This document shows, piece by piece, positions 1 to 64,000 of a DNA stretch of 64,000 bases. Source of the stretch: Owenia fusiformis. Its lineage: Eukaryota. Numbering within the stretch: the first letter of the stretch is position 1; every line of letters starts with the position of its first letter. Both the position numbers and the translations under genes were made by a program. Under the pieces are notes generated by a model, which had not been told where the DNA came from, ran no database searches, and saw nothing but the letters and a program-made list of their open reading frames with translations. The stretch lies in contig CAIIXF020000001.1 of assembly GCA_903813345.2 (NCBI GenBank), positions 18,476,001 through 18,540,000 on the forward strand, in the 5' to 3' direction.

Positions 1-1590
1 CATCTATGTCACCAGTCTCTCTAATACAATAAACATCATCAATGTCACTAGTTTCACTCATATAATAAACATCATCTATGTCACTCATCTCTCTCATACT
101 GTTACATCGTCAGTGTCACTAGTTTCTCTCATACAATAAAAATCATCAATGTCACCAGTCTCTCTCATACAATAAACATCATCAGTGTCACCAGTTTCTC
201 TCATACAATAAACATCGTCAATGTCACTAGTTTCTCTCATTCAATAAACATCATATATGTCACCAGTCTCTCTCATACAATAAACATCGTCAATGTCACT
301 AGTTTCTCTCATACAATAAACATCATCTATGTCACCAGTCTCTCTTTTATACAATAAATATCATCAATGTCACTAGTTTCTCTCATACAACAAACGTAAA
401 CATCATCAATGTCACCAGTCTCTCCCATACAATAAACATCATCGGTGTCACTACTTTCTCTCATAAAATAAACATCATCATTGTCGTTCGTCTCTCTCAT
501 ACAATAAACATCGTCAGTGTCACTAGTTCAATGATCTTTCAATCAAGAAAGTTTCGTAGCTCTATTCCAAATGATTTTATGTCCATTTTACAAAACATGG
601 TCAAAATGCCGATCTTGTCTTTACAGGCAAACTTGAACTCATCAGGTGGAGTTTTCTCAAAGATATCTTGTGTAATGGCTCTCATTTTCATTTTTCTCTC
701 GAATCTCTTGATTCAACTTTCTGATGCTTCTAAGGGTGTTAGTGTACACAAAATCTTTGAAATAGCCCCAACGATAAAATTCTGAAGGTTCGTATTGAGT
801 GATTTTGGTATGTTTTGGAATTTGGAGTATGTTTTGTAAAATGGCCATAAAATCACCCTTTACAATAAACACATCAATGTCACCAGTTCTTTTATTCCAT
901 AAATATTACCAGTGTCACTATAGTCCTTCTCTATACCATAAACAACATTAATATCACTTGCTCCTCTCATACAATACACATGATCAGTGTCATAAGTCCC
1001 TTTCACACCACAAACACCATCAATGTCACAAGTCTCTTTCATACAATAAACATCATCAATGTCAATAGTCCCTCTCGTACCATAAACATCATCATCATTC
1101 GAAGAGGGACCCGGCTAGGGTTTACCTCACAGATCATTTGACCCTCACGCTATGGATATCCTGCATGTTCCTTGTAGAACAGAACAGTAATCATTGCTTA
1201 GGAATAAACATTACCAACTGACGAAGCACCAAAGGCAGGCAGGTACCAACTGGGGCCACCGCTAGCACAGGTGGAGGTTTAATCAACTCTGCCGGGGGCA
1301 CCTTCCAAATAATGATCGGATATAGTCGGACCATGGGCAAAGTCCCATTGCGTAGCCCCCGAAATCTGAGGAAGGAGACTACTGATAATGTGTCTCGGCA
1401 GCCAGTATTGATGAGCACTTTGTGTTTTATTTATGAACATCAATATAAATGGTTATTTTCATTCCATAAACATCACCAATGTCATAGTTTCTCTCATTTC
1501 ATAAACATCATCAATGTCATGGTTTCTCTCATTTCATAAACATCATCAATGCCATGGTTTCTCTCATTTCATAAACATCATCGATATTTC
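1..1590. repeat. 36-bp minisatellite (CATACAATAAACATCATCAATGTCACTAGTTTCTCT), interrupted by two unrelated inserts (~531-860 and ~1098-1420)
   Basis: ATACAATAAA recurs at 131, 167, 203 and onward (period 36); the array resumes at ~861-1097 and, with shorter degenerate units, at ~1425-1590. Confidence 0.9.
531..860 (-). pseudogene. Degenerate C-terminal fragment of a Tc1/mariner-type transposase inserted in the minisatellite
   Basis: The minus-strand translation ...EPSEFYRWGYFKDFVYTNTLRSIRKLNQEIREK... resembles the SPDLNPxDFFLWGYLKDxVY...I-xx-L-K-xx-I motif of IS630/Tc1/mariner transposases; it is frameshifted and stopped. Recognised by eye only. Confidence 0.55.
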
Positions 1591-3189
1591 TAATTCGCAT
1601 ATTCGTATACCATAATCATCAGCAAAGTCAATGACTCCTATACATTACTAAGTTCTGACAAGAGAGGAGAGCTTTGACAGTCTCCCGAGGGAGACGCCTT
1701 CAAACAAAAGGTCGCTTTGATACAGGACATAAATATATCAATCATTTCAAGACGTAATACTATACCTGCATATCGTTTTTAATAACAAACCATGATTTCG
1801 TTTCAGAAAATCACCTTTACATCCGCAAGTACCACATAAAAATATTACTTTTTTGTAATTTTAGATTTCAAAGCGGAAAAATTGTTTATATCACGATATC
1901 TTTTTACCAATGTAATCTTTAGATTTGATTTATCAATTGCATTCACTACTGGCATATTAATTATGAGTTCACTTCTTAAAGGGTGATGAAAATATCTGAT
2001 GCAGGCGAACTTTAATCATAAGAGAATTGATGTGGTTTTGCATAATTAATAAAACCATTGTCCCAGGTTGGTTTAATGAATGGTTGTATATCACCCAGTC
2101 TTTCAAGCTATTCTACACATTATCCGCAGAAGGTTTGGCTCCAAACTTCCTCATCAAATATTGATAAAAACTCCTTGTTTATAAAACAATGCAATTTCGT
2201 TCAACTACATCATTACCAGGTATGATATGTCGTGTTGGTTTAAAAGTCCCTTTCTCAATAATACAATCCTGTGGATAAAATAAACTGGAGGATGTGGGGC
2301 TAGGGGCCTAGAGTGTGCACCCCCCCCCCCCCCCCCCCCAACGACAACACAAATAAACATGGATTCTTTATTTTTGGACCTTTTACACAAATTCTATTTG
2401 TCAAGAATGAATTTTACGTAAATATCTAGGCAGACAGATCAGAGTAACGCGAATTTTAGTTTGGGGATGTATCGTCATAAACATTTAGATGGTTGCGAAA
2501 GTTAATCTGACTACTCATCCCACTATCCCATTACTATAGAGCTCATTACCTCAACGTGACAAAAAAGTTCTTACGGCAATGGTGTGAACATTATCATACG
2601 ATATCATATGATTTCAAAATGATGACTCCCTAAACCTTTCTCAGTCACAATTAATCACCGAACCATGGATACCATGATAGAATTTGGCGATGCTGTCGTT
2701 AACCTACGGAAATAAATCAGGCACATCCTTTGGCAACACTTTATCATTGATATTACCCCCCTGTGTCTACTTATCAAACTGTTATGATGCTCAATAATTT
2801 TATGATTGTTTGTCATCGCTTTTATTCATAAATCATCAGAAAAAGCTTTGTAGTAGACCTTTGAAGCATATATTTGGCTATCGTTATTGATTCATTTGGA
2901 TAAGATACTGTCAGAAGCACCAGACAATACGTCGTTACTCCTGAAGAACTTTGTTTGCTTTAAAGCATTGTTTTTATCATTCTCAATTCATATTTATGGT
3001 TGGATTCCTACGCGAATAGATAGTAAATTGGAATAATTGAAATGGACCTATATTAGTACAACATTTGTTGCAAGTTCTTGTGACCACCTACAACCCACCC
3101 CTACCCCCCCCCCCCCCAAGAAGCAGAAAATGGAGTCCAAGTCCAAGACAAAATATATATACAGTATGTCATATAGTTTCCTGAATAAG

Positions 3190-4400
3190 ATATGCTTACA
3201 CTCAAGTCTATCGAAGGAGATCTAATTATACCCGATAGTCTCCTGAGGGAGATCTCTTTATAAACTAAATGGTCTCCTTGGGGAGCTCTCTCTGACTATA
3301 TATTAAATGGCCCCCTGAGGGAGATCTCTCTATATACTGAATGGTCTCCTGGGGTAGATCTTTCTATTTACTACATTAAGTGGTCTCCTGAGAGAGTAAC
3401 ACCCAAAGGTTTCCTGATATAAGAAAGATAATTATATACTCAATTGTGTCCTGGGGGATATATATACAGGGTGTCAAATAAGTCCCCCCTCTACAGCCAA
3501 AACCAAGATATATGGTACCAAGTGTGATATATCATTGGAAAGGTCGTCCAAAGTTACATTGATTGGCATAAATCTGATACATGTCAATCCATGTCACAAA
3601 TTTTTACATCGTATCAATTGAGGTGACCATAGGCCTAGAAACATGGCAATTTGGCGTATTTGGCAGGATTTTAAGAATCGAGTATCTGAAAAGTCAAAGG
3701 ACCTAAAATGACAACCTATGTATATGGCAATGAATTAAACCAATTTCTGGATAGGGTAAGATAAGTAGAAAATAAAGGTGCAAGGAAAGTGGTGAAAACC
3801 TTTTTGTGCAAAGTGGAATGCGAAAAAGTTACCTTTTTGACATATTTCTGAGTTCATATCCTTCCCATTTTGACGCAATAAAAGCTGCTAAGGAGGGTAC
3901 ACTAACTATAAAGGACATCATGAAAATATAGGTGAATTTCATCTAAAATACTTGAGAGTTGGTATGTTAACATAACTTTGGATGATCTTTCCAATGATAT
4001 ATCACACTAGGTACCATCTATTAAGATTTTAGCTGTAGCAGGGGGGACGGGACTTATTTGACACCCTGTATATATACTAAGTGGTTTTTTGATGGAAATC
4101 TATACTTCATAGCTTCTTGGTCATATATACTATATGGTCTCCTGATGGAGATCTATTCTATATATACTTCATCGCCTAAGGAGATAAATATACACTAAAT
4201 GGTCTCTAAGGGAAGTTGTACAATATTCCATGGCCTCTTGGGGGAGATTTATATATACTTCGGTTAACACTTCATCGCCTCTTGCAGGAGATACTTACAT
4301 ACTAAATAGTCTCCTAAGGGAGTTATTATATATTTACCTCGTAGACTCATGAGGGAGATCTATAAATACAAATTGGACACCTGGTGGAGACCTATACTTT
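3190..4400. repeat. Degenerate ~35-40-bp tandem repeat (ATACTAAATGGTCTCCTGAGGGAGATCT-like), split by a MITE
   Basis: The motif ggtctcctg...gagatct recurs on both sides of the 3467-4068 element. Confidence 0.7.
3467..4068. mobile_element. Tc1/mariner-type MITE with ~90-bp imperfect TIRs and TA target site
   Basis: TA|CAGGGTGTCAAATAAGTCCC...GGGACTTATTTGACACCCTG|TA; the inverted match extends inward (GTGTGATATATCATTGGAAAG / CTTTCCAATGATATATCACAC). Confidence 0.9.
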
Positions 4401-5159
4401 GGATGGGGGCGTGATAGGCTTTTGATTTGTCATTTGTTTCAAGCTGTAGCAGATATCTGGCTGTTCGTATTATAATCTCATAAAGTCAATAAAAAATGAA
4501 ACGATAGACGGATCAGATGTCTGCTTCACTGCCCCCCCCCCCCCATGATACTGAAATAATAGATAGATCACGTGGAGGCATCTGATCTGTCTATTGTAAG
4601 GGGGGGGCATATTTGAAGTATGAAAAAGAATATTCCGCCCAAGCGTGTAAAATATTTTTGAGTCCCTAAAACCCGTGGGCCCAAATTTTGAAAAGTTAAG
4701 GCCCATTTTCTTAATAATTTGGCCTAAAATTAAACAGTAAGGCCATTTATGCCAAAGAAGGCCCATTAATCGCCCCCCCCCAAAAAAAAATGTTTGAGCC
4801 CAATTTTTGGGGGGTTCCCCCCCCCCCACCAGATCCCTCAGTGGTTTGAGGGAAGTGTCACAGATATGTGGCTGTTCGTATTATTTAAAAACAATACGAG
4901 GAGAGTGTGGTAGATATCTAATCTGTCTATTCTTTCAAACTTTTGGGAGGAGTGTAATTAAGATATATCAGGCATCAGTAAGTTTCAAACTAACTGAGGG
5001 TAGTATAAGTTCAATTTCTTTCAAATTTATTGAGGAGAGTGCAGCAGGCATCTGAACATTTATTGTTTTTATCTATTATTGAACACAATGGAGGGAGTGA
5101 AATTCGCTAAAATATGAGCTGTACTCATATACGTATTATTTTATTCTATCTAGTGTATC

Positions 5160-8100
5160 CAAGCTTATTGATGGGGGTGTAATTGATTTATGAACAATCC
5201 ACACACTTTCAATATATCGAGGTATTAGTGTATTGGGCATCTTGACATTCTTTCAAACTTATTGATGGGGGTGTAATTGATATATGAAAAATTCATACTA
5301 TTTCAATGCATTAAGGAATGTGTAATAGGCATCTTTACATTCTTTCAAACGTATTGATGGGGTGTTATTGAAATATGAAAATTCATACTATTTCAATGCA
5401 TTAAGGAATGTGTAATAGGCATCTTTACATTCTTTCAAACTTATTGATGGGGTGCAATCGATGTATGAAAAATTCAAATTATTTCTTTGCATCGAGGTAA
5501 GTGTATTAGGCATCTTTACATTCTTTCAAATCTATTGATGGGGTGTAATTGATATATGAAAAATTCATACAATTTCAATGCATTAAAGGAAGTGTATTAG
5601 GCATCTTTACACTGTTTCAAATCTATTGATGGGGTGTAATTGAAATATGAAAAATACATACAATTTCAATGAATTAAGGGAAGTGTATTAGGTATTTTTA
5701 CATTCTTTCAAACTTATTGATGGGGGTGTATTTGATATATGAAAAATTCATACCATTTCAGTGTATTAAGGGAAGTGTATTAGGCATCTTTACATTCTTT
5801 CAAACGTATTGATGGGGGTGTATTTGATATATGAAAAATTCATACCATTTCAATGTATAAAGGGAAGTGTATAAGGCACTTTATCTGTAAATTCTTTCAA
5901 ACATATTGATGGAGGTGCAATTGATATATGAACTATTCAATTATTTCAATGTATTAAAGGAATTGTATTAGGCATCTAATCTGTCTATTATCACAAACAT
6001 ATATATTAAAGGGGTGTAATTGATATTTCAACTATTCATATTATTTCAATGTATTAAGGCCTTTATCGAGGTAAGTGTAGCAGACATCTAATCTGTCTAT
6101 TCTCTCAAGCTTATTGAGGGGGTTTGATTGATATCTGAACTATACATATTATTTCATTGTAGGGAGGTGTATAATGCATCTTTAATATCTGTAAATTGTT
6201 TCATACTTGTCTAGGGGAGTGTAATAGATAAAATGAACAATTCACATTGTTTATACAATTATCATATTCTTTCAATGTATAACAGTGACGTGTATTAGGC
6301 ATCTGCCCTGAATATTCTTTCAAATTTATTGAGGGGAGTGTAACAGGCATATTATCCGTCCATTCTCTTTATTTATTAGCGCTCATGCATCTGATCTGGC
6401 ATCAAACTTATCATGGGGAGTGTATCAAGCATCTCATGAATCTGTTTATTCTTTCAAAATCATTTAGGGGAGTGTAGCAAATATCTAATCCGCCCGTTGT
6501 TTCAAACTTATCATTGGGAGTATCGGATATCAAGCATCTTATGAATCCTTTTATTCTTTCAAAACTATTCAGGGGAGTGCAGCAAATATCTAATCCGCCC
6601 GTTGTTTCAAACTTATTATTGGGAGTGTATCAAGCATCTTATGAATCTGTTTATTCTTTCAAAACTATTTAGGGTAGTGTAGCAAATATCTAATCCGCCC
6701 ATTGTTTCAAACTTATTATTGGGAGTGTATCAAGCATCTTATGAATCTGTTTATTCTTTCAAAACTATTTAGGGTAGTGTAGCAAATATCTAACCCGCCC
6801 ATTGTTTCAAACTTATCATTGGGAGTATCGGATATCAAGCATCTTATGAATCCTTTTATTCTTTCAAAACTATTTAGGGGGGTGTAGCAAATATCTTATC
6901 CGCCCGTTGTTTCAAACTTATCATTGGGAGTGTATCAAGCATCTTATAAATATGTTTATTCTTTCACATTTATTTAGGGGAGTATAGCAAATATCTAATC
7001 CGCCCATTGTTTCAAACTTATTCAGGGGAGTGTAGCAAATATCTTATCCGACCATTGTTTCAAACATATTATCGGGAGTGTATCAATCATCTTATGAATC
7101 TGTTCATTCTTTTAATTTATTTAGGGGCCGAGTGTAGGAAATATCTAATCTTATCATTTTAATTTGGGAGTATCGGATATCAACCATCTTATGAATCTTT
7201 TTATTCTTTCATATTTATTTAGGGGAGTGTAGCAAATATCTTATGTTCCAACACTTCAGCAATGAATTATTTTACTGTTATATGACCTTTATCTTTTATA
7301 AAAAAAAAACACAATATACGCTCCGCGCCACATTGTTAAAATATGTATGTACAGGGTGTTCCATATGTAAAATAATAATGGAATAAATTGTATGGAACAA
7401 TAAACTTAAATTGTATGGAACAATAAACTTAAACTTAATCCGCCCATTTTTTCAAACTCGTCATTTGGGAGTATCGGATATCAAGCATCTTATGAATTTG
7501 TTCATTCTTTTATATTTATTTAGGGGAGTGTAGCAAATATCTAATCCGCCCATTATTTCAAACATATTATCGGGAGTGTATCAATCATATTATCTGTTTA
7601 TTCTTTCATATTTATTTAGCGTAGTGTAGCAGATGTCTGATCTGTCTTATTGCTTTAAACTTATTATTGGAAGTGTATCAAGCATTTCATTCCTCTATTC
7701 TTTCAAATTTATCTAGCGTAGTGTAGCACATGTCTGATCTCCCCATTATTTCAAACTTATTATCAGGAGTGTATGAAGCATATTATCTGTTTATTCTTTC
7801 AAATTTATTTAAGGGAGTGTAGCAGGTGTCTAATCTGCCCATTGTTTCAAACTTATTATTGGAAGTGTACCAGGCATCTTATCTATTTATTGTTTCAAAT
7901 TTATTTTGGGCAGTGAAGCAGATGTCTGTACTGCATATTCTTTCAGATTTATTTAGGAGAGCGTAGCAGATGTCTGATCTAACTTATCATTGGGAGATTA
8001 TAGGCCATCTTATCTCTCTATTCTTTCAAATTTATTTAGGGGAGTGTGGCAGATGTCTGATCAGTCCCTTGTTTCAAACATATTATCGGGAGTGTATCAA

Positions 8101-8460
8101 GCATCTTATCCCTCTTTTCTTTCAAATTTATTTTGGGGAGTGTAGCACATGTCTGATTTGTCCATTGTTTCAAACATTTTATCGGGAGTGTATCAAGTAT
8201 CTTATCCCTCTATTCTTTCAAATTTATTTAGAGGAGTGTGGCAGATGTCTGATCTGCAAACATATTATCGGGAGTGTATCAGGCATCTTATCTGTTTATT
8301 CTTTCAAATTTATTTAGGGGAGTGTAGTAGATATCATATTGCTTCAAACTTATTATTGGGAGTGTATCAAGCATCTTTTTTGTCTATTCTTTCTTTATTA
8401 AGGGGGTGTAGTAGATATCTGATCTGTCCATTGCTTTCAACTTGTTAAGGGGGTGTAATA
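5160..8460. repeat. ~3.3-kb satellite of ~90-bp units made of two related ~44-bp subunits; two sub-families (~5.2-6.1 kb and ~6.4-8.4 kb)
   Basis: Recurring TTCTTTCAAACTTATTGATGGGGTGTAATTGA and GGAGTGTAGCAAATATCTAATCCGCCC...GGAGTGTATCAAGCATCTT units. Confidence 0.9.
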
Positions 8461-11214
8461 GATATCTGACTGTAACCTCGCCCGTTCAATTCTTTAATTC
8501 AACGATTTGGGGTAGTAAACGGGATTAAAAGATTTTTAGAATTTATATTTTTACGAACAATTGCTTGAGAGAACGAGAGACCATTCCGCTGCTTGTTTTA
8601 TTCAATTATGGGGAGTAAGATTCCCACTGACATCTTTACATGATTTACATTCATTCAAAATCACATATTTTTATTTGAAAGATGGTGCTATTTCTGAATA
8701 TCCGAAACGTATTCATAAGAAACAATGAAAAGATCATTAGATGTCACCCTATGATGATCCATGTTGATTCTCTGAAATGATAGACCTCTGATCTTTGCCG
8801 CGTGTCATAAAACCAGCCGCTTTTCTCGAATAAAGTGGTTTACATATGCTAATGGTTGTTTAATGACCTCTCCTGATTTTAACCTCAAGCACATAACTCA
8901 TGTGTGACAATTTAAAAATAAATCGTAAAATTGTGTTTCCATGGTAACCAGTCACTGGAATAATAAAACTGCTGCGATTAATGTAATAAAAAGAGCATAA
9001 ATTATGTATGCATTGAAAAAAAGAGTCGCATATTTAAGTGGAAGCGTACAAAAGGAAACAAAAAAGCGCACGTGTGCGCATTAATTTGAATCCCTAAGAC
9101 TTGATCACGTGAAATTGTGATCGATTCCAAGGAGGAGTAGGAGGAGGGGGTTAGTAAGCCTCTCAGTAAAGGGTATGGCTTCCAATAAATAAGGTAAAAT
9201 GGCCAGAGGCCGGTACACACAGAGTGGGAGGGTTGGGTATTCTTTCCAGGGCAACTTTAACTATCTATTCCGATGCCAGTACTTTATGCTCTCTCAACAC
9301 AACCCTGTAGTCACTCACTGCGTTAGAAAATCATTGTTTTCTTGCTAGAACCATATTGGTATTATTGCCTCTAGATGTCCCGGGAGGAAGAATACAATAA
9401 TACTCCTGAACGAAACAACTGTATTACTATAGATGGCATTCAAGCGGGATCACAGCGTCCTATTGGTAGAATAAATTTAGCATAATAAATTATTATAATT
9501 TATTATGTGCCAGTCGGTATTGATCTGACCTAGTTGTTTGTGAAGTATGCGGTTGGCAATGCTTTTAATGCGCCTGCCTTGATTTTTTATTGAGTTCCAC
9601 ATTGACCCCTTTTGAATCAAGGTAAACCTCGTATCCCCCGGTGGAGTACGGTGGTTGCAGAAACGGTGTACTCGGGACAATAGTCTATACATGCTGTGGG
9701 AACAGTGTGGCAGCACCAGTACTAAAAAAGGCGGGGTCAAAGTTAGATATTATAATGAGACACGTGACCAATTTAGCAGTAATTTTGAGTGGCGTAGTCA
9801 CGTGATCTTCCTTTTTATCAATCATTGAATTGACTTTGCTGGTGGCCTCATGAATAAATCATACATTTAGAACACATTAACGATGAAGTTATAACCAAAG
9901 CAACAGTTATAACTATTCAAACTAATTTGAGACATGACACAGTCGTAATGGGAGTCAATAAGCCTGACACATACATGTATCCCACTTTGAATATGAAATT
10001 GCACACCCGGATGTATGTCAGTAGGTCGAATAAATTATCATGTGCCAGCCCATGATCAGCCATTGGAATAACTTGACCTTATGAATATGAAGGCTATTCA
10101 CGGCTGGAATTACCAGTCTACAGTTTATCTAATCAAATCCATCTACTAGTATGCTCTTTAGATTTTACCCTTGAAAAGGTAAGTGCACGTTTATTTTTCG
10201 GTTTTGCTGTTTGAAACGTTGAGGATATAGGTCAATCAGAGACATATAAAACAATTACTTGACCACTTTTAATTGGTCCATTTCACTGAAAGGGGCGTGA
10301 CATATAGATAATTATTGATTTGGTCAAAGGGCTTGACCATGATTCTGTTTATAATCTATTTTGAGCCACGGGGCGGAGTCTAAACGATTCAGTACCCAGT
10401 ACTCCTAGCGGGAAACTATGTAATTATATTTATACATTATTCTCGGGTTCTTAACCATGTTATGCATAGGCACAGATAGCAGAATTTTTCTTAGGAAATA
10501 CATCCTAAATAAATACATGTATTTCTTTAGGACTGTATTTTCTTTCTAAGGAATTTAACATAATCAGGACGACGGCTCTCGTTTGACTTTTAACACTGAA
10601 ACTTGTAAGCTGTAGAGAATTACACCAACGGTTCGGGGTGAGATCTGCCCCCCCCCCCACACACACACACTATGACCTCGGCCAGGAAACAAGGGGATGT
10701 CAGCCAGGATGAAGCAGACGAGGCTTTTTATCATCCTTTGAGAAATATTCTTCTAGTCACGTAATGCGGGTAGCAATGACAGTTGTACTAATTCGAATTG
10801 TATACCTTTTGTTGATTTTTAATCTTAGATCATCAATTGTGAACAATCTTATTATGTAAGGGTTATCATCGTGCTTTATTGCCAGGCAGGCGAGGTAAGG
10901 TTTGGAAATAATTTTCGCCTCGTGCGGCTTTTTTCGTCCTGGCTACATGGGCTACGTCACTGAAAGGTCTACGAGTACATGGAACGCTCACACTATCGTC
11001 ATGGCTCATTCTGAGGTGAACAAGAATGTCAACATTTGGACATCTGTTTGCATTACTAAAATCATGGGCTTTCAATTAGTTGAAAGCCCATGCTAAAATG
11101 TAATCATTTATTTGATTCCAAGTGCAGATCACAAAGAAAGCTAATTAACGATATTTTACCACTTCTTGGTGGTGGCAAAATAGAAGAGGAAACAACTTGA
11201 TGCAGAGACATATA

Positions 11215-11454
11215 CAGGGTGGTCCAAAAAATGGGACACTCGTACTGTTCTTGGTTTTTGCTACTTTTGGAAAACCAGTTTTGAAACGAAAATGACGTCA
11301 TTTAGTTTATGGACGCTGGTTAACAGACATTAAAATAAATTTAACTTATGATATACCAAATTAAAGATGAGTAAATTCCCTATCCACTGGTATATAATAT
11401 AATAAATAATATCTATTTTCGAAATACGAGTGTCCCATTTTTTGGACCACCCTG
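11215..11454. mobile_element. 240-bp Tc1/mariner-type MITE
   Basis: TA|CAGGGTGGTCCAAAAAATGGGACACTCGTA...TACGAGTGTCCCATTTTTTGGACCACCCTG|TA: perfect ~30-bp TIR with TA target duplication. Confidence 0.92.
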
Positions 11455-12120
11455 TATATTATATTATAGACATTTTATATGTCTCTGCTTGATGCAAACC
11501 CGTAGACCAAGGGAAAATTAGTCCTATCGAAATGATATTCTGTTACTATTACTTTTCCTCAGCCTGTGCAAGACTATTAATCAACCAACAATGCTCATAT
11601 CATGATCTGCACCCGGATCTGCATTATGCTCGTGCTTATATCTGATGGATGTTTTCATAAAAAATATTTACACTCAAATATAGATGGCAAAAACTTCGAT
11701 TTCGATTCATTACCACAAACCGCTATAGATGTTTTAATCGACAGAGCAAGCCACAACAACGAGTTTAGGTTGAGGGTTTAAACTCCTTTATTGAGTTTGT
11801 CAAAACATACAGGTTGTATAATATGCATTGGGAATATATACCACTTACTACTTGGATTCTTTCTCAACTAATTAATACATAATCATACAAAATATATTTG
11901 TATATGAAAAGGTTTCATATCCGGACAAAATAGATTTAGAAAAGCCCCCGGGAAATGCCATAGACCTAATACCCCAGAAATACACAAATATATAAGTTAT
12001 TTATTTAACATCATAGCAAGCATCTTGTACACACACATATTTGGCATGACCTAAGTGTGGCCTGTTTCAAGGCATAATAAGCAGTGGTAATTAATCGTAT
12101 ATTCCTAGCTGAATGACATT

Positions 12121-12472
12121 ATCACGGGTGTCCAACTATACACGAAAGCAACCGCGTTAATTTGAATTTAAGACCTACCAGAAGTTTGAAAATCAAGGAC
12201 TGTGAGTCTCATTCTGCACCGTTTTTCTTCAAACTTGTTCCATTCAAAGAAAAATAAAAATGCCTTTCTGTCGGAGCATTGCTCACAGAGGTGGACCCAA
12301 ACGCCGTTAATAGGATGTATAACAGTATAATGTACCAACAGAAATTTTTGTTTTGCTTTTAATGGAACAAGTGTGAAGAAAAAAAGGTGCAGTATGAGAC
12401 TCACAATCCTTGATTTTCAAACACATGGTAGGTCTTAAATTCAAATTTACTGTGGTAGTTGACACCGCGTGA
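12121..12472. mobile_element. Palindromic (foldback) non-autonomous element, same family as 52825-53462
   Basis: Left arm TTTGAATTTAAGACCTACC...GTGAGTCTCATTCTGCACC...CTTGTTCCATT pairs with right arm AATGGAACAAG...GGTGCAGTATGAGACTCAC...GGTAGGTCTTAAATTCAAA. Confidence 0.8.
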
Positions 12473-13199
12473 TTATAAGCTGTTAGCCCTATTTGCTGGA
12501 AAATACAACTTCAGTAACTTATTTGATTCAATAATCAGTGTTCTCATTTTTAATACATAATATAGACTAGTACTGTCTGCTAAAACACAGTAATAGGCTG
12601 ATGATAATAGCTGCCAAATATTTATTTATTCAATTTCTTGCATTGATTATATTTAATGCAGTAGTAAGTCTACATACACTGTACATGTATATCAAAATCA
12701 GTAAAGAGTTTTTAAATCATTTGACCCTTAATATTATGGCCATTGTGAGATTCCAATAAAAATACATGGAGGCAACAGAAATTATAGGATAACTACATAT
12801 GTATTTTAGAAATACTGCACTATTAACTTTCAAAATTTGGCATTTCATGTTAGATCCAGCATTGTTTGACAAAAATCGTCCATTGATACATTCCTCATAC
12901 AGCTAGTACTCTCTGCTCGAAATGTTTGGCAATCAGTTTGCAATTGTAAATCCTCTTTGGACCACCATTTGTTTGTTACCGGTAATTAAAAGTCATCAAG
13001 TCATACATTTTGACCCCCTATAATAACTGAAAAACTTCAATTTAAAATTAAATATTCTTTGATACCTATCCGGCACTGGCAGACTTAGGACTGGAGTGTA
13101 TGTACAGGAATAGGATGTGTCAAAATCATTATAATAGAGGAATGAACCAAAGATAATACAGGGTGTCAAAAAATACGAACATATCCTTGTTCTCATTTC

Positions 13200-16100
13200 C
13201 TAAGATTTATTTTCCTTGTCCTCTTGGAGAAATAGGAATGCTGAGGAAAAGTCCTTGAGAGCGTATCCTTTAGTACACATGATCCTGTAGATCTGGTGGG
13301 CAAGGGAACCCAGAGGGGTGGCACTCTTATTCACAGTAGCAGCATCCTGGGCAAGACCCAAGTCCTGGAAAACATATTCAAAATGTAATGTCTCCATCTC
13401 TCGGTATGTTAGTTTATATGCAGTTTATATAGAGTATTTGCATGAACAATCACTTGTGCAGTCTAGATTGTAAAAATGCAAGTATGAATAATCTTGGCAC
13501 CAGTTCTGATTGTGTCCAGATTAGACATAAATTGTACAGAAACCATGTATCATTAATACTACTATTTGTATTGAACACATCCATCAAAATCGTGCTTTGC
13601 TATAGCAGCTATGTAAAGAAGTGAAATTCCTTTGAACCAAGGATGTATTGAACAGCACACTGCATATATAAAGACCAGTATAATGTTCACTGAACACTTC
13701 GGTACCTTTGTCATCAGGGCTGTCCCAAAGCCTCCCTGATAGTTATTGCTTGATGGTACCCCCTCCTTTACCCCAGGGCAAGGGTTGTACAGCTCACTGG
13801 ACCAGCACCGCCCTGAGCTCATATTGATAATCTCAGCAAGCTTTTTGGGTTCTATACCAAGCCTAGAAATAGAATATAAGACACTCAACAAATGTTACAA
13901 CAATGAGCACCAGCTCAAAAATCATTACACTTTCATGCTTTGGATCTTTTAAAACCTGACCTTGACTTCAGAACAAAGTCTCACAAATATGAATTGAGTC
14001 TGTGCCCATCCCATTCCCCCTTCCCTGTCCTATATCATCTCATCTTGCATTGTAGGAAAAAGGTTGGGCATTTCATAGAAACTAACTTCCTACAAAACTG
14101 CTAATCTAAGCTCTCCTAACAATAACGACAATTATAAAATCCACCAAAGTCAGCTTAATAGTTGAGTTGTCGAATCAAATAGCATCAAAAAATAAAGACA
14201 TTTCAACAAAGAGGGAAGGAATACTAGACTACCTACTTGATACCAAGATTAAAGGCTTCTGCGGTTCCAATCATAGATATTCCCAGCAGCATGTTGTTAC
14301 ATATCTTAGCAGCCTGAAACATGATATAATATTTAATCAACAGTTTTAGGTTATATCATTTTTTAATTATTCTGACTTATGACATTGTATTATGCAGAGT
14401 ATAGATCTTACAGTATTAAAGAAGCATATGGGGTGTATTTTCAATAATCACATACAGGTATGTACATATATGACCTACTTGACCTATTGCTTGCCAATTT
14501 ACTTAAACTTCACAGACACAAATTATTTAGTTAATGTGTTTCATCATATCTTACCTCCCCTGTCCCTACACCTCCACAGTAGACAACATTCTTGCCCATA
14601 TTGTTCAATATCTTACCTCCCCTGTCCCTACACCTCCACAGTAGACAACATTCTTGCCCATATTGTTCAATATCTTACCTCCCCTGTCCCTACACCTCCA
14701 CAGTAGACAACATTCTTGCTCATATTGTTCAATATCTTACCTCCCCTGTCCCTACACCTCCACAGTAAACAACATTCTTGCCCATATTGTTCAATATCTT
14801 ACCTCCCCTGTCCCTACACCTCCACAGTAGACAACATTCTTGCTCATATTGTTCAATATCTTACCTCCCCTGTCCCTACACCTCCACAGTAGACAACATT
14901 CTTGCCCATATTGTTCAATATCTTACCTCCCCTGTCCCTACACCTCCACAGTAAACAACATTCTTGCCCATATTGTTCAATATCTTACCTCCCCTGTCCC
15001 TACACCTCCACAGTACACAACATTCTTGCCCATATTGTTCAATATCTTACCTCCCCTGTCCCTACACCTCCACAGTAAACAACATTCTTGCCCATATTGT
15101 TCAATATATCCTTAGCTGCATCAAACTCTGCTTCTGGCCCACCAACCATGAAGGTAAGGATTGCATCCCTGGCTGCATTCACACCTGGCAATAAATCACA
15201 CAAAATTGGATAATGTATAGTGGTTAAACATGTCAGTCAGGACATAAATATTGCATATATACATGTAAGTGTCCATGAAGCATGACAAACTCACTTTATA
15301 GTAATGAAATTTTGTATGGAACCTCTCTAGAAACCACATACCTTTACTTAAGTGTACCACTTTCAAATATATGACATATATAAGGAGTACATAAGATAAT
15401 AAGAACTAGCTTAGTCTTGCAACAAGTGTTTTCCCCTTCCCCTATTTAATGGTCAGACTTGAGTTGGAAAGAAAATGGGGAGGCATTGCAGGGCCTTGAT
15501 GCATGTATGAAGTAGTACATGTATGTGAGAAAAGCATGAAATGAACATAATAACAGCATCAATATTTAGCATAGATATTATGATAAAGGGTAATTAGTTG
15601 CTCATCATCACACATAAGATCTGTGTCAGATTGAGGAAACGAATGCAGGTAGTCTGGTAGTGGGAGAGGGTCAAACACTTGATACAAAGACTACAGGGTA
15701 ATTTACCTCAATATGTTGATGGTATTCAAACAGCAGGTTGTTATACTTTACACATGCTCACCTCCTGATACAGGGGCATCCATGTAGACTGCCCCTTTCT
15801 TTGCTGCTAGTGCTGCCACCTGCTGGGAAACGGCTGGGTCTATAGTGCTACTATCCAGCAGTAAAGTACCAGCCTTCACTGAGCTGAAATGAAATGCAAT
15901 GACAACATTTTTTTTAAAAGATTTGTTCTTACTTTATATGGCTGTGACAAGGTCATGTTATTTTTGGTTAGGTAAAATGACATCACAAAGTATATTCATA
16001 TAGAATCAACAGTGATGTGTGACATTACATTTATTTGTTTGTTTATAGTTGCTGCGGTTAATATGTGACTGACGTCATAGTTTATATAGTTATCTTTGAA

Positions 16101-18870
16101 TCACAATCACATCATTTGAAGACTTGGCAGTTGCCTTGATGATTTGCCATATAAGCTAGTAAAGGTGGGACTTAGGTCATGTGAATGGTCAAAGCCAATT
16201 CCATAGTATGTAGGGTACCACCCATTTCATGGGGGGCCTTCGTAAAAATCCAAGTACAAATGATGAGGGTGCACCCTTACCTTAGTATTCCATTTGGTCC
16301 ATTGTAAACGTCCAATACATGTGGGCTGGATGGTAACATGGTAACTATCTGATCTACTTGCGTAGCTATTGCAGCTGGACTGTCCCCAACCTTGCCTCCT
16401 GGAGAAGAAATGAAGACAAAGTAATCAGTGAGGGTTGTCTTCTCAGTTTTGCACGAAATTTTGTACATGTGTAATGTAGAGTTGAAATCCATTTCATAAA
16501 TGCTAGATCACCCAGTCATCTTTGGAAAGGATACATATGTTTTGGAAGTGCAAAGTGGTTTCCCTAAAAAAAAATTTTTTAAATGTTTATTTTGTAGTCT
16601 TCCCACCCACCCCAAATCAAATGTAAGTGATTTTGTGTAAAAGTCATAAAACTATGTCTTAGGTTTATCACATATAAGACCTCTGAATAACCTTGCTCAC
16701 CAACAATAGAAGTGTGGTACCATCAGGATAAAACCCACACAAAATTATCTACATTTGAGCTCATGCCTGGATACAAAAAATTTTAAAATTTCTACACAGT
16801 ATTGCATTATGATGAACATCCCAAGGCAGAACATTTGCTCTTTTGAAATGTAGATGTTATTTTTTGAATAAAAAAAGTTCTTTATTTCTGATTCTATCTA
16901 TAAATCAAAGGGGAATGTACAGGTAACTCTAACTTGTCTGATGTGACTGCTGCTGGGACTGTCCATGTACAGTGCCTTTGAGACCTACCTGCATTTTCCA
17001 ATGAGCGCAAGGATTCAGCATTTACATCATATGCTATAACAGGGTAGCCATTCTTGATGAGATTATTTGCCATGTGGTTGCCCATGTTGCCCAGACCAAC
17101 AAAACCAATGGGCTGTTTCTAAAAAAGACATTGGAAATCACATGTTTGGAGAGTATCCTCTCATTATTGAATAAGATGATTTTTAAGCACTAACTCAGCA
17201 TATAAATATGACTGTAATATATTCAATGTGAAAAATGTGATGGATGTTTGCGATATACACTATATTTTAGGTTATATTACTAGAACCATAGAATAAATGC
17301 CATACAGAATCATTATATAAAGTCTAATTATATCTTTAGTATTCCATCAAGTTCTCGTTATATTCTTCAGTATCACCTTGAGCTTATATTGAGATACTAA
17401 AAATTCAAAACTTACATATAGTGACTGTGACGCTGAAAGAATAAATAAGACTCAGTGTGGATATCATGTGCATGCAGAACCAATGGTAATTTTTGTAAAA
17501 TAATGTAACACCTGTAAATAGTTATGTATTTCATTCTACCAGTGATCAGGGTCATAATAGACTATATCCTATATAGTCAGTGGGATACATACTAAGGGTC
17601 ATATGCGTAAAAGAAACAATATGTGTCTTCAACAATAGCATGGAATTACTCTCTGAAATGAGGTAGGCTGATTTATTCTAATTTATCTGATTTGGGCTTG
17701 ATGGATCAAACTGCAACTGCATGACTGTGCCTGCAACTCAATATCAAAAGATAACAACAACAACAAGCATGACTGCAATTCAAAAAATATCCTTGCAGTT
17801 GTCATCCTAAGACACTTAGGAATAAATAGATTTCGAATGATTAAGGTGCTATGGAACTTAACAGGAAATGACAAAACAGGAAGTGACAATTTTTTTTGCA
17901 TTTTTAGATATTTTTTGAATAAAGATAACAGAGTTCTGGTTTGACCTCCAGTCAATTTAACTATTTCCACATATTATTTACATGACCAGGATCACAATGT
18001 GCATGGTCAGAATGACCCTAAACATGATGAAATCACCTTTTTAGCCCTTTGAAAGTGTGACTGAAAAAAAGCTAAAAGTAGGAGCGTAGAGATAGTCACT
18101 GAACAGAATCTTTTGAATTTTTCAGAAAATGTGCCCAATATAATGCTCTAACTAGTACAATCTTTGAAATTTTAGAAAATTATCTTAAACAAAAATGGCG
18201 GTCATAAAAAGGAAAATAGATCGCTTTTTAAATCAGTTTTTTCATTTTTTTTCTTTTTCTATGAATGATATCAAATTTTCAAAGATTGTATCATTTAGAG
18301 CAATATATTGGGCACATTTTCTGAAAAATTCAAAAGATTCTGTTCAGTGATCTTCCCTACGCTCCTACTTTTAGCTTTTTTCAGTCACACTTTCAAAGTG
18401 CTAAAAAGGTTATTTCATCATGTTTAGGGTCATTCTGACCATGCACATTGTGATCCTGGTCATGTAAATGATATGTGGAAATAGTTTAATTGACTGGAGG
18501 TCAAACCAGAACTCTGTTATCTTTATTCAAAATATATCTAAAAATGCAAAAAAAATTGTCACTTCCTGTTTTGTCATTTCCTGTTAACTTCCATAGCACC
18601 TTAAATGCACTACAAAAGTACATACGTGCAAAAAATAATGCACATTCAAATAAATCAAGACAAAAACTTTATATTTTTTTGCAAAAATCATGATTTTGTT
18701 CTCCAAGGTAAAATCTGAATAATTTGACCTATTTGTATACTGATATTCTGACACAGACTTAATATGATATCAAAGTTTGAATCATACTCACTCGATAATG
18801 CATTGGATATTGATTTGAGCTGTATATTTGGCTTCAAAAGAAGAAATCTAATTTTTTGTAAACCGGCCAT
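13200..18870 (-). CDS. HIBADH: 3-hydroxyisobutyrate dehydrogenase, mitochondrial (9 coding exons, ~332 aa)
   Basis: Exons (minus): 18870-18792, 17432-17416, 17118-16989, 16398-16281, 15883-15762, 15184-15051, 14313-14237, 13862-13706, 13364-13200. All are GT-AG and phase-consistent (999 nt). Motifs: [10 protein letters not shown] (Rossmann fold), [44 protein letters not shown]; basic N-terminal presequence. Confidence 0.96.
14546..15108 (-). repeat. 9 x 62-bp tandem repeat made of the 3' end of HIBADH exon 6 plus its GTAAG donor
   Basis: Minus-strand unit ATATTGAACAATATGGGCAAGAATGTTGT(C/T)TACTGTGGAGGTGTAGGGACAGGGGAG|GTAAG; donor G at 15050, 14988, 14926, 14864, 14802, 14740, 14678, 14616 and 14554. 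Confidence 0.95.
17845..18600. mobile_element. 756-bp foldback MITE with ~330-bp inverted arms and TTAA target site (Kolobok-like RR...YY termini) in HIBADH intron 1
   Basis: TTAA|GGTGCTATGGAACTTAACAGGAAATGAC...GTCATTTCCTGTTAACTTCCATAGCACC|TTAA; the arms are near-identical, which explains the mirror-image ORFs at 17683-17970(-) and 18490-18693(+). Confidence 0.9.
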
Positions 18871-20123
18871 TTCCCTAGCTTTGTTGGACTAGTTAGTTTC
18901 GTATTTTCTTTTTTGATATAAAATTTCAGAAAGATGTCAGCACCATAGATCTGTAATCAATAAGTGAAAAGTGAATCTGAATCAATCACTTTCAGCAGAC
19001 GGATTTTGAAACCAAGATTTCTTACCTGCTAATCACAATCAGTATTGTTTATCATACTTTTCATACGATAAGGGCCTATTGACATTTCCATATAAGTCAA
19101 GTCAATGATGCAAAGTAATTAAAAGTTGATGATAAAGTGCTATTGATACAAAACCTGCAAGAGCTTAATGGTAGCCTTGCCAAAGTCAGTATTTTTTTAC
19201 TTATCTGATCTTGAGGTCATAATAGAAATCAAGTAAAAGAGACCGACTTGGGCAAAGCTCCTTAAATATGGAGCTTATTCAGGTCCATTCCAAGCTTGAC
19301 AAGCTGAAATGGGTTTGTGTTTTCTTGCAAAACATGTTATCTCAGAAAAAACAGACGGGGGGGGGGGGTCAGGTGAGATGTAAAACAATTCTTTTGACTC
19401 TTTTCATATTATACATGGTCATATATTTTAGATAGTGGGTGTCAATTAAAATAAATACAACGATCTGTTTTCAAAACAAAATATAATACATTTTATTTAA
19501 TCAGAAATATTAATTCTTCCATAAATTATTGTACATGCAATATGATACATAGCATTTAATGAACACACTGCCTAACTTAGTATATATACACAGATACAAA
19601 ATGATCTGTACATTGCTTCAAATATACAATACATGCATTTTTTGTTGCCATGGGATACAGAAACCATACACCCAATTATCCACACAAAATAATTGATTTC
19701 CAAGGGTGATAATTACTTGCATCCTAAGATAATAGTTGACAAGCTGAATAACATAGATAGGATTTTATCACATACATGTGAATATGATATTATGACTGTC
19801 CGCTTTATTGAGATCAAAGGTGATATTCTTTGCCTTATAACTATAGCTCGACAGTGGTATATTAATTGGTATATTAATTACCCATATTAATGGGTCCTAT
19901 GCAGCTAAGCTCCCATATGGCCAATTAAATTGGTAACACTTTTTTAAGGAAATTCAGCACATGGACCTATTTCTTAAACTTACCAATGGTTTTTACACAG
20001 TAGTAAACATACTGCATAGCGAGTCAGAACCAATTTGGCAAAATAAAACAAAATTTTGTAGGTACACATTTACATTAAAATAAATAACCTGTCTTGTATA
20101 AACAAATTACACAAAAATATGTA

Positions 20124-20686
20124 CACCCTATGCTTAGTGAGCGGAGCTAATTTCAAGGGTGATGGTAAAGACGAGGCAGGGCGCCCAAAAACCAAAGAAT
20201 ATTAGTACCATAATCTTTTAAGTCGTATTATTGCAGCATAAGGTGATGATATTGTGATATTTTATGCTGTTTTAGAAGTGAAAGATGTTAAACTATGAAT
20301 ACCGTTTGTTTTACATCCAATAAAACGAATAGTTAAGATGAAACAGTCGTTTAAAGATACAATTTGAATTTACCGCAAGAAATTACAACCTAATATTGTC
20401 AATATGTCAATAATTCCTGATCGATGTCACATATAAAGATATATGTACCTGGATATGTTTTATTTTTTCATATATGCGAAATAAGGCGGTCTCTAGTTAT
20501 GTACATCCAATACAAAATGAATGTTTACTAGAATGTCTATTCGGCGAGCAGAATTTCGATGACGAGCAATGGCGATGTAATTTGCGAAGAAAGCATCAGT
20601 GCACCTAGTTACAGGCCAGGTTTGGGCGCCATGCCTCGTCTTTACCATCACCCTTGAAATTAGGTCCGCTCACTAAGCATAGGGTG
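20124..20686. mobile_element. 563-bp MITE with ~65-bp TIRs, CAC...GTG termini and 5-bp TSD (Transib/RAG-like signature)
   Basis: ATGTA|CACCCTATGCTTAGTGAGCGGAGCTAATTTCAAGGGTGATGGTAAAGACGAGGCA...TGCCTCGTCTTTACCATCACCCTTGAAATTAGGTCCGCTCACTAAGCATAGGGTG|ATGTA. The element itself is clear; the superfamily is inferred. Confidence 0.8.
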
Positions 20687-21482
20687 ATGTACGTATGATA
20701 CAATTCAATATTAATTTCAGCTTGTAGTTTACGGTTTTATGTTGCACTATTTCATTTGGTGAATTGGCTAGGCCTAACTTGGCAGATATCAAGCAATATA
20801 ATGACAGATGTGGTTGGGTTGAGCCCATCAAAAAGGTACATAAGATGATTTTTATTAAATAATTAACTTAATAATAATATTCAAATTAGCCAAATAAAAT
20901 GTGTGCCTTTACTAGGGTTACAGTATGGAATATAAATTATCTACACTTAATCCAAAGACACACATACATTGCAGGCAATGTCTGCCATTACATAAAAAAA
21001 CATGAAGAGGTCATACTTTTGATGAGCAAATATAAATGTATACATGACATGGTTTTGGTGTCCACCAGGGATTTGCAACACTGGTTTGGGCTGGCCTGTA
21101 GATATGTTTTACTATACAGTAAATCTCCCAAATATAATATCAAGTTACCATATTGCACAACAAAATCGGTTTTATTTTTTGATACTGAAATAGTCCATTT
21201 TCAATCACAATTTGACTCAGATATAACAAGACATTTAATTGTGGTAAACGAAAATATTCCTCATTTTTAACAAAATGTGTAACGAGCAAAATATAATCTG
21301 ATGGTGATTGAAAATAGAATGTTTCAGTACTTTTCTGATTGACAGATCAGCTTGAAACACTTGCTTTAACTGAATGTACAAGTGCTTGTCCACACAGAGC
21401 ACCAAATCTAAATACAATATTTTCAATTGTAGTATGAATACAATATTTTAATTGTAGTCATTTATGGAACATGTTGGGTTTA

Positions 21483-21617
21483 CAGGGGTTTCATTAACAG
21501 CAGGCAACAGGCGATTTTCACCGGTTGTTTCCATTGTTGTTTTAGAGACTTTTCCATGTTAAATTCATGATTTTCATTTATTTTGACTGTTGTGAGAAAT
21601 TCTATTGAAACCCCTGG
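21483..21617. mobile_element. Short CAGGGGTTTCA...TGAAACCCCTG MITE (related copy at ~37585-37762)
   Basis: 11-bp TIR; the internal TTTCCATGTTAAATT...GATTT...TGTTGTGAGAAA..CTA.TGAAACCCCTG sequence is shared with the copy in GTF2F1 intron 1. Confidence 0.7.
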
Positions 21618-21758
21618 TTTACAAGTGTGATGTTCAATTGATTTCTGAGTTGATACAAAGTTCATGTTCTAGTATATTGTCTGGTTTCAGAGTCTAAATT
21701 TATTTATGTTCACGGGCTATCTGGGTCTAAATGTTTTATATTTCACACCAAACATGGT

Positions 21759-24700
21759 TTATAGTTCACTGGATTCTGACTCATCACTAGAGAAGCTACG
21801 CTTATCTTTAATTGCTTGAGAAACTTTAGAGTTTGTATCGCAAGATGAACTTTTAACTTCTTGCTGATCGGTTGATTCTTGGGTGTCTTTGCTTGTAGAA
21901 TCAGGTGTGACACGCCCACTTTCCTGACCTTCGACTTTATCTGGAAATATAAGGTAACTTTTTTAAAATACAAAAAAATGAAAGAAATTAACAGTCTTAT
22001 ATCAATATCAAGCATTACACAGAAAATAGGAGGTGATGCACCAGAAAATTAGCACAATATTGTTCCAGATAAAATTTGTCAGCAGGTCAACTTCTGTGGT
22101 CATGTGTTCTTCATATTCCACAGCCTGTGTCTGCTCTAGTTACTGTACCTCCATACCCAAACAGCTAATAGACATTGCTTCATCTATGCAGCCCCGTTAA
22201 ACTTGGAGGACACACAAGGAAGAATCCCCGCGTGAAGACGAGAAAATCAGTGATGCATTGCCTTTATGTTCAGTATATTTCTAGTTAAGAGATATAATTT
22301 TGAAGGCATGCACCAGAATAAATAAGAAGCCAGAAGAGCAAAATGTTGGAACGAAAATTCAATAAATAGTCCTAGCAAACAGATCATATTTTCATTTGAT
22401 AGCCATGACCTTGCTCATTAAACCTTTGAAGACATTGAGGTTACATTATCCCTTATAAAATTTGTTGCACAAAATATGACACATTCCATTTTTGACATGG
22501 TCTCTTCAATACACGTCTATTACCTTGCTCCTTCAGATCTGTACTTCCTGGTTGGTCCCTGGGGATGGAGTTACCTCGGTTGGGGGCGGAGACCTGGCTT
22601 GGGGCAGGGCTTGAAATCTGAGGAGCTTGTGGACGCTGTTTCTTTGCAGCATTGTATACATAGCAGTAACAGCATCGGAAACCTAGAAATATCAATTTAT
22701 TACAAGGAGTTCACAAGACATTAACAAGCAAAATGTCACTACCTGCCATTTGTTACAGACACTGAATGCTAGACACCAACTGCCAGACACCAACTGCCAT
22801 ACACCATCACAAAAAGTTGGAGACCACCACTTTTGGTGGTGACATCATAACTTAAGTGCAGTATTCAAAAGTTTGATATATTGATCTACAAAAAATTAAT
22901 GTTTCTGTGAAAAAAGCTTACAAAGGGAAGTATTTACATTTATGCCATTCAAAAATGTTACATATGTTTTTCAACGGGAAAAACACGAACAACAAAATAT
23001 ATCAGACCAAATCAGAATTTTTCACATCAAATACTCTCTGCATTTTGCACAATAATATCAAGATTCTCATATATCTACTTTCGTTTTTAGTGTTTCTTAC
23101 TTAGATATTCAAACTCTTCTTTGAGTGCCATTCCATTATGTGAATGACATTGTTTGCATATAAGGGCATATCGGTTCTGTGGGCCATCGCCTAGAAGGTA
23201 CTCTATGAGTTTATCTGCAGTTGAACATTCCCGTGGCAAGATGGGACGTGGCATGGGGGGACCAGGTGGCCGACCTGAAACAGCATTCAAAAAATTTGGA
23301 AAATCAGTTTACAAGAAGCTATCATTGAAATATGATTGTTTATACACAAAAATCAATAGAAATAACATCAAATCAATTAAGTCCAGACCAATCAGGTCAG
23401 CAATATTGACTATCAGTTTTCTACCTTAACCAATATGATATTTCCCTTGTATCTATAGGCTCTATATGTATTTTAAATTCTAAATGGAATTTTGCTATTT
23501 TTTCAAGTTGTGGCCCCTTTTGATCATATGATTTCAATTGCATGTCAACTTATAACTACCAGTTCATATTATTGAAATTTATAATTAAATATTTTCAATT
23601 TTTCATTCAGAAATATTAGGTTTTGTTCAAGTGAATTTATGTGTATGTTCAATCTACTTTATATCAATGAAATGAATGTTTGAAAGAATGTGGTTAAACA
23701 TGTCTCAGGGAACACCTTCTAAAACATCTTTCTCAAATAAATGCTTTTTCTAAATATCATACTCGTAAATAATTTTAATTTTTCTACAGCTCTAAAAGCA
23801 ACTTCCTAATACTGAACACATTTTCCACTATTTTGCATGCAGATTAGTTATCTAAACTAATGCATACTGTCTCTAATGATTACCAATTTTCTATATACTG
23901 ATATCAAGACTAGTATCATAGCTTTCCAATGGTACCAAATTTTCCAGAGGGTGTCTCGACTTTTAAACTCCTTACATACAGGACTTCCCACTCTGCACTC
24001 AGGTACTAAAGGTGTTCACTCTATACATATTTCACCATTATGAGAAATCAATTGTATCGGTTTATTCTAAGACACTTTAAATCAGAGAGATGTGATAAGT
24101 GTCAGAATGACATTTCACCGTAATACACCATTTGTTCCGAGCCAATGTGAGAAGCTTGTAAAGCACTACATGAGATAGCAAATTAATGAATATCAACATG
24201 CAACCTTCCAATGTGAGTGCATAGCAGACCAATAAATAAAATAATTGTGCAGGAAAGGTGCAATTTTGTCTAAAATTGAGCTGTATCTATGAGTAACACA
24301 ACTGCAGATTTTGCAAACCCTCTCCAGAAAGGTTTTCCACAAACTGATTGCAATCTTATGGTAATTTTAATTCAGAGAAAATAACATGCTCTATTGGGGA
24401 TCTTTGGTCTCCCTATCAAATCTATACAATTGTTAAATTAATTTGAACATGTTATTTAGGGATCTGGCTTTATTGTGCCTTATGAACACTGACAGGCTTT
24501 TACATGTATCTTCACTTTGGAAGAGGGCTTGAAGTTTAATTCAGGTCAAATAATTGTGTGAATAGTTAACAAATAGTAAATTATACAGTTTGATCTTGGT
24601 ACAACAGCACATCATTTTATTTATGGCCAACAATTTAAATTGAATAAAAAAACAAAAACAACCTTTCAACAGAAATAAATGAGCAGATTTAACGAATTAA

Positions 24701-27700
24701 ATAGAGCTGGCATAAGCCTTATAGAGCGTTAGCATACTTTTACATGATATCCTTTTGCAGGCATATGTATCCTTCGCATCTAAAACGACACAATTGAGAT
24801 GAAAAATGTTAATATTTTAAAAATTGCTTTATGTTACTTCTGAAGATCAAACTCACTTTAATGCTAGGCTACAGTACATCTATTTCAAATAAGCTTGTGT
24901 TGTTTTATAGAACACAATTCAAAGTGCTTAGTAAAACTCTAAAAGATAGTTTTAAGCATTACTGGGATTGTGATATTGTTAGTGGAAGTTTTTTTTTTAA
25001 ATTCTTACATACCATACAGTGGCCCCCTCTGTTGGCTCATGTTGGCCTGGGACATTGGAGTGCCTGGGGGTCCTGTACTTGGCCCTGGGGTGGCTTTGGT
25101 ATCTTTGGGGGGTTGGGAAGGAGTGGCATTTGGGGCACCTCGGGATGCAGCAGATCTCTGACGGATTTCTAAAATATGACAAATAAATTTTGTAATTGTC
25201 TTTATTTCTAACACTTACAATGCAGTAGTACAATTACATGAAGTGCCGTAATGAAACAGATCACTTAAAAATAAAAGGAAACTTTAACTTAATGTGACCT
25301 TTTCTATTTACTTCCATGTTATCTAATATAACATTTATATCAGGTAGTCAATAGTCATTGAACACATGACAATTTCACTGACCTTGACCTTGAGGGGTCC
25401 TCATGGGTGTAGCACCAGGAGGTGGTTCTAACTTTTTGTAGTTCTCTGGATCAAACTTCTCCAGTATTTCTTTGGCTTTCTTATATGTCTCCTTCTCCAT
25501 CACCTCATTAAGCTGTAGTATAGATATCATTTTATTAATTTCATGGACATCCTTTAAGAACCCATCAATCTCTAAACACTAAATGATTTTTTACTGTCTA
25601 GCTAAATATAGATTTTGTAACACATTTAATATATAATTACCTATTATGTCCCTATCATTGAATATATGCCTGATGTCTGTCATCAATATAGCCTGAGCTT
25701 ACGAGGGCTATATTTCAACAGAAGAAGATACAGACATAATTTTTATCTTTATTTCCATATGCTACGTTATATTAATGACGTCACACGTCTGTTTGCGAGT
25801 GAAATTTGGAAGAAATGAAACATGATGTCATAAGATTGTCATGGTAAAAAAGTTTGGCGGCTATACAGGAATATATAGCTGACCTTCAGCTCCATTGACT
25901 TCCATACAAATGCTTCGCTAGGTATGTAATACTCAATAATACGGACATAATTGTTGTATTACATACCTTTACATATTTCCATGGCGACATTATATCAATG
26001 ACGTGTCTGTGTTCGAGTGAAATTTGGAAGAAATGAAACATGGCGTCATAAGATCATAATGGAAAAAAGTTTGGCGGCTATACAGGAATATATAGCCGAC
26101 TTTCAGCTCCATTGACTTCAATACAAATACTTCGCTAGGCATGTAATACAAGAAGTTATAGTTTGACAGCTGGTATATATATTATAAACATGAATCAGAG
26201 CCATTTTTTGAAAAAAATTTCAAATGGTTCAAAATTATCTGTCCCAAATGTGAATGCCTCTTTGAAGGATCCATGTAAAGGTTAAACTACTTTTAAAACA
26301 TTACACGGGCCTTAAACATGTTAACTGTGCTTTGATTGGACTTCTTACCATTTGTTTTTTCCTGTCCTTCAACTCTTCAAGGGCACTTTCTGAAACACAA
26401 AGATTACCAGGCATCTTGTAATTTTCATATAAATAGTACTGTGGGTACTGGGCTCACATTGTGTTGCTATATTGATGTTGAACAATAATAACAGGAATCC
26501 TATTGACAAAAGTTTTAAAACTGGCCAATTGTTGGCAGATGGACAGACAGACGGACGGAAAGAGTGTTTGATTGCAATAGCTCACCATGTGAGCTAATAA
26601 TGATAACTCATAACCCCTTCCTTTATATAAGTGTTTTCCTTTGAAATACAAGTTAACATTGGCAATGTGTAAACTTTATACAGTGTGAACAATAGTAAAA
26701 TAGGACAAAATTATACAGTATATGAAATAAAAAAAAATGATGAAGTCAAAAAATCTACATGTACTTTGAAGAAACAATGGATGATGTCTGAAGCATTGGG
26801 AGGATGGATTTTATTAACCCTGTGATATTTATTAAGAAATTAAAAAATTAAGAAATCTCTAGGCCATTTTTTCATTTACAATTAGACAGTTCTTGCCAGT
26901 GCCAGCATACCTCAAAAGTCCAGTAGTGCTTTATAGAGTAGACTGTCCTGGCAACCACTTAAGGCAGGAAATCTGGACAGAGACTCTCTTACATGTATAT
27001 ATTGCTAGGTGTGAAGAGTGGGGGATGTGACATTAGCTCACTTTGATTCTAAAAGATTAACTTGTGAAAATATTATCAGACATGAACAGCAAGGTAGGTT
27101 ACCCTGATTGCAACAGTTCTTTTCAATGTACTAGTAACCTCAGAATAGTTAGGGCAATTTTACAATTCAGCCGCTCCACCCCCACAGCTGGTAGCCATCG
27201 TGACTCAGATAACAAATCATTTCAAATTAACCCCACTGACTTTTTCCCAACCAATCAGTGAGCAGAAGGAAACATGTTTAAATAAATAAATAATGTTTCA
27301 TTTTGGTCATTACTGGATAAACAACCAGAACAACGGCAACGCCAAAGCGTAGCGAATCCCATCGAACAGAAATGGCTGGCATTTTTACAAACGAATAGCA
27401 AATATCATAAAACAACACACCAGAAAGGCCACCATTTTCAAAGTGGTTGCTCAGTAGCCAAGTTGTCATCAGGAGAAATAATATGCTTTTAAGAAGCCAC
27501 CTCTAAAATTTTTGAAAAATCGCACACGTACTTGTAAAATAACACACATAAAAATGGTGGCCATTTTTCAAAATGGCCGACTACTCCCCAAAGTTTTATA
27601 AGACAATGTGCCATGCTTAAAGTATTCACATATCAAATATGAACAAAATCGCTCCACTACTTTTCGAGTTATAGTAAAATACGTTAACATGACGGCCCTT

Positions 27701-30700
27701 TTTCAAAATAGCCACCTTCTACCAAAAGTGTCATTAGAAATAGACAGTGTGCGGTGCTTATAGTATTCACATACCAAATATGAACAAAATCACTCCACTA
27801 CTTTTCGAGTTATAGTAAAATATGTTAAAATGGCGGCCATTTTTCAAATTTTTTTCAAAATGGCCACCTTCTACTAAAAGTGTCATAGGACAGTGTGCCA
27901 TGCTTATAGTATTCACAAATTTGAACAAAATCGCTCCACTACTTTTCGAGTTATAGTAAAATACGTTAAAATGGGGGCCATTTTTCAAATTTTTTTTCAA
28001 AATGGCCGCCTTCTAGCAAAAATGTCATAGGACAGTGTGCCATGCTTATAGTATTCACATACCAAATATGAACAAAATCGCTCCACTACTTTTCGAGTTA
28101 TAGTAAAATACGTTAAAATGGCGGCCATTTTTCAAAATGGCCGCCTTCTACCAAAAGTGTCTTTAGACAGTGTGCAATGCTTATAGTATTCACATATCAA
28201 ATATGAACAAAATCGCTCCACTATTTTTTGAGTTATAGCAAAAATCGTAAAATGACGAGTAAAGGCCGCCATTTTTCAAGATGGCTGCCACGTGCTTCTT
28301 TAATATCTACATTTGTAACATTATTAATGTCCTTTATAATTTTTTTACATTTAAAACATATTGCTATTACAGTTTTACATATTGCACCTAAATTACTGTA
28401 AAATCCGCACTAAAATGGCCGCCATTTTGAAATGAGCGGCCATTTTGAAAATCGGCTTTTGAGCAGAACTTCTACCCCCATAGGGTATATGTGTACAAAA
28501 TATGAACAAAATCGGGCCAACCGTATTTCAGTTATTGCCCGGACGGACGGACAGACGGACGGACGGAGGCGTTCCCTATATCCCTCCGAACTTCGTTCGA
28601 TGGGATAATGACTTCAGACAAAATGACCATATAAAAGAAAACCACTGTTCTGGCAATGACAAGCTCTGATTGGCTTGGCGAGGTCTGAGGTTTGTCTTAA
28701 ACTGAGTGTAGAGGAAACCTTTTAAGTAGCTTATTCAAAGGAATGCAAAGGGTAAAGGTAAGTTTGGCAAGGAGATTTAAACACACTTGGTGAATTGTTT
28801 GGTTTACTTGTTAACTGAAGGTTGGTTTGAACCGCTTAAATCTAAGTCTAAATACAAGTAAAAACAAAATTTGTCCATGTTAGCTTAACACTTGACGCTT
28901 AATTTGTCTACCATGCTAACATCCTGTTATAAATAAATTTGATCTTGAGATAAATATTATCTGTAACATTACATAAAGAGGTACATAGAGAGATGTATAG
29001 CGAGTGCCAAATAGCAAGTTCATTCAGCTTGGCTTAATGCGATTTACCTATTTCAAAGGATATACTTTTTTGTTTTCAACAATCATAAAAATAGAATAAT
29101 TTTATAGGTGAAGGACGCTAACACAAAGTGAACTGATGAATATGGCCAACAAGGAGACACTCAAGGAGACAGAATATCAAATATAAGCATTCCTTTAAAT
29201 ATACACGATACTTCAGCAAGGAAGGATACCAATTTATTTAAAGAATGGAAACCTACATGTACAAGAGAGAGATAAATATCATATCTACTTTATTAGTGAT
29301 TCTCAATGTTGCACCTTATACAAAAGGTAATTTTAAAAAATAATAATTTAGTTTATTTATATTGTACAATTTTAGGAAGATGACATTAAAGGCCCTGTAC
29401 ATTAGTTTGAAAATATAGTTTGATCATTGAAATATCACTTTTCATGAATTGAAAAACCATTTGAGATATATAAAGTTGTTAATCTTATATTTTCATATTG
29501 TGGAACACATTATTTTCTGTACTCAAACGAAAAGATCAGGTGATTGTCATATTATCATTATTTCAACCATTCAATCTATGATTTAATGCGAATATAAACT
29601 TTAAAAGCTCTCAAACTCTATGAATTTGAAGAAAATCTGACAAGCTATTTTATTGAAATCATGACGACAAAAAGCAGAATGCCACCACAATTACTTTTCT
29701 GAAAACGCAACCAGCATGACAACTTTACATCAGTGGTGGAGTTATAACAAATAACAAAAAAGTAAAATATTGAAAATCATAATGTGAGACACAACCTATT
29801 CAGACTGAACCCGCAAAACACTTGATATGAATAACACAAGCAAATGTGATGTGAAGCAAACAATTAATCATTTTTGAATTTGAATTTTGTTTTTCAACTT
29901 ATAAGTGTTTATGTTGGATCCAAAATTTTGTGTTATTGGCACATATTCATTTTAAGAAGACAACTGAAAAAATTTGTGAAATCCATTTTATGGAGATATT
30001 GATATGCAGTATTGTTTGACCTCTTTCTCCCCTATTATTTTGAAATTAATGGTTGGCCTGACAGTGACAGGTCATCTCAACCCAGTAAAACTAAACCCAT
30101 GTCTGAAATTTTGAATAAAACATTCCTCTTATAAGAACAACCCTCTCTCACCAAATGTGACAGTTGTAATCAACAAATAGACCAATTAATTGATGTTCAT
30201 CAAAAGTTCTACAATAATGGCAGCAATCTTAAAAAAAATATTTCTTTTTTCCAGGGTCCAGATATGGAGCTGAGGATGGAACAAAATACATTATACCCTT
30301 AGTGCTATCTCTTACTATCCTAGTGATAGTTACAATAATTGTGTGCTGCCTAACCAGCAAGAAACAATACTTTAAGAAAATTGTAGAATGGTGTTCTACA
30401 ATTGGTTCAAAAAATGGTACAATTACAAGGAAAACACATTCAAAAACAATTCAAAATGCAACCTCCATCCAGATGATAGTTTTGCAACAGAAACCAACAG
30501 ATATGATAGAAATGGAAAGTGGAGGGGACATTCCAGTGGAGCCTACATGCATAAATGACAATTATTCCTGTAATCAAAGCGAGGAACATAGTGACACAGA
30601 AAAACTTTTGCAAGATAAATGTAAAATATCTCATTCTCATCCCCCAGAGATATTCTTAAAGGGGCAACAAAGACTATAGAGAGTAGTTTGGAATAATTTT

Positions 30701-33700
30701 TGAAAAAATGTTACAATTTTACTATATCTCTTGCTCTCATTATTCCATGTCATTTCTATAATAAAAGATTAGATTGAAGATCTGGATTTGATTCTTGTGT
30801 AGTCTGCCAAAAAAATAAAGAAGGAGTACCCTTCAATTTTGACATTTAAGGTATTCAATAACTTCTGTATTTGATCAAATATCTCAATTCAGAAAATGAA
30901 AATATTGCTTCTACATTTCACCATACTCGAGTCTTTGCTGCAACTTAAATTTAGAAATTATGATAAAACTACTCAAACATACTTTGGTCACATATCGTAT
31001 GTTGAATCTGATCATTGTGAGTTGTAACGAATTTGTTTTGCACTATATTTGGTGAGCAATTCATCAATGAAATTTAATTATCTTATCTTATATATTAAAA
31101 CACTAAAAGACTGACCCATGTGTTCTTTATTGTGCACCACTTGTGAATACCATACATAAACTTACCATTTTTGGAGATTCTCTTCACAAAATACCAATGG
31201 AAGATTCTTTTTAATAGCCATATTCTGAAAAAATATAAAAAAGTGATTAATAAAAATGGACGACATAAAAAATATGGCAATTGCTCAATAAAAGTGTAAT
31301 TATGTATCGGATGTCCCAAAAAATGAGAAACGTTTTGCCAAGTATTTTCTCGGCAACTGATCAATCAAATTCACTGAAAATTTGTACAGAGTAGCCTGAG
31401 AGTATCATTAGCAAAATCTTAAAAAGATCAAGTAAATATTCCGTGAAAATTAAGAAATTCAAAATAGCATGTCAAAAATCCCAATACCAGAGCTCAGCGA
31501 TGAGACCTCTATAGTGTTTGTACCAGCTATCAGGTGATAGCATTTGTTTATCAGTCAAACTACTACTAGCCTGTTTGTGTGTCATGTCTACCTAATTCAT
31601 TTCATTCTTTCCAAATATCCAAAATCCATTCATTCTCAAAATTCATTGGAGGTGATATTGTTAGAATAAATACGGAAAGGTATTTTGCTTGGAAATGGAT
31701 TAATAAGAGACTATTACATTGATATTGGTAATTTTGACATATTGTCTTCAATTCTAAAATACACACATAATACGAGGTCAATTTCTTAGACATTTACAGC
31801 ACTAGCAGAAGATACCCTAAAGTGCCTCAACTTGAATTTTAAAATAATTTGACTCATCTATTGCTGAGAAATTACTTGTCAAATTGTTGTTGTTTTCACC
31901 ATTTTCACCATGAATGAGGTTAATTTGTATGCAAATATTTTACCCGTATGTTAATAGTAACACCCACACCTGGTAACTGAAAAGCTAGCCAGTCAAGAGC
32001 AAATATATCCAGCAGCTCCATATAATGGTTTATGAATTCCTCACTTCAGCAACCAGGACGTTATAGGCCATTAACACAACGCAACCAAGACGTTATGAAA
32101 TTCGCCAGATTATTTGCCAAAGTCAATGTGTGCTTTTTAGGGGATGTGCGCTCTTTAGAAAGAAAATGGTATTGATGAACCAACAATTTTGAACATTTAA
32201 TTTTGTCATATAGAGTATAAAAATATATGCAACCAGTTAAACCGGTATCTACCCAATAAAATACATTGCTTTTGAGTTAAAGGCCCCATGTAAAGTTTAA
32301 ACCACTTTGGCTTATATTATAGTCTTACCCAATTTTATCAAAGTGTGATATGTGAAACTTTTTTTTTTAATTTCAAAAAGTGGTTTTTGATAGACTTTTT
32401 GTTCCAAAATTTGTGAATTTATTTAAAACCAACTTTTAGAGGTCACTCATATCTTCTAATTAGCCACAATTCATACCAATGCATAGCATACATCTTCCCA
32501 TGTTTTTTGCCGAAAAAAATAAGAAAATCGGTTGATAAACAAGCGAAAAATGAACTAATCAGTGCATGAAAATGGTTCTGAGAAAAATGCATTTCAATAT
32601 TTTAGTTCTCATAGAAACCAATGGTACAATGATATCTAAAACATAATCTATTCTTCCTTTTAACCTGGTTAGACAATCAACATTGGTTTTTTATGAAAGT
32701 CTAGCATATTTAGAAAAGATTGACATCGAAAAAAAAAATTCAATCAATCACTAATGTTTCAAAATATTTTTGATAAGCTAAAACATTGAAGTGGCCCATT
32801 AAATATGACATTTTATTATTGAAATAATGTGTCTTTTGTTCAATCTTTGCATTGGTGTTAAAAATATAATCTTTTTTGAAATGCATTAAGAAATAATTGA
32901 TGATTAAGAAATTTCAACTTTTTTGAAAAATGGCGGGAAATTTGAATATTTGAGAAATGAAATGCTCACAACTTTTTTTTCAAAAAAAATTTTTTGTTCA
33001 AAAATCTCTAAAATCACTTTTTAAGTCCTGACAAATAGTAAATGAATGATAAGAAAATATTTTCAAACTTTAGACGGGGACTTTAAGCTATCAGCTTCTA
33101 TCCTGAATTTTGCCCACCAGTCAAATAACAGTCATAAGTATTTTCAATACTTTGTCTAATTTCAAAGTACTAAATCAGGCACATGGAATCAAAAATGTCC
33201 AAAAAAGTAATAAGTTCAAGATTTTCATACATTGTACCAAGAAATGTCCCTGAAAATCTCAAATCAGTACGAAATGATATGTAGCAAGTCTAAAATTCCA
33301 AATTCCAATGCAGTTACAAAGCCCATACAAGGCATTAACAAGCAAAATGACACCACAAGCCATTTGCTACAGATGCCACCCATCAAATGCCAACCAGTTG
33401 GACACCATAACAATATGTCACTTCCACAAGTGACAATATGTCACTACCACAAGTGGTGACATAAAATGATATGTAGCAAGATTCAACTTACATGAGAGGA
33501 AATGTTAATAGTGGTGTAGAGTACAATAGTTTATCCTGCCATCTCTCTGGCATATAATAGAAGTAAAAGAGCAAGCCTGCTATGATGTAACCCACTATAG
33601 AGTACAGAAGGAGGGTGCCTATAATCTTCTTCTGGAGGTCAAGGTTTTGCTGTTTAACTTTCTGGAGGGATTCAATCTCCTGAAAATTATAAATAAATAC

Positions 33701-35634
33701 TCAAATTCAATGAATCAAGATGTGGTCAGTATATCATAAGAAGCAAGCAACAAACAAATGATTCATTGTATTAAATGATATTGGCGTGTATGAATGCTTG
33801 TGTCTGTCTGAGTTACAGGAATTTTTATGATAACTTTTCACTTAAAATTCAATTTTCTTACTACATACCTCTTCTAGCCCTTCTAACTCCTCCACAGTTG
33901 ATTTCTTTTTCTGGAAACAAACACAAATTGAGTAAAAGATGAGATGAATAAAATCACTATACCGGGTAAACCTGCATGTTATTTTCTGGTACAAAAGTAC
34001 AAAGTCATTCATGGGGTACTTTTTTGACATTTGGTATGGCAATGGACCCAAATTTTAGGACCTGGTATGAGAATGCCTCCTAAATTATGACTTTTGAGGT
34101 ATGGCAATGGTCGTATTTTTCCACTTTCTGGTATAAGAATGGTCATGGAAAATATGTTACCTCTCACTTGTGGTATGGCATTGGTCTAGTTGTTACACAT
34201 GTTTGAGGTTGTCTTGGGTCATTTTCCTCAAAGATCTGCCTTCTTCCCGGGGCTTTACACAATAAATACCCTTGGCCTTATATTTGGACATTTGGTATGG
34301 CATTGATCCTATATTTGGACATTTGGTATGGCATTGATCCTATATTTGGACATTTGGTATGGCATTGATCTTATATTTGGATATTTGGACATTTGGTATG
34401 GCATTGATCCTATATTTGGACATTTGGTATGGCATTGGTCCTATATTTGGACATTTGGTATGGCATTGGTCTTATATTTGGATATTTGGACATTTGGTAT
34501 GGTATTGATCCTATATTTGGGCATTTGGTATGCCATTGGTCTTATATTTGGACATCTGGTATGGCTCATTAGAGGATGAGATGACAGGTATGAAAAACTG
34601 AGTTGAAGGGTAACAGAAAATAACTATTCTCAATCTCATAAATATTTCTAAAATAATATTAAATATTTTTTCACAACCTTGCTTTTTTAGAGAGTACATG
34701 GCAAGTGAAATGTGATGATGTCTAGCCATGTTGGCTAGAGACTCGAGTAAACCTATAGTTTGAAGGTATCAATACAAACTTGGACAAAATTTCCTGAGGA
34801 GACAATATTCTTATTTATACCTAGTTCAGCAGGTTTGAATCTGAGATGACAGATGAGGGGTGCACACAGTGACCACTATCAATCTTCATTCTTCAATATT
34901 AGATACATTATTCAATATTAGATACATTACATTATTCTATTATATTAGATATTAGATAGATGGTGCTGGCTGTGAGTGCTCTCTATCTTTGCCAAAACTG
35001 AGATGACGGGTAAGAGTTATTCTGTGCCAGCCAATAGTAAACTAGGTATTATTAAAAGGAGTTTCACACACATAAAGGAAAATATAATTCCACTGTATAA
35101 ATCCATGATCCGACCAATTCTAGACTACGGAAATAGCATCTGGCATCCAAGATTCTTAGGCGATAACAGAAAAATAGAGCAAATACAAAGACGAGCTACT
35201 AAATTAATACCTGGAATAAAGGATAAGCCCTACCAAGAAAGACTGAAAGAGCTAAAGCTACATTCACTTCAATATAGATGCAGAAGGGGCGACATGATCC
35301 AAGTCTTTAAAATCATGAATGGAATCGACACAATAGAGCCAAGCTCCTTCTTTACTAAGGCTACCACTACCACCAGAGGGCATTCCTTGAAGCTATACAA
35401 GCATCACTGCAACACTACTGTGAGAAGAAACTCCTTCAGCAACAGGGTTATTGATGACTGGAACAGCCTTCCCGAGATGATTGTGATGTCTGACAGTGTA
35501 GATCAGTTTAAAGGGAGGCTAGACAGATTTTGGCAAACTTACCACTATGATATAGTTTAATTAAATATGAACTATAAATAAGAAAGATCTGAGCATTAAC
35601 AGGACTGTTAGTTAAGACCTACAAGCTCAGAATC

Positions 35635-35670
<36 letters not shown>

Positions 35671-36470
35671 GGACTATAGTCAACGTCTCAATCTTTTGCC
35701 GTTCTGCCGATAAACCTAGATAAATGTGGATTCAACTACACGAAAAGAATGCTAAAATACCCAGGAATCTATTGAAGTAGGTATCTTACATGTAAGTGTA
35801 AGAGGCAAAAGATTGAGACGTTCTTGGGACTATAGTCCTGGCACGGGATAAGGTTAGTATGTATCCAACAGACTGACTAGGAGTCAGTCTGTTATGATGT
35901 ACTACTTTCCTGTGGAAATTGCAGTGAAATTTTTTGCACAAAATTATCAATTAGAGGAATCATTTCTTCAATGAAATAAACATTACAAAATTTCAATTAA
36001 ATAGTAAGGTACAATTAAAAGCAATAAAAAGTAACACAGCATATTGTCAAGTGAAAATAAAGCTAGTTGAAGTAGCAAATGTGCAAATTAATTTTACCCA
36101 ATTGGCCATTTTGAATAGCACTTCCTATGTAAACAAATATTTAGAATTGCCAAACTTTAACATAGGTGCCTTATAGAATATAATTCAGACTTAATAGGAT
36201 ATAGTCTAGGATAAGGTAAGAGAACTGAGATGATGCATATGGGACTAAGATGAAGGGTGACCTGCATGTATACTGATGTTGACCTGACATTACGAACAGC
36301 TTCGGTATTTCCGATATTGACCTGACAATAGGAGCAGCTTTGATACAGCTGTATAATTTCGAAAAATCTACAAAATTATAAAAGAAGTATGTCATAATGG
36401 ATCTTTAATGCGTTAAAACAGTAAAATTTATACTTATACATACCCTCCATCTTGATATTATGGCCCCCAT
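21759..36470 (-). CDS. LNPK: ER junction formation protein lunapark (10 coding exons, ~385 aa)
   Basis: Exons (minus): 36470-36444, 33910-33869, 33679-33492, 31224-31166, 26389-26349, 25512-25383, 25168-25013, 23274-23101, 22682-22524, 21940-21759; phase-consistent (1158 nt). Myristoylation-type start MGAIISRWR, two TM segments, VMEKETYKKAKEILEKFDP, and zinc finger YLLGDGPQNRYALICKQCHSHNGMALKEEFEY...FRCCYC. Confidence 0.96.
25775..26148. repeat. Two direct copies of a ~150-bp segment (internal part of a repeat element) in LNPK intron 5
   Basis: GAGTGAAATTTGGAAGAAATGAAACATG...AAGTTTGGCGGCTATACAGGAATATATAGC...CTTCGCTAGG occurs at ~25797 and ~26016. Confidence 0.8.
27320..28610 (+). mobile_element. 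Helentron-associated (HINE/DINE-1-like) non-autonomous element carrying an internal ~125-140-bp tandem array
   Basis: About 5 units of AAATATGAACAAAATCGCTCCACTACTTTTCGAGTTATAG...AAAATGGCCGCC, followed by a (GGAC/AGAC)n microsatellite and a 3' palindrome TATCCCTCCGAACTTCGTTCGATGGGATA. The 5' boundary is approximate. Confidence 0.75.
29245..30679 (+). CDS. Putative nested antisense gene: small single-pass membrane protein (~168 aa) of unknown family
   Basis: Coding exons 29245-29326 (METYMYKREINIISTLLVILNVAPYTKG, donor AG|GTAAT) and 30255-30679 (acceptor TTTCTTTTTTCCAG) join in phase (507 nt). The product has a signal-like segment, a ~10-aa ectodomain, TM helix YIIPLVLSLTILVIVTIIVCCL, KKQYFKK stop-transfer and a cytoplasmic tail. 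Upstream acceptor at 29107, strong donor AAG|GTAAGT at 28757, AATAAA near 30760 and 30814. Confidence 0.62.
32281..33082. mobile_element. ~800-bp TTAA-flanked non-autonomous DNA transposon (Kolobok-like) in LNPK intron 3
   Basis: TTAA|AGGCCCCATGTAAAGTTT...AAACTTTAGACGGGGACT|TTAA: imperfect 18-bp TIR. Confidence 0.6.
34270..34565. repeat. 31-bp minisatellite (TATATTTGGACATTTGGTATGGCATTGATCC), ~9 copies, with degenerate relatives at 34020-34190
   Basis: Direct periodicity; some units carry an extra 9-bp ATATTTGG(A) subrepeat. Confidence 0.9.
35020..35670 (+). mobile_element. 5'-truncated CR1/L2-group LINE (C-terminal end of ORF2, 3' UTR and (GAT)n tail), antisense within LNPK intron 1
   Basis: ORF 34976-35560 carries ANSKLGIIKRSF...LYKSMIRPILDYGNSIWHP...IEQIQRRATKLIP...YQERLKEL...RRGDMIQVFKI...TRGHSLKL...FSNRVIDDWNSLP, typical of the CR1-like ORF2 C-terminus; about 12 x GAT follow at 35635-35670. 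Confidence 0.93.
35670..35839. mobile_element. ~170-bp inverted-repeat element abutting the LINE tail
   Basis: AGGACTATAGTC-AACGTCTCAATCTTTTGCC...GGCAAAAGATTGAGACGTT-cttgg-GACTATAGTCCT. Confidence 0.65.
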
Positions 36471-36871
36471 TATTAGTTATGCTCAACAATCACTTGGACG
36501 TTGACAATCAGTCAAAAACAGTTCATATTTTCAAAAGAATATTCCAACGAACTTCCGCCATTGGGATTTATTATTTTCGAATCTTAAAAATCAAATCTAA
36601 AATCAAAATATTTGCTATGTTACTTGTCTCACTGAACCAATAAGGTAACATTTAATGGCAAAACAATTTATACTTTTGAAGATGATAGTTTCTTTCTGTA
36701 TGCATCATGGAAAATAGTAAATTCGCAATGCGTAGTCTCGGTTAAAAGAGAGCAAAGCTAGCAAATCTAAAGCGGAAACGATAATAATTTCTATAGAAGA
36801 TTTACCAATCATTTGATATCAGCAGGAGTGACTTGCATTAATAAATAAAATTACTATAATCATATTGTAAT
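36471..36871. promoter_or_regulatory. Probable bidirectional promoter shared by LNPK and GTF2F1
   Basis: Start codons diverge only ~400 bp apart; ETS-like ACTTCCG (~36551) and GCGGAA (~36772), and CCAAT (~36637, ~36805). TSS positions are not observable from sequence. Confidence 0.7.
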
Positions 36872-39800
36872 ATGGCTTCTCAGCAGGTACGTTTTATCAA
36901 CCAAATTCGACTTATTTTGCCTATACATGTCGGTATATATAAACTCACTCTATTATCGCCCATTTTAATTTTTTTATTTGTACTTTGTAATTGGGACAGC
37001 ATCTTTTCCATTCAATCGAGGTTAGGCCATGCAGCCGAAGGTAAGTCATACAACCGAAGGTAAGCCATACAACCGAAGGTAAGCCATACAACCGAATTTT
37101 GCCGATTCAATCTGACGGAGAATGCCGAGCCTCTCCAGGCCCGTAGCCAGGATTTGCCAAGGGGGGGTTCAATTTTCAATTTTGGCCCAAATTAGGCTAA
37201 AATCACTAGAGAAGTGCTCAAAATGGTCAAAAACTGCATGATTTTGAAAGAATTTTTGACCAGGGGGGGGGGGTTCGCAGGGTTCGGGCGAACCCCCCCC
37301 CCCCCCCGGCCAAAAATGCTTTCCCCCCCTGGCTACGGGCCTGCTCTCTTTTTGATCAATTAGAGACGTCCTCTTCACATTCGTGGTACCCTCGGCCAAC
37401 TTTGTTTGCAAAGAAAATCTTCTGCAATCTATGACTTTACTTGAGGTATCATCGGTATCACCAGAAATTATCCCATTCCAGGACAATACATGTAGTCCCG
37501 AGAATGAGCCAATCTTTGCCTGTATGATTACAGCATCGGGAGAATAATTCATGCCTCTTACACTTCAAGAATTCCAGATGAGGGCAGGGGTTTTATTGGC
37601 AATATGTAACTGGAGATTTTCACTGGTTGTTTTCACAAAACTGCCTGTTGTTTTTAGGGACTTTTTTCAACTTTTCCATGTTAAATTTATGATTTCAATT
37701 TTAATTTTGCCTATTGTTTTCATTTATTTAGCCTGTTGTGAGAAACTCTAGTGAAACCCCTGCTAGTGGCCCCAGATATAATTTGATTGACTTTAGTCTG
37801 ACTGTACACTTTACCTAATTTTAATGATTGAGATTTTAGGCGAACTTTTGGTTTGTCATTTATATTCTCATCTCAAATTTTAGTTGTTGAATATTGGTAA
37901 AAGTATTCCTTGCCAGAACATCTTACAAAATATGAGTTTCCAGACCCCATATTACATTACACATGGAATTAAAGTGTGTGATTATGTGTCCCAGTGTGAC
38001 ATGTAAGTCTTCCCTGTGTATATAATACGAGACTATTCAACTACATTAGTTCCCAAAGAATTATTAATTTTACCTCATTCAATGAAACCAAGGAAACTAG
38101 GTCTCTGTGTAATAATTTTAAACAATGGTATCTATGAATTCAAGATATTCTTCTGAGTAGCCTGAGGTCAAGGTTTTTATCATGAGAGTTCTAATAGAGT
38201 CTTTTTCCTGCTCTACAACCTAATCTAAATCATAATTGACATTTTAAATTCCATCATCAATTTATCAAATTTGATTGTTTTTTGTTTTGTTCCAGGCAGC
38301 AGCTACTGCTGGGAGCAGTTCCAACCCCCCTGCACAGGAATTCATTGTTCGTTTGGGGAGGTATGTTTTTATGCATTATATTTAAAATATAGTTGGTAGT
38401 TAGAATGCAAGGTTATTTTAGACTACATGTATTTCTAAAATAAGAAGCAATTAAAAGCTACATAAAAGATTCAAAATAGAAAAAATATAAACATATGACA
38501 GAAACCTAATTTTCATGTTTATAAAGATTTAGAGCTAAGTAGAATAATGCTTCAGTTGATCTATGAGTATTTATGACAGTATCTATGACTTTCCCAATAT
38601 TTTGGAACTACAGAGAAATTCTGCAAGATTCATACAGAAGTGGCATTCTCCCTCGTAGAATTCACTCATTTCACTTGTAGAATTTATCATTTCAACAAAA
38701 TTCCATGTTATTTATGCATTTCAGAGAGACCAAATCTGATAAATTCAGTGTACTGAAATTTGCAGAAAATCTGAAAGTTGATTTCACAAAAACATCAAAT
38801 GTAAGTGGTTTTATTGTAAGAAATCTCAGTAGCAATCTTAGAATTCTTGATATTCCATAATTTTTTGTGTTGCAATAATGCAAATTGGTTTTAATGTCAC
38901 CAGCAGAAGTGATGATATACGGTATTGTTATATAATCTCCAACTTTCATGTGAAATTATTATCCCATCTTAGAATTCTTGATATTCCATATTTTTGTGTT
39001 GCAATAATGCACATTGGTTTTAATGTCACCAGCAGAAGTGATGATATATTGTTATATAATCTCCAGCTTTCATGTGACAATATTTGGCTTTCATGCAATA
39101 TTTGATGTTATATTTTAGATGTGGTCAGTTATACAGTCAAAATCAGTAATAGGTGTCACAATCTCACATTTAGTAAAAATATTTTTATTGGTTTATTGCA
39201 AAAATGTCTGTTAAAGAATTACATCAAATGTGCAAACAATTTTACAATTTTTTAGGTGTAAAATTGCATTTTGGTAATATCATGAACCATTTAATTTTCT
39301 CAGATGTATTTATGCTTTTCTGTTCTGATTAAAGGTCAAATTAGAACGACAAAATAACTTCCGTGAGTTCAAACAAGCCAATGATATGGAGGCGATGCCC
39401 AAATTTGGAGCTGGGAGTGAATATGGAAGAGAGCAAAAAGATGAAGCACGGAGGAGAAAATATGGTATCATACGTAAGAAATATAATCCTGATGCTCAAC
39501 CTTGGCTGTTGAAGAATGGCAGTGGCAAAACTGCAAAGAAGTAAGATTTATTCAATTTAGAACAATGATAAACACTACACAAACTGTAAAAGTCATTTAA
39601 ACATACAAACATCATTCTTGATGTTTTAATTCATGATTGGGCAATATTTTACATTGTATTGTAGACTGGTATAGGGGAGTTATTCACATTCTACTTAAAT
39701 TTGGTCTTTTGCAATATCAAATTTGAATTTAGATTTCTACATTGGTGATATTATGCTAATGCTATATACACTTTTTAAGGACCAGCATGGTACACATTAC

Positions 39801-42800
39801 TACAAGTAAATAATAGGTATTAAGACTAGAGAAAAGGGTATAAGTTCACTCAGAAAAATGCCATATGTTTCCATTTAGGTACAAAGGTAGTAGAGAAGGT
39901 GGGATTTCTGACAATGCCTCCTACTATATATTCACCCAGTGTCCAGATGGTGCATTTGAGGCCCACCCTGTAGATGAGTGGTACAACTTTACGCCAATCA
40001 TCAAATACAAGTACCTTGATGCTGACGAGGCAGAGGAGGCATTCAACAAGTAAGAACTGACACAAGTTATGAGATTTAACAAAAAATGCACTCCAAGGTC
40101 ATCTTAAATGAATCTTTAAAATATACTAAACAAGAACATTTCTTAAATGTTTTAAACCTATTGAATACCGTGCATTTTTCATTTTCTAATTTTTTGCCAT
40201 ATTTCTATCTTAATATACAGTACAATGATTGTTGTTCATTTTGGTAATATTACTGAACATGGACAGATTATACATGTTTTAAAAAACATAAATTGAACTA
40301 AAATAAGTAAGAGTCAAAATAGTGGAGAATGCTGTGACTGATGATACCCGTCACTCTGTATGTTCAAGGGGTTAACATGCTTTCAACCTGTTACTTGTAG
40401 GCGTGACAAAACATTGAACTATTTCAACATCATGTTAAAGAAGCGGTTGAAGGATGACGATGGTGCGGATGAAGCAGATGAAGAGGAAAAGAAAATGAAA
40501 GGAAAAGGAAAAAAGAGTGATTTTGTAAGATTAATTTTTCTTGGCAATGCTTTGTTGATGATTAAGATATTGTCTCATAATTATTTGTCCTCACTAGCAA
40601 AACTAAAACTGCTATTAGGACTGAAATGAATAGTAAATTCTAAAACCAAATATTTGGCCATTTAATCAATGTTACCCCCAATATCCGCGAAGGAAACTGG
40701 AAGTAAAAATAATGATTTCTTAGAAATGTTTTAACTGATTTAAACAGATTTATACAGTCTGATACATTCATTTGTTTGTTATAAAAAAATTATATTGTAT
40801 AGAATTTCAATAAAGAATTGATGCTCAGTTCAGCAGCAGGAATCAAAATAATTTAAATCACTGCTCATGCGTAGCCAATGAGTCCAATGGCCAATTTATA
40901 TATTACCACAAATCAATTTGCTTCTGAATACTCATCTATTTATTTCACCCCTAACTGATATTAGTTACCAGTTCTCTTTTTAGGATCCCATCATGATGTG
41001 TTTTAGAAACTCAGATTACATCACAAATATTTTTGAGCTTCCTGGCTATTTTTATATTTGATATTGTTTGCAGATAGGTTAATGATTAAAGTTAAAGTAT
41101 GCATAATAGGTACCCTAATACCTGTTAAATGGAACACCTGTAAATGTAACACATACCGCTCAAATGGAGAACTATTTTGAGGTGACATGAGTGCTCCACT
41201 AGCATATGTTTACTGTATTAACAAATTAGCATAAAATAGATGCAGTTAAATACTGTACTTCTTTTTCTGTGGATGATTTTGAGAAGATTTTTAAGATGAT
41301 TTTCCATGAATATTATTGTAGTGCCTCACTGACCTAGATGATGGTGTCCCTCTGTCAGGAGATGACTTAGACATGGATGATAGTGATGATGAAGGAGCGC
41401 CTAAGTCAAAAGGTATGAATACCAAACACTCTTTAGTAGTTCAATAAAACCTGTCTTATAGAGATTCATTTAACATTTAGTCAATTGGTCTTGGGACTTT
41501 GAAAAGTGTTTCACTTACCGAGGTGTTCCACTTCTTGAGGTGTTACACTTTACAGGTTTCACTACATTTCACTTTAAAATTTTGTTATCTTTGTCAGGGC
41601 TTTATCTTGAATAACATTTTTATCTTTGGTACATGGTGTGTTAATGAATTCTTATCTAATTGATGTTTGTCAAGCGAATACCCATCTTCCATCATACAGG
41701 AACAGATGTCTGGTGCCCTACATATGGTACATGGCAAATACATACTTATATCATCAAATCTTTTTTGGTGTTATTTACTCTCATAGGCTTTCAACGAATA
41801 ATTGGTGTTTCTCAATGTTAGTTTACAGCAAGTCCTTTTCAACTGAAACTTTGCATCTAGGATTATAGCTAAGTTATTGATATTGTTCAAAGAAGTGATC
41901 TCTGAGAGCAGCTCAGATGAGTCCACACTTATTTCATGACCAATATTTACTTGTGCTTTATCTAGATAAGAAGAAAAAGATTAAAGCCAGGAAGAATGCC
42001 AAGCACACAGCTGATGATGAAGCTGTTGAGGAGAGTGATGAAGGAGACTTTGATGAGCGGGAGGTGGACTACATGACATCAGGATCATCAAGGTAACAAT
42101 ATACAGTATTGGCAGAACCAAAGATTACAAAACTTTTTATGTTCAGGAATAGTGGAAAACCTATTGTTTATGGGTCTCCTACTTTTTTGTTCGGCGGTTA
42201 GTATTTGGCATTCAGTGGTTGTTGATGTGTGCAACAAATGGCAGGTGATAATATTTTGCATGTTCACACCTTGTTTTAGTTTGTCTTCATATTCCTTGTA
42301 GATACTCTAAAAACTACAATTTAATAATGTCCAAAATGAATAGGATTGCTGGTGATTTTGGTATGCGATTTGGTTTTGATTATATTTGATGTTTTCAGTG
42401 ATGAAGATGATTTGAAAGAAGAAGACAAGAAGAAGTATGATGAGACTGGAGTGGTTGATGAAGATGGACTCAGGAAGCTTAATGAATCAGATGAGAGCGA
42501 GGAGGAGGAGGAAGAGAAAGATAAGGACAATGATGAAGATAACGAAAAGGATGAAAGTGAAAAAGGAGAGAAAAAATCTGATAAAAAAGGTCAGGAAATC
42601 TCAAAATAGATAAAGAAGTACTTGTATATCTTGTTATCCTATCCCTAAAATTACATAAATGGCCCTTAAAACAGAAATGCATCATAGAAATGTACTAAAT
42701 AGAAATATGTCATCCTCCGATCACAGGTCTTCAAAATCCTGAATATCTTCTTTCTTTTTACCCCCTGCTATACGCAGTTAGCATTTCCCTGATTAAGAAT

Positions 42801-45048
42801 GTGCAGTTTAATCGGGTGCTTCCAAATTGGTTATTGCAGGGGGGAAGAAGGAGATACAGATTCTGGACACCTGCTTAGGAGAATGGAAATATGTACACTG
42901 GTTGTTGTTTTATGCTTTAATTACACCTGGAGAGAAGTGACATATTCACGAAAAATTAACCTTTTGCATAGTGATGAATGTAAATGTAAATCCAGTTCGT
43001 ATCAGATTTGAATAAACAAGTAGACGATATTATTTTAACATGTCCTATAATAATTGTAGAACATCTCAATCATCCCATAATATTCCTTCCCATTTTATTT
43101 GACATTTAAAAATATTTCAATTTTTGCTCCATTTTACCTTGAACTGCATGTTTGGAAGCAGGACACTATGCAAATGATTTAGTTAACGCCTAAGATTACA
43201 TATTATGTTATGTTTGCTTCCAGCCTCTGACACAGAAAGTAGTGGATCAAGCTCTGACAGTGAATCTGAGCCAGAATCTGGTTTTGCAAAAGCTCTCTTC
43301 ATGCAGGTAACATACATTACAGCATATGCCATATACTTATTTATATAGTCCTCGGGACCCATTTCATTTTGTCATGTTTTTCTACTAAAGCTACAGGGTG
43401 TCACACTGTAGATGGGACACTATGACCTTGGACATTGGCCATCTTGACAAACTTCCTGCTAAATTCTCTTCAAGTGTTAAACTCAATAATTAATCTGTGC
43501 AATTTTGGATTTTATATCTGTACTATGATGTAATAGTTGAAATGAATTCATCAATTTACCTGAACAAGATATATAAATATATATCGAAATAATGTAAATT
43601 AACCCATCTGTTTTGGTCATGACTAGATAAAATTTGTATATTTTCAGAATCGTAAAAAGAAGTCAGGAGGAAGCAAAGAGAGCAGTAGATCCAATACACC
43701 AGTCCCCTCAGCTGACAATGAAGACAAGAAAGGTACAACAATACATACAGGGTGACCCAAAAATACAACCCTATAATTTTGGTATAACTAAAGTATGATG
43801 ACTGAAATATAAGAACTGTATATCCTTGTTTGCTCTATTCAGCACTTACAAGAAATTTCAAGAAGATTTTTTACCATAATTGAGTTGTATCAAAATAAGA
43901 GGTTTGCATTTTTTGTTGTCACCAAAGTGGGATTTCCAAATCGAGCAAATTGAACTAAAATAAGAATGGATGTAATCTGTGAATAAAAAATTGACAGATT
44001 AACATTCTTTAAAGTTTTTAGGTCATATTATTGCATCCTTCTGGCCGCATTCTAAGAAATTTGGGTTCAAAGTTGTACTTACTTCATTTGTTTTTTTGTT
44101 TGAATATTGATATTTTGGAATGATCATTTACAACAGGAGATATTGATGCCCCTTCAGGTATTTAGATACCTAGCCTAACTTTTGCCTGATTTTGTTTGTA
44201 TTTAGGGAAGAAACGAAAGGCAGGTAGAGACAGTCCAGTGACTAAGAAAGCGAGACCATCTACCCCAACTCCTACATCAACAGTTGCAACATCTGCTATA
44301 ACTACAGCTGCAACAACTGTGCCTAGTAAAATATCAACTACACCAACGCCTTCGTAAGTAACCATAGCAATAGCAAATTCTGCTGTCGGTCAGTAAAAGT
44401 TGAAACTATGAAATGGCACATACATTTTTTTGTTCACCTGCCTGTATTGGTTCTTCCTTTCATCATTTAATTTGTATCATAAAATCGTGTGTACACTTAT
44501 GAATCCCTATTCAAACGAGATGTTTGTGGTTCGGAAAGCTCTATCAAAAGTGATGACTGAATATGATAATGCATCATTAAAATCTCAAGTCCTGATCTTT
44601 ATTTGGAAGATCTTGTCAATACCAAATACATCTTCTCATTTCATCGATACCTGTTACACAACAGGATTAAATTGCTTTGTTACGAAGCATATTGACAAAA
44701 AATTTCTTTATAAAGTAATTCAAGCTTGTGTAACACCTCAAAAATCCTTAAGTTTTTTTGTCAAAATGCTTTGTAATGTAGCAATTACACCTGCTGTGTA
44801 ACCCAAATCATTTAGTGTGTCTGATTTCTCTAATTCTTTCCAGGGACGGTATATCTGAGGAGGCAGTAAGGAGATATCTCATGCGTAAACCAATGACTGT
44901 TGTAGACCTAGTGAAAAAATTCAAGTCTAAAAATCCTGGCCTGAACAATGATGACATGGGCAAAGCCATAGTACAGATACTAAAGAAGGTTAATCCGGAA
45001 AAGTCTAAACATCAGGGCAAGCTGTACCTGTCTCTAAAAGCAACATAG
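36872..45048 (+). CDS. GTF2F1: General transcription factor IIF subunit 1 (RAP74; 13 coding exons, ~528 aa)
   Basis: Exons: 36872-36886, 38296-38360, 38725-38800, 39335-39540, 39879-40049, 40401-40524, 41322-41412, 41966-42092, 42399-42589, 43224-43306, 43648-43732, 44206-44353, 44844-45048; phase-consistent (1587 nt). Motifs MPKFGAGSEYGR, QPWLLK, YYIFTQCPDGAFEAHPVDEWYNF, EESDEGDFDEREVDY, and C-terminal winged helix ISEEAVRRYLMRKPMT. Confidence 0.96.
37136..37343. mobile_element. 208-bp MITE in GTF2F1 intron 1
   Basis: CTCTC|CAGGCCCGTAGCCAGG...CCTGGCTACGGGCCTG|CTCTC: perfect 16-bp TIR with an apparent direct duplication; internal G/C homopolymer hairpin. Confidence 0.85.
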
Positions 45049-46296
45049 CATTGAATTCAGTTAGGGGATTTACACTTCATACATATTCAGATCTCAGTGT
45101 ATTGGACAAAAAACTGTGGAAAAGTTCTTGAATGGATGGAAACATTGATTAATTCAGCAAAATAGTAAAAATAGGTGCAACTAAAACTAGATGGTTTTAG
45201 CTATATAGATTAATGCGGCAATGAACAAAGTATGTGAAAGATACAGTACATATACCTGTCCTTATTGCCTTATATTCTCAAGCACAATGTCACAAATATA
45301 GCCATTCGGAAAACATATTTCTGAATTTTAAATATGGAGATTTAAGTACAAGATAATGAAATCTAACAGCTGATTTGTCAACCAGGATGTGACAGATGCA
45401 ACATAGAACTTCCTGCCAATGTCAATGGCAACCAGATTCCACCCTTGGCAATGGACTTTGAAAAACAGTTGCCTCCTGGGCAATGGATTGAATGCCAATA
45501 TTGCAAATTGTGGCTATTTATGTTTTCAACCTTAGTCAACCTTGGAATGCCAAGTAGATCTACGACCATATGTGTACATGCAAAAACAAGCATAATCTGT
45601 ATTGTAGCAATGAAAAGCTCAGTTATTAAATACTGTATTAGATCCACAACACTTCCATTGCCAATTTTACGAAAAAAATAAACCATATTTTGTATAAAAG
45701 TATTTATTATGCTATTTTTCAAATTATCTTTATTAAATACAAAATAAATAATTGATATTGTAAAAAACATTATTCACATGTTCAGAATAATATATTCATA
45801 TTCATGCCAGTCTGGTGCACATTTCCAAGAAATAGCTTGTGGTGGACCCTTCTTTGATTTATACTACCAATGCTTTCTTTGAACTGTGCGCTAGACTACT
45901 CTATATTTAGACTGTCCAAAGAAAACAGTTTTAGTTCCTTTTAGCATTACACAACCTCCCTGTTGTCAAAACTTCGTATCATGTTAACCCGGTGGGTGTA
46001 TCGTGGATGTACCATAGAAACTGTCATGTACCATAGAAACTGCCATGTACCATAGAAACTGCCATGTTGACTAGAAATATCATTGTAGAATGTTACTGCA
46101 TAGTATTAGGGTACACTTGTTCTGCCTATTCACTAACCATTTTATAGTGCAACTTCATAAATCACACTTGTTGGCCCTGTGTCACTGCACTAATCTTTGT
46201 ATTTCTAAATGCCCTGGGCGCTAATTACAGTGAATATGGTAGCTTTTGAATTCACTCCCTACTCCATTTGAATTGACCATTGTATAGTCTCTTAAG

Positions 46297-49286
46297 TCAC
46301 ACTCGTTGGGCCTGTTCCACTAACCATTGTATCGAACTTCCAATTTTATTCTGGCAAGACAGCTGTACATCATGCACCTGCAAGGAGAAATTACAAAGAG
46401 CAGGATAAGAAAAGTGATGCTAAGCTTGAAAATGGCAATTATGTCATCTTCAAGTTGAGTGAGCTAGCAGAATTCCCAGGCCAAGGTCAAGGTCGAGACA
46501 GTTGGTTCAAATGAGAAGAAAGGGACAATGTGTGTAATATGTTGGTGATCCTTAGAATACTTGAAGGTTATCTGAGAAAAAATAATTGTTACACTTTTTG
46601 AAGCTTCCTTTCAACTTATCCCTTCTACAGTCAATTATTATACTGGATACCATTTTATCTGTTTTTACTCATAAAAGCTTGAATCACCATGAACTACATC
46701 TAGTATGAGGGTTGTCCAAAAAGTTTTGAAACAGGCTTACCTGCCATGGTCTGTTGAGCTTTGTCATATTCAAAGCAGTTACTACATCAATACAGGGTAC
46801 CCTCTGTGTTGAAGTCTCCTGTATACATGACAGCACTAGTACAGGTATACTGGGGGCAGCCCATCTTTCATTGACCAACGCAAACAACTCCCGTCTCATC
46901 AACTCTACTGCAAAACAGAGAATTTATGATAATCAAAAATCAAAATTTTCAAACCAAATTTTACTCCCTGAAAAAATTACTTTTTATGCATTCTCTAGTG
47001 CAGACACATTATTTGGTACAATCATGTCAAAACAATTTGATTTTGTCCTCTGAAAGAAAACGTTTTAATTAGAATAGAAGACTTCAAATATTACGACCTT
47101 AATCAAAATGAACATAAACAGGTACATTTAAGAGTGTTTTTATTGCTTCATATAGTACTTACAATTTTGTATACTCTCTGTAGCATCCACAACAAAAATG
47201 AAAGCATCTAATGTCCTACATAAATCTTTAACAGATTGTCTAAGTTCATATTGCTCTATGTCTTCTATGGCACCCTCTTCTGCTTGCTGTACTGCAATAA
47301 GTCGATTATTTCTCAGACGATTCCCATCGAAAACTTGCTCACGTTCTCTCTTTGTTGATGTGTAGAGTGTGGATAGATGGAGCATACAGCCAGATTTTAA
47401 CTTCAAACTGAAGCCTCCTCCCACACCTGAAATACAATTTGTAAAAGTTATTCAGATATTTTAATTTTTTTTTTTTTTAATAACCTTTATTTCTTTTTAT
47501 TCTTTTCAGTTAGTTAAGCAGAAACACCCAAGCCTAGTTCTGATACCCTCTCCAACAAAATGCTACTCAGAGGTTCGCCTTTTGACCCGTCAAAACTTAC
47601 AATTTGGCCCTAAGTCACTAAGTCAAGTAGACAATGGTTTTCTCGGCATCATAAGTTGCAATCATACCAAAAAACAAACCCCTGATATGCTTAATGCAAG
47701 ATTGAATAAGACGACTCAAATACTTTCACTAAATTATGTGTCACTGTCAATCATTGTATTTCTGAAAACTTACCATCAAATTGTCCTGGGAACATTCCAA
47801 TTCTAGTAAAGACCCCTGATGTATCCCATAATATCTGTCTTACAAGGCCACTTGTGCTTGACTCCAGACCTGGGCCAAACATGGCAACTTTTGGCACCTT
47901 CTTAGGGAGGAAAGATCTGAGCAGTGATGAGATGTAGTGGAAGTTGAGATTCTCTCGTATCTTCAAGTTATTAACTTGTGGTGAGCACCTTAAATATCTG
48001 TAATGAATGAAAATCATTATAACATCTGAAAATAGGTTTCAGAATTGTCACATCAAATACATGTAGATAAGAATTGTGACTGTCTTTGATAGTTTACTGC
48101 GTTTACAATGCTTGGGTTTGAAACTTTTTAATTATTTTTTGTATTGTTATAATTTTATTCATGTCATTGTGTGAACCCAAAGTGAGACATTTCTTAAACA
48201 TAAATCAGAATTTAAAATTTGTTTCCAATGATTATGCTCATAAAATAACAGAAAGCTGAATACAAAGGCAAGGTGAATCATGCTTTAGCATTGTTATCTA
48301 TGTCCGTTAATATGTAATAGCTGAATGCAATTGATTCAATTGGCTTATGATGTACATGTACATTTACTTACATTTCTTTGTTAGACCAATCAGACTGGCA
48401 TTCCTTATACATGGTTGGGTTTGTGGTATGGCCAATAATACTCCATGATTTGACATCACTCTCCAGCCGTTGTTGCCAGAGGATGTTATCTGAGCTGACA
48501 TTCAACCATCTGTGGCAGACTTCAGTCATCCTGCACAAGTTCTCCACATCAAGATATGAGAATATGTGAAGCAGTACACTATCCTACAAGTAAATACAGA
48601 AAAACATGAAACACCATCGACTGAGATAAAGGTACATGTAGAACCCAATGACTATTCAAAATTAAAATATTTTGTTTTTTTCTTTTTCTGAAAGTGTGGA
48701 ACTATAACTACCTTAATTCAAACTCTGGAGTTGAAACGTATGCACAGCAATACTTTGTTATCTGAGGTTTTCAAAGGCTATACATATGATTAGATTAGAT
48801 ATGAAACTAAAAATTCTTTAGCTAACAACAATAATAGCAAACAAACATGTTGACCAACTTAAAGTAACTGATGTATACAATACAAAAGCATGGGAACTTC
48901 CCCTGTCCAAGATTAACATATTATTTAGTGTTTGTGTAAGGAAGAAACTACTGTAATTATTTTATTGTATTATAGGGCTGTCTATCTATAAACTGTATCC
49001 ACAAGGCTTAATTACTTACTGGCATATTGTTGATGTGTGACTCTGTTTCTGACTGCCCTGGTTGTCTGGCTCTTGGTTGCTCTCTCACACATGTTTTGTT
49101 CATCAAGTGTTGAATTCCCCCAGACATTGGCACATCCATTTCATTTACAGGTATATGCTTCTTGTAGATTTGGAGAATATCTCGAAAATACTGAAGTTGT
49201 GATTCATTTGTAAAGTCATCGTCTTTACTTTCATTATAAGTTCTGTTATCCAGCATAGGAGTACTTGGGATACTGATTTCAATCAT
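46297..49286 (-). CDS. FBXO4: F-box only protein 4-like (6 coding exons, ~404 aa)
   Basis: Exons (minus): 49286-49020, 48583-48372, 47997-47774, 47426-47163, 46907-46741, 46377-46297; phase-consistent (1215 nt). F-box MPDSVLLHIFSYLDVENLCRMTEVCHRW...DNILW, then FBXO4-type motifs YLRCSP, AMFGPGLE, GQFDGVGGG, LYTSTKRER, DAFIFVVDA, LVLSC, LNRPW. Confidence 0.88.
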
Positions 49287-49522
49287 CTCGAACGTTTACG
49301 TAGTAGTGTCTCTGTGCTCGTGCTTAATCGTAGAATGATGAACGTCCGTGTCTCGAACACGTTATATAGGACATTCCAGGTTGGAATTGCCTGACGTGTA
49401 TCTTCCAACGTGTCATTGTTTACTATTTACATGACAGCCAGGTCATTTCCGGGTTCATGATGTGACCTTCAACTTCCGGAATGAAAACGAGGATCTGACC
49501 TCTTTTCAGCCCTAGGTTCAAA
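49287..49522. promoter_or_regulatory. Compact bidirectional promoter FBXO4/RPL37 with TCT/5'TOP initiator
   Basis: ATGs ~236 bp apart; pyrimidine tract CCTCTTTTC at 49499-49507 just upstream of the RPL37 ATG; ETS-like CTTCCGGAA at 49473-49481; CRE half-site TGACG at ~49392. Confidence 0.8.
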
Positions 49523-52454
49523 ATGGTTGGTTTTTCGTTTCTTATGACTTTGTAAATCCATCAACATCGAAGACAAACTACTTTGTATTTACAATTAGAT
49601 ATTATTTCCTTAAAGGAGGATAATGTTTCTATGATTTCAGACCATAAACGTTATTATTGTGCTTTGGAGTCGAACAGAATTTAGATATATTTCAAGAAAG
49701 TTCTCTATCATAAAAATTTGAGATTTTTCCACATTTTTATCTCACCAAATGAAGTAAGCCTATGCCGTATGATCATCAGACATGATGCTCTTGTCACTGA
49801 ATGGTCTCAGACTCCAGGCAAAGGAGTTTACAGTTGCTAGTGCTTGTTTGAGACCAAACCACTTTTGGAGTCCGTTATAAACATGATAAATATTGTATCC
49901 CAATTCTGACTCCTACATGTTTCTCTCTTTATAGACCAAGGGAACTTCCAGTTTTGGAAAGCGGCACAACAAGTCCCACACGTTGTGCCGTAGGTGTGGT
50001 ACCAGCAGTTACCATATTCAGAAGAAAACATGTGCACAGTGTGGATACCCAGCTGCTAGAAGGCGTCACTGTAAGTTTCAAGATATTGTGGTTTTAATAA
50101 TAATATGAAGGAAGTTCTGTTCACTGTGGTATATCTGTATGTTCAGGAATGGCTTCTTGTTGGAAGTCCATTATTAGGTATGTCGCACAACTCATTCCAT
50201 AGTCCATACATTGTCTACATCAAGCAAAAATGTTGTTGACCAGTTGTCATTTCCCACAATGCATCGTGTCAAGTAGGACAAATTTTCATTGGTCCGTCGA
50301 TCATTACCAAATTATCAAATCTATCATACAAAAAATCTAACCCACTTTATATACCCGAGAATTTGTTTCTTTCGTATTGAGTAACTGTGTGTGTCTCAGC
50401 TCCCAGGCATGAAGTCAGTGATGTCATGGTAATGCATTTCATGATAATCGTCTGCTGAAAGATTTTGATGAAGGAGAAATGTCAAATAGGGCTGAACTAT
50501 TGAACTCAATATCAGACCTAAATAACGGTTTTGTACCCAAAAAATGAAAACAGGAGATAAGAATATTGTTGTCATTCTTAAATTGCAAATTGGCTTATTG
50601 GATTTGTACCGTACTTAAACTTAAAAAACTCAATAATTTATTGAGGTATGCTATATTATCTGTAAAATGTGTTCTGAGCCAATGGTTTGTATTTATACAG
50701 GAAAACATATATTGGGTAGGAACATATGGGTGCTGTTCTCCAATTGAACTTTGTAAGAGTAGTAGGGTCTAAACTTTTCATTACTTAACTCTATCATCTC
50801 AATTTGATTCTATGATGATGAACTTACCGCCCCAGTCTGATTGCTATGACTGATTGGATGTTCTGAGAATCTTTAAGTTTTTCCTAAGACTGGTTGGTCT
50901 CTGTCAAAAGTACTTGCAAGTTTAAAGTTTGTATACTATTTTGCCAAATTGGCCTTAAGAGAGGGCTACAATTGTATAATGGTTTAAGTAGACTATCAAA
51001 TAGACTGTCAAATATTTTCAGCATTCAATTGTCAATTTCAGTTTGTCCAGTCTCCCTTATTTACCTGGTTTCCTCTTATAGAGATACATTTATTTTCAGA
51101 CAACTGGAGTGTAAAAGCCAAACGCCGAAAGACGCAAGGAACAGGACGCATGAGGCACATGAAAGTTGTGTTCAGAAAGTTCAGGTAAATAAACTTGATT
51201 GCAAAAAATCTTATAGCCCGTCTCATGCATTTGTAGAATTCTGGTAAAGTTGTATTGTCCTTTTTGGTACTAGGATGTCTAAAAGAGTCATTGTCAGTTA
51301 GAGAGGACACTTTTCGGTACCGATTAATACTTTTACAGCAAGAGGGGCATGTTAATCTATTAGTATGAATAGTCATCACAATTATCTTGATTTTGAACAA
51401 TGTATTCATATTCATCCAGGATAATATATAAATATTTACATGAAAATTTGAAAAATCAACCCATTTCATTGATTATCATGACCATGAAAATTACATCAAA
51501 GTTAAAAAGGCTTTCAAGACTTGAAAGCCCATGTTCAGACGAAATGATCTCAGAATGCAATAACGCTGTAAGTAGTGGACTACATGTATTTAAAAAAGGG
51601 ATGGAATGTATTGTAACCTAAGCTGGAATACTGTTCTCCTGATTAATTTCGCTAATTTTGAGAAAACACGATTTCACGGCTATTAAATTTCGTGAATTTC
51701 ACTAAGAACACCTATGACTATGTCATCTTGGTCAACGACACGCTGCACTTTAACCTCTATTACATTGTAATTTTTTGGTATATTTGATCTAATAAGCCAC
51801 TGTAACTGACATCGTTACTTAGTATCCCATTTATCACCTAAAAACACTTGACAAGCATTTTTCAAAACACGAAATGCAATGGAGTCCCAGGTAATAAAAA
51901 ATTTCACAAATCCCCAGGAATTTAATTGACAAATTCGCAAAGATTAATTTTCGCGATTTTACCACAATCGCAAAAAGCGCAAAACTAAATTGCACAGAAA
52001 AAAATACTGGGAATACAGTAAACACCATTCGGAAAATATATTTCTCAATTTTAAATATTGATTCAAGCTGATCGGTTCCTTTTAACTGAGACTGACATTT
52101 CATCAACCACAAAAATATATTTTATTGTTGAATATGCTGATGAGTCCTATTCTTCAAATTGTTTAGCCAGTTAACTTAAGTCCTCTTGGAAATTCTGATT
52201 ACTATCAATTCTGTGATGATCAACTTACCGCCCCAGTCTGATTGCTGTGACTGATTGGATGATCTGAGAAAAAACATAGTAGCGAGATTTGACAAAATGC
52301 AAGATAGTATTTGTGTTTTAAAATTTTGTACTAATTACCAGTATTGAAATGAAAATATTTTTTGTGTTTCAGGAACGGATTCCGTGAGGGTACAGTCCCC
52401 AAGCCTCGCCGTGCCGGAGCTGCTGCCCCTAGCACTACTGTGGCCACCAAATAA
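49523..52454 (+). CDS. RPL37: 60S ribosomal protein L37 (eL37; 4 coding exons, ~101 aa)
   Basis: Exons 49523-49525 (ATG only), 49935-50070, 51100-51184, 52373-52454 give [107 protein letters not shown] at ~52496. Confidence 0.98.
50807..50870 (+). ncRNA. SNORD31: Box C/D snoRNA, U31/SNORD31 (yeast snR67) type, copy 1, RPL37 intron 2
   Basis: Box C ATGATGA at 50812-50818; guide TACCGCCCCAGT followed by box D' CTGA at 50837-50840; C'-like ATGACTGA; box D CTGA at 50863-50866; TTCT/AGAA terminal stem. The guide is complementary to the LSU rRNA P-loop ACUGGGGCGGUA, and the D+5 rule selects the G equivalent to E. coli Gm2251 / yeast Gm2619. Confidence 0.9.
52208..52271 (+). ncRNA. SNORD31: Box C/D snoRNA, U31/SNORD31 type, copy 2, RPL37 intron 3
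   Basis: Box C GTGATGA at 52213-52219, identical guide and D' box, box D CTGA at 52264-52267, about 105 nt upstream of the 3' splice site. Confidence 0.9.
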
Positions 52455-52824
52455 GCACAGAGACTCTAAAATATTACTTGTAATATAAACCAGTAAATAA
52501 ACACACTTTACATGCCTCAAATTGGAATTCTCAAGTTGTGTTGATTTGTATTGTGTGAAAACAGACCATAGGCTTGGATATGGATCCGGATATTTCCTAC
52601 AGGGTGAAGCCAAAAAAGTGCAACCTTCTTTTGTAGGATAAAATCTCTCAGTTCTAGAGGGAAATCTTCTTTTTTTATAAAATATTGTGTGAAGTTATCA
52701 ATGCATTGAATATTAGAATAGTGATATACTTCTAAAAGAATCGATGATATAGAAAAACCATGTCTTCCATTGATGCTATTAAAGAAGTACATCATTGTTT
52801 CATGTATTTTAAAATGCCCCCCAA

Positions 52825-53462
52825 AAACGTTAATTTGAATTTTAAACCTACCCTTTCTTTGGAAAATCAATGATTGTGAGTCTCACAGTACACTGTTTTT
52901 CTTCAAACTTGTTCCATTAAAACCTTCACAGAAATACCTTTCACTCGAGACATTGCTTTTGTGTACAGAGTCGCTCGTTTTAGCGGCGTTTTGGTCCCCA
53001 GATCTGGGAAGATACAAATCTTCAGAGATTTCAACCAAAAGCCTCGATATTGCCAGTTTTTTTATTATTCTCCCCTTTATTTTGCACAAGGACTCCCATT
53101 ACAACACTCCATCTCTGCATCAACATATTTATTACTTTAAACGTATGTTATCAACATGTTGATGCAGCGATGGAGGGTTGAAATGGGAGTCCTTGCGCAG
53201 AATATGGGGGAGAGTGATAGAACTGGCGAGATATCAAGGATTGTGGTTGAAATCTCTGAGGATTTGCAACTTCTCACATCTGGGGACCAAAACGCAGCTA
53301 CAACGAGGGACTTTGTAAACAAAAGCAATGTCCCGACTGAAAGTAATTTCTGTGAAGGTTTTAATGGAACAAGTTTGAAGAAAAAAAAACGGTGTAGTGT
53401 GAGACTCACAATCATTGATTTTCCAAAGACAGGGTAGATTTGAAATTCAAATTAACGGTTTT
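52825..53462. mobile_element. ~640-bp near-continuous palindrome (foldback element) just downstream of RPL37
   Basis: Arms CGTTAATTTGAATTT...GATTGTGAGTCTCAC...CTTCAAACTTGTTCCATTAAAACCTTCACAGAAAT...TTTTGGTCCCCAGAT and their reverse complement, centred near 53130-53155; this explains the mirrored ORFs there. Confidence 0.88.
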
Positions 53463-55836
53463 GCGGGGTGTTTTGGTTTCGATACGCCCCGGTGAGTTAG
53501 TACCGCGTGCTACTAGTCCAAAAAGAAGCTTAATGAAATTGGTTTCCCTTTTCCAAAAACTCCTTTCAAAACCAATGGCATGTACGATAAACTGTCTTGA
53601 GATCTCAAAAGCAAGTGGCCGCTCTTGAGATGAACATTTTAATGAAGACAATACTTGAGCTGAAAAACATGTAGTTTTAAATCTTGGAACTCATTTTACC
53701 TGTTTACTCCAATATAATTTACACAATCACAATTTTAAAGTTTTTTGTCATTTAATTTCATTACAAGGACACAACATGTTTGTTTTCTAAAATCAGAAGC
53801 GAAGTGACATTAAACATATGTAGAATGATGCAGATGCGAGTAGGTAGTTACCAATTTCACCACCAGGTGGCACGTTCGGGTCAGATAGCATGGCGGGTAT
53901 AGTAGAAAGTTCCCTTCAATTACATCTGTTTTAGTGGTTCAATTTTCATATAAACCTTATGTATCTAATAGTTATGCAAATTAAAAAATGTCCAGTAAAG
54001 GAAAATGTTATTTGTCGATTACAAGAAAAGATATTTCACTTTTTGTGACCTTGTAACATGGGGTCTATGGAGATTCAACCCGAACTAGAAATCACATTTT
54101 CAAAATAAATTAAATTTTCAAAGTTGATAAACAATTTTCTAAACCATATTTCTAGATGTACTTTTACATGCAGATTTCAAATATGACACTACTTTGACTG
54201 AATTTTGAATATTTAATGACGTAAATCAAGATTATTGCTACACGCATCTAGTACATTCTGCAATGTCATTTATAGCTTATGTGATGTTTATTTATGATAC
54301 ATCAGAACATTTTGAAAGAAGATTTCTCTGAAGACAATATGTATGTTTCAAATATGGGAACTGCAAATTGGCAAATATTAGTATAAGCACCTGCACCAAT
54401 ATAGACATTTGATTTGAATAATTTTTACCAAAATGCCTATGGGCATTTATTAAATGTAATTTACATACTGTATGGTTAAGATGTTTAGAAACAATTGAAA
54501 TAAGAAAAACCATTCTCATTGAACATGTTGAAGTGCCCATATATCATATTTACAGTAATTGCAATCATTTACTCCGAGGAAATGTCCATGGGCATTTTTG
54601 AATTTAACTTCCTAACAGTTCAAGCAAGACTGGAAGAGCCTCAAAAGGAAAACAAAACCTTATAATAGAAAAACCCAAATTCTAAAAATGTTCACATAAA
54701 TACCTGCGAGAATCTACAGTATTAACATTTATTATCACTATCAGTCATGATCAAAATTAAGCCTATACACCTTTCCATAAAGTCACGTCATGAATATTCA
54801 TAAGGCCGCTGAATACAGCAGTGACGTCACTCGCGGAGTCTTGTCCTGCATAGTACAGCGGGAAAATCAAAATCTGAAAGTACGTGACAGACTTACCTTT
54901 TTCAGTGCCGGTGTAAAAGGGCAGGAGGTCCTACTCTCCATTGATTTATATGGTGACCTAAATACAACTCTTTCCCTCATTATCTTATACACAATCAGGG
55001 CCAGATTTGGCCGTTAAGAAAGGAGACCATAATCCCTGGGGGACCATCATTTCTTTCACACCGGCTTTCATTTCTTGTATTAGAAATAGTGAAGTAAAAT
55101 ATCATCTCTCAGTTTTGGTCATTACTGGGCCTTTTAAGGCCTTATTTTTTATTTCAGGGCAAATTTTGATCCGCCCCTGTTGCCCATTTACACTTTTTTC
55201 TGGGGGTGTTTGTAATATATTTAGCCAGGGTGGTTGATAAGTGGTGCATTTTTTTCGGGACAACCCCACTATATATTATAGGCCTAACTCCCCGGGACTA
55301 GCTCCCGGCATTGGAATCTTTTAATTTCGTCCAGCGCATCCGGGTACTTCAATTAAGTTGCAGAAAATATTGATTCTTTCTCTCAGTCATTTTAAAGTTA
55401 ATGACAGCCATAACCAATATGATGGAACTGCTTACAGATAGTATATATTCATAAGTAAGTTACTGTGTCTAGGAATTTCATTATGCAAATTTAGTGGCTC
55501 ACTCATAACATAATGAATCTCTATTATCGCCCGCAAGACAAAATTTGAAACCGAACACAGATCCGGAGCCAGATCCAGCACAGGATCTTGTAGCACCTTA
55601 TATGGTATTGTTTATGATGACTGATATGGGGCTTTATATCCAGCCCCTATATTAGGATAAATGGGAAGATAAGACACAAGGCAAAAATGGCACATCAAAA
55701 AATGACCTCCCAAAAATGTGACCCTCATACTGACCTTTATTTTTTTCCATCTCTCAGACCATGCCATGGTCAGACATGATATCCATTATTGACGCTGTAA
55801 TTCGAATTTTCCCAGACATTTATTTCAAATTTTGGA

Positions 55837-56109
55837 TAATGGAGTGCTTCGGTAATTTCTGACAGTGTCTGATGTTGTTCGTCTCTCAAATTATGTCACA
55901 TTGCAACAAACAGCCAGTGAAAGTAAAGGATCGCGTAGCCTAACAAACCATTGTTATTGTTTATACAGGAGTTTAAGAAACGTCATGGGACTTCTCGGTA
56001 ATCTCTCATGTGATGTGACGTCATCCGGATTGGCGTCACATTCTCAGAAAAGGCATTTGACTCCAGGAATAAACATTTGAACAACAGAAATAGTCGAAGC
56101 ACTCCATTA
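55837..56109. mobile_element. ~273-bp inverted-repeat element upstream of SMUG1, containing CRE and CCAAT motifs
   Basis: TAATGGAGTGCTTCGGTAATTTCTG...CAGAAATAGTCGAAGCACTCCATTA (25-bp TIR, 3 mismatches); internal TGACGTCA (~56017) and ATTGG (~56029). Confidence 0.65.
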
Positions 56110-56922
56110 ACTATACGCTCGCTTATTTTATGCTTTAATCAACAGACGCTCTCTTGGATGTGTGGCTTTAGTGATTGGAGTTGAAGCTAACAACAATACG
56201 CATCATTTGAGGTATGACATGTGATATTTATTGATAAACTGACTCCAAAATCAAGGAAAAATAAATTTTCTGAAGATCTCGTGTCTTGTCCTTGAGTATA
56301 TTTATTGAACCTAGACACCACTAAAGAAGAGGTAATCTTGCAGAGGTCGGTGAAACTGAACCTGATATTGGCCGAATTTGCTGAAATCATAGGCTAGTCT
56401 AGTAGATCTATGGCTGACGTCTGGATTTCAATAATAATTACTAATTACTGGATGTATCATGTGGGTATACCATATTATTAAAGATTGCCAAAATGTTGAA
56501 ACAGGCTTTTTCTGACAAGTAACAAAAAATATGGATGTTTAAAAAACATTAAATAACTGATCAAAGCTCTTGGCATGATAAAAAAATATTCAAAGTTATC
56601 AGACTTTCAGTTCAGTATATAATAGATAGATGGAGCTGATTGTTGTTCACATTTACATGTATATCATTGACTACATTCCAAATCTGTATCTTAACACTTA
56701 TAATACTGAATAAAACAACAACCTTTAAAATCTGCAATTGCATATAGCAAGTTTGGATGTGCAGAAGCTCTCTTCTGTACTATGTCATAGAATATATTTT
56801 AATCCTCACTGTGATAAGCAAGGAGAAAGTTTGATTGAAATCATGGGCTAACAAGGCATTTTATACTTCCAGGTGCATTTAACATTATTCCTTGAAGAGG
56901 ACATGCTGGGTGACTGCTAACA

Positions 56923-59900
56923 ATGGACAGCACAGACAGCAATCAATTACACAAAGGACATTTTAATGCAGTTGTAACATATGAGAGTGAAATGGTTAAG
57001 AACCCATCACATTCAGATACAATACAGTGTGGTATAAATTCTCCGTATTTAAACATGAGTCACACCAACTTTGATTATCAATATAGCCAGTTGAACCACT
57101 TAATCCCATCAACGACTACAGTGTCTAATGAAGCTAAGGAAATGCCTATGCAACAATATTGGCAGCATCCACATATGAGCAATGTGATCAACTGTAGAGG
57201 GAACTCAAAGCCAGAATGTAGCATACCAGGAAATAAAATATCTGGTAGTGTAAAATCAGGAAATGCAATACCGGAAAATGCAATATCAGAAAGTGCAATA
57301 CCAGAAAATGCAATATTAGGAAATGCAATAACAGAAAGTGCAATGCATAGAAATGGTCCATCAAACATGTATCAAGGTCACTCTGGTTTAAGAAGTGACA
57401 TTTATGGCAATCAACAGATCAATTATAAAGTTCAAACTTATGATAGAGACTATGTATCTCCTGGGATACAACAGTCTAACAAACAACATCTGACGCAATT
57501 TGGAAATGTGCCCCATGACGAATGTCCTATTATCAAACAAGACAATGAAAGAACTCTTAATCAAGATAATTCTATGGGCATTATAAAGGCCCAACATTTA
57601 GAACACTCAAATAATGTATCTCATTGTTATAGAAGTGACAATAAGCAACCTTCAATAACCCTGTCTCCACCATACACAGTGACATATGGGGCACACTTGG
57701 ACACTAGTTTAGGAACAAGTCGCACACCTACATCTGTGCCCACACAGGCCCCTGTTACATATACTGGCATCAAAAATGAGCCTGGTTTATTTAAACCAAA
57801 GGACTTCATTAATAGCGCACATACTTGTTATGATCCAAATGTACCAAGCTATCGTAATGAAGGGATTAATCACAATTACCTGTCAGTGAATGGACCTTAC
57901 AATCATTATAGTCATACAGGTGATACTACAAAATGGTGTGATAGCAACAAACAACCTGTTCATGAACAACATGTGATTGTTCCCAGCTTCAACCATTTTA
58001 AAATGTTACAAACAGAATCAGCTGATTTATCAAAGAAGCAAGTAACCTCTGATCTAGTGACTAAAGTTAGTCCAAGCAAAAGGAAACCTCGATCACCTGC
58101 TAAGCCAAAACCTGATTTAAACATAGATCCTAATTTTACAATACATAGTCCATTGGCATCTTATGTACTACAAGAGGAGCATAGCAATGTTATTGTTGAA
58201 CAGTTTCTGAGGTCTGAGTTTACACTGTGTGAGGCCCTCTCAAAAATAGCATTCAAACATCCAGTGGCTTACATTTATAACCCACTGAATTATGCCATAA
58301 GAACCCATGTTGACTTCATACAGAAATATTGCACAACTGAAAAACAGATTTTGCTACTGGGAATGAATCCAGGTCCATGGGGTATGTCTCAAAATGGGGT
58401 AAGTAGATGTAAAGTTTTTAAATGTCTCCACCACAAGTGGTGACATATTGTTATTCTCCAACATTTTTTGTGGATGGTGTTCGGAGTTCAGTGGTTAGCA
58501 TTGGAGTTCAGAGTCAGTTACAAATGGCAGGTGGAAACATTTTGCATGTTAATGCCTTGTTAATAAATGTAATTGTCTTACTCTTATGACGTGTATCATA
58601 TATCTGTCTGTGGGTGTCCAGATTGATTGTATAACTTTATTGCTGTGATATTGGAAATTTTTCACATTTTTTGATTCCGTTTTCATTCAAAACATCTTTT
58701 AAATTTAAGCTTTGTCTGTTTAGTTAAATGGATGTAATTAGTGAAAATAAACCCTGTCTTCTAGCTAGAAATGTTCAAAAAAGAAAGGTTGCATTGCATG
58801 TTTCCACAGAACATATGATATTGATATCTAAGAAAGACTCTTTCTGAAATATTTCTAGGTGCCTTTTGGAGAAGGTGATATTGTAAGAGACTGGCTAAAG
58901 GTGACAGGGAGTGTTGGTAAGCCACTTAGAGAACACCCACAAAGACCTATACATGGACTAGATTCTACCAGGAAAGAGGTGTGTTAACTTAGATCATTAC
59001 ATGTACATGAATGTTAATACGTTTGAAATGCTAGATGATTTGCATAAAATCTCTGATAACCCCCTCCCCTCATACTCATTTTCTTACAATGTTAAGAAGG
59101 GAGAGGAGGACAAATAAGGAAATTGCTTCACATCAGTAGTTTTTTTAAAACAAAGTCTACCAGCCATGGTATTAATATGTATCATTAGCATCGTACTTCA
59201 TTTAAATGTGTTAATGAGAACTATAATTTATAGGCCTACATGGTCTAACATTTGATGTCTGCTTGTCTAACAATTTCAAGTGGATTGTACCAGACTCTGG
59301 AAGTTAGTTTGATATTTTCATGTCAGTGTACCAGACTCTGGAAGTTAATTTGATATTTTCATGTCAGTGTACCAGACTCTGGGAGTTAATTTGATATTTT
59401 CATTTCAGTGGTGCCAGACTCTGGAATTTGATTTGATATTTCTGTGTCAGTGGTACCAGACTCTGGAATTTAATTCTATATTTTCAGGTCAGTAGTACCA
59501 GACTCTGGCAGTTAATTCTATATTTTCAGGTCAGTGGTACCAGACTCTGGCAGTTAATTCTATATTTTCAGGTCAGTGGTACCAGGCTCTTGCATTTTTC
59601 TATATTTTCAGCTCAGTGGTACCAGGCTCTTGCAGTTTTCTATATTTTCAGCTTAGTGGTACCAGACTCTGGCAGTTAATCCTATATATTTCATGTCAGT
59701 GGTACCAGGTTCTTACAGTTTTCTATATTTTCAGGTCAGTGGTACCAGGTTCTTGCAGTTTTCTATATTTTCAGGTCAGTGGTACCAGGCTCTTGCAGTT
59801 TTCTATATTTTATGTCAGTGGTAATAGGCTCTTGCAGTTTTCTATATTTTCAGGTCAGTGGTACCAAGCTCCTGCAGTTTTCTATATTTTCATGTCAGTG

Positions 59901-61125
59901 GTACTGGGCTTTTGCATTTTTCTATATTTTCAGCTCAGTGGTACCAGGCTCTTGCAGTTTTCTATATTTTCAGCTCAGTGGTACTAGGCTCTTGCAGTTT
60001 TCTATATTTTCATGTCAGTGTACCAGACTCTGGGAGTTAATTTGATATTTTCATTTCAGTGGTACCAGACTCTGGAATTTAATTTGATATTTCTGTGTCA
60101 GTGGTACCAGACTCTGGAATTTAATTCTATATTTTCTGGTCAGTGGTACCAGGTTCTTACAGTTTTCTATATTTTCAGGTCAGTGGTACCAGACTCTGGC
60201 AGTTAATTCTATATTTTCAGGTCAGTGGTACCAGGCTCTTGCATTTTTCTATATTTTCAGCTCAGTGGTACCAGGCTCTTGCAGTTTTCTATATTTTCAG
60301 CTCAGTGGTACCAGACTCTGGCAGTTAATTCTATATATTTCATGTCAGTGGTACCAGGTTCTTACAGTTTTCTATATTTTCGTGTCAGTGGTACCAGGTT
60401 CTGGCAGTTTTCTATATTTTCAGGTCAGTGGTACCAGGCTCTTGCAGTTTTCTATATTTTTATGTCAGTGGTACTAGGCTCTTACAGTTTTCTATATTTT
60501 CATGTCAGTGGTACCGGGCTTTTGCATCTTTCTATATTTTCAGCTCAGTGGTACCAGGCTGATGCAGTTTTCTATATTTTCAGCTCAGTGGTACTAGGCT
60601 CTTGCAGTTTTCTATATTTTCATGTCAGTGGTACTTGACTCTTGTAGTTTTCTATATTTTCAGGTCAGTGGTACCAGGTTCTGGCAGTTAATTTGTGAGT
60701 TATGTATCAACCCTCAAAACTTTTTTGCGAACTGCTTCGTGCACAACATGTGTCCTTTGGCTTTTATGACACATTCCGGTAAAAATGTCACACCCCCTCA
60801 GCTTGGAAAAGAACAACTTGCTTCACTCAATGCTGCTTGCGATGAGGCAATATGCGACATCATAAGAATCCTGAATGTGAAATATGTGATAGGTGTTGGG
60901 AAATTTGCTGAGATAAGGGTTAAAAAAGCCCTGTTGTCTAAAGGAAATATGCCAACTGGATTAAGAGTTAGTAGTATAATGCACCCAAGTCCGATTAACC
61001 CTGCAGCTAATAAAGGATGGGTCAACATAGCCAAGGGACAGCTAGAAGAAATGGGGCTGATACATATTATTACTAACGGTGCTTTGTGTGAAATGGAGCC
61101 TGCAGAAACTACACCTGGAATTTGA
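56923..61125 (+). CDS. SMUG1: Single-strand selective monofunctional uracil-DNA glycosylase with a long N-terminal extension (3 coding exons, ~685 aa)
   Basis: Exons 56923-58398, 58859-58978 and 60664-61125, all phase 0. Motifs YIYNPLNYA, LLGMNPGPWGMSQNGVPFG, EHPQRPIHGL, EVSGTRFW, CFVHNMCPL, IGVGKFAE, IMHPSPINPAANKGW. An acceptor at 56872 implies an upstream non-coding exon. Confidence 0.93.
59285..60690 (+). repeat. ~34 x 39-43-bp tandem repeat made of the SMUG1 intron-2 acceptor plus the start of exon 3, with a ~650-bp higher-order duplication
   Basis: Unit TTTCTATATTTTCAG|GTCAGTGGTACCAGG(C/T)TCT(T/G)GCAGT; the last copy (acceptor ending at 60663) continues into the conserved coding sequence. 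Confidence 0.95.
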
Positions 61126-61865
61126 TGAACCTTATGACTCTGTTTTGTATGGTGACTGTTGTACAATGTTCTTGGATTGTGGAGAGTGCCGGTCTGTCTG
61201 TTCCTGAGTTTGTGGAAATGGTACGTTATTTATTTTCATATTAATGGGCAAGTGTATACTGTAATATAACTTTTGGGATGAACATCTACCAGAAAAATAT
61301 AATTTGATTTTTATTTTAAATAAGGATGTTGATTTGTACCCTAATGTTTTGCCCATATGTTAATACATATCTAGTTACTGAAAATCTTGTCGGCCAGAAA
61401 CATATACATGGCCCAATATGTGGCAATACCCCCTTTCCATGGCTCAATATGTGGCAATACCCCATTTCCATGGGCCTGGTTCAAGGCGTGTGTGGGTGCT
61501 TGTATGACTCTTAGCTGAGGAATCAATTGTGTTTAATTCTGAAGGTTGGTTGCTCTGTTGATTATTCCAATATTTTGGCAATAACATACCCAGAAGTTAT
61601 TCTCAAGATATATCCATGGTATGTGAGATATTATATGAGCAATAATAATGTGACTTAATTGATTGTCTGGTTGAGAAACCTATGGTATAGTGCATCTTTA
61701 ACAACAAGGACATCCCTAACAGAACTTTTTAATGATACCAGCCAGGATGATCAAGCCTTGTTACCAGGGCATCCCTATTTTAAGCGGACTCTTACAGATT
61801 AAGATGCTCTCAAATGACACCGTGGCATCAGGATGTGCATATTAGATTTACAAAGTTGGAAGTAT

Positions 61866-62020
61866 ATAGAGGATATCCTATGGTTTATGACTGATATGAT
61901 TTTTATCCACAAATGGATATGATATCTGCACGAGCGAATGTAGCGAGAGAGTGCAGATATCATATATCCATGAGTGGATTAAAATCGAATCACGAGTAAA
62001 TCATAGGATGTTCTTTTTAT
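61866..62020. repeat. ~155-bp imperfect hairpin, probably a palindromic MITE
   Basis: ATCCTATGGTTTA...ATCCAC...ATGGATATGATATCTGCAC [loop] GTGCAGATATCATATATCCAT...GTGGAT...TAAATCATAGGAT. Confidence 0.65.
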
Positions 62021-64000
62021 TCCATAGTTAAAGTCATCATCAGAATCGTCGGAAATTAAGTGATTTAATTCAAATTTTCCAAACGATCCGGTGATGTTGA
62101 CACCTGAAGTAGCAAAAATCCATAATTCATGTCATGGCTTAAACACCGTATGCTATGGTTAAGTGAAAATTTGTCAAAAAATATCATATTTTACCACTGA
62201 TTACAAAAATACCGTTTTTATTTTGACATGTTATCATATGAATATCATGCAAACTAATGGAATAAATAGTATTATGATATGTTTTGAACCATATGATACA
62301 CAAGGAGATCATCTAAAACCAATATCAAATGTTTTACACCACACAAACCAACATTTGAAGCTTTCAAAAAAGCATATATGGCAACATTTGGAATCGATTG
62401 TTTGTATTATGTTAAAGGGTGACACATATCGGTTAGAAAATCGAATGCTCATATCTGGTGTTGCTCACTGTTTAGTATAAAAGGCCTGATCCCGGAATAA
62501 TACAACTCAAGGGTTCATAGGATCGAGGTCATTGTGTCAACACCTCTAACTGTTATATAGCATAAGTATATAATAGATCATCACACATTTATAAAAGGGA
62601 GATTTTTGTTTTGACAAATCAATTTCACATTTATTGGTGAAGTTTCAGGATCTTCTATTTGTGTATAATAAGGAAAAATTTCGCCGTAACATAATAGTAC
62701 ACAGCTTGGCATATGAAAAAATATCCTCCAAATGAAACAAAGCAGTTCTAATACAAGAATTTATATTGGCTGTTGTACATGCATTCTTTGAACTCTCTAA
62801 ATAATGTTTTCAGAATCATAATAAACGGATTACTTTATCTCCAAGACAATTTACAAAACTCCCCTTATTTCTTCAAAATGGACTGATCCAGTTGACTCGC
62901 CTGGAACCCCCATATTGTTTTTATACGGGAAGCTTATTGGAACTTAGCTGGTAACACTAGAATACAACAATGACATCAGTTGAAAGCTGAAATGAATTTG
63001 CACATAAGGCAACACGATTTGATAAGTAATCGAATAAAATCACATTGTCAAGTTAAGTAGTAACATTTAAAATTAAATGTTTGTATTTTTTTAAAGGTTT
63101 CAATGATACATCAATGACTCACCCTTTACTGTGGAAATAAGAATTCAAATATTAAGACTCTTTAACATGTAATCCAATGGGCATTGGAAATTTTTGATAT
63201 CCTGAGAATGTTTGACAACTGAAAGGTATATTGAATGTCTAAATAAGCACATATGAATAAGCACAAATGGCAACATTTGAAATCACTTGTTTATACTTTA
63301 GGTTTTTGAATATGGAATGTGCATAATTTAGATTTTATCAGTTTATGTCATACAAGGCAACATTTGAAATGAAGTTTGAACCAGAAGTAGCAAACGTGGC
63401 AATATTTAAAATTACATGTATACATTTGTTATGTTAAAAAATAGAATAGGCTAAAGGCATAATCTATTTGCGCCAGAGGAATATATAAAATAATGTTTCA
63501 ATTAGCACCATCCATCCACAAATAGCAGTTTAGAAAACAATTTTTTATGTTCTATCAAGGTTTTATATACTCTAAAAGAACTTCATGAAAAAAGTGTATT
63601 TAATTTTATATGAAAAAGTTCTTATAATCATAATTTCAAGAAAACAAAAATCATAGGTCAAATGTAATTTTTATTTTTTGTATAGTAAGTGCAAAAACCA
63701 AATTAAACTAAAATTTTCATGTGATACCACAGAATTTATATACATGCCCTTTAAACTTGTCAAATCATTGCTCATATTCTATTGCATGAAGCATATGATT
63801 CTTGTGACTGACTCACACCGGAAAAGCCTGACAATGGTAAAGTCAGATACCGTTGTCACAAATGACGGACATAACCGTCGCTTCAACTGTTTAATCACTT
63901 GGTCCTCATTTCATGGGATTTATCCTCGCTAATTCTGTGCATGTATTAGGCTCTTGTGATGATGTTTCATATGAAATCCCAATTTCGATCAAATTTGGTC

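Follow-up and report, generated by a model that had tools for sequence, protein, structure and literature searches.

A spliced antisense transcription unit in LNPK intron 4 of Owenia fusiformis and the small membrane protein that it probably encodes

Does intron 4 of LNPK in Owenia fusiformis harbor an independent gene on the opposite strand, and, if so, is its product a membrane protein? A reading of the DNA letters alone (hereafter the sequence-only reading) had proposed both for a window of 64 kb, by which we mean the whole stretch of DNA analyzed (64,000 nt). We followed up this proposal with RNA reads, database searches, shuffled sequences and a structure model. The RNA evidence consists of the raw reads of two stranded RNA-seq runs, X15 and X17, and of contigs from X1 and X2 (the indexed sets X1–X14 are only presumed to be RNA). 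Since the X1 and X2 contigs also span parts of introns, on their own they carry little information on splicing. The features are collected in Table 1.

Table 1. Features of the nested unit and of the surrounding LNPK gene (positions in the window)
Feature	Positions	Strand	Remarks
LNPK exon 5	26349..26389	−	41 nt; based on splice signals and frame
LNPK intron 4 (host intron)	26390..31165	−	4776 nt; donor GTAAGT after exon 4, acceptor ..TTTCAG before exon 5
LNPK exon 4	31166..31224	−	59 nt; acceptor at 31224 used in the joint 31224>33492
Inverted CCAAT (ATTGG), possible promoter element	28668..28672	+	from sequence; ∼80 nt upstream of 28749
Upstream part of first exon/leader, weakly supported	28749..29107	+	X2 contigs 28749–29008 and 28998–29311, gapless
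230-nt stretch skipped in some reads	28868..29097	+	joint 28867>29098; ends AA..AT, 4 ambiguous letters
ATG exon (leader with upstream ORF, then 27 codons and 1 base)	29108..29326	+	well supported by reads
Upstream ORF	29136..29186	+	16 codons (14 when counted from its second ATG, 29142)
CDS part 1	29245..29326	+	M1–K27 and first base of G28; exon ends in phase 1
Intron of the nested gene	29327..30254	+	928 nt; GT..AG ends; junction reads
CDS part 2	30255..30679	+	stop TAG at 30677–30679
Predicted transmembrane helix I40–L60	30290..30352	+	C58–C59 at its end, then K63 K64 .. K68 K69
DTEKLL (D141–L146), fits [DE]XXXL[LI]	30593..30610	+	from sequence; in the tail modelled as disordered
3′ untranslated region	30680..31035	+	read depth

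Transcription and splicing within the host intron

The host of the nested unit is lunapark (LNPK). The Lunapark zinc-ribbon domain (PF10058) was matched on the minus strand at 23090–23308 (E = 2.1e-16; 59.9 bits where the cut-off is 24.2), and the spliced minus-strand junction 31224>33492, with CT..AC ends, was observed in 10 reads of X15 and 4 reads of X17, all with first mate +, as well as in an X2 contig. Numbering the intron as the fourth presumes two exons upstream of 33492. A 36-nt piece at 33296–33331 was considered as a micro-exon of LNPK and rejected, because AG/GT signals are missing there on the minus strand. This piece has constant foreign flanks in the reads, and it is likely to be a repeat because the translation of its stretch resembles that of 22695–22844.

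On the opposite strand of this intron, we observed the junction 29326>30255 in 21 reads of X15 and 38 reads of X17, which have 16 and 27 start places, respectively, and are all first mate − (the joint given as 29324>30253 with "cut +2" is the same junction). As the mate direction of these reads is opposed to that of the LNPK junction reads, the nested RNA is a plus-strand RNA. In the raw RNA runs, the depth over the downstream coding exon was 60–75, whereas LNPK exon 3 reached 9–13 (a difference of ∼5-fold), and the depth in the opposite direction was only 0–1.5. The nested unit is an independent, spliced and well-expressed plus-strand transcript, antisense within LNPK intron 4. The sequence-only reading had proposed such a unit, and the coding junction, for which it had suggested a check by stranded RNA-seq, lies exactly where it had been placed.

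The proposed 5′ end fared differently. A non-coding first exon had been suggested, joined to the ATG exon by a second junction, 28757>29108. The donor AAG|GTAAGT, with its exon side ending at 28757, and an acceptor AG ending at 29107 are indeed present in the sequence, but this exon and its intron have no reads among the joints listed (15 of 37). The inverted CCAAT box expected near 28669 could be read there, and an X2 contig (record 9) begins at 28749. The raw-read depth upstream of 29122 was 0.1–5, all first mate −, against 34–39 in the ATG exon (34 in X15 and 38.6 in X17 for the bin 29122–29295, first mate −), the donor of which, 29326|GT, is spliced in 59 reads. Three reads of X15 and nine reads of X17 carry the joint 28867>29098 and skip 230 nt of the leader. 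None of the 5 possible cuts of this joint gives GT..AG, GC..AG or AT..AC ends, by which a canonical intron was rejected, and the 64-kb window contains no second copy of the skipped stretch. The skip probably reflects different lengths of this stretch in different animals, or else an odd intron.

A short upstream ORF precedes the main ATG, as had been noticed from the sequence. For its ATG at 29142, positions −3 and +4 are A and G, respectively, and its stop lies 58 nt before the main ATG. If the transcript begins near 28749, the leader contains more upstream ATGs. At the 3′ end, the anticipated AATAAA signals (30760 and 30814) were found, together with an ATTAAA at 31094. The depth declines here from about 60 to 18–19 (30688–30861), then to 9–19 (30862–31035) and finally to 1–6. 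By read depth, the transcript thus continues to about 31035, beyond the end at 30820 that had been assigned to the unit.

Open reading frame, membrane helix and topology

At 29326, the ATG exon stops after the first base of a codon (phase 1) and GT follows, and the strong, pyrimidine-rich acceptor at 30254 joins it in frame to an exon that stays open to the stop codon. The spliced ORF (CDS of 507 nt) translates to exactly the 168-aa protein that had been predicted, starting from an ATG at 29245, the Kozak positions −3 and +4 of which are A and G. When the 1000-nt spliced transcript was subjected to 5000 dinucleotide shuffles, no ATG ORF of at least 168 codons arose, the longest having 120. In the ORF list of the window, the downstream coding exon belongs to a stop-to-stop ORF of 148 aa (30233..30679), and an open frame of at least 148 was found in 0 of 5000 shuffles of this ORF region (maximum 143). 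The length of the ORF is far beyond chance expectation.

The residues and the hydropathy agree with the architecture that the sequence-only reading had described, namely, a signal-like hydrophobic start, a single transmembrane helix, a juxtamembrane Cys–Cys pair and a basic flank. The signal-like run, I10–V22, is preceded by K7 and R8, and has an 11-residue hydropathy peak of 2.6. The 19-residue peak in I40–L60 is 3.04, a value reached by one of the 213 window ORFs of at least 60 aa (this ORF itself) and by none of 5000 resamples that kept the composition of the CDS. Since no resample matches this hydropathy, the membrane helix is not a by-product of composition. This one helix has a positive flank on its C-terminal side, made by K63, K64, K68 and K69, as in type I single-pass membrane proteins, where this side is cytoplasmic. 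A structure model of low confidence (pLDDT 52, pTM 0.27, built without an alignment) has helices at residues 2–25 and 37–80, and its tail, residues 81–168, mostly has pLDDT <50.

We consider it probable that the unit is a genuine gene of two exons, transcribed independently on the plus strand within LNPK intron 4, and that it encodes a taxon-restricted, 168-aa single-pass membrane protein. In this protein, the hydrophobic start after K7 and R8 would serve as a signal peptide or as a start-transfer sequence, and only ∼11–17 residues would be left outside the membrane. I40–L60 would span the membrane, and the KK..KK flank would keep the 105-residue, largely disordered tail in the cytoplasm. The C58–C59 pair may carry palmitoylation. 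The tail may hold short linear motifs for sorting or for partner recruitment, such as DTEKLL, which fits the pattern of the acidic dileucine sorting signals that bind AP complexes from an accessible cytoplasmic tail; the rough chance expectation of this pattern in a tail of such length is ∼0.16, and its chance occurrence is plausible. From these features we infer a possible adaptor or sorting role, like that of many small membrane proteins with almost no ectodomain.

It is possible, but on balance unlikely, that the protein is made with a different topology, either as an uncleaved two-span hairpin with both ends in the cytoplasm, or as a melan-A-like type III protein without a signal peptide. 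The first hydrophobic run was modelled as a helix, and the proline after A23 is presumably unfavorable for cleavage; both points speak for these arrangements, as does a weak match of the Pfam model of Melan-A (MLANA, PF14991) over the membrane and juxtamembrane region (12.2 bits, E = 0.22). However, a hydrophobic core of only ∼13 residues (I10–V22) is short for a span, and T26 and G28 give what we take to be an acceptable −3/−1 signal cleavage site. Against a cytoplasmic tail, it may be noted that the three N-X-S/T sequons and the four cysteines in it would be compatible with an extracellular domain as well. Melan-A, too, is small, crosses the membrane once and has a sorting signal of the dileucine type. 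Membership of the 168-aa product in this family was rejected, its profile score being below the gathering score of 27. The membrane/tail domain of MT-MMPs, DUF3377 (PF11857), was weakly matched as well, over the membrane helix and the juxtamembrane stretch (E = 0.099). Because 12–13 bits are far under the cut-offs of 26.5–27, the matches to Melan-A and DUF3377 are ascribed to hydrophobic composition.

Public record, homology and polymorphism

The gene is already known. A protein identical to the 168-aa product (100% identity) is present in NCBI and UniRef as an unnamed or uncharacterized protein of Owenia fusiformis, and the public annotation lists it as such; the entry is given neither a name nor a domain nor a function, and forms one cluster with one member. 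The gene had been called unrecognized, and this label was wrong. The accompanying statement that no family could be recognized was borne out by the Pfam, PDB, phmmer and Atlas searches, which gave no relative. Among 5.8 billion clustered proteins, 6 word candidates yielded 1 match, the protein itself, and phmmer found no relative besides the protein itself among 1.84 billion representative proteins. With the whole protein, Pfam gave 0 families at E up to 0.01, and a sequence search of the PDB gave no match. Judged by these sequence comparisons, the product is a taxon-restricted orphan among database proteins.

The nearest Atlas clusters, compared by language-model features, are small single-pass membrane proteins with scores of 0.85–0.89, which are leads only, the bar being 0.9 and shuffled proteins reaching 0.8 a third of the time. 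The product resembles TMIE, TMEM210, SMIM33, LIME1, opalin, stannin and herpesvirus UL132 in its short N-terminal part, one membrane helix, basic flank and low-complexity tail, and has no sequence relationship with them; the Pfam models of TMIE, TMEM210, LIME1, opalin and SMIM33 did not match residues 29–168 at E up to 10. As a locus, it is similar to the nested antisense intronic genes of animals in being small, intron-poor and on the opposite strand in a host intron. It shares the helix and the lack of homologues with those genes for membrane helices that are orphans or arose de novo, whereas its coding exon is A-rich (A 0.39, T 0.26) and not T-rich.

The reads also provided polymorphism data. 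The best-supported differences listed within the CDS are 10, of which 7 change the protein (L16I, I52L, G82C, Q105R, Y131D and two in codon 137) and 3 are synonymous at third codon positions; these counts rest on the best-supported differences, beyond which there are a further 182 substitutions and 18 length changes. Within the membrane segment, the differences listed are 3 synonymous changes and only I52L. The 7:3 ratio is roughly neutral, and purifying selection is not clearly visible outside the membrane segment. Among the differences listed, no frame-breaking or length change falls in the 507-nt CDS, against four length differences (30723, 30809, 30892 and 30921) in the ∼356 nt of the 3′ UTR.

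Such counts, with third-position changes not in excess, are what a spliced antisense intronic non-coding RNA might show, the 168-codon frame of which would have no functional protein and the role of which would be the regulation of LNPK or none. The lack of a homologue among the 1.84 billion representatives and the uORF in the leader point in the same direction, and homologue-less gene models are common in the Owenia fusiformis annotation, where ∼19% of the transcripts have no annelid BLAST match (PMC9977687). We nevertheless regard a non-coding RNA as improbable: the ORF length was matched in none of the 5000 shuffles, a helix of this strength is missing from the 212 other window ORFs and from the 5000 resamples, a positive flank follows the helix, the splice joins an ATG exon with a strong ATG context in frame, and length changes are seen in the 3′ UTR while the CDS has no listed frame-breaking change.

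That a transposable element contains or drives the unit, with the ORF as its passenger or remnant and not a host gene, is hardly credible. The unit does lie just after a repeat-rich stretch, where the sequence-only reading had placed a Helentron-like element and where we observed a 141-bp tandem array at 27551–28254 and then short repeats to about 28570; repeats are also plentiful in LNPK intron 4 and in the next intron (bins 32254–33123). However, the 64-kb window holds no second copy of 28661–31100, and over the exons neither the RNA depth nor the contig depth resembles that of a repeat, apart from a single X1 bin (30514–30687, depth 297). Pfam gave no match to transposon proteins, the protein forms a single one-member cluster, and repeat-overlapping models were excluded from the annotation according to the methods of PMC9977687.

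Origin and significance of the nested gene

As to the origin of the gene, one tentative reading is that it arose de novo, or diverged beyond recognition, in the oweniid lineage from LNPK intronic sequence, and that its product is now a robustly expressed membrane protein, with the membrane anchor constrained and the tail drifting near-neutrally.

Neither a nested antisense gene nor a small membrane protein specific to one species is unusual. As nested orphan genes are common, the biology described here is ordinary and of limited wider interest, and the value of the locus is mostly that of a check: the sequence-only reading recovered the coding part of the public model, with the coding junction and the 168-aa product both correct. 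For the study of gene birth, the locus would be modestly useful if the corresponding intron of the relatives lacks the frame; its host gene is clear, its expression is high, and polymorphism data are available. If the reading of de novo birth or divergence is true, it would offer a snapshot of a young membrane-protein gene being fixed inside a conserved host gene.

Transcription and splicing of the nested gene

Over 28600-33800 we aligned two contig sets (X1 and X2) together with raw reads of two stranded, paired-end RNA-seq runs, X15 and X17, of which ~6% and ~12% of the reads, respectively, were used. We observed the joint 29326>30255 (GT..AG, 928 nt skipped; printed in the read listing as 29324>30253 with "cut +2") in both X15 (21 reads, 16 starts) and X17 (38 reads, 27 starts), the first mate being on the minus strand in every read. 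The host LNPK joint 31224>33492 (CT..AC, a minus-strand intron) served as an internal calibration of strand. It was crossed by 10 (X15) and 4 (X17) reads, whose first mates all lie on the plus strand, and also by one 1246-nt X2 contig. As the mates of the nested gene run in the opposite direction, its RNA is a plus-strand RNA. The junction 29326>30255 proposed in the sequence-only reading is confirmed. The motifs named in that reading were all found at their positions (see table).

Features of the nested gene, its predicted product and the host intron
Feature	Position	Strand	Basis or remark
ATTGG (inverted CCAAT)	28668-28672	+	sequence read
AAG/GTAAGT donor	28757/28758	+	sequence read
AG/G acceptor	29107/29108	+	sequence read
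Upstream ORF, 16 codons	29136-29186	+	sequence read
Main ATG	29245	+	A at -3, G at +4
Donor	after 29326	+	sequence read
Acceptor	ends 30254	+	sequence read
Stop TAG	30677-30679	+	sequence read
AATAAA (two)	30760, 30814	+	sequence read
LNPK exon 4	31166-31224	-	splice signals read
LNPK exon 5	26349-26389	-	splice signals read
LNPK intron between exons 4 and 5	26390-31165	-	4776 nt; splice signals read
Protein, N-terminus	residues 1-9		K7 R8
Protein, hydrophobic core	I10-V22		13 residues, 11-residue peak 2.6
Protein, polar segment	residues 23-38
Protein, membrane helix	I40-L60		C58 C59 at end
Protein, basic residues	K63 K64 .. K68 K69		after membrane helix
Protein, tail	residues 62-168		4 cysteines (C74, C126, C133, C150); 3 N-X-S/T sequons (N81, N95, N134)

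With the first mate on the minus strand, the depth was 34-39 over 29122-29295 and 60-75 over 30340-30687, and it was 0-1.5 in the opposite direction. Coverage of the nested gene is ~5-fold deeper than that of LNPK in X15 and X17 (LNPK exon 3, bin 33472-33645: 13 and 9, respectively). It is close to certain that the nested gene is a real spliced plus-strand transcription unit. Over the end of the CDS (30514-30687), word depth summed across contigs was 297 in X1 alone, versus ~12 in adjoining bins; this jump could come from a short word shared with a repeat or from a higher RNA content.

The 5′ exon of the sequence-only reading found no support: its intron 28757>29108, which may still be used rarely, was absent among the best 15 of 37 joints, and the depth was 0.1-5 upstream of 29122. 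Another joint, 28867>29098 (3 reads in X15, 9 in X17), skips 230 nt with AA..AT ends and 4 ambiguous letters; none of its 5 possible cuts has canonical ends, and the skipped 230 nt are present ungapped in X1 and X2 contigs. The sampled animals probably differ from the reference in length here, a non-canonical intron being less likely. Since X2 holds spliced LNPK mRNA, it is an RNA run, and as its contigs span 28749-29311 unbroken, the first exon may begin near 28749, ~80 nt 3′ of the inverted CCAAT, taking in the previously proposed intron 1. Alternatively, the majority of transcripts may begin near 29108-29160, because molecule ends fall at 29160 in X15. At the other end, RNA coverage (depth 9-19) runs beyond 30820, where the gene had been closed, to ~31035. 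A distal 3′ site (ATTAAA at 31094) is also used, beyond the two AATAAA signals, and between the transcript's end and LNPK exon 4 some 70-130 nt remain. Most reads covering 30892 and 30921 differ from the reference there.

Host gene and surrounding sequence

The window is animal DNA of low GC (~0.31-0.39). LNPK was identified by a Pfam lunapark zinc ribbon match at 23090-23308 on the minus strand (E 2.1e-16), and exon translations at 33491-33700, 31098-31364, 26304-26453 and 25378-25578 are presumably lunapark. The splice signals agree with the 4.8 kb claimed for the host intron; its number, 4, is that of the sequence-only reading.

LNPK intron 3 contains an ~810-nt block (32277-33086) in which coverage of both strands is very deep (100-340 in X15 and X17; X1 word depth up to 85,678), with hundreds of loose read ends at 32276/32277 and 33086/33087; it is a transcribed high-copy repeat. 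At each end of the 36 nt at 33296-33331, each run had 41-83 reads with constant non-window flanks (agreement 0.96-0.99). These 36 nt sit in a stretch whose translation is similar to that of 22695-22844. As an LNPK micro-exon they were rejected, since they lack minus-strand splice signals; they are probably a piece of a repeat or of another locus's transcript.

Upstream of the nested gene lies a tandem array (27551-28254; 141-bp units, 5 copies, 83% matches), and directly upstream an 18-bp near-palindromic repeat with a (GGAC)n-like run (28413-28570). Elsewhere on the plus strand, a 509-aa open frame (56914-58443) and a frame with a weak match to the uracil-DNA-glycosylase superfamily (60598-61125; PF03167, E 4.3e-4, 20.8 bits against a cut-off of 24.3), with a long tandem-repeat stretch between them (59496-60640), probably form a SMUG1-like gene. 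The 194-aa plus-strand frame at 34976-35560, which looks similar to retroelement reverse transcriptases in their C-terminal part, matched no Pfam family at E up to 0.01.

Coding frame and predicted protein

Joining 29245-29326 to 30255-30679 reproduced the predicted 168-residue product. Exon 3 lies within an open frame of 148 aa from stop to stop (30233..30679); the window has 51 frames of at least 90 aa, this one included. In 5000 dinucleotide-preserving shuffles of the spliced transcript (29108-29326 + 30255-31035, 1000 nt), an ATG ORF of at least 168 residues never arose (mean 44, maximum 120); nor did an open frame of at least 148 in 5000 shuffles of the exon-3 ORF region on its own composition (maximum 143). 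The helix I40-L60 has a Kyte-Doolittle mean of 3.04 over 19 residues. Among 213 stop-to-stop frames of at least 60 aa in the window, only the nested gene's own reached 3.0 and three reached 2.5, and the corresponding counts in 5000 first-order CDS resamples were 0 and 6. As shuffles and resamples rarely or never match them, the frame and the membrane helix are not a by-product of AT-rich composition.

The segment I10-V22 looks short for a span and would be typical of a signal peptide. A basic flank marks the cytoplasmic side (positive-inside rule), so the lysines behind the helix would place the tail in the cytoplasm. AlphaFold2 without an alignment gave a low-confidence model (pLDDT 52.1, pTM 0.27) with helices at 2-25 and 37-80 and pLDDT <50 at 81-115 and 120-168. 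If the transcript is coding, a type I protein with ~11 extracellular residues, left by a cleaved signal peptide, is somewhat favoured over a type III form or a hairpin that stays uncleaved. The tail stretch D141-TEK-L145 L146 fits the pattern [DE]XXXL[LI]. From this build, a palmitoylated sorting or adaptor protein using short tail motifs can reasonably be put forward as a putative, if rather doubtful, role.

The RNA reads carried 14 exonic substitutions relative to the reference among the best-supported differences (4 in the leader, 10 in the CDS), beyond which 182 more substitutions and 18 more length changes exist. Within this best-supported set, 3 CDS changes are synonymous (S46, T48, V53) and 7 non-synonymous (L16I, I52L, G82C, Q105R, Y131D, E137K, E137V); the last two are probably one haplotype, because they share a codon and match in frequency. 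Third codon positions took 3 of the 10 changes, as expected without selection, and the best-supported length changes numbered none in the 507-nt CDS versus 4 in ~356 nt of 3′ UTR. All 3 synonymous changes and the conservative I52L fall in the membrane helix, and all 5 tail changes alter the protein (post-hoc Fisher test of this split, by hand, p ~0.03). We read the frame and the membrane anchor as apparently maintained and the tail as either evolving fast or under weak constraint. On balance, the nested transcript is probably translated into a membrane protein; the chief rival, a spliced non-coding antisense RNA, is unlikely.

Database record, relatives and meaning

The exon-3 translation, searched against 5.8 billion clustered proteins, gave one match among 6 candidates: a 168-aa, 100% identical record ("unnamed protein product [Owenia fusiformis]"/"Uncharacterized protein", 62.2-Mb contig) that equals the joined product in every letter. 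The gene is therefore already annotated, though uncharacterised, and cannot be called unrecognised.

That it belongs to no recognised family was upheld. Besides the protein itself, phmmer found no match over all 1.84 billion representative proteins, Pfam gave no family for the whole protein at E up to 0.01 and, for residues 29-168, nothing beyond two matches over the membrane helix, to DUF3377 (E 0.099) and to MLANA (E 0.22), both far under cut-offs, and a PDB sequence search returned 3 chance-level rows (E 0.1-0.66). The ESM Atlas contains the sequence itself; its nearest feature clusters (an unnamed chordate cluster, TMIE, TMEM210, UL132, stannin, SMIM33, LIME1, opalin and TMEM119) are small single-pass membrane proteins, with scores all at 0.85-0.89, below the 0.9 bar, and structure matches all at TM <0.5. 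These neighbours point to a class of build, not a family.

According to the genome paper (PMC9977687), the Owenia fusiformis annotation counts 26,966 genes, with RNA-seq support for 99.29% of transcripts and a BLAST match in another annelid for 80.69%, so that about one fifth, like the nested gene, have none; gene models overlapping repeats were taken out. A transposon origin of the nested gene is highly improbable.

The nested gene is an annotated, uncharacterised orphan. The sequence-only proposal was largely right, in that its main junction stands; its 5′ exon is unsupported, and its label "unrecognised" does not hold. The case is ordinary; a modest gain would follow should comparative evidence reveal that the gene was born de novo within a conserved intron of its host.

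Follow-up and report, generated by a model that had tools for sequence, protein, structure and literature searches.

Most of intron 2 of the SMUG1 gene of Owenia fusiformis is a minisatellite whose 34 units derive from the 3' splice site of the same gene, and the authentic acceptor is carried by its last copy. We consider this array to be probably a passenger that was seeded on the splice junction and is removed whole with intron 2, the last copy serving as acceptor. The analysis covered one continuous stretch of 64 kb, referred to below as the window; all positions are those of the window, and a slash marks a splice junction or its repeated counterpart.

Results

The SMUG1 gene and its authentic exon 3

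A protein search returned 47 matches (E ≤5.4e-27), 13 of the 19 named ones being SMUG1 and many carrying PF03167, and judged by these matches the gene is SMUG1, a member of the uracil-DNA glycosylase superfamily (PF03167). Its parts are as follows.

56923 to 58398, plus strand: SMUG1 exon 1, coding part; open frame matching the public protein P0001 from MDSTDSNQ
58859 to 58978, plus strand: SMUG1 exon 2 (VPFGEGD...DSTRKE), 120 nt, phase 0
58979 to 60663, plus strand: SMUG1 intron 2, 1,685 nt, of which 302 nt are unique and the following 1,383 nt are array
60664 to 61125, plus strand: SMUG1 exon 3, coding part (VSGTRFWQLICE...HPSP...TTPGI), stop codon at 61123-61125

Exon 1 encodes a long N-terminal extension with a GMNPGPWGMSQNG motif and ends at a GGG/GTAAGT donor (58399), and the donor of intron 2 at 58979 reads GAG/GTGTGT. 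The exon boundaries at 58978 and 60664 agree with P0001 (...STRKE/VSGTRFWQLICE...), which contains both the GMNPGP and the HPSP motif, the latter being invariant in all seven aligned SMUG1 sequences. The authentic exon 2/3 junction, E/VSG.R.W, is invariant and without indel in all seven SMUG1 proteins aligned. The public protein model and the seven orthologues agree with the last acceptor alone. Among shorter protein fragments (84-268 aa) there were 44 matches with a best identity of 58%, none of them a fragment from this species that would show a spliced or decoy-spliced form.

A minisatellite derived from the 3' splice site

59281 to 60663, plus strand: 34-unit minisatellite, unit length 39-43 bp, from Tandem Repeats Finder, unit table, unit alignment and motif scan

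The array accounts for 82% of the 1,685 nt of intron 2. Tandem Repeats Finder reported it at 59312-60689 with a period of 40, 33.9 copies, 84% matches and a score of 1678, and the unit table, which lists 35 units including a decayed first unit (59281) and the true start of exon 3 (60664), gave 34 junctions; both confirm a first-pass annotation of this DNA that had counted about 34 tandem copies of the 3' splice site. A 19-nt unit motif, allowing up to two mismatches, matched 29 times in the 64-kb window, always within 59404-60682, and 0 times in 100 shuffles. Each unit joins ~10 nt from the end of the intron (ATATTTTCAG) to 26-32 nt from the start of exon 3, and the terminal repeat period crosses 60663/60664 to reach 26-32 nt into the real exon. 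The array is made from SMUG1's own 3' splice site; the composition given in the first-pass annotation (the gene's own tract, CAG and the start of exon 3) was right, while its exonic share of about 25 nt was slightly low. Units bearing GTTAATT measure 41-43 bp and occupy 59281-59571, recurring scattered downstream, and those lacking it measure 39-40 bp. The unit includes intron sequence, namely the pyrimidine tract, and the repeat takes in neither the donor nor the unique 5' stretch of intron 2 (58979-59280). About 15 further arrays with periods of 19-141 bp are found in the same 64 kb, and minisatellites are common in this DNA.

Sixteen of these units were duplicated as a block, as the earlier annotation had recognized when it described a higher-order duplication of ~650 bp.

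59363 to 60013, plus strand: higher-order repeat copy 1 (units 3-18), 651 bp, from global alignment
60014 to 60663, plus strand: higher-order repeat copy 2 (units 19-34), 650 bp, from global alignment

In a plain global alignment 613 columns are identical between the two copies, and a comparison of 14 unit pairs in unit register shows 16 differences over 570 positions. Copy 2 ends with the unit bearing the branch region and pyrimidine tract of the authentic acceptor.

It is extremely improbable that the array or its copy number is a product of mis-assembly. The raw DNA run X24 provides less than 1x on unique sequence at this locus and the Logan contigs break within the repeats, which leaves some ground for such doubt; against it, contigs of X3, from a different individual with SNPs relative to the window, reproduce both edges of the array, at 59076-59337 on the left and 60649-61076 on the right, and, at 60004-60103, the joint between the two higher-order copies. 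Although X3 is labelled 'RNA?', it was treated as DNA-like because its contigs are unspliced and its depth is equal on introns and exons. Mis-assembly is further opposed by the ordered pattern of variants across the units, by the clean 650-bp duplication and by the array's length of just 1.4 kb. One published O. fusiformis assembly, which is perhaps not that of the window, drew on PacBio reads with an N50 above 25 kb (PMC9977687).

Seventeen decoy acceptors, none of which yields the conserved protein

CAG/GTCAGT stands at 10 of the 34 junctions, the authentic acceptor among them, and CAG/CT at eight, and the other 16 have no AG (CAT/GT 8, CAT/TT 2, TAT/GT 2, CGT/GT 1, CTG/GT 1, TGT/GT 2), which matches the approximate classes of the first-pass annotation (about 10, about 8 and most others lacking AG). 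Upstream of the authentic acceptor there are hence 17 AG-bearing decoys (nine CAG/GT and eight CAG/CT), the number of intact acceptors proposed earlier, and in each the AG lies behind the same polypyrimidine tract as at the authentic site. Translation from every one of the 17 runs into a stop after 14-125 codons; the decoy at 60544, 120 nt upstream and in frame, meets a TAG after 17 codons, as had been predicted. The conserved protein is obtained from the last copy only, and the same claim about the conserved domain in the earlier annotation is borne out.

RNA coverage of intron 2

RNA was taken from two raw runs with the same species label, X21 and X22, of which ~6% each was sampled, giving ~2,400 read bases on exons 2 and 3. 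Depth was 3.54 in X21 and 0.9 in X22 in the bin 58886-58991 (exon 2), fell to 0 in all 15 bins of 58992-60581 in both of these low-depth samples, resumed in the bin containing 60664 and lay between 0.47 and 3.81 over 60688-61217, coverage running past the stop of exon 3 to about 61217. Three reads of X21 and one of X22 showed a joint 58397->58858 '(cut +1)' between exons 1 and 2, and spliced mRNA is therefore present. Neither the 58978-60664 joint nor any decoy joint was among the joints listed (at least 3 reads), a listing that left out four further joints and was dominated by a repeat of intron 1 (58422-58562). This intron 1 repeat is a high-copy one. At a combined depth of ~3.5x the data exclude decoy use only above ~10% for far decoys and above ~40-50% for the nearest ones, a weak bound given the absence of the exon 2-3 joint from that listing.

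Loss of the AG and the question of leaky decoys

Low-rate use of some AG copies, giving frameshifted or truncated SMUG1, lowered productive output and slow loss of the AG under selection, would be one way to account for the decay of the junctions. The decoys share the pyrimidine tract and CAG of the authentic site, all 17 lead to early stops, and a donor-side precedent exists in IFI6 and CBS, where the first one or two pseudo-sites are used (PMC1557585). The AG is gone at 16 of 34 junctions, and no single column of the unit alignment varies more than −1 (14 of 33 units). Four other columns come close, however (+15 and +20 with 13 of 33, +27 and +28 with 12 of 33), and column −2 is variable in only 4 of 33, the minor base at +1 being found in 10 of 33.

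The duplicated block allowed the same comparison on recent changes. Of the 16 positions at which duplicated units differ, four belong to the AG (naive P = 0.0066), and in all four it is the exon-proximal copy that has lost the AG; scored as events, however, the AG changes give a P of ~0.17. One of the four is probably an exchange product, since copy 2 lacks an entire unit at that place. With P ranging from 0.0066 to 0.17 according to the way events are scored, the excess of AG loss is not robust and the AG is not clearly enriched for changes. The earlier annotation had read the clustering of mutations at the AG as selection against decoys, a reading we could not sustain with four columns nearly equal to −1 and P between 0.0066 and 0.17; in the comparison of substitution density that it proposed, −1 came out on top over all units, and collapsing the duplication left no robust excess (P up to 0.17). 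The variability of −1 and the four AG losses in 16 leave room for weak selection against decoys. Array-derived bases occur in neither RNA run, at low depth, and nine perfect CAG/GT copies and eight CAG/CT copies are still in place, and overall we regard leaky decoys as unlikely.

Recursive splicing

The first-pass annotation had also likened many of the copies to recursive splice sites, at which exon 2 would be joined to an upstream CAG/GTCAGT, regenerating a GAG/GTCAGT donor for re-splicing onward to the last copy, by which the CAG/GT decoys would be self-correcting. Nine decoys do read TTTTCAG/GTCAGT. The regenerated donor would match MAG/GURAGU at 7 of 9 positions, the same score as the native GAG/GTGTGT (consensus from PMC1557585), TT is present at −5/−6, a feature of 196 out of 197 ratchet points in flies (bioRxiv 10.1101/006163), and the donor of the next unit, 40-42 nt downstream, fits the cryptic-exon model (PMC8605326). 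In these features, CAG/GTCAGT, TT at −5/−6 and a further donor at 40-42 nt, the copies resemble the ratchet points of Drosophila and vertebrates.

The donor-like GT, however, follows the AG because GTC AGT are the invariant Val-Ser codons at a phase-0 intron, and the intron measures 1,685 nt, whereas fly recursive segments average ~18 kb (bioRxiv 10.1101/006163) and the introns that host described ratchet points span tens of kb (bioRxiv 10.1101/006163; PMC8605326). The AG and the G at +1 are among the most variable columns, the eight CAG/CT copies would be incapable of re-splicing, and +3 is C where the ratchet consensus AG/GTRAGT has a purine. Unlike ratchet points, the SMUG1 sites lie in a 1.7-kb intron, are variable within the array rather than ultraconserved, and owe their GT to coding sequence. 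Intronic reads and joints were not seen in the X21 and X22 libraries, in which intermediates would be rare, and zero intronic reads are compatible with short-lived ones. On the strength of the short intron, the codon-forced GT and the variable AG/GT, we set the recursive proposal aside as highly unlikely.

A putative branch site in the last unit

60624 to 60663, plus strand: last unit, the sole 40-bp unit with TTGAC, ending in TTTTCTATATTTTCAG

The identity of the decoys with the authentic site extends over only 14-18 nt on the upstream side and at most 19 nt on the downstream side, and what discriminates between them must therefore lie further out. The TTGAC of the last unit conforms to the branch-site-like motif yUnAy, with its A at 60638, 25 nt before the AG, and is a putative branch site; a yUnAy 18-35 nt upstream is found at the authentic site and at 3 of the 17 decoys, the motif being degenerate. 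The last unit has moreover lost its internal CCAG, and TAG replaces CAG at +22 to +24. RNA structure was considered as a reason for the choice of acceptor and ruled out: local folding (window 150, span 100) was scored at 18 AG sites, a set that excludes the AAG/TGG of the first unit, and the authentic site is predicted to be less accessible than any other of them.

It is probable that the splicing machinery passes over the decoys because most have no branch-site-like motif at a workable distance, because the last unit does have one and has lost competing AGs, and because what follows a decoy is 40-nt pseudo-exons and not a real exon body.

Discussion

We infer that the array began, in O. fusiformis or a species very close to it, when ~42 bp spanning the intron 2/exon 3 boundary were duplicated in tandem, and that it may have grown to 34 units through unequal exchange or slippage, with a 2-bp loss giving rise to the 40-bp subfamily and a recent duplication of a block of ~650 bp (16 units) following. 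The entire array would leave with intron 2, the acceptor being the copy that the real exon 3 adjoins, and its presence would be neutral for the gene.

The closest relatives of this arrangement are donor-reiterating minisatellites of human genes, described in F7, IFI6 (6-16), CBS, LMNB2 and PDGFA, in which the first monomer straddles an exon-intron boundary; among them are F7 IVS7 (37 bp, 5-9 copies), IFI6 intron 2 (25 pseudo-sites), CBS IVS13 and PDGF intron 4, and F7 IVS7 led to an oriented-scanning model with 5'-to-3' selection in which the first site wins (PMC1557585). Like these, the SMUG1 array is an intronic minisatellite with units of tens of bp in which a site is copied many times and the terminal monomer holds the authentic junction. 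The identical copies of the F7 type are as a rule silent or almost so, as those of SMUG1 probably are, and in both cases the authentic site is the one adjoining the exon. The SMUG1 array is the acceptor-side mirror image of these donor-reiterating minisatellites: it reiterates the acceptor, with the authentic copy last in transcription, whereas every F7-type member described reiterates the donor (PMC1557585). It also differs in having 34 copies, an annelid host and an AG lost in nearly half of the copies, where the F7 pseudo-sites are identical (PMC1557585), and in being known from sequence and shallow RNA. As a rule by which the first site wins would choose a decoy in SMUG1, F7 scanning cannot explain the choice of acceptor. 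Our literature search for an acceptor-side minisatellite, with most subscription journals outside its coverage, found donor-side cases only.

Intron gain by duplication across AGGT, which the first-pass annotation had brought in, does not apply, in that an existing intron was lengthened, the unit holds intron sequence and the donor lies outside the repeat. The two processes have in common that a tandem duplication duplicates splice signals and that the segment is spliced out with the frame kept (PMC3265369; PMC4974935); they differ in that the SMUG1 duplication spanned an existing boundary, lengthened the intron, was amplified 34-fold and created no new intron. NAGNAG and other closely spaced tandem acceptors likewise have several AGs competing behind one intron, but these lie 3-18 nt apart and share a branch site and tract, whereas the SMUG1 copies are 40 nt apart and have their own tracts.

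A working regulatory role, in which 17 live decoys (nine acting as zero-length recursive exons and eight as dead ends) and units varying between individuals would set the amount of productive message, appears very improbable to us, and the proposal of the first-pass annotation that array length or composition could tune expression finds no support in these data. If it were true, the array would be the first natural acceptor-side counterpart of F7, with many identical 3' splice sites passed over. As it stands, the minisatellite is a structural curiosity of the genome whose effect on SMUG1, if any, would be hypothetical. Donor-reiterating minisatellites have been a natural test bed for splicing research, and the acceptor-side array poses the opposite problem to F7, with 17 AG decoys preceding the authentic site and a 'first transcribed wins' rule that would always fail. 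The locus could accordingly serve to test the contributions of branch site, AG-free zone and exon body to 3' splice-site choice, and it illustrates that a small duplication spanning an intron boundary can extend an intron more than fivefold and leave the protein unchanged.

The SMUG1 gene model

The region 58800-61000 was found to comprise the last two coding exons of SMUG1 and the intron between them:

58859-58978, + strand: SMUG1 exon 2, encoding VPFGEGD...DSTRKE
60664 to the stop codon at 61123-61125, + strand: SMUG1 exon 3, encoding VSGTRFWQLICE...HPSP...

A protein search with exon 3 recovered a public 685-aa protein, labelled 'unnamed protein product [Owenia fusiformis]' and 100% identical over exon 3, together with 46 further relatives, many of which carry PF03167; SMUG1 was the name of 13 of the 19 named matches. 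The stretch ...DSTRKEVSGTRFWQLICE... of the 685-aa protein corresponds exactly to the 58978|60664 junction, and an alignment of seven SMUG1 proteins showed no indel at the junction position, with E532, V533, S534, G535, R537 and W539 being invariant. Exon 1 contains a coding tandem repeat (57223-57355; 15/30/45-bp) encoding the ...SGNAIPENAISESAIPENAILGNAITESA... stretch of a long N-terminal extension of ∼440 aa, which is without counterpart in the ∼300-aa SMUG1s; ∼1,000-aa gastropod homologues also exist.

Anatomy and authenticity of the array

Tandem Repeats Finder reported an array at 59312-60689 (period 40, 33.9 copies, 84% matches, score 1678). A 19-nt unit motif matched 29 times in the window, always within the array, and not once in 100 shuffles. 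Cut into units phased on the exon start, the array consists of a decayed first unit at 59281 and 33 more units, up to the real start of exon 3 at 60664, and makes up 1,383 nt of intron 2 (1,685 nt). Each unit joins ATATTTTCAG to the opening 26-32 nt of exon 3, and two subfamilies can be distinguished, one of 41-43 bp which keeps GTTAATT as in the exon, and one of 39-40 bp with two bases missing there. The junction counts of the first-pass annotation were reproduced: among 34 junctions, 10 read CAG|GTCAGT (real site included), eight CAG|CT, and 16 lack the AG (CAT 10, TAT 2, TGT 2, CGT 1, CTG 1). The higher-order duplication of ∼650 bp that it described was likewise recovered, 59363-60013 aligning with 60014-60663; in unit register the copies form 14 unit pairs differing at 16 of 570 positions, and two units of each have no partner in the other.

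The reads of two raw RNA runs and of a raw DNA run, together with a set of contigs, were aligned to 58250-61400; the RNA runs bear the same species label as the window, and ∼6% of each was sampled. The contigs (X3) are unspliced, with intron depth equal to exon depth, and thus DNA-like, and they derive from another individual or haplotype, since SNPs relative to the window are present at their full depth. They contain the left edge of the array (59076-59337), the joint of the two higher-order copies (60004-60103) and the right edge (60649-61076). A published O. fusiformis assembly, which may differ from that of the window, was built from PacBio reads with an N50 >25 kb (PMC9977687). That the array is an assembly artefact is very improbable.

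A T>C polymorphism at 60694, exactly at the end of the repeat homology, was present in all of the X3 contig depth (12.9/12.9), in 2/2 reads of the raw DNA run X24 and in 0/2 reads of the RNA run X21. It falls on codon position 1 of the Cys in ...WQLICE... (Cys/Arg), a residue which differs among SMUG1 orthologues.

Probable use of the last acceptor

In the two RNA runs, three reads and one read, respectively, supported the joint of exons 1 and 2 (58398|58859, GT..AG). RNA depth was 3.54 and 0.9 over exon 2 and 0.47-3.81 over exon 3, while at this low depth the intron 2 bins from 58992 to 60581 showed zero coverage throughout in both runs, coverage resuming in the bin containing 60664. This pattern, albeit from a thin ∼2,400 read bases over exons 2 and 3 altogether, is consistent with use of the last acceptor and reveals no array sequence in stable RNA. 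The 58978-60664 joint is absent from the joints table, which has a threshold of three reads, omits four joints and is crowded by a high-copy intron-1 repeat. By arithmetic, these data exclude decoy use only above ∼10% for distant copies and above ∼40-50% for those closest to the real site.

The intron-1 repeat (58422-58562, ∼140 bp) is dispersed and of very high copy number, with raw RNA and DNA read depth of 120-190 and contig word depth of ∼5,000. Nearly all of its reads continue into unlike flanks, and their loose ends fall at 58422 and 58560-58562. The repeat probably represents a short interspersed or MITE-like element and is transcribed from some genomic location. At the other end of the gene, RNA coverage ends at ∼61217, just 5' of ATG|GTACGT at 61222, and no AATAAA was found in the preceding 100 nt. 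It seems likely that the 3' UTR holds a further intron, so that another exon may follow exon 3. Beyond 61210, one X3 contig diverges from the window.

Each of the 17 decoys, i.e. AG-bearing copies of the acceptor upstream of 60664, when joined to exon 2 (phase 0), met a stop after 14-125 codons, none of the 17 reading through into exon 3; for the nearest in-frame decoy (exon start 60544) a TAG follows after 17 codons, just as initially annotated. The 42-bp units at 59488, 59530 and 60179 have CAG| on the 5' side and |GTCAGT on the 3' side and contain no stop in the frame of exon 2 (VSSTRLWQLILYFQ or VSGTRLWQLILYFQ). Judged by sequence, each could conceivably act as an in-frame cassette exon of 14 codons; no RNA read supported such exons (59488-59571, 60179-60220).

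Recursive splicing and selection against the AG

The first-pass annotation had considered, besides skipping of the decoys, a recursive ratchet through them, and the architecture of the array is compatible with the latter. The regenerated GAG|GTCAGT agrees with the donor consensus MAG|GURAGU (PMC1557585) at 7/9 positions, as does the native intron-2 donor GAG|GTGTGT. The decoys carry TT at -5/-6, found in 196/197 fly ratchet points (bioRxiv 10.1101/006163), and the next unit supplies a further donor 40-42 nt downstream, as required by the cryptic-exon model (PMC8605326). However, the ratchet points described to date occupy introns tens of kb long (bioRxiv 10.1101/006163; PMC8605326) and intron 2 measures only 1.7 kb, the AG|GT sites are variable rather than ultraconserved, and the eight CAG|CT copies are dead ends incapable of re-splicing. 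Furthermore, GTCAGT is the codon pair of the invariant Val-Ser behind a phase-0 intron, and the donor-like sequence therefore needs no special explanation. Recursive intermediates are not expected in RNA data of this kind. Altogether, we consider such a ratchet very unlikely.

It had also been suggested that AG loss might reflect selection against decoys. Over units 2-34 (n=33), column -1 was the most variable (T in 14/33), closely followed by +15 and +20 (13/33) and +27 and +28 (12/33), with 10/33 at +1 and only 4/33 at -2. In an allele tally, three distinct derived alleles were counted for the AG columns, the mean being ∼0.9 per column. Between duplicated units, 4 of the 16 differences fell on the two AG columns (28/570 positions; naive binomial P = 0.0066). 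Two of the four are a single adjacent change (CAG to CGT), and one, lying exactly where copy 2 is without a unit, probably arose by exchange; P rises to ∼0.17 when events are counted. No robust excess of AG loss emerged; since all of these differences are AG losses in the exon-proximal copy, a weak effect is possible. Leaky decoys are considered unlikely.

Possible reasons for choice of the last acceptor and probable origin of the array

Decoys share the exact sequence of the real site over 14-18 nt upstream and, for CAG|GT decoys, 6-19 nt downstream, so that the local acceptor signal cannot discriminate between them. A yUnAy motif 18-35 nt upstream was present in only 3/17 decoys. The last unit is among the four most diverged 40-bp units (four changes each); its changes all point in the same direction: a yUnAy motif, TTGAC, has arisen with its A 25 nt ahead of the AG, an internal CCAG has been lost, an internal CAG has become TAG, and the junction preceding the unit is CAT. 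The last acceptor might hence be preferred through a gained yUnAy motif and the loss of competing AGs, which is a hint only, as the edge units of arrays tend to diverge for neutral reasons too. Predicted RNA accessibility was rejected as the reason for the choice, the real site being the least open of 18 AG sites scored (the AAG|TGG of the first unit left out).

The closest precedent is a group of human minisatellites in which the first monomer straddles an exon-intron boundary and the donor is thereby reiterated, namely F7 IVS7 (37 bp, 5-9 copies), IFI6/6-16 (25 pseudo-sites), CBS IVS13, LMNB2 and PDGF (PMC1557585). The SMUG1 array is their mirror image, with the acceptor reiterated. In F7 the pseudo-sites are functional yet silent, 5'-to-3' scanning picking the most upstream site, which is the authentic donor (PMC1557585), whereas the authentic SMUG1 acceptor is the last of the series and this rule is therefore inapplicable. 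No acceptor-side splice-site minisatellite was found in the literature covered, which was incomplete. Duplication across AGGT as a route to intron gain (PMC3265369, PMC4974935) differs from the present case, in which an intron already in place became longer.

Minisatellites are unusually abundant in the window, which has ∼15 others of periods 19-141 bp; examples, at 1-528, 5160-8440, 14546-15107, 27551-28254 and 34279-34565, are 36 bp x 14.5, 91 bp x 8.9, 141 bp x 5, 31 bp x 8.7, 62 bp x 9.1 at 98% identity and a 48/96/100-bp family over 6402-8440; arrays thus arise readily in this DNA. The first-pass observation of an acceptor satellite is confirmed, and its interpretation is partly supported. 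The array is best explained, with reasonable probability, as a minisatellite that was born on a splice acceptor and is carried as a passenger, and what is unusual about it is solely the location where it was seeded.
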